Positions 1 through 33,655 of a DNA stretch of 33,655 nt are shown piece after piece. The position numbers were made by a program, and so were the translations under genes. The notes beneath the pieces are model-generated. The model searched no databases, was not told the DNA's origin, and saw only the letters and a list, made by a program, of their open reading frames with translations. The DNA comes from Chiloscyllium plagiosum (taxonomy: Eukaryota), in contig NW_025214201.1 of assembly GCF_004010195.1 (NCBI RefSeq), positions 1-33,655 of the forward strand, written 5' to 3'. The stretch's first letter is position 1; every line of letters begins with the position of its first letter.

Positions 1-479
1 AATTCATTGTGCAGCGGATACAGTTTAAAAACTGAAGTTGCTTGCCAGGAAAAGAATGCATAGTATGCTTACTGTGCCAACGTACAAGTGTGTTTATGGG
101 GAATCCTAACATGTTTTACAAGTGTTGAAGTTTGCTCCTAAAGGTTTGTGTTAAGACAACAGCTATTTTTGTAATTTTTTTTAACAGAACAATAAGACAC
201 CAGTAATTTCCAGTTCAAACATATGTGATGTAACAGTCATAAAAATATGTTATCAAAGTACTGAATAGTGTCAGTAACTGATGTGGCAGGCTCTTACATG
301 ATTATTTTCATTTACTGAACAAATAATATCTAAAAGTAAATCAAGATTTTTGGTCCAATATTTCCTGGTCAAGGTGTTGGGTAAAACATTTTGCTGTCAT
401 GCTTTTTTAAAAAACCAGTCATCTACACTATAACTTTCAATACCTCACGGCATCCTAAAATGCTATACAAGCAATAGCG

Positions 480-635
480 ATATTGAAGTATAGTCATTGT
501 TGTAGGGAAATGGGACAGCTAATGTGAACAGCAAGGTGTCAAACAGTATTGAAAAATTGACCGGATTTATCTGTTTTGTTTTGTGATTTTTTTTTTTGCT
601 TGGATGATGAATTTGACCCAAAACACTGGGGAGAA
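480..635 (-). mobile_element. Decayed 3' part of an old SINE (same family as 23990-24356)
   Basis: Resembles the 'cagcaag...aaacagcaatgtgata...atctgtttt' segment of the copies at ~24.0 kb, ~7.0 kb and ~27.4 kb. Confidence 0.4.
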
Positions 636-1037
636 ATCTTAAACCCTTCAGGGACTCCACTGCTGAGTTATGCCTGACATGATAAATGCGGTAAGCAGTT
701 CCACACAAATATACTTAATTTGGTGTCTGTACAGAATGATCACTGTAGAAAATGTGAGTGACTGCCACACAAGGATCACATTGCATCATGTTTTCTTGAC
801 ATGATGTGGAGCATAATTCTAATATGTTGTAAACATAAAGTGAATACTAGTTGAAAATGTTTCCTCAAATTTTGCTTCCAAGAATCTTTAAGTTCACAGA
901 TATGGAAAAAGGGGATACTGAAACTTGTAAGATCTGCCTGCATTTTGACAATAAAAAATACTGCCAGCTGCACTACCAAAATCCTAGCTATTTAACTGGT
1001 TGGGCAAGAGTGTTGGAAAATTCCTTGGTGTTCCAAT

Positions 1038-1887
1038 TGTGATATAAGGTGTGTTAAGTATATGTTTTTAATTTAGATTTTGAGCTAGTGCCATGTGGCT
1101 TTTGGTCCGTGTGTATACAGCAGATTAATAATTAACTTGTTAGGCTTTCTAGATCAATGATTTTTTTTCCCCAGAAAAAATATGAAAGTGTGTTTCTGGA
1201 GTTCTCATTGAAATTTCAATTGAGAGAGTTTTTACAAGTGGACAGAATAAGTATTGAAGAGCATTAGCCTACTTCTAGTGATAAGAAGCCTGATTTCTTT
1301 TGGCTTAAAGGAATCTTTGGCTTGGATGGAAAAGTCTTTTGGTTTCAGTTCACAGAAGACCTGGTGAACATTAGATGTGTAAAACTCTTTTACCCAAAGA
1401 AAGGAGCTATTTCTTACCAGTTCTAATTAGGTTACTTCATTATGAATAGTTTAGTTTTAAACTTAACAAAAGTATTTGGTTAGAACCCTGAAGGGGTTAT
1501 TTGAAGCTGAAAAAGTCTTAAGTTCAAGGCTCAGAAGAGTCTGTCAAACTCTCTTGGATGGAAGTGGAAAGCACAGTTAAGTCAAACTCTATGGATGTGG
1601 TGGAGAAGGGAATTCTATTTGGTGTTTGAAAACTGTAAAAGAGTGCAGATAGATGTAATATTGTATAATTCAAAGTTTTTAAAATTGTTACATATAATTA
1701 GCGTGTTTTCTTCTATTTTATCTTATTTTGCATAACAAATTCTATTTTATTGTTATAATCAAATCTGCAGCAGTACATGTGTATGTTTTGGTGGAAGACC
1801 ACCTCATTAAATAAAAAAAATCTATCAAGCCAGATTTCAGTGTGGGTTCTGACTTGTCCGGTAATAACATCAGCTGGGATCGTAACT
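1038..1887 (+). mobile_element. Probable solo LTR
   Basis: Starts TGTGAT, ends ...gggatcgtaac(t) (degenerate TG...CA inverted termini); AATAAA near 1810; no clean TSD. Confidence 0.45.
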
Positions 1888-2722
1888 CGGTCAGCCAGCA
1901 GAAACAAGATGTTGTCCAGTTGGAACTGAGCATATTCCTCTCGAACAGTTGAAATTTGGATCTTAACTTCTAGGGAATTAAAGGTGTAAACCACAGTACA
2001 CCGCCTATTCAGATGCTTCATTTTTTTTAATTTAAGAAATACAATAACTTGGGATACTGGACAGATGTTTCCAGTTGTACTGTTAGGGATGTATTTTTCA
2101 GAACATCAATGCACCATTTATGTATTATCTTACCTACCTGTCTATCACCATATCTTTTAGTTTATCATCTCTTTAGAATAGCCTCTTTAATGCTTCAATA
2201 ACCTATTAACCTTCTTTGTTTATCTTCACTTTGACTGCTAGCTTGCTAAACTTGTGCTAGTTGCTATTTGAATACTTGTTTGGAACTTGGGTTGACTTTT
2301 TCTCAGTTCACCTCCATGATCTTGAATATTTAATTGGATCATTTCCACATTCCTTCCCCAGAAAACAAAATCTCTATTTTGGGATGAATAGTGAGAGATT
2401 GCTAGGGAGTCAGAAATGAATGGTAATTTACTTAAAACAATGACCTGCGAGGTTAGTATTGACCTGAGGGTTGTTAGAAAAAAGATGCTTTCAAATTGGG
2501 ACTGGTTGGAGCAGGGGAAATTAGTTAAATAGTTCAGCAGAAGATAAATTGCAGTCAGGGAGAGCAGAACATTGGATTTATTTTAGACTGCTCTTTAACA
2601 AAGTGCTAGTACAGATATGGGTAACATGACTTTTGCTGGTTATAAGCTTCCATGGTTGCTGTGTTTGTATTAACATTTTAGTTTCTGCTCATGCTGATTT
2701 GATTTTACTTTGACTTTGACAG

Positions 2723-2886
2723 CCTTTATTAGGGGAAATGAAGCTCGCAATTTCCTGGGACGACGTCTCCTATACAATCGATGGGATTTTGAAATTTTTA
2801 CTCAAGGAAATCTTGAACGAGAATGTATTGAAGAAATATGTAGTTTTGAAGAGGCACGTGAAGTTTTTGAAGATGATAGGAAGACA
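2723..2886 (+). CDS. PRRG2: PRRG-family exon: propeptide + Gla domain (FIRGNEARNFLGRRLL/YNRWDFEIFTQGNLERECIEEICSFEEAREVFEDDRKT)
   Basis: Gla signature LEREC-x-EE-x-C-x-FEEARE-x-FE; carboxylase recognition residues F-16/A-10/L-6; acceptor ttgacAG at 2721-2722; donor GT at 2887. Family call is firm; PRRG2 vs PRRG4 is tentative. Confidence 0.93.
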
Positions 2887-3094
2887 GTTAAGTAATTCAA
2901 CCTTATACAACAGTAATCTAAATTATTTACATAATATAAAGCATATCATAAATATTATTTAGTTGGTTAGGTATTGTAAATGAATACTTCTACAAATTGG
3001 TGGATTATATCTCCCTTCTTATATCCTGAAAAGAATGTGTGCCAGTATTTTTCATTAAGTTGCTGACTGTTTTCCAATACTATGCTTAAATGCT

Positions 3095-3340
3095 CTTAAG
3101 AGTATTACTGAAGAAAAAACATTTCTTGACTTGCATTTATTATGACACTTTACAAGAATGAAAGTGTAAAGGGGAACAACATTTTCTATGATACGAGAAG
3201 CGTGTGCTGATTGCTCTACAAATGGCCTGTGATTGGTATAACAGGTGTTGCCATAGAGAATGCCCCAATTAAATGATGAATGACTGACAGTTAACTGGCA
3301 AGTTTTGTCTGAATTTATATCAGTCAGGGCATTTCCTTGA
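3095..3340 (+). repeat. Unclassified interspersed repeat, copy 1
   Basis: Reverse-complement similarity to 5190-5420, e.g. gacagttaactggca / tgccagttaactgtc. Confidence 0.6.
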
Positions 3341-4406
3341 GGAACGAATCAAAATTAGGCTGATGCCTACTTTAAGTTGAAAAAGGAGCAATGTGGATCT
3401 GTCTGTCAAGAACAGCGTCCTTGTGTATATGTACCCTGCAAGCCTGACTGACACCTTGAATTGCTTCTCAGCATAATTCTTACCACACTCAAGATTATTT
3501 AGCAAATGTTGTCCAGTCATGGAATCACATCTATTATTTGACACTATCTTGAATTTTGCAAGCGCAGGGTGGTTGGGTATGGTCAGTACCTTGCCTGTTT
3601 CAAGCAGCTAAAGCAATCTGCTGTTAGATATGTTCCAAAATCTAGTGGTCAGTACAGCTTATATTCCTAGCATTGCACCAACATTGACATTCACACAATA
3701 CCTATTTATGTAACTGAGCATCTTTTTGGCATGAAGGTAGCATCTTATTAGTGGTGGATATGTGTTAATGCTGCATAGTAGCAGCATGAAACAATTGGCT
3801 TCACCTGTTGTTCAAATCTTTTAGCTAGCTTATCCTTCCAGGGTAATCTGTAAGAAACTTTGATTTGGGTAACCTTTATTTTACAGGATATTTTAAATAC
3901 ATCTTATTTCAGCAGCAAGCTTGCGTGGTGTGCAATTAGGCTTGGGACCTATTTATGAGATTGTTGATAACCTTAATCATCTAGCCCATTTTTATACCCA
4001 AAAGGTAGTATTGCAATAGATCCATTCTATGCTCAGCTCTTGCAAGCATGCAGAAACTGTGGGATTCCCAATACGTATATGGACCAGTATTGGTCAGCTT
4101 GAAGTAGACCGGAATTGTGAACCTTGGCAAGTTTCCCAATGAGATTGTCAAAGAAAGGGAGATAATTTGACTGTTCTGCTCGAGAAGTAAAAAGAATACG
4201 GAATGGAGCACATTAAGTTGTCTAAGTAAATACTTATAACTACAGCATCAAATTAAGTAAATGTCGCAAATATGCAAGGCTAGTTGGTTGTGTTATTCCA
4301 TGAAAGACCTGTTTCTCATGGAATGCATTAGACCAGGGGCTGCTAGTTTAGTTTTGACTTCCAGTTCAGACGGTTCAGAAATTCAGTTTAGGCGAATGGT
4401 TTCCTT

Positions 4407-5056
4407 TGCTATGGACCAAACCAAACCCCCTCAAAACATATTAAGAAGATAGCCTAGACCCTAACTTTTTAATTTATTTGTAGGCAAGTGTAGGCACTGT
4501 GTGTTCCACATGTGATTCAATTGGTCTACTAGGTTTTAAGTAAAACACACTTTATTTCTACACCATAGTTAAAGACAAAAACAAAATTGGCATAACTTTA
4601 ACGCTATTGAAATACTTAATAAAAATAATGTTATTTAACTGCTGATCATTTACTGTTCCAATATAGCAGCACATAAAACACGTCCTTGGCAAATTTAGCA
4701 AAACAGAATTTCCTCGTGCTATCTCCTCCAGTCCAGAAGAAAGGAACACTGTTTTTAAAAAAAACCTAGCAGCAGAGAGAGAATTAAAGTTTTAGCTACA
4801 AAAGAGAGCGAGCTATATCCAGCCGCTTCGACAGCCAATTCCAACCCCAATTGAAAGCAAAATCAAAATCCTAGGTGTGTGAGATCCTGATTCCACCCAC
4901 TCATGCTTCTTTTGTTAATTTGACAAACACTTGGATTGCATAACTGTTTACCCACTACTTCTGCAATGGACATTCTGGCACTGCTGTGGCAACATGGAGA
5001 AAGATTAAGAGAAACATTATTGAACAAATCTGTCTTAAATGCACAATACCATCACA
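4407..5056 (-). mobile_element. Solo LTR
   Basis: TG at 4407 and CA at 5056; flanks tcctt / acctt (4 of 5 TSD match); minus-strand AATAAA (tttatt) at 4551-4556. Confidence 0.6.
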
Positions 5057-5189
5057 ACCTTCCAGCAAAATAATCAGTTTTTCAGTTCAGGAAAAGTTAT
5101 CCGAGCAAAAGATTTTTTGTTTATCAAATCTCCACGCTGTAAGAGTTTGTACAGACATTTTAAATTGTTAGAACTGATGGGAAATGTGT

Positions 5190-5420
5190 TGACCAGCTGG
5201 AATTAATCTGCCTGATTTTAAATAAAACCTGCCAGTTAACTGTCAATCATCATCTAACTGATTTTCCATGTTAGTTTCTCTGCCTATTCGATCCACTGAC
5301 CAACCAGTCAGCATTGACCTCTCATAAAATATAAAATGTTTGCATTGGTATTCTTGTGAATATCCGAACGAATGCAAGCTGAACAGCTTCATAAAATGTC
5401 TTTTTTTAATCATTACTCAA
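5190..5420 (-). repeat. Unclassified interspersed repeat, copy 2 (inverted)
   Basis: Inverted similarity to 3095-3340. Confidence 0.6.
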
Positions 5421-5721
5421 GTTCTTTAGTACCAAACAGATGTTCTTAAGAGTCTGGAAAGTGGTGTCAACATACTTCTTTTTAACAATGGGAATATCAG
5501 TCTGAATTCAAACAAGCCCTTGTCCTTCATGTACATATTACTTTCTGCCCAGATGGGAATTTGCATCATTTGAAAGTTTTGCATTTATCTTGTTGAAATC
5601 AGTAGTTTATAGAGTTGAATAAGATTGTACGTTTACTGAGCAAGATGAAAGTTTTAATTGCATATCTTGTTACAAGAAGAAAGCTAGCTAGCACTTTCTA
5701 AAATCATGATTTTTCTTTTAG

Positions 5722-5770
5722 AGTATCTTTTGGAAACATTACACAACAAAGGGCCCTTACGCCAAACCAG
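5722..5770 (+). CDS. PRRG2: PRRG-family exon: aromatic stack (SIFWKHYTTKGPYAKP)
   Basis: Acceptor ttttcttttAG; donor CAG|GTATGA; completes T-x-x-F-W-x-x-Y after the Gla domain; phase 0 in, phase 1 out. Confidence 0.92.
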
Positions 5771-6033
5771 GTATGATTTATTTTTTCTTTTTATTACAAG
5801 TGTGATTTGCTACGGTCCAAGGCAGGTACAGAAATCATAAGCCCAGGAGCTTCTCTTAGTTAGAATATTGAACCTGAGCATCCTGTTCCATGCATAAGCA
5901 TACTGGTCTCTATAGAGTTCGAGACCCTGTTTTTTTTTTTGGATCTTGATGTGCCCCATGATATGGAGTACCTTAAGTCTGTTCTGCTTAAAATTATAAT
6001 AAAATGGACAAAGTTATGTAATTACATCTCTCC

Positions 6034-6100
6034 TGCGCACGCGTACACACACACACACACACCCCTCTCCCCCCTCTCTTCCCCCCCCCCCACCCCCCCT
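6034..6100. repeat. Alternating purine/pyrimidine (CA)n microsatellite followed by a C-rich tract
   Basis: tgcgcacgcgtacacaca...ac, then multiple C runs. Confidence 0.9.
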
Positions 6101-6621
6101 CACATCATGCTTCCCCTTGAGTGCAACTACAGTCTGTGGTAGTGCATTTCACATTCCAACTCTTTTGCTGGTTAAAGACATTTCTCTTGAATTCCTTTAT
6201 TGTATTTATTTGTGGCTCCTTTGAATTATATATAGATGGTAGTTTTGGTTCTCCACACAAATTACCCAAATGGACAGTTGTAAAAAAGTGCATTGACAAT
6301 AATACCTTTGCTGGAATTTTGAGGCATTGTTTGAGGATTACTTGCATGCAAACCACAAATGTTAACAAAGGTACTTGCGATATGATTTTCAAACACTTCT
6401 TTGTATTAACAAAGAATCAATGCTTTTCTATTCATGTGCAATAGTTTCTATTTTTGCAGTGAAACTACTGTATCTCTACTACATTATCGCTTCAGTAAAT
6501 TTTGAAATACTTTCAACTATTTCAGCATCTTCCATTGATGAATCCACTTTGTCCTCCTAGGTCAGAAACATTCAAATTTGAAATTTTGTCATTTCTTGTA
6601 ATTTAGAGCATTTGTAGTTTT

Positions 6622-6963
6622 GGCGCAGTGGTTGCCAATGGTTACCACTGCTGCCTCACAGCGCCAGGGCCCAGCTTCAATTCCAGCCTTGGGTGATTGT
6701 CACTGTGGAGTTTGCATGTTTTTCCTGTATCTGTATGGGACACACTGGTTTCCTACCACAGTCCAAAGATGTGCAGGTTGGGTGGATTCACCGTGCTAAA
6801 TTGCTCATAGTATCCAAGGATGTGAAGGCTAGGTGGATTAGCCATGGGAAATGCAGAGTTACAAGGATGGGTTATGGAGGTGGGACTGTGTGGGATGTTT
6901 CTCAGAGGATTGGTGTGGACTCGATAGGCAAAAAGGCTGACTTCTACACTGTAGGGATTCTAT
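6622..6963 (+). mobile_element. HE1/V-SINE-like tRNA-derived SINE
   Basis: tRNA-like head, central gtggagtttgcatgtt...cagtccaaagatgtgcagg domain, tail acactgtagggattctat. Confidence 0.85.
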
Positions 6964-7809
6964 AATAGTTACCCATTTGCACACAATAAGCTTCCAAAAA
7001 TAGCAATGAGATGCAAATTTGTTTGCTTATTTTTGAGGTTAGTAAAAAGACAGGACTGAAGTTTTTCTTAATCTAAATATACTGGGGAGAGACGTCAGAG
7101 GTATCCAGTTTTGTGTTCAGCAGTGCAAGTTATATATGTTCAGACCTCTTTGTGGGAAAGGCCAGAGACAACTCTGGCTTTCATGTAAAGCCTAGTTGGC
7201 ATCTTAATCATGGCTCAGATCAGAGCCCAATAAAGTGCAGGTTATTTATTCATACCACATTACAGTGATTACATGCAATATTTATATCACTGGTTGCCAT
7301 ATCCCTTTCTGATATACACATCCAATCCTGTGAATACACGATCAATAATGGACAACTTCATGGTCAATCTTAGGTCTTGTGATCCTATTCTTGTAGTTAT
7401 TAAAGGAGATTTAAGAAGATGTTAATTCCTACTAATTGCTATAAAATTCATAATGTCAGTTCTAATATCAGGTTAGTTTATATATAAAGTTATATGGTTA
7501 CACCTAATGTTAGAATTTTTTAGTTAACGAGTTGCGAGCAGCTTCTTTCTCACCTGACCTTGGAATGTTAAACAAACACTGTTCCTCTATCTTGTAGCCG
7601 CAATTCTAGTTCCTTCTATTCACATGCTGCCTGAAGGTGTTTTAAACTGGAGATGGCTTCTAAAATGAAATTTACTGTCCCTACTCAAAATATTTTTACA
7701 CTATTTTACTTAAGACAATATCTATTCAAATTCCATTTATAAGACTGAAATTCAATCACCTTCCCAACTTAAGAATCTTGTCTGAATTACTGTAGTTTTA
7801 TGAGATATC

Positions 7810-7897
7810 TTCATGGTAACTTCAGCCAGTGTGTGAATTGAGTCCACGCTGTTGGCATCACTCTGCATTACAAACCAGTTGTCCAGCTAACTGAGCA
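7810..7897 (-). mobile_element. tRNA-like SINE head fragment
   Basis: Minus strand reads gctcagttagctgg...gactcaattc; related to the + copy at 25877. Confidence 0.45.
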
Positions 7898-8842
7898 TGT
7901 GATAAAGGGATGGTGATAATCATGGTTGATGTTCACCTTGGCAAAGGTACTCTGAATAATGAGTTTATGGAATTTTTTTGGGATAATTACTTATAGCAGT
8001 TCATTTTAGAGCCAACCAGAGAGCAGGTTATACTAGATCTGATAATGTGCATTGAGACTTAATTAATTCAATCATGCATTCATTCATTCAAAGTGAAGAT
8101 GCATCTAGGAAGAAATGGTCATTATACAATTAAATATTAAATTCGGTCTGAGGGAGAATGGCTCTAAAGCTAGCATTTTCAATTTAAATAGAAGTATTGT
8201 GAAGGTGTGAAGACAAGACTTTGGTAAAGGAAACTGGCAAATTAAGTTTCGGGAAAGGTCAGTAGAGATGCAGTGGCAGACTTGAGATATTTCACACTAT
8301 TCGGAAAAGATAAATTCCAGTGAGAGAAAAGTAACTCCAAAGGAAGAATCCATCATCTTTGGTTAACTAATTACATTGCAGATAATTTCAGATTTAAAAA
8401 TAAGAATCCTGCAAAGATGAGTCACAAGTTAAGAGATCAGACAGAGTATAAAGAATGAGGAAGAGATTAATCATGAGGGAGAGGTGCCTCGAGCATGAAA
8501 AATGTAAAAACAAATGTTAAGAGTTTTTACAGATATTTAAAAAGAAAACAGTCAGTAGTCAATGTTGGTCCTCCAGATAGTGAAGCTGGAGCGTTAATAG
8601 TGAAAAAGAGGAAATAGCAGATGTATTGAACAGAGATTTTACATCTGCCGTCAATGCAGTGGAAACAAAACATCCCAGAAATGGTCATAAATCAAAATTT
8701 GGAAGAGAAGAAGAAACTTAAAACAATTAATATCATCAGGGAAAGGACAGTAAAAATTACTAGGACCAGCAGTTCAGAAGTCACCAGATCCTGATGGGCC
8801 TCTTTGAGGTCTTAAAAGAAGAGGCTACTGTAAACATAGGTA

Positions 8843-9048
8843 CAGGTCATTATGTGATAATGTTGCATTCCTCTCCAACTCCTCACTATAGAAAACAGCT
8901 GTAGAAAATCATGTTGTACATGATCATGATAGAAAATTGCTATACCCGTTCAGTAGGAAGCCCAAGTTATCCAAATAACGTCCACAATCCATCAATCGCG
9001 TTACAGCCAATTTGTGTTAATGAGACGTGGGTTATTACCAGAATGGTT
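8843..9048 (+). mobile_element. Tigger/pogo-like MITE, decayed copy
   Basis: TA|caggtcatt start; internal similarity to 9280-9479 (gctatacccgttcagtag). Confidence 0.65.
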
Positions 9049-9279
9049 TAAATTTTCTAAAATTCCCTAGGTTCTGGAAAGGTCCCATCAAGTTAAAGAA
9101 TAGTGAATGTGACTCCTCTATTAAAGAAGGAAGGGGAAACAGGAGGAAGGAACAGAAAGCAGGAAATTACAGGCCAGCGAACAACTTCTGGAGAACATGT
9201 TGGAAGCTTTGATTTAAGGAAGTTATAGAGAACACTTGGCAAATCTCAATACAATCTTAATACATATGGATGTGCTATA

Positions 9280-9479
9280 CAGGTCGTTCTGCTGTAATGC
9301 GACAACTGCGTTCCTCACCAACCTCTCTATACAAAATTGTGCTGTAGAAGATCACTCATTGAAAATCGCTATACCCGTTCAGTAGTAAGTTTGTGTTGTG
9401 CAAACAACATCCACAATTTGTCAGTCGCGTTGGAGCTCATTCATGCTGATGAAACACATGTTTATAGCAGAATGACCTG
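9280..9479 (+). mobile_element. Tigger/pogo-like MITE
   Basis: TIRs caggtcgttctgctgtaa / ttatagcagaatgacctg, preceded by TA. Confidence 0.8.
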
Positions 9480-9837
9480 AACTTAGATTTCCAAAGCCAT
9501 TGAAAAGGTGCTACGTCAATGGCTACAGTGGAAAATAAGAACTTATAGTGTAGGGAGACAATAACAATGTGGATAGAGGATTAGTTAGCCAGCAGGAAAC
9601 AAGAATCAGTCATTCTCAAGTTGTTAAGATGTGACAAATGGAGTGCAACAGATCAATGCTGGGACCTCAGCTACTTAAAATTAATATGAATGATTTGGAT
9701 GACAGCAATTACATGTTCAATTTTAAGTTTGTTGATCATACAATGATAGGAAAATGAGTTGTAAAGAAAACATAAGGAATCTGCAAGGGATTCAAATAGG
9801 CTGTGAGCGGACAAAAATCTGGTGTACTGAAAATACG

Positions 9838-10037
9838 AGGAGAAAGTAAGGACTGTAGGTGCTGGAGATCAGAGCTGAAAATGTGTTGCTGGAAAAGCGC
9901 AGCAGGTCAGGCAGCATCCAAGGAACAGGAGAATCGACGTTTCGGGCATAAGCCCTCTTATGCCCGAAACATCAATTCTCCTGTTCCTTGGATGCTGCCT
10001 GACCTGCTGCGCTTTTCCAGCAACACATTTTCAGCTC
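9838..10037. mobile_element. Fold-back insertion derived from a Penelope-like element end
   Basis: 83-bp inverted arms 9870-9952 / 9957-10039; 15-bp direct repeat tgtactgaaaatacg on both sides; arm matches the end of the GIY-YIG-bearing copy at 31.1 kb. Confidence 0.85.
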
Positions 10038-10129
10038 TGTACTGAAAATACGTCAAATTGTCCACTCTGAGTAAATAGAATAGCCTTGATTGTCACATAT
10101 ACTCAATGAGGATAGTGAAAAGTTTTATA

Positions 10130-12540
10130 TAGAGTCATAGAGATGTACAGCATGGAAACAGACCCTTCGGTCCAACCTGTCCATGCCGACCAGATATCCC
10201 AACCCAATCTAGTCCCACCTGCCAGCACCCGGCCCATATCCCTTCAAACCCTTCCTATTCATATACCCATCCAAATGCCTCTTAAATGTTCCAATTGTAC
10301 CAGCCTCCACCACATCCTCTGGCAACTCATTCCATACACGTACCACCATCTGCGTGAAAAAGTTACTCCTGAGGTCTCTTTTCTATCTTTCCCCTCTCAC
10401 GCTAAACCTATGCCCTCTAGTTCTGGACTCCCCGACCACACGGAAAAGACTTTGTCTATTTATCCTATCCATGCCTCTCATAATTTTGTAAACCTCTATA
10501 AGGTCACCCCTCAGCCTCCGACGCTCCAGGGAAAATAGCCCCAGCCTGTTCAGCCTCCTCCCTATAGCTCAAATCCTCCAACTCTGGCAACATCCTTGTA
10601 AATCTTTTCTGAACCCTTTCAAGTTTCACAACATCTTTCCGAGAGGAAGGAGACCAGAATTGCATGCAATATGCCAACAGTGGCCACAACATGACCTCTC
10701 AACTCCTGTACTCAATACTCTGACCAATAAAGGAAAGCATACCAAATGCCTTCTTCATTATCCTATCTACCTGTGACTCCACTTTCAAGGAGCTATGAAC
10801 CTGCACTCCAAGGTGTCTTTGTTCAGCAACACACCCTAGGACCTTACCATTAAGTGTATAAATCCTGCTAAGATTTGCTTTCCCAAAATGCAGCACCTCG
10901 CATTTATCTGAATTTAACTCCACCTGCCACATCTCAGCCCATTGGCCCATCTGGTCCAGATCTTGTTGTAATCTGAGGTAACCCTCTTCGCTGTCCACTA
11001 TACCTCCAATTTTGGTGTCATCTGCAAACTTACTAACTGTACCTCTTATGCTCGCATCCAAATCAGTTATGTAAATGACAACAAGTAGGGGACCCAGTAC
11101 CGATCCTTGTGGCACTTCACTGGTCACAGGTCTCTAGTCTGAAAAACTAGACTACCACCACCACCCTCTGTCTTCTACCTTTGAGCCAGTTCTGTATCCA
11201 AATGGCTAGTCCTCCCTGTATTCCATGAGATCTAACCTTGCTCATCAGTCCCCCATGGGGAACCTTGTCGAACGCCTTACTGAAGTCCATATAGATCACA
11301 TCTACCGCTCTGCCCTCATCAATCCTCTTTGTTACTTCCTCAGAAAACTCAAGTTTGTGAGACATGATTTCCCATGCATAAAGCTATGCTGACTATCCCT
11401 AATCAGTCCTTGCCTTTCGAAATACATGTATATCCTTTCCCTCAGGATTCCCTCCAACAACTTGCCCATCAATGACGTCAGGCTCACTGGTTTATAGTTC
11501 CCTGGTTTGTCCTTTATGCCCTTCTTGAACAGAGGCACCACGTTAGCCAACCTCCAGTCATCCGGCACCTCACCCGTGACTATCGATGATACAAATATCT
11601 CAGCAAGAGGTCCAGCCATCACTTCTCTAGCTTCCCAAAGAGTTCTCGGGTACACCTGATCAGGTCCTGGGGATTTATCCACCTTTACCGGTTTCAAGAC
11701 ATCCAGAACTTCCTCCTCTGTAACAGGGGCAGTTTGCAAGATTTCACCGTCTATTTCCCTACAGTCTATATCTTCCATATCCTTTTCCACAGTAAATACT
11801 GATGCAAAATACTCATTTAGTATCTCCCCCATTTTCTGCGTCTCCACACAAAGGCCGCCTTGCTGATCCATGAGGGGCCCCATTCTCTCCCTAGTTACAC
11901 TTTTGTCCTTAATGTATTTATAAAAACTGTTTGGATTCTCCTTAATTCTATTTGCCAAAGCTATCTCATGTCCCCGTTTTGCCCTCCTGATTTCCCTTTT
12001 AAGTATACTCCTACTTCCTTTACACTCTTCTAAGGATTCACTCGATCTATCCTGTCTATATCTGATATGCTTCCTTCTTTTTCTTAACCAACCTCTCAAT
12101 TTCTTTAGTCATCCAGCATTCCCTACACCTACCAGCCTTTCCTTTCACCCTAACAGGAATATACTTTCTCTGGGTTCTTGTTATCTCATTTCTGAAGGCT
12201 TCCATTTTCCAGCCGTCCCTTTACCTGCGAACATCTGCCCCCAATCAGCTTTTGAATGTTCTTGCCTAATACTCAAAATTGGCCTTTCTCCAATTTAGAA
12301 CTTCAACTTTTAGATCTGGTCTAACCTTTTCCATCATTATTTTAAATCTAATAGAATTATGGTCACAGACCCCAAAGTGCTCCCCCACTGACACTTCAGT
12401 CACCTGCCCTGCCTTATTTCCCAAGAGTAGGTCAGGTTTTGCACCTTCTCTAGTGGGTCCATCCACATACTGAATCAGAAAATTGTCTTGTACACACTTA
12501 ACAAATTCCTCTAAACCCTTAACACTATGGTAGTCCCAGT
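10130..12540 (-). mobile_element. Relatively young 5'-truncated CR1 (HER1-like) LINE with frameshifted ORF2
   Basis: ORF pieces with KSPGPD, NYKPVSLTS, DFSKAFDKV, VPQGSVLGP, KFADD; 3' tail at ~10130. Confidence 0.95.
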
Positions 12541-12917
12541 GTTGCCAATTACTGTATCGACATCAGAAGGAATAGAAAAACAGCATATTCTCTAAATGGA
12601 GAGACATCTCAGAATTCAGATGTACAGTGGATGTCCTTGTACGTGAATCACAAAATTACTCTTCAGGTACAGTCAGTGATTACATAGGTAAACAAAATGG
12701 CCAGAGGAATGGAACATCACAAGCATTTTTTTAATTCCAGTTGAACAGGGTGAAAAACATCTGGAGAGAAAGGAAATAAACATGTTAGAAGCAGTTCAGA
12801 AGAGGTTCATTCCTGCACGCATTGGCATTTAAAAGAATACGTGAATTTCTTGAGATAGTCAAATCCTGAGATGACTTGACAGGGTGAAGGCTGAAATTAT
12901 GTTTGTTCCCTTTTCTT

Positions 12918-13369
12918 GTTCATTCACAGGATGTGGGTGTCACAGGCTGTGCCAGCATTCATTATCTATCCGTAGTTACCCAGAGGGCAGTTAAGAGTCA
13001 TCAACACTGCTGTGGCTCTGGGGTTATGGATAAGCCAGACTGGGTAAGAAGGCAGCTTTCTTCCCTAACGGGCATTAATGAACCAGATGGGTTTTTCTGA
13101 CTATCAACAATGGTTTTGTGGTCATCACAATTCCCGCCTCAGGCGACTGACTGTGTGGAGTTTGCACGTTCTCCCCGTGTCTGCGTGGGTTTCCTCCGGG
13201 TGCTCCGGACCAGATGGGTTTTTCTGACTATCAACAATGGTTTTGTGGTCATCATTAGATTCGCAATTCAAATACCCCCATCTACTGTGGCGAGATTTGA
13301 ACCTGGGTTTGCAAGACATTACCTGGATTAATAGTTGACCAGTAATATCACTAACCCATCACCTCCCCC
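12918..13369 (-). mobile_element. tRNA-derived SINE (second family), interrupted by an insertion
   Basis: Minus-strand head ggggaggtgatgggttagtg...ggttcaaatc; tail resembles the 3' end of the LINE at ~30.2 kb. Confidence 0.75.
13128..13208 (+). mobile_element. Internal fragment of an HE1-like SINE between perfect 46-bp direct repeats
   Basis: Near-identical to 23348-23427; flanks 13082-13127 and 13209-13254 are identical. Confidence 0.9.
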
Positions 13370-14179
13370 AAATGGAAACCAGCAGACACATTTTAAAAAT
13401 AGGAGAGTCTTCCATTTAAGATGAAGATTAAGAAAAGTTGTTTTCCTTTGTTGAGTCTTTGGAGGAACATCATTTGAATATTTTTAAAGAGAAGGTTAAT
13501 AGATTGTTAACCTTTCTGTCACTTGTTAATCATTGGGATATGTTGAAATGTGGCGTTGAGGCCACCATCAGATGAACTATTATCTTACTAAATGGCAGAT
13601 TGGGCTTCAGGAACTGAACATCTTACTACGATCCTAATTTCTATATACTGTATTATCATCTTATGAACCAGAGAAACAAATCAGGAAGTTTCAGGGGAAA
13701 TGCCTCCTTTCTTTTGTGAAGCAATTAATTATGTAAATTTTAGTGAACCATAGTCATATGTGACATCACTCAAGGTTAACTTGACCATCTTCTATTCTGC
13801 TTTACTGCTATCCCCTCTCAAGAAATAGCCAAGTCTCTCCTTAAGGCATGTGGTGTACTCCTACATACCAGAGACTTTGGCAGTGAGATCAAAACAAGTG
13901 AGTTGTACATTTTACTGAGATGTGAAAGTGAAAGTTTGTGAAGATTGCTGAACCATGGCAAAGAATAACAAAAGCTGAATCAATTTTGAACTTAAGTTAG
14001 TGATTTTATGATAGGAAGTACTTCAAATGAAGCCCTCTTTTGGGAGTTCCTCTATATTAAGATAATTTGTTTTGACTGGCTTGATGGGTTCAGAAATAGC
14101 TGATTAGTCCAGTATATGATCGGCAAACTCTGCCACACGTGGGACAGGTGGTGCACGAGGATGAGGTACCTAGATTGTT

Positions 14180-14375
14180 TGAAGGCTTGTGCTCTTCGGT
14201 TGATAGCCAACTTCACCTCTTGTATATTTTTGACAAAGCCACCAATATGTTTAGTACCTTCCTAAATGAGCTGACTTCCGTTTGGTCAGTCACAGTCCAA
14301 GGGCTTTCATGAGTCAGCAGTTATGTTTAATGTCTTCAGGGATACTTGAGGATGTTCATAAAGCATTTCTGCTAA
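14180..14375 (-). mobile_element. Possible RTE LINE 3' remnant
   Basis: Minus strand resembles a decayed QRKRFKDxLKxSLK motif. Confidence 0.35.
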
Positions 14376-14875
14376 GTAAGTTCAACTTTGTCCTACTGTA
14401 TAGATAGGCAAAATGGTGTATAATTGACCACAAGGATTAGCCAGATACACATTGCAATGATTTTGCTCTTTCTTACCAAATCCTTTTCTTCTCCTCCTGT
14501 CTTTAAAAAATTGACTCATTGATGGCTTTTCAGGTAAACTTAGCAGTGAGTGTTATAAGCCAAAATCAATGAGCTTGACCATAGTCTTCCCTGATGTTCT
14601 TGTTTCTCGCAAGATCCACTGGATAGTGGCTAAGCTAACTGTACGGCATTGATCATCTTCTTGACTGACATCACTTAACACAATGTGTTCCACAGCTGAT
14701 GCCTCTTTGGTGTATTGCTACATGATGGCTAAATATCTTGAGCCATCAGGAGAACCTGAATCTGTATTCTGACAGTTTGAATTTGAACAAAAAAAATTAA
14801 CATTCATAGATGTATGCATCGCTGATAGAGCCATCAATTGTTGCCCATATTTAGTTTCCCTTGAATAAATGGTAG

Positions 14876-15545
14876 CCCCTGGGGAGTGTTGCCAAACAAA
14901 GAGACTTAAAGGGGTGCAGGTGCATAGTTCCTTAAAATTGGAGTCACAGGTAGACTAAATACGAAGAAGCGTTTGGCACGCTTGCTTTCATTGGTTAGAA
15001 CATTGTGTGTAATAACTGGGATGTCATGTTGTAGCTGTCCAGGACATTGGTGAGGCTACTATTGGAATACTGTGTACAATTTTGGTCACCCATGTTAACC
15101 TTGAGAGGATGCAGAAAAGATGTACAAGGATGTTGCTGGGACTGGAGGGTTTGAGCTATTGGGAGAGGGTGAATGAGCTGGGGCATTTTTTCTGGAACAT
15201 TTTGAGTCTGGGGGCTGACCTTATAGAGGTTTATAAAATCATGAGGTGCATGGATAGGGTGAATAGTCTTTATTCCTAGGGATATAGGTTTAAGGTGAGA
15301 GAAGAAAAATTTAAAAAGGATCTGAAGGGTAACTTTTTCACAAGAGGGTGGTGTGTATCTGGAATGAGCAGCCAGAGGAAGTGAGGGAGGCTGGGTGCAA
15401 TTCCAGCATTTAAAAGGCATCCAGATGGGTGTATGAATAGGAATGGTTTAGAGGGACATGGTGCCAAGTGCTGGCAAATGAGACCAGGTCAGATTGGGAT
15501 GTTTGATCAGCACGGTTGAGTTGTTTCCATACTGTAAGATTCTAT
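14876..15545 (+). mobile_element. CR1 LINE 3' fragment
   Basis: LERMQKRCTRML...ADLIEVYKIM; colinear with 31660-32310. Confidence 0.9.
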
Positions 15546-15689
15546 CGGTTTGAATTCTATTATCTTGCTACTTCCTGATTGAGGGCACACGTTTTTTAGT
15601 TTTATTTGAATTGAACAACATGCAAGAACATTTTTGAACTCTGAAAAATAAACCAAATAAGGCAGTCCTACTGAAATACACTGCCTGCA

Positions 15690-15935
15690 ACATTTGGAAA
15701 GACAAGGGCATCAGGTGCATGGAAGGGCTATTAGTCCATGTGATACACCATCAGCTTTTGGACACTATCCTACCCAGTTCTCCAATAATCCTTTCTTGGT
15801 CAAAATCTTGGAACTGCCTATTCAACACCATCATAAGAGAATGGTCTTCACACAGACAGGAGTAATTCAGGAAGACAGCTCAATGACACCTGGAGCATAA
15901 TTGGCAGCTTTACCAGTAATGCCCATATTTCATGT
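15690..15935 (+). mobile_element. Highly decayed 3' end of the LINE family at 27.6-30.2 kb
   Basis: ggtcaaaatcttggaac and ttcaggaagacagctca match the 30070-30150 region. Confidence 0.5.
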
Positions 15936-16185
15936 TTTGTATTTAAGTGCCTCAAGCTATCTGCAAACAAATAGTACTGCATTGGTCTAATGGACCAAGT
16001 ATTGACATTTTCACCTCTGTCTAAGAATAAAAGGATCATAACTTGTATTAATCACTGGAGCATACCAAGAGGAGAGGTCTTATAGCTCATAATGGCAATC
16101 TTGTGTAGTTGTTGTGAAAAAGAGGACGTAAAATGAAATAAAACTCAATATTGCTAATATTACTTATTTACCCCTCCTTTTTCAG

Positions 16186-16312
16186 GCATTACAACTGATA
16201 TAACTACAATTCTGACTGCGTTCTTTGGCACTGTGTTATTTTTAATTCTATTGGTGTTCTTTATCTGGTATTACTGCAAGCAGCGGAGACACAAAGATCG
16301 AAGTAGTGCAAG
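16186..16312 (+). CDS. PRRG2: PRRG-family exon: transmembrane segment (GITTDITTILTAFFGTVLFLILLVFFIWYYCKQRRHKDRSSA)
   Basis: Strong polypyrimidine tract + cAG; donor AG|GTAGGT; phase 1 in, phase 2 out; hydrophobic run followed by a basic stop-transfer segment. Confidence 0.92.
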
Positions 16313-16856
16313 GTAGGTTTTGACACATTTACATATACTTTATCCTTTATGTATACACATGTGCAATGTCTATTTGAAAAATTAGCATGAAAATGTTTTT
16401 GATTCCATATTGGCTTTGTCCTATTGTGATATGTGTACGTTTCTGAGAACTGTAAGAGCATTAGTAAACTGAAATGTTTCAGTCAGTGAGGCCATCCGTA
16501 CATTTGTGTGAAATCTGAAATGTTAATGCTTCGATCAAGGAATTGTGGCTAAGTCTGTCTTTAATCCACAGTTCTGGGGGTTTGATTTCAGAAATAAGAG
16601 GTCACCCATTTAAGAAAAAGGAAGGATCTTCTGTCTGAAAGTCATGAGTCTTTGCATTTATCTCGGGTAGAGAACTTCAAAAGTTCTTTTGAAGCTTTAA
16701 ATAGAAATTTCTAGAAATACCACAGCAGGATGGTCCACATCAGTAAAGAAGAAAAGGTAGATTAACTTATAAGTTCTTATGAGGATTGCACCTGAAAAGG
16801 GAAGGAGAAATTTTTTTGCGCTTTACCCACTAAGGATCATGACTATACCACCGTTT

Positions 16857-16874
16857 GACCACTAGGTGGTGCAT
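16857..16874 (+). promoter_or_regulatory. Candidate CTCF site
   Basis: gaCCACTAGGTGGTGCat resembles the CTCF core motif. Confidence 0.45.
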
Positions 16875-16966
16875 CATCTCCATCTACCTTTCAAGCAATA
16901 AAATCATAGTTCATAACTTTTAAGTTTTGGAGTTTGCTTGCTAACAGGCAGGACTGAATGCAGTAT

Positions 16967-17153
16967 GGGTGGCATGATGGCTAAGTTGTTAGCACAACTG
17001 CCTCAGCATCAAGCACTGGGATCAATTCCAGCCTGAGGTCACTGTGTGGAGTTTGCATGTTCTCCCCATGTTTGTGTGGGTATCAGTTGTGTGCTCTGGT
17101 TTCCTCTCACAGCCCAAAGATGGGCAGGTTAGGTGGATTAGCCATAGGAAATT
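16967..17153 (+). mobile_element. HE1/V-SINE-like SINE, 3'-truncated
   Basis: Head and central domain present. Confidence 0.8.
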
Positions 17154-17774
17154 ACTTTTCAGTTTGTTTCCACTGTCCCTTGAAGTAGCATGTTCCAGAT
17201 CATCATAACAGACATTGGATGTTTGGGAAGTTGCTGGGGGGGGTGGGAGGGGGTGAGACATCAACAGGACATGAATCACTAACAAACTGCAAACTGGCAT
17301 TGGATAGATTGTATACATCGTGTGGTTGGTGAATGGAATGGGTTTCAGTTTTTGGGGCACTAGTACTACGACAGGGGTAGAAGGGAGTAGTTTTGGTGGA
17401 TTAGGCTTCACTTGAACTATACTGGGACCAATGCGTTGGTAAATTGAATAATTAGCACTCTCGCAAGGGCATTAAACTAATTAGAGAATGTGTAGGTTTA
17501 CAAAGCAAAAGGATATGGTGGCATTGCAGGGCAGCTGTTTAGGTGATAATAGAGTAGGACAGGAAAAGATAGAACATGTACAAATGTTTTTTTAAAAAGA
17601 GGTCAAAAATTAACAGCTTTCTTAAATGTACATAGAATTCTGAACAAACTAAATGAATTAATATAGTAGTACAGCAATGAAACAGACCCTTAGGTCCAAC
17701 CCGTCCACACTGACCAGACATCCCATTCTGACCTAGTCCCATTTTTCCAGCATTTGGCCCATATCCCTATAACT

Positions 17775-17845
17775 AGGAGAAAGTGAGGACTGCAAATGCT
17801 GGAGAGTCACTGGAAAAACACAGCAGGTCAGGCAGCATCTGAGGA
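17775..17845 (-). mobile_element. Short terminal fragment of a Penelope-like element
   Basis: aggagaaagtgaggactgcaaatgctggag...cagcaggtcaggcagcatc. Confidence 0.75.
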
Positions 17846-18187
17846 TCTCTCCTTAAACCTATGCCCTCTAGATTTGGACTCTGTTCTCTTCCCCCCCCGC
17901 CCCACACCCCCCAAACCTAATAAAAAGACCTTGGCTACTCATCCTATCCATGTCCTTGAGCTTCTAATGCAAGGAGGAGAAAACAAAAACTAGCCTTTTT
18001 GGCCTTTCCCTATAACTCAAACCCTACAGTCCCAGCAACATCCTTTATAAATCTTTTCTGCATCCTCTCAAGTTTAACAACATCCTCCCTATAAGAAGAG
18101 TGACCAGAATTAGAAGCAGTGTTCTAAAAGTGGCCCAACCAATGTCCTGTACACTACAACATTATGTCCTGACTGCTATACTCAATG

Positions 18188-18401
18188 CTGAAGATGTGTT
18201 GCTGGAAAAGCGCAGCAAGTCAGGCAGCATCCAGGGAACAGGAGAATCGACATTTCGGGCATAAGCCCTTCTTTCCTGAAGAAGGGCTTATGCCCGAAAC
18301 GTCGATTCTCCTGTTCCCTGGATGCTGCCTGACCTGCTGCGCTTTTCCAGCAACACCTTTTCAGCTCTGATCTCCAGCATCTGCAGTCCTCACTTTCTCC
18401 T
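18188..18401. mobile_element. Penelope-like fold-back insertion, opposite orientation to the 9.8-kb copy
   Basis: 87-bp arms 18187-18273 / 18279-18365; flanking direct repeat ctgctatactcaatg at 18173-18187 and 18400-18414. Confidence 0.85.
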
Positions 18402-19789
18402 GCTATACTCAATGTTCTGACCAATGAAGGCAAGCATGCCAAATGTCTTATTCACCACCCTAGCTATCTGGGACTCCACTTTCAAGGAACTATGCACCTC
18501 CACCCCCATGTCTCTTAGTTTTACAACATTCCCCAGGGACCCACCATTAAGTGTGTAAGTCCTGCCCTGGTTTACAACAAAATGCAACACCACACATTTA
18601 TCTAAAATAAACTCCATCTGCCGCTCCACAGTCCATTGGTCCATCAGATCAAGGTCCCAGTGTACTCTGTGATGATAATCTTCACTGTCCACTACACCAC
18701 CGATTTGCTGTCATCTGCAAACTTACTAATCATGCTTCCTATATTCACATCCAAATCATTTATTATATAAATGATGAAAAGCAGTGGACCAATCCTTGTG
18801 GCACACTGCTGGTGACATACCTTCAGTCTGATAAACAACTCTGTACCATCACTCTCTGTCTCCTACCTTGTCTAATTGGCTAGTTCCTTCTGTGATATAA
18901 CCTTACTAACCCGTCCGCCATACGCAGCCTTGTTGAATGCTTTGCTGAAGTCGATATAGACAATGTCTTACCGCATTGCCATTATCAGTCTTCTTTGTTA
19001 CCTCTTCAAAAACCTCAATCAAGTTAGTGAGACATGATTTCCCATGCACAAAGCCATGTTAACTATCTCTAGTCAGTCCTTGTCTCTCCAAATGCATATA
19101 GATCCTGTCCCTCAGAATCCCATTCAACAGCTTACTCACTGGTCTGTAGTTCCCTGGCTTTCTTTGTCGTGTTTCTTAAATAATGGCACCACAGTAGTCA
19201 ACCTCCAGTCTTGTCAACCTCCAGTCTTATCGCACCTCCCCCCAGCTGTCATTGATATCTCAGCAAAGGGCCCAGCATTCTCTTGCCAGCTTCCCATAAA
19301 GTTCTGGGAAAACCTGATCTGATCCTGGCACCTCCTCTTCTGTAATATGAACTATTTTCAAGAAATCACTTTATTTCCCCAAGTTCCCTCATTTCCTTGT
19401 ACTTCTCCACAGTAAATACTGATATGAAAGTCATTTAGTATCCTATCCATTTCCTGTGGTTCAATACATAGACAGCCACATTGATCTTTAAGCCCTATTC
19501 TCTCCCCAGTTACTCTTTTTCCCTTAATATACTTACAGAATTTATGGCATGAATAAAGGTGAGTGGCTATGATCTTACAGCCATTACAAGGACATCAAAG
19601 CTTGGATGTAAACATACAACGGTATGTGCCTTTTCGAGAAGACGGAGAGAAGGAAAATGTGGCAGGGTGGCATTTTAATATAGAATGGAATTAATGCAAT
19701 AGAAAAATGATCATCGATCAGAAGATGTAGAATCTATGTGGATGAAAGTAATAAAGGGAAAGAGACACTGATGGGAGTAGTTGACAGGA

Positions 19790-20140
19790 CCAGGTGGCTC
19801 AGTGGTTAGCACTGTTGCCTCACAGCGCCAGGGATTCAGGTTCGATTCTAACCTCTGGCGACTGTGCAAACCCCACACTGACATTCTCCCTGTGTCTGTG
19901 TGGGCTTCCCCCCCAGGTTCTCTGGCTTCTTCCCACAATCCAAAGATGTGCAGGTTAGGTGAATTGCCCATGCTAAATTGCCCATCGTGTTCAGGGATGT
20001 GTAGATTAGGTGCATTAGTTAGGGGTAAATAGAAGGTAGGGGAATGGGTCTGAGTGGGTTACTCTTGAGAGGGACGATGTGGACTTGTTGGACCGAAGTG
20101 CCTGTTTCCATGCTATAGGGATTTGTGATTTTATGATTCT
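19790..20140 (+). mobile_element. HE1/V-SINE-like SINE
   Basis: A box ggctcagtgg, B box ggttcgattc, CR1-like tail. Confidence 0.9.
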
Positions 20141-20966
20141 GACAGAAGCTATATTGTAGGGCAGATATAGAATCGGGGAACAGAAGGCAGGTAAAAAAGA
20201 AAGACAACGTATTAATTATAGGTAACTTTTAATTTTTGTAGACTGGAAATATAAATTGATAGGAATGGAAATTAAGAATTCATAGTGTATTTGGGATAGT
20301 TTCTGAGAACAGTATGTGTATATTGATCCAGGGATCAGACTATTTGGATCTGGGAATGTGTAATGAAACAGGTTTAATAAATTGTTTCAGATTAAAATAT
20401 CCCCGAGGAAATAGTTACCAAAACATTCAGTTTGAGTGTGAGGAACTTGAATCTGAAACAACTGTGCTAAACTTTTATAAGAGTAATTATAAAGGGGTGA
20501 AGGCAGAATTGGCTGGGAAAGGAATTCAGCAAAGAAGACAGTTGATGAACAATGCCAGGTGTTTGAGAAAGTAGCTCATGACTCATGACAAACATATCCC
20601 AATGAGGCAAAGAACAGTTGTCTACTAGCATGTGCAACCTACTGGGGTTGATTTACATTATTATTTGTGTGAAAAAGCACTTTCTAATAGAATGGCTACA
20701 GCACAAAGGGAGGCTGTTTTACACATTGCAGCACTGTTGTAAGCTGTAATATTAAGGCTATGAGCCATCCCCCTCAGAAGTAAGGATGAACAATAATTGT
20801 TGGCCCTGCCCATGTCTACATTCTCTGGATGATTTTTTTTTAAATTAGTGATTACGTTTGTACCTCATTGGCTGTGAAGTACTTTGTGACATCAATTGAT
20901 TGTGAAAATACCTGTATAAATTCAAATCTTTACCACAGAGATTTGTAGAGGCTAGGTTATAAAGTA

Positions 20967-21180
20967 CAGGTCGTTCTGCTATAATGCATGTTTCATCAAT
21001 GCGAATTTGTTGTAACACAATTGACGAATAGGGATGCTGTTTCTAAAGTGTGAAATTTTAAAACGCATGTTGGCTTTAGCGCAATTGCATCGTCAACGCT
21101 TTGTTATTTGTATTGTGCAATTCTTGTATAGTGCAGGGACGCACAGGAATGCAAATAACATGCTAAAGAAGAAATGACTA
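20967..21180 (-). mobile_element. Tigger/pogo-like MITE
   Basis: TA|caggtcgttctgctataa...gaaatgacta|TA; left part is the reverse complement of the right end of 9280-9479. Confidence 0.7.
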
Positions 21181-21184
21181 TAAT

Positions 21185-21345
21185 TAAGGTTGAGATAGAC
21201 CGACCTTTTAACCAGTATTGTCAGGTTTATGGGTAAAAGGCAGGAAAGTGAAGTTGAGGATCACTAGGTCAATCAGGATCTCATTGAGTCTGCTCTGCCA
21301 TTCAATGTTCTAAATGGCCTACTTCAGCTCCTATGCCTTAATCTC
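21185..21345 (+). mobile_element. CR1 LINE 3' tail fragment
   Basis: aaggttgagatagac...aatggcctacttcagctcctat; similar to 13490-13645. Confidence 0.65.
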
Positions 21346-22913
21346 TTAGGTCTTCAAGTCTGTTATACTTCCAGTTTTCAGATAGGGTTCATCCTTCAAC
21401 CCTTATCAAAATCTTCAAGTAAGCTATTTAGTCATATGATAGAAGAAGGGGCTGGGAAAATAAGGCTCGATGTAAGTTATCACTGAAATTGAAAGTTGTA
21501 ACCTAAGGAAATTAGCTTTTACCTATAGGGAGCATGTTAACTTTTAACCTCAAGTGGTTACAGACAGCTTGACAAACAACCTAAAGTGAGATTGTTTGCC
21601 ATTGTTGAATTCTGTGACAAGAAAACCACAGGAAACAGAGATCATGAAAGGGTGCAATTATCTTGTTGCAGGGATTCCTATTGCAGATCCAGATTATAGG
21701 CCTGCAGAGTTTTGATTTAGTCATGGTGAGCAGCAAGTAAAATATTTTGACCCTGCTTGATAAATGATTATTTCCAACATGGCTGAGTATAATCTCCCCT
21801 AAGTAACTTGTGTAGGTAATAAATTTTGTGGGGATGATATCTTGTTCTTGTTATGTGTATCAAAGTGGCTTTGAACCTAATTATCAGCTCCATCTCTCAG
21901 TTGACCTGAAGTTATGTTACAAATTGCTCAGTTTGAAAACAACATCTGATTTTCACACTTCTTAAAAATATCTCTTAAACTCAGCTCAACAATTGTGACT
22001 TTCATCAAATCAGATTTACTCCTGAGCAATTTCTATAATTTTGTGCAGTATATTATGCACAGTGTATTTTGCAATAATGGCTTGTACTTCCATCCTCCAT
22101 AGTGGTGGATGCTGACATGTTTGCTTCTATTGATCAGCACAATAGCAACAACAAAGTTCCAACAATTTGACTTGAGCTAAAATCTAAACGTTTTGGAGGA
22201 GAAGCCACAACTTGTATGGATTTATTTATGTACAAGAAAAGAACTATTTCAAATCTTTTCTAAAACTGTATAAGTTTGAATATCAGCATAAGACTGACCT
22301 CTGGGATTATTCTGATTGCTGACAAAGCTACAATCGATAATGACATCGCAATGGACATCTTGCTGTTTGCTCTGACATAAGGCTCTGCTGTATAAATGTT
22401 GTATGTGCCAGTTAGGTTTGCCTTGTACAGTCAGCAGCAAATACCAATACTTTGCTAATAGAAAACTTTGATGAAAACACTTAGTCAAACCAACCTATTT
22501 GGTATCACTTTGGTGTAGTATATATAGCCCACTAATGCTTACTATTTTCATGAATGTTGAAACTTGTACATATATTGCACCTTTAGCACTTTTTTACTGT
22601 TTATTTTTTCTTGTATATAAGAGAAATTCTGACTTGCTGTGGCAACTTGGCTAGAAATAATATAAATGTGGACTTTCATGAGTCACATCTCCTTAAGTGT
22701 GCCTGGTTAGCCAAGCACTGTGGACAGATTTTAATTATTTTTCACCTTCTGTTAATCAATTTTCATTTCTGTACTACTTGTCTTTACTGTATTTTACAAC
22801 CTGAGCTTTTGTTTGAAATTGAACATTTCTATATCCAGTGACTGCGCCATTCCTATAGAAAATAGTCCACTATGTTTGCTTATGCGGGCTTATTAATTGC
22901 CTTGTTTTATCAG

Positions 22914-23039
22914 GCGGATTGAGGAAACCTGCATGAATCCTGTGCCGTTTACAACCGATCCAGAGTCAGCTCTACCTTCCTATGAACAGGCTCTTGTGGC
23001 AACTGGACAATATGATGCACCTCCACCCCCTTATCCAGG
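22914..23039 (+). CDS. PRRG2: PRRG-family exon: cytoplasmic tail (RIEETCMNPVPFTTDPESALPSYEQALVATGQYDAPPPPYPG)
   Basis: Acceptor ttttatcAG; phase 2 matches the TM exon; LPxY and PPxY WW-binding motifs; ends GG|GTAAGT, or at TAA 23041-23043 if unspliced. Confidence 0.93.
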
Positions 23040-23295
23040 GTAAGTAATACTCTATTTTATGAGCTCTTGCATTAGTTCATCTCCTGGTAATCTGTATACA
23101 AGAACCTCCTCTTAATAGGTGACATAGTGTGAAAGGTATCATAAAAATTCCAAGTTCATTCTCTTTTGGAGACATGTATGAGATGGACTAAAGATGATAT
23201 CTTCTGCTTTCCAAAGATCTTTCAATCTAAGATGTGTAAGCCAGTATTCTGGGTAGAAGTTGGGCTTGGAAAATTGTTTCCCAAAATTGTTTTGT

Positions 23296-23601
23296 GGGTG
23301 GCTCAGTGGTTAACACTGCTGCCTCATAGCACCAGAGACCCAGGTTCGATTCCAGCCTCGGGTGACTGTCAGTGTGGAGTTTGCACATTCTCCCTGTGTC
23401 TGCGTGGGTTTCCTCCGGGTGCTCCGGTTTCCTCCCACAGTCCAAAGATGTGCAGGTCAGGTGAATTGGCCATGCTAAATTGCCCATGGTGCTAGGTGCA
23501 TTAGTCAGAGGGAAATGGGTCTGGGTGGGTTACTCTTTGGAGGGTCAGCGTGGACTGGTTGGGCCGAAGGGCCTGTTTCCACACTACAGAGAATCTAATC
23601 T
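23296..23601 (+). mobile_element. HE1/V-SINE-like SINE, well preserved
   Basis: Intact A/B boxes, central domain and tail gggccgaagggcctgtttcc. Confidence 0.92.
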
Positions 23602-23989
23602 TAAAATAAAACTATAACATGCAATAGTCGGGACTCAAAAGTGAGTTTTGTCATTTGAGATTGTCGAGAAATCTGTTGTTTGTAATCAACATCCAAGAAA
23701 TTGTAAATAACTGCCATATTGAGCTTAAATGTTAAAATAAACTTAGTGATTGATACGACTATTTTTCCATTATTGTTTTTGAATTAAAATCTTCAGTTCT
23801 TTAGTATTTAACAAAGAGTTGTTGACTTTGTCGATTGAATATTAAAAATTATGTGAAATGTATATTGAAAATGATGGCTGTAATAAGTATATTGTCTATC
23901 AAGTTAACATGGACTAACATTGAAAAAGTTTGACTAGTTGTAACGTGTTACACAACTCTTGGATGTTCAAAAGGGCTTTATGTACAATC

Positions 23990-24356
23990 AATTAAGTACT
24001 TTATGCAATGTTATAATATAGGAAATGGTCCAATTTGCACACTGCAAAGCACTACAAGTAGCAATGTGATAATAACCATATGATCTGTTTTAATGATACT
24101 GATTGAGGGTTGTCCAGATGCAAGGCAAACTCATCTTTGTAATAGTGCCATGAGATCCTTTAAATCTACTTGAGAACATATATGGAGCCTTTGTTTAACA
24201 CCTGATCTGAAAGATGATACCTTTTTGTAGTGCAGTAGCTCTTTAGTAACTGTATTAGCTTTTCAGAATGAAGTTTATGCTTAAGCCTGTGGAGTTGGAC
24301 TTGAATCTGCAATCCTCTGACTCCAAGGTGAGAATATTTGCAACTGAGTCATGGCA
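23990..24356 (-). mobile_element. Old DeuSINE/SacSINE-like element
   Basis: Minus-strand tRNA-like head at 24290-24356; Deu-like core tctgaaagatgatacc...agtgcag. Confidence 0.6.
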
Positions 24357-24575
24357 CATGTAGGCAGGTGGTCTAAATCATCACTCTTTGATTTAAAAGT
24401 TGCCTAACTTAAGTTTTATGTAGAATATTTTTTAAAAAGCTGGTTAGAATTGGAGATTTTTTTCTTTTTAAAATTGTGACTATATAATTTTCTGAAACTG
24501 TTCAAACATTTTGAGATTTAACATTTTGTAGTCAATTTTATAAAACATTTTCTCACAATTGTATCGTTTGTACAG

Positions 24576-24612
24576 GTCATCTTCTGGTTCCTGGAAATCA
24601 CATCACTCTTGA
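24576..24612 (+). CDS. PRRG2: Candidate terminal coding exon (GSSSGSWKSHHS*)
   Basis: Acceptor tttgtacAG; phase fits the 23039 donor; TGA followed by AT-rich, repeat-poor UTR-like sequence. Confidence 0.55.
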
Positions 24613-25876
24613 TAATGAATTTATTCGATGATGAATTAACAAATATTCGCACTAACAGTAAACATTTAAATTTGGTGTTTTTTAAAAATGAAATTTGCAC
24701 TATAAAATAATATTTAATTAAGTATCTTTGTATTGGAAAGTGATACTTGTATATAGCTTTGTGATGTAAAATGATCATAAATTATGCAAAATGTTTGTCT
24801 TTTTCATTGTTTAACCTTTATCTGACACTTTCTTAATCTAACAAAACGCTTGAACAATTTAAATAATACAAATATAAATGTTGTGAACTATTGACCTTCA
24901 CACTTGTTTGGGAGTACAAATCTGAGGTTAGCTGTAAATCGCAGAATTCTCAAACTCCAGTTAGATTAAGCATTTGTAGAATTGAGCCTAGCTTAAGTAT
25001 CACTGCATTATCAGACATGTGCTTGATATCAATTATATGTAAAACTCAATTTCAAAGACTGTTGAAGTCTAGGAGTTTAATAAATCAAATCTAAATCAGA
25101 CAGAGGTATAGTTTTAAAAACTGTTTTTATACAAACAACCACTACATGACATCTCAAAGTTGTAGTCAGTGAAAAGGCTGGTCGTTTAGATTATCTGTAT
25201 CAAATGTTGCTTTCAACTAGCTCAGCTCAATCATTAAATTCAAATACACATTTCAAATAACTGCAGCTTGTGTCCTCACTGGCCACTAAATGCTTTCAGT
25301 TGCCATTATGAAGGTTGTCAACCATAAAAACCTTAGGAACTGGCTTTGGAGCAAATTTTTCATTACCTTTTACTCAATCTCTGATTGCAAGTTGAAGAAT
25401 TCTGCTTATGCCCAAGATGCTTTTCAATCGCCAACTCAGTGCCTATACAATTCACAGTTGGTTTGCGAAGCTGGCAATTTTGGCTATCTGCTGTCCTGGA
25501 TTATATTGCTTTTAGGAAAAGTTCAAGTTGTAATATTGGGTAGTTTGGTCATAGCACATTTTATGCCAGTTATTTAATGCATGCACCAGTTGCTTTTACC
25601 CCTCCTGATTGAAGGTGATATGTCTTAAAAAAAACTGAAAATAAATTAAAAGGCTGTTCTGTTGCCTGGAGAATGGAACCTGGAAATAGGCAAGGTTTTG
25701 CAAAAAATGTGCAGTTCAACCTGAGCGAAAGAGGAATCGGGGAAACTATTTCAATTCAAACCCTTAGGCCTCCTTAGACTTGCATACAATTGTTTAAGGC
25801 TGATTTACTGGCACACCTTGATCTAGAGTCATTTTTTGATGTGGTTCTCACTTCCTGTGAAATTATAACAAGATTT

Positions 25877-26115
25877 GGGGGTTGGTTAATTCAGCTGACA
25901 ATATGGCTAGAGAGTGTTGCAGAATGATGTCAGTAATATTGACTTCCTCCCTGTACCAGCTGTGATAGTTCATGCGACTCCATTTCATCATCATGCCCAA
26001 TCCTCGAACAGTGGTGTGCCTCAAGCTATCTTAAACCAATTGTCTGTCTGTTTGTCCTTCTCTCCCTGTATGGAGAGAGATGCCTGTTGTTCTTCGTTAC
26101 CTGTGGCGAACTACT
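25877..26115 (+). mobile_element. Decayed tRNA-like SINE
   Basis: Related to 7810-7897 (gcagaatgatgtcagta, accagctg). Confidence 0.45.
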
Positions 26116-26255
26116 TTGTTTTAAGGTAATAGGTTATGGTGAAGTCCACACTTTACTGACTAAGCAAAATTTGTTCCTTTTGTGTTTTTAAGACTCAAAT
26201 TAGTGTGAAATGTGAGTGGCATAAGTTGTCAGCTATCAAACTAACTATGACTAAG

Positions 26256-26495
26256 GCAAAAATGAAACCAAGAACTGCAGATGATGGAGATCTGAAACAA
26301 ACAAAAATTTAAATTGCTGTAGAAACTCAGGAAGCCTGGCAGCATTTGTGGACAGAAAAGGGAGTTGACGTTTCGAGTCCAGACACCCTTCTTCAAAACA
26401 GTTCAAAAGAAGTGTCACTATCCTCAAAATATTAACTGTTTTCTTTTCACAGATGCTGCCAGATCTCTAATTTCTCCAGTAATCTCTGTTTTTGG
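26256..26495. mobile_element. Older fold-back remnant of a second Penelope-like family
   Basis: aactgcagatgatggagatc start; imperfect arms ctggcagcattt / agatgctgccag. Confidence 0.65.
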
Positions 26496-26977
26496 TTGAC
26501 TGTGGCAACTTCTTTTTGTGTGCTGAATTTTCCAAGCTTATTCAGAAATGTGTGGTCATGGTTTGATTGACACTAGTGATTTGAAATGTTGATACACTTT
26601 GATCTCCTTATGAAAACTGGCATCTCTGTGCTTAACAGCCAATTCTTAGGCATGCCACCACCACCAAAAATGCATATTTCTATGGGGATATTTTTCCTGA
26701 GAAGGTTTAGCTGCTGTTTCATCTTTTTGTCCTTTTCTTTGACATTTCTCTTTTTTTTCAGTTGTTATTGATCAACATTTTAGATTCTATATTCTTGTTA
26801 AATAATTTCTGCCTGTAGATTTATTGCATTTTATAATCATCTATTATGTATCTTTGTAATAGATCAATAACCTGTTAAACATTTAAAATCTGAATAAAAC
26901 TTTCATTTTAAAAAATCAGCCTTATTAATCATAGGCTATTTTGTAGAACATTTCAGTTTCTATGATAAATGTTTCCA

Positions 26978-27260
26978 TCAGTGGTTAGCACTGCTGCCTC
27001 TCAGTGCCAGGGACCTGGGTTTGATTCTAGCCTCTGGCAACTGCCTGTGTGGAATTTGTACATTTTCCCCATGTCTGAGAGGGTTTCCTCCGGGCGCTCC
27101 AGTTTCCTGCCACAGCCCAAAGATGTGCAGATTAGGTGCATTAGTTGGAGTAAATATAGAGTAATAGGGTAGGGGAATGGGTCTGGGTAGTATACTATTC
27201 GGAGGGTTGGTGTAGATTTGTTGGGCCAAATTACCTGTTTCCGCACCGTAGGGATTCTAT
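26978..27260 (+). mobile_element. HE1/V-SINE-like SINE
   Basis: Head, central domain and tail; 12-bp flanking direct repeat. Confidence 0.9.
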
Positions 27261-27419
27261 GATAAAATATTGAACTTCAGAGTTGTCCACTGATGGTGCT
27301 GTGTGTCAGACTGCAAAAGGTAGTTTTCGCCAAATTGTCTTTGCTGTAAATCACATCGTTTAAACTGACTGTAATTTCTCTTTAACTTGGTCACCCTAAT
27401 GGATTTTTTGAGTTGTTCA

Positions 27420-27600
27420 TACATCTCAAAGTGCTTTGAAGTGTAAGATTTGTTGTGCTGCAGAAAATATGACCGTCAGCTTAGCATACAGCAAAGTCCT
27501 GCAAATGACAAAATGATAGCTGAAAGATGGTACCTTCAACAATGCAGCACTCCATCAGTCCCACGAGTGAAATATCAGCCAAGGGTTTGTGCTCTGGTTC
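27420..27600 (-). mobile_element. DeuSINE-like fragment
   Basis: ctgaaagatggtaccttcaacaatgcagcactcc core. Confidence 0.6.
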
Positions 27601-28982
27601 ATGCATTATGACTTAATTCACCTACATCTAACTTGGATGCAACAATACAACTGACTGAAACACAGTTGAAGCAAACTAAAGCAATAAGATAAGAGCAATA
27701 GGCAAAATTCTACTTGATCTAGTCTTTGCCAATCTATGTGCTGCAAATGCTTCTGTCCATAACAGTAGCAGTAACAACTCAGCAATCCGTGTAGATATAA
27801 AGTCCTGTTTTCGCAATGAGAATATCCTCCATCATGTGCCATAACCACCGTGCTAAATGAATCATATTTTGAACAGATGTAGTAACTCAGTGCCTCATGG
27901 ATGCCCAGAATTGTGGCCTAGCAGCAAAATTGTATTTAACTGAAACTTGTAACCTCATGGCCTGGCATATCTCCCATTGAATCTCCTGGCTTGGTGATAA
28001 GGATTCAATGAAGAGTGTTAGAGAGTATGTGAGAAACAGCACCATACATACCCAAAACAAGAGGCTAACTTGTTGAAGCCATAACACAGAATTACTTGCA
28101 TACCAAACAGCAGAAGTAGTTGGTAATTAATATGGCTAAGCAATCCTACAACCAACAGATAAGATCTAACCTCAAGTCCTCCCACAGCAAGTCATGAATG
28201 ATGGACAACAGTTAAATGATTCATTGGCAGAGGTGGAAGCTACACAAATATCCTCATCATTAGTGATAAGGGAGTGCAGTGCTTGGAAAGATCAGGTTGA
28301 AATATGTGTATCCATCTTCAGCAAGAAATTGATTGAATGATCCATCTTCCCAATCTCCTGAGGTTCCCAGCATCACAGATATCAGTCTTCAACCATTCAA
28401 ATTAATTTGACATGATATCGAGAAATGGCTAAGGACATCAGATACTTCAAAGTCTATGAGCCCTGACAACATTCTGGCAATAGTACTACAAACTTGGCTA
28501 AGTGTAGGACTAATTTGAAGCATAAGCTGTTCCAGTATATCTACAACACTGGCATTTACTCAACAATGTGGAAAATTACCTGAGTACATCTTTACACAAA
28601 ATATAGGACAAATCTAATCCAGCCTATTACTGATGTATTGATCTATTTTTGACCAACAAAATGATGGAAGAGATCATAAAATAGTGCTAAGAAACTATAT
28701 TGCAAAGGAATAACTTGCTTATTGGCACAGTTTGTTGTTCTGCCAGGGCACATCATCTGCTGGACATCAAAGGAGTCTTGTTTCAAATATGGACACAAGC
28801 TGAACTTGTCAGCTTGTGAATGTGGCTGTCCTTGACATTGTAGCAGTATTTAACACCAAGGAGTCCTGGTAAAATTGGAGTCAGTGGGAATCTCGGATAA
28901 AATCCTGCTAGTTGGAGTCATACCTATCTCAAAGTTGTGGTCGTTGGAGCTCAGATATGTCAGCCCCAGGACATCACTGCAG

Positions 28983-29102
28983 ATAAATATTTTCTCATTG
29001 ATATGTTCAGATGTGTTATTACACACCTTTGGATCAGGTGAAACTTGGACTCAGGCCTTTTGGCTGAGGGATAGAGACACCACAGTTGTGCCACAAGATA
29101 CC
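28983..29102 (-). mobile_element. Short tRNA-like SINE inserted in the LINE
   Basis: Interrupts RT just before PQGSVLG; minus-strand A/B-box-like head. Confidence 0.6.
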
Positions 29103-29672
29103 GAGCTCCTCAGGGTAGTGTCCTAGGCACACGTCTTCAGCTACATCATCATTGGACCTTCCCTCTGTCATAAGTCAGAGGTGGGAATGTTCACTGATGA
29201 TTGCACCACATTTGCAATGAATCAGATTTTGAAGCAGTCTGTGCCCATTTTCAGCAAGATATGGATAATCACCCACATTTGGGGTGATATGTGGTCTATT
29301 ACTGGTAACTTAAATGTGAGGCAAAGGTTATCTTCAACAAGAGAATCTAAGCATCACCCCAACCCATCACTTGTTCCTGTAATGCATGTCCACCATCCGC
29401 CAGCAACAAGTGAGGAGTATGGTAGAATGTTCACCACTTGCTTAGATGAATACAGCTTCAATAACACAAGCTTAGAACTATCCAGGGCAAAGCATTCATA
29501 AGCAATTGGTACCCTAACCATCACTATCACAATTTCCAGTGACAGAAGTTTGTACCATCCACCAGATGCATCACGTAACTCACCAAGACTCCTTCCATAG
29601 CACTTCCCAAACTGTGACCTTTATCATCTAGAAGAACAAGAGCAGCAAATACATGGAAATCCCACCATTTGT

Positions 29673-30000
29673 ATGGTGGCTCAGTGGTTAGCACTGCTGC
29701 CTCACAGCACCTGGGACCCAAGTTTGATTCCAGCCTCAGGTGACTGTGGGGAGTTTGCATATTCTCCCAGTGTCTGTGTGGGGTTCCTCTGCATGCTCTG
29801 ATTTCTAACCATAATCCAAAGATGTGCAGGTTAGGTGGAACACTCATGCTAAATTGCCCATAGTGTCCAGGTATGTATAGGTTAGGTGGATTAGTCATGG
29901 GAAATGCAGGGCTGCCAGGATAGAGTAGGGAGGTCAGTCTGGGTGGGATGCTCCTTAGAGAATCGGTGTGGCCTGTTTCTGCACTATAGGGATGGTGTGA
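29673..30000 (+). mobile_element. HE1/V-SINE-like SINE nested in the LINE 3' region
   Basis: Head, central domain and tail. Confidence 0.9.
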
Positions 30001-30242
30001 TTGTAAGTTTCTTCCCAAACCATACACCATGCTGACATGGAATCATATTGCTATTCCCTCACTGTAACTGGGTCAATATTCTGGAAATTATCCTAACAGC
30101 ATTAAGAGTATGTCTAGATCCAAAGGACTGGGATGTTTCAAAAAGGCAACTTGCCATCTCCTTTTTCAGGGCAGTTAATGATGGGCAATAAATGTGATGC
30201 CAAATGGTGACTGTATTCCATGATCAAATTGAAAAATGTGTA

Positions 30243-30490
30243 AACATATGAATTAGGAGCAGAAGTAGACCAATCATCCCCTTGATCCTGCTGTGCTATT
30301 TACTGCAATCATGGTTGTTTGTGTTTCAAATTTCACATTCCATCTACTCCCAATAATCTTTGATTCCCATGCTTAACAAATTCCAATCTACTTCAGCCTT
30401 AGAAATAGTCAATGACCATGCTTCCACTGCCTCTGAGACAATTCTGAAGTCACACAAAACTCCAAGAAAACAACTCTCCTCTGTCCTAAA
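30243..30490 (-). mobile_element. CR1 LINE 3' tail
   Basis: aacatatgaattaggagcagaagtagacca; reverse complement of the tail type at 13.6 and 21.3 kb. Confidence 0.7.
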
Positions 30491-31069
30491 ATGTATATTC
30501 ATCAAGGTGCAGTGGAACTAACATTAAAGCAAGATACATTAAAGAATTGTTCAGACTTATAAAATATACAAATATATTTAGAAAACTAGTAACCTTGTTC
30601 TGTTTTATACACTTGTAATTTACTGGAGAAACAAAATTATAATATGTGACCGACCATTCAATTATGATGAAAATATATTTTAATTCAGAAGAGAATCATT
30701 GTTTAAGGACACTGAAAATTAGACTGTCATTCCCAGATGCAATTCTAATGATCTGTGTAAATACAGAGTTCATATTTGTTTATTCAGCACAGAAATTAGA
30801 TTTTAAAAGGTCAAAGAAATTACAGGAAGGTGCCGACCAGTGTGTATAGAGTGAGATGTGATGGTGAACAATCATAATTGTGATATTATCATTCTTGGTT
30901 AAGAAGGGGAAAATTATGCTGATTGTTTCAAAATGCTGATTCTGATTGGCTCTACTTTCTCATAAGTCTATGTGAATCTATTAATGGCAATATCCTGATC
31001 AGACAGAGGTGTACATCTGTCAGGAGGTAATCCACTGTGTACCTTAGGCTTAATAGACTGATTTGAAGT

Positions 31070-31580
31070 TTGAGTCGAAAAGCGTGGTGCTGGAAAAAGC
31101 ACAGCAGGTCAGGCAGCATCCGAGAAGCAGGAGAGTCGATGTTTTGGGCATAAGCCCTTCCTCAGGAATGTGAGGCTGAGAGATAAATAGGAAGGTGGGT
31201 GCGTGGCTGGGGGAAGTAGTTGGGAAAACAATGGGTGGATGCGGGTGGGGACAGATTGTGATAGGTTGGTTGGGAGGATGGAACGGATAGGTGGGAAGGA
31301 AGATGGACAGGTAGGACAGGTCAAGAGGGTGGTGCCGAGTTGGAGGGTTGGATCTGGGATGAGGTGGAGGAAGGGGAGATTTGGAAACTAGTGAACTTCA
31401 CATTGATGGTATTGTGGTTGAAAAGTCCCAAGGCAGAAGATGAGGCATTTTTCCTCCAGTTGTCGGGTGGCTTGGATTTGGCAGTGCAGGAGGCCCAGGA
31501 CTTGCATGTCCTTGGTGGAGTGGGAAGGGGTGTTGAAGTGGTTGGCCACAGGGCTGTTGGGTACGTGTGTTGGCATTGGT
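31070..31580 (-). mobile_element. Penelope-like retroelement 3' fragment with GIY-YIG endonuclease C-terminus
   Basis: PVANHFNTPSHS...RQLEEKCLIFCLGTFQP, then a pyrimidine-rich UTR and the terminal repeat unit. Confidence 0.85.
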
Positions 31581-31659
31581 AATTGCTTCTAAGTTGATGA
31601 TGTTTGGTAATCTCATATGTTTTTATACAATTTTATTAAATACTACTGGTTCTTTTCTA

Positions 31660-32310
31660 GAGATAAATGCGAGGTGCTGCATTTTGGGAAAGCAAATCTC
31701 AGCAGGACTCATACACTTAATGGTAAGGTCCTAGGGAGTGTTGCAGAACAAAGAGACCTTGGAGTGCAGGTTCATAGCTCCTTGAAAGTACAGTTGCAGG
31801 TAGATAGGATAGTGAAGAAGGCATTTGGTATGCTTTCCTTTATTGGTCAGAGTATTGAGTACAGGAGTTGGGAGGTCCTGTACTCAATACTCTGGGCTGG
31901 GGCTGTTTTCCCTGGAGCGTCGGAGGCTGAGGGGTGACCTTATAGAGGTTTACAAAATTATGAGTGGCATGGATAGGATAAATAGACAAAGTCTTTTCCC
32001 TTGGGATCGGGGAGTGCAGAACTAGAGGGCATAGGTTTAGGGTGAGAGGGGAAAGATATAAAAGAGACCTAAGGAGCAACCTTTTCACGCAGAGGGTGGT
32101 ACGTGTATGGAATGAGCTGTCAGAGGATGTGGTGGAGGCTGGTACAATTGCAACATTTAAGAGGCATTTGGATGGGTATATGAATAGGAAGGGTTTGGAT
32201 GGATATGGGCCAGGTGCTGGCAGGTGGGACTAGATTGGGTTGGGATATCTGGTCGGCATGGACAGGTTGAACCGAAGGGTCTGTTTTCATGCTGTACATA
32301 TCTATGACTA
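31660..32310 (+). mobile_element. Young CR1 3' fragment with internal deletion
   Basis: DKCEVLHFG, LRGDLIEVYKIM, FTQRVVRVWNEL; very similar to the reverse complement of 10130-10908. Confidence 0.95.
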
Positions 32311-32914
32311 TTCAAAGGAACATGAAGTGAATGACTGAAGAAAAACATATCCAGGAATTTTTAAGTATGACAGCTAGTATGGATCTGTAATGATTAACAG
32401 CCTCACTGCTTTCCAGAAATCTGTTTGCTACTCTGTTAGTTTCCTTGCTATGATGTTATTACCATAATCAGCTGTGCTCTCTGGACTTCTCCTGTGTTTG
32501 GATGGATATAAAATTGCATATAAAAGTGATAACATTTTTAAAGCATGACTATGTTTTTCTACCGTTTATGTATATTAGAATCAGAGATGTCAAGTGCCAA
32601 AACACACAACAGTTTCTCATTTCAAATATACAATACCAGCATCAAATGCCCCCAGGTTAACCAACATACAAGTCAGGTGCAAGCTGTAACTGGTAGAATT
32701 GCCACTACTATTGCCCCAGTGATGTGCCTTAACCCCAAACTCAAAACAGCTGCTATGGCATGATTCAGACATTCTTCTTTCTCACTTTGGCCATCCTTGA
32801 GGCTCCTGTTGGAGAAAATGCCAAATTTGTGCCAAGTTCAGGGCAATCTTATGCTGTGAGAAAACTAGACTGAAACTTCCAGCAATTTAAGATGCTTTTT
32901 TGCAGCCAGCAAAT

Positions 32915-33142
32915 TGTTGTCCAAGTGCCATAGGCCATCATGGACTTTCAAATTTTCCAATCATTGAAACAATGGATGATCTCATTGTTGGATTTCTGAT
33001 TAAGACGGTCTTTTATGTTGTCCAGCTGTTTCCTTTGCTCGACCTCTTGTTCTTTTGCCTTTAATCCTTCTGGTGATGATTTGGCACCTAACCCCTCTGC
33101 ATTGGTAGCATGTCCAAAGAATACGATTAACCATCTTTTGAT
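32915..33142 (-). mobile_element. RTE LINE 3' remnant
   Basis: Minus strand FFGH...RIKGKRTRGR...LDNIK across frameshifts. Confidence 0.6.
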
Positions 33143-33454
33143 ATTAGAACATAGAACAGTACAGTACAGGCCCTTCGGCCCTCGATGTTGTGCTGGCCTT
33201 TTATCCTATTCAAAGATCATACTAACGTACATACCCTTCATTGTACTATCTTTCATGTCCTATCCAAGAGTTGCTTAGATGTCCCTAACATATCTGACTC
33301 TACTACCACTGCTGGTAGTGCATTCCACACACCCACCACTCTCTGAGTAAAGAATCTACCTCTGACCCCTCCAGTCCAGGCAACATCCTGGTAAATCTCC
33401 TCTGCACCCTCTCTAAAGCTGCCAAATCTTTACCGTAATGAGGCCACCAGAACT
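33143..33454 (-). mobile_element. CR1 LINE 3' fragment
   Basis: tagaacatagaacagtacag tail; ggcaacatcctggtaaatctcctctgcaccc. Confidence 0.85.
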
Positions 33455-33655
33455 GACCTTTACACCACTCAGGCTAAACGCCAGCTCGCGGACACCTCCT
33501 CCTACTGCCCCCTTGACCATGACCCCACCTCCCACCACCAAACCATCATCTCCCAAACCATCCAGAACCTCATCACCTCAGGGGATCTCCCATCCACCGC
33601 CTCCAACCTCATAGTCCCACAACCCCGCACCGCCCGTTTCTACCTCCTGCCCAAA
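33449..33655 (+). mobile_element. Penelope-like RT N-terminal region, open to the window end
   Basis: RTDLYTTQAKRQLADTSSYCPLDHDPT...PQPRTARFYLLPK, no stop codons. Confidence 0.88.

Follow-up and report, generated by a model that had tools for sequence, protein, structure and literature searches.

A stretch of 33,655 nucleotides from Chiloscyllium plagiosum, referred to below as the window, carries a hammerhead motif that is real, in an element and an architecture of an already described kind; the reading in which cleavage shapes the copies is not supported. Judged from its sequence, the region 18188-18399 is the published "inverted pLTR plus tail" pattern of Penelope-like elements (PLEs), and the motif at 18276-18308 appears to fit the minimal hammerhead of these elements. 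The hairpins of these copies do not turn at the predicted cleavage position but 5' of it, and cleavage is probably not what determines the turn. The insertions are, with somewhat more confidence than doubt, explained as the 3' end of a PLE terminal repeat, in which uncleaved RNA would be copied to the 5' edge of the motif and the new DNA would then be folded back on itself.

Hairpin and single-arm insertions

The window is repeat-rich animal DNA. A search with nhmmer, based on the aligned arms, detected eight arms in five insertions within it, and nothing further below E 0.7. In three of the five insertions a 5'-truncated copy is accompanied by an adjacent, inverted, head-to-head one, and all three hairpins show a one-sided tail together with a duplication, the outer end of one arm being 32-40 nt longer.

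The insertion at 18.2 kb is 212 bp long (18188-18399) and is made up of two head-to-head arms, with a 35-nt extension on one of them and a flanking 15-bp target duplication, whose left copy (18173-18187, + strand) is identical to the right one (18400-18414, +). The short inverted arm (18188-18273, -) begins at hammerhead position A6, lacks a tail and is 95.4% identical to the long arm (87 nt). The long arm (18273-18399, +) is a pLTR 3' end, running from stem I position 2.3 to the tail end, and it shares its own 3' end with the copies at 9838 and 17775; the tail itself (18365-18399, +), of 35 nt, or 37 when the 2 nt shared with the duplication are included, is found in the long arm only. A LINE paralog at 15131-14868 (-) is colinear with the flanks of the insertion and has space for a single copy of the duplication.

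The second hairpin, of the same subfamily, spans 9838-10039, with a long arm on the - strand from position 9.1 (9956), a short arm on the + strand from 10.4 (9957), a tail of 32-34 nt and an exact 15-bp duplication (9823-9837 and 10038-10052). The two are 95.8% identical and their junctions differ; a base common to both arms at 18.2 kb differs from that found in both arms at 9.9 kb. The third hairpin (26260-26496) is old and belongs to a second family, 72% alike to that of the 9.9- and 18.2-kb copies (family 1). Its long arm runs on the - strand from 26399 and its short arm on the + strand from 26400, with a tail of about 40 nt and a probable 12-bp duplication (26248-26259 and 26497-26508), whose match at 10 of 12 positions is equalled in 36 of 1500 random window pairs.

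The two remaining insertions are single arms, at both of which a target duplication was sought and none was found. A 5'-truncated PLE copy at 31071-31576 (-), whose ends are approximate, contains a GIY-YIG C-terminal remnant (31570-31424), a pyrimidine-rich UTR, a decayed hammerhead and the short 3' end, without tail. A tail-bearing stub at 17775-17845 (-) starts about 12 nt 3' of the predicted cleavage position C17, and has neither hammerhead nor inverted arm; it contains a 16-nt internal gap and sits in a LINE fragment. An earlier note, made from the sequence alone, had spoken of three hairpins; three do exist (9.9, 18.2 and 26.4 kb), although the 31.1-kb copy is a single arm.

Other classes were considered for these insertions. 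An assembly artefact is ruled out by the 2-4 differences between arms in the young copies, by the duplications and by the empty-site paralog, and a DNA transposon or MITE by the asymmetric ends, the differing centres and the link to a GIY-YIG ORF. As a microRNA precursor, the hairpin gave a mir-680 match of 30 bits, to be compared with a cut-off of 104.

Several other repeats are present in the window. A SINE-like repeat with a tRNA-like head, which we take to resemble the shark HE1 family, occurs in seven copies (6636-6957, 13130-13208, 17021-17153, 19793-20121, 23297-23592, 26972-27254 and 29675-29974). Two LINE fragments, presumably CR1/L2-like, at 10133-10909 and 31661-32309, are 94% alike and lie in opposite orientation 21 kb apart, and further LINE fragments are located at 14.9-15.5 kb and 17.6-19.1 kb. 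A 117-nt direct repeat (8929-9045 and 9358-9474) is 73% alike over a distance of 429 nt.

The hammerhead motif

On the + strand, 18276-18308 reads CUGAAGA-A-GGGC(UUAU)GCCC-GAAAC-GUCGAUUC. The corresponding sequences are CUGAGGA-A-GGGC(UUAU)GCCC-AAAAC in the 31.1-kb copy (-; C3 at 31165) and UUGAAGA-A-GGGU(GUCUGG)ACUC-GAAAC-GUCAAC in the 26.4-kb copy (-; position 3 at 26396); all three were re-read as the earlier note had quoted them. On the basis of the sequence, a position table and the features described in PMC4209133, a putative minimal type I hammerhead was delimited at 18273-18308 (+), comprising the 5' strand of stem I (18273-75), CUGAAGA (18276-82), a bulged A (18283), stem II (18284-95), GAAA (18296-99), C-G-U (18300-02), the predicted cut after C17 (18303) and the 3' strand of stem I (18304-07).

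The earlier note had been unable to assign either an NUH site or a canonical stem I, and both can be placed. The triplet GUC (G16.2-U16.1-C17, 18301-18303), immediately 3' of GAAAC, fits the former, and in family 1 the pairs C2.1-G1.1, U2.2-A1.2 and A2.4-U1.4 form the latter. Three of four stem I pairs are thereby present; at 2.3/1.3, where U faces U or C, the bases do not match, and the lowest-energy fold predicted for the monomer lacks this helix I pairing. In the 26.4-kb copy, the short arm has a stem I of five pairs. Between the two families one compensatory change is seen in stem I (2.1-1.1, C-G to U-A) and one in stem II (10.4-11.4, C-G to U-A), 10.2-11.2 being altered on one side. With regard to the covariation for which the earlier note had proposed to look, this is one change per stem in two lineages only, a sample without statistical power.

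The box C3-U-G-A-N-G-A9 is intact in the 18.2-kb long arm and in the 31.1-kb copy; position 3 is U in the 26.4-kb long arm, while the box is decayed in the 26.4-kb short arm and cut off in three of seven arms. G12-A13-A14-A15.1 is present in five of seven arms, G12 being replaced by A in the other two. The base between 9 and 10.1 and the pair G10.1-C11.1 are found in all six arms that reach this point. Helix III is missing, and ACGU (palindromic, 15.1-16.1), followed by C, is retained in three of seven arms, namely the three long ones; the remaining four carry C-to-T or G-to-A at the CpG within ACGU. Three CpG sites fall in the catalytic core at 18295-18304 (11.1-12, 15.2-16.2 and 17-1.1), and the losses of core bases across arms are mostly C-to-T or G-to-A at these sites.

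A scan of both strands of the window for YUGANGA-stem-GAAA gave three exact matches, two of them with a stem of at least 4 and one bulged base. In 60 dinucleotide shuffles the latter class was matched 0.2 times on average and at most twice, the number also seen in the window, so that the core plus stem II pattern is by itself weak evidence, only modestly above chance. This control covers that pattern alone; both matches (18276, +; 26396, -) run on as C-G-U-C, that is C15.2, G16.2, U16.1 and C17. The motif is convincing because the rest fits too: this continuation, the lack of helix III, ACGU, the bulged base and G10.1-C11.1. No hammerhead family was among the five Rfam matches obtained up to E = 5.

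Folding of the 18.2-kb copy gave a predicted hairpin of -163.9 kcal/mol, compared with -124.7 when the hammerhead is enforced. A read-through transcript of this copy is thus predicted not to form the ribozyme, and with the hairpin favoured by a predicted 39 kcal/mol the copy would be unlikely to work as a ribozyme in the host. Dimer formation through ACGU was tried by folding two molecules; the dimer with both stems II reached -18.9 kcal/mol and an alternative duplex -21.9, leaving it unsupported.

Relation to Penelope-like elements

The link made by the earlier note to PLEs and their minimal hammerheads is borne out by a GIY-YIG remnant upstream of the motif, by the core features and by the architecture of the unit. 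The remnant (31570-31424, -) matches the C-terminus of protein P0001 in tblastn (75.5% over 49 aa, E 1.9e-17), and its single protein match is named from Chiloscyllium punctatum (76% identity). P0001 is an RT-thumb/GIY-YIG protein, its GIY-YIG match being weak (E 0.0046) and below the cut-off; its long relatives contain RT, PF26215 and, in part, GIY-YIG domains. Pfam gave no match for the 66-aa window fragment alone. Close relatives carry a CX2-5CxxC linker, assigned to the Neptune and Nematis clades (PMC8557442); P0001 keeps only the CxxC half, and the linker region is absent from the window. The copies are truncated, only 49 aa of the window match P0001, and no autonomous RT-EN ORF lies between tandem pLTRs.

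At 18322-18402 (+), ATGCTGCC, invariant in all eight arms of both families and located 19 nt after C17, is a candidate ORF start; in the long arm at 18.2 kb it opens a frame of 27 codons that reads through the end of the tail. The frame found no match among 95 proteins, nor among 242 proteins. The arrangement resembles that of Adineta, where pLTR plus tail contains the first 12-22 codons (PMC3846280). In the 31.1-kb copy, a pyrimidine-rich stretch (31176-31260, -; 74%) ends in YAG 11 nt before C3 and may be a splice acceptor. As a lead only, it can be compared with Drosophila virilis, where the start precedes by 46 bp an intron that ends at helix I (PMC2377424, PMC4209133). For an intron ending just before stem I, no skip joint with both splice ends is found among the joints listed (15 of 846) from the sequencing runs described below.

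Turning points and the cut site

The arms start at 2.3 and A6 in the 18.2-kb hairpin, at 9.1 and 10.4 in the 9.9-kb one and at 2.3 and 2.4/2.5 in the 26.4-kb one, corresponding to 30, 24, 20, 16, 32 and 33-34 nt upstream of C17. All six hairpin arms, each starting 16-34 nt 5' of C17, cross the scissile bond, so that a 5' end cut by the ribozyme cannot be their boundary. Mapping the loops relative to the motif, a check put forward in the earlier note, places the turns of all three hairpins at or inside its 5' half; clustering of this kind, within 17 nt, has a probability of 0.002-0.017 when any of four truncation models is assumed (n=3).

The further suggestion of that note, that the motif sets the RNA end, is not supported as far as cleavage is concerned, both because of the six arms crossing the cut and because of the insertion of uncleaved RNA in vitro by PAc, Poseidon of Anolis carolinensis (Frangieh et al. 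2024, PMC11167929), for which uncleaved RNA is described as the dominant substrate and hammerhead catalytic mutants as leaving insertion unchanged. That the motif sets where RT folds back is possible. The turns lie at the 5' edge of the motif, which RT reaches only after traversing the structure. The 5' boundary is not absolute, the 31.1-kb copy running about 400 nt upstream of the motif and the 17.8-kb stub stopping 12 nt downstream of C17.

Copies in sequencing runs

Three shark-like DNA runs (contigs; organisms A, B and C) and one RNA run (raw reads) were aligned to 31040-31660 at 80% likeness, yielding 61510, 64848 and 86438 records for DNA and 2616 for RNA. The RNA run, X21, is a single-cell polyA library, of which about 2 in 100 were read and which cannot map 5' ends; the lack of a site where many of its molecules start or stop counts, given the library type, neither way. 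Depth drops 8-11-fold from the motif bin to the adjacent upstream bin, a figure confounded by poor upstream alignment. With the best upstream bin as reference, depth in the motif bin is higher by factors of 1.9, 1.4 and 2.0 in the DNA runs and 9.5 in the RNA reads, and in the tail bin by factors of 7.5, 7.2, 7.9 and 17.8, respectively, contig depth not being equal to copy number. Short 3' pieces are in excess, and depth leaves the boundary unfixed. At the loose ends found at 31160, the family sequence (majority core CUGAUGA) is kept to about 31169 and is heterogeneous beyond (agreement 0.33).

Breakpoints at 31168-31172 recur in the runs. Among the joints listed (15 of 846), the opposite-strand ones are 31134|31168 and 31134|31169, supported by 2, 3 and 8 contigs in the three DNA runs (13 in total) and by one RNA read. 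They link one end of stem I (1.4) to the other (2.3/2.4), a joint used by none of the three window hairpins. Depth suggests that the tails of such joints point outward; if so, the joint is the expected trace of priming by a DNA mirror of stem I. In run X12, two low-depth joints link 31169 or 31172 to 31137 (G1.1, adjoining the predicted cut), and these may be tandem copies with an end at that cut.

Of 1353 raw reads, 914 carry G12, as does 49-55% of the contig depth; both G12 and G16.2 are kept in about half of the contig depth and two thirds of the raw reads, a partial loss as expected from CpG decay of dead copies. A 33-nt motif pattern had no matches in metagenome contigs, and the 28 metagenome matches to a 21-nt pattern, none of which extends beyond 32 nt, were taken as chance; a pattern scan of viral contigs gave no match.

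Origin of the inverted arms

In the explanation preferred here, a staggered cut left the 15-bp duplication, a step seen in the sequence. By analogy with PAc, the RT of the element would prime at the nick and start about 96 nt downstream of C17, at the tail end; the copy passes C17 and the whole core, as the arms show, so that the template was uncut there. RT would halt at or just short of the 5' strand of stem I, where the template likely begins, and we infer that the RNA itself may begin at stem I. The 3' end of the cDNA would re-prime on itself through 0-3 nt of chance or stem-derived pairing, with a different junction each time, and the second arm would be attached at the other nick, stopping about 35 nt earlier than the first one. 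The hammerhead would mark the turn by lying at the front of the copied unit, not by cutting.

The differing junctions of the two nearly identical young hairpins fit a second arm made anew at each insertion, and the base common to both arms of each fits a single template, an argument weakened by the fact that such a base could also stem from a common source locus or from gene conversion. The excess of short 3' pieces in the tail bin and the loose ends at 31160 were counted in favor. Counted against were the two of five insertions that are not hairpins, the motif bin lying only 1.4-2.0-fold over the best upstream bin in the DNA runs, and the early end of the short arm, 32-40 nt, which folding back leaves unexplained. 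The 26.4-kb loop of 0-1 nt and the 9.9-kb junction without a shared base are also poorly explained by simple fold-back priming. Arkhipova et al. (2013) argued instead for self-priming on an antisense template (PMC3846280).

Twin priming, in which both nicked strands prime RT on uncleaved RNAs, at a long site (with tail) and a short one, both copies reach the front of the RNA and their 3' ends are joined head to head without any folding back, is a possible explanation, if a distinctly less probable one. It accommodates blunt junctions and loops of 0-1 nt, it explains the one-sided tail together with the tight loops better than folding back does, and the single-arm copies end where hairpin arms do, the 31.1-kb copy at the short end and the 17.8-kb copy at the long one. 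PAc, moreover, cleaves and extends both strands, with a predicted dimer, and the tail is the gap between its two RT starts (PMC11167929). Against it stand the copy-specific base carried by both arms of each young hairpin, which two RNAs from one locus would also produce, and the term itself, which was not found in the papers among the matches listed. Mere coincidence or ascertainment, with random turns among short 5'-truncated copies and with longer palindromes lost from the genome or the assembly, has very little probability, the least of all the readings weighed here; n is 3, the motif covers about 40% of a 95-nt arm, Rfam gave no match and the pattern alone was equalled by shuffles (maximum 2 in 60), but three turns within 17 nt (p 0.002-0.017, four assumed models), a structural turn position shared by two families 72% alike and the recurrent breakpoints at 31168-31172 argue otherwise.

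A turn set by the structure of the motif, with fold-back primed by a cDNA mirror of stem I or by a stall of RT on the folded, protein-bound motif, is unlikely. The opposite-strand joints among those listed (15 of 846) do coincide with the two ends of stem I, and the 9.9-kb turn falls at the 5' edge of stem II; the joint is nevertheless seen in none of the three window hairpins, it comes from the family with the worse stem I (mismatch 2.3/1.3), it was picked out among 15 joints of 846, its geometry is inferred, and a few amplified copies could yield the depth. An RT stall is expected 3' of a structure, and none of the window hairpins turns there. Self-cleavage after C17, setting the RNA end and hence the turn, is very unlikely. 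The core is intact in the 18.2-kb long arm, the complementary stem I strands allow 31134|31168 to be read as two annealed copies, one of cut RNA (from G1.1, 31137) and one of uncut RNA, and 31137 is a breakpoint in two joint rows from a single run (low depth, joint kind not given); yet all six arms extend 16-34 nt past the cut, minimal hammerheads of metazoans show poor cleavage in vitro (PMC4209133), and PAc RNA-seq is described without reads beginning or ending at the site, with catalytic mutants inserting normally (PMC11167929). It is doubtful, if a little less so than a turn set by structure, that hammerheads of PLEs do a second job beyond catalysis, in which stem I would either prime the turn through its DNA mirror or join copies of cut and uncut RNA.

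What PLE hammerheads do and how the inverted pLTR arises are both open questions (PMC11167929, PMC8557442), to which this locus contributes one clear negative, namely that its copies do not turn at the cut site. The abundant short insertions of sharks could serve as a natural library of junctions for distinguishing fold-back from twin priming, and, if the hammerhead did have a second job, hundreds of thousands of them would record PLE second-strand synthesis and the purpose of the ribozyme. In a literature search lying mostly outside subscription papers, no work was found on PLE hammerheads of sharks or on the inversion junction relative to the motif; the single match that brought sharks together with Penelope and the hammerhead ribozyme means a shape by the word "shark" (PMC6155905).

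Comparison with known systems

Minimal hammerheads were described in the pLTRs of metazoan PLEs by Cervera and De la Pena (2014, PMC4209133), as motifs that lack helix III and carry an ACGU palindrome through which dimers can form, one base separating 9 from 10.1, and the pair G10.1-C11.1; sharks are not named in the available part of that survey. The window motif shares with them the CUGANGA and GAAA boxes, the 9/10.1 base, G10.1-C11.1, the lack of helix III, the palindrome and a putative short helix I, and its copies are likewise mostly solo and truncated, with opposite-strand pairs 100-700 bp apart in the survey. It differs in a helix II of 4 bp, compared with 7-8 bp in the motifs of S. mansoni, in the internal mismatch of helix I in family 1, and in that two motifs meet here at the inversion point.

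In the unit of EN+ PLEs, an inverted pLTR lies adjacent, a tail of about 31 bp is present on one side and the duplication is short (PMC3846280, PMC8557442, PMC8969392), a one-sided tail of 30-40 bp being also described (PMC8557442); the junction position relative to the hammerhead is not given in the accessible portions of PMC3846280 and PMC8557442. Head-to-head inversion, a tail of 30-40 nt at one end only and a short duplication are all found in the window insertions, which, unlike that unit, are about 200-240 bp long without an ORF and have duplications of 12-15 bp, compared with 8-10 bp in Adineta.

Non-LTR retrozymes, known as tandem forms and reported in one chondrichthyan (bioRxiv 10.64898/2026.07.22.740005), are, like the window insertions, non-coding and PLE-derived, with a type I hammerhead. 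As described there, they are direct tandem repeats of at least two hammerhead units, whereas the window contains inverted, one-off insertions with differing junctions. Membership in this class was rejected, no tandem units being present and all eight nhmmer arms being single or inverted.

In PAc, the ORF begins within the hammerhead and reverse transcription is initiated internally, 111-118 nt into that ORF; the tail lies between two such start sites, and each DNA strand is cleaved and extended. The portions of the study available do not deal with inverted products (PMC11167929). Differences from PAc concern the ORF, which starts there inside the hammerhead while the candidate start lies here 19 nt after C17, and the Neptune-type cysteine linker carried by relatives of the window family. 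Common to both are a hammerhead about 60-100 nt upstream of two 3' ends, an uncleaved template and an AT-rich target, and the window arms that cross the cut agree with the insertion of uncleaved RNA by PAc (PMC11167929).
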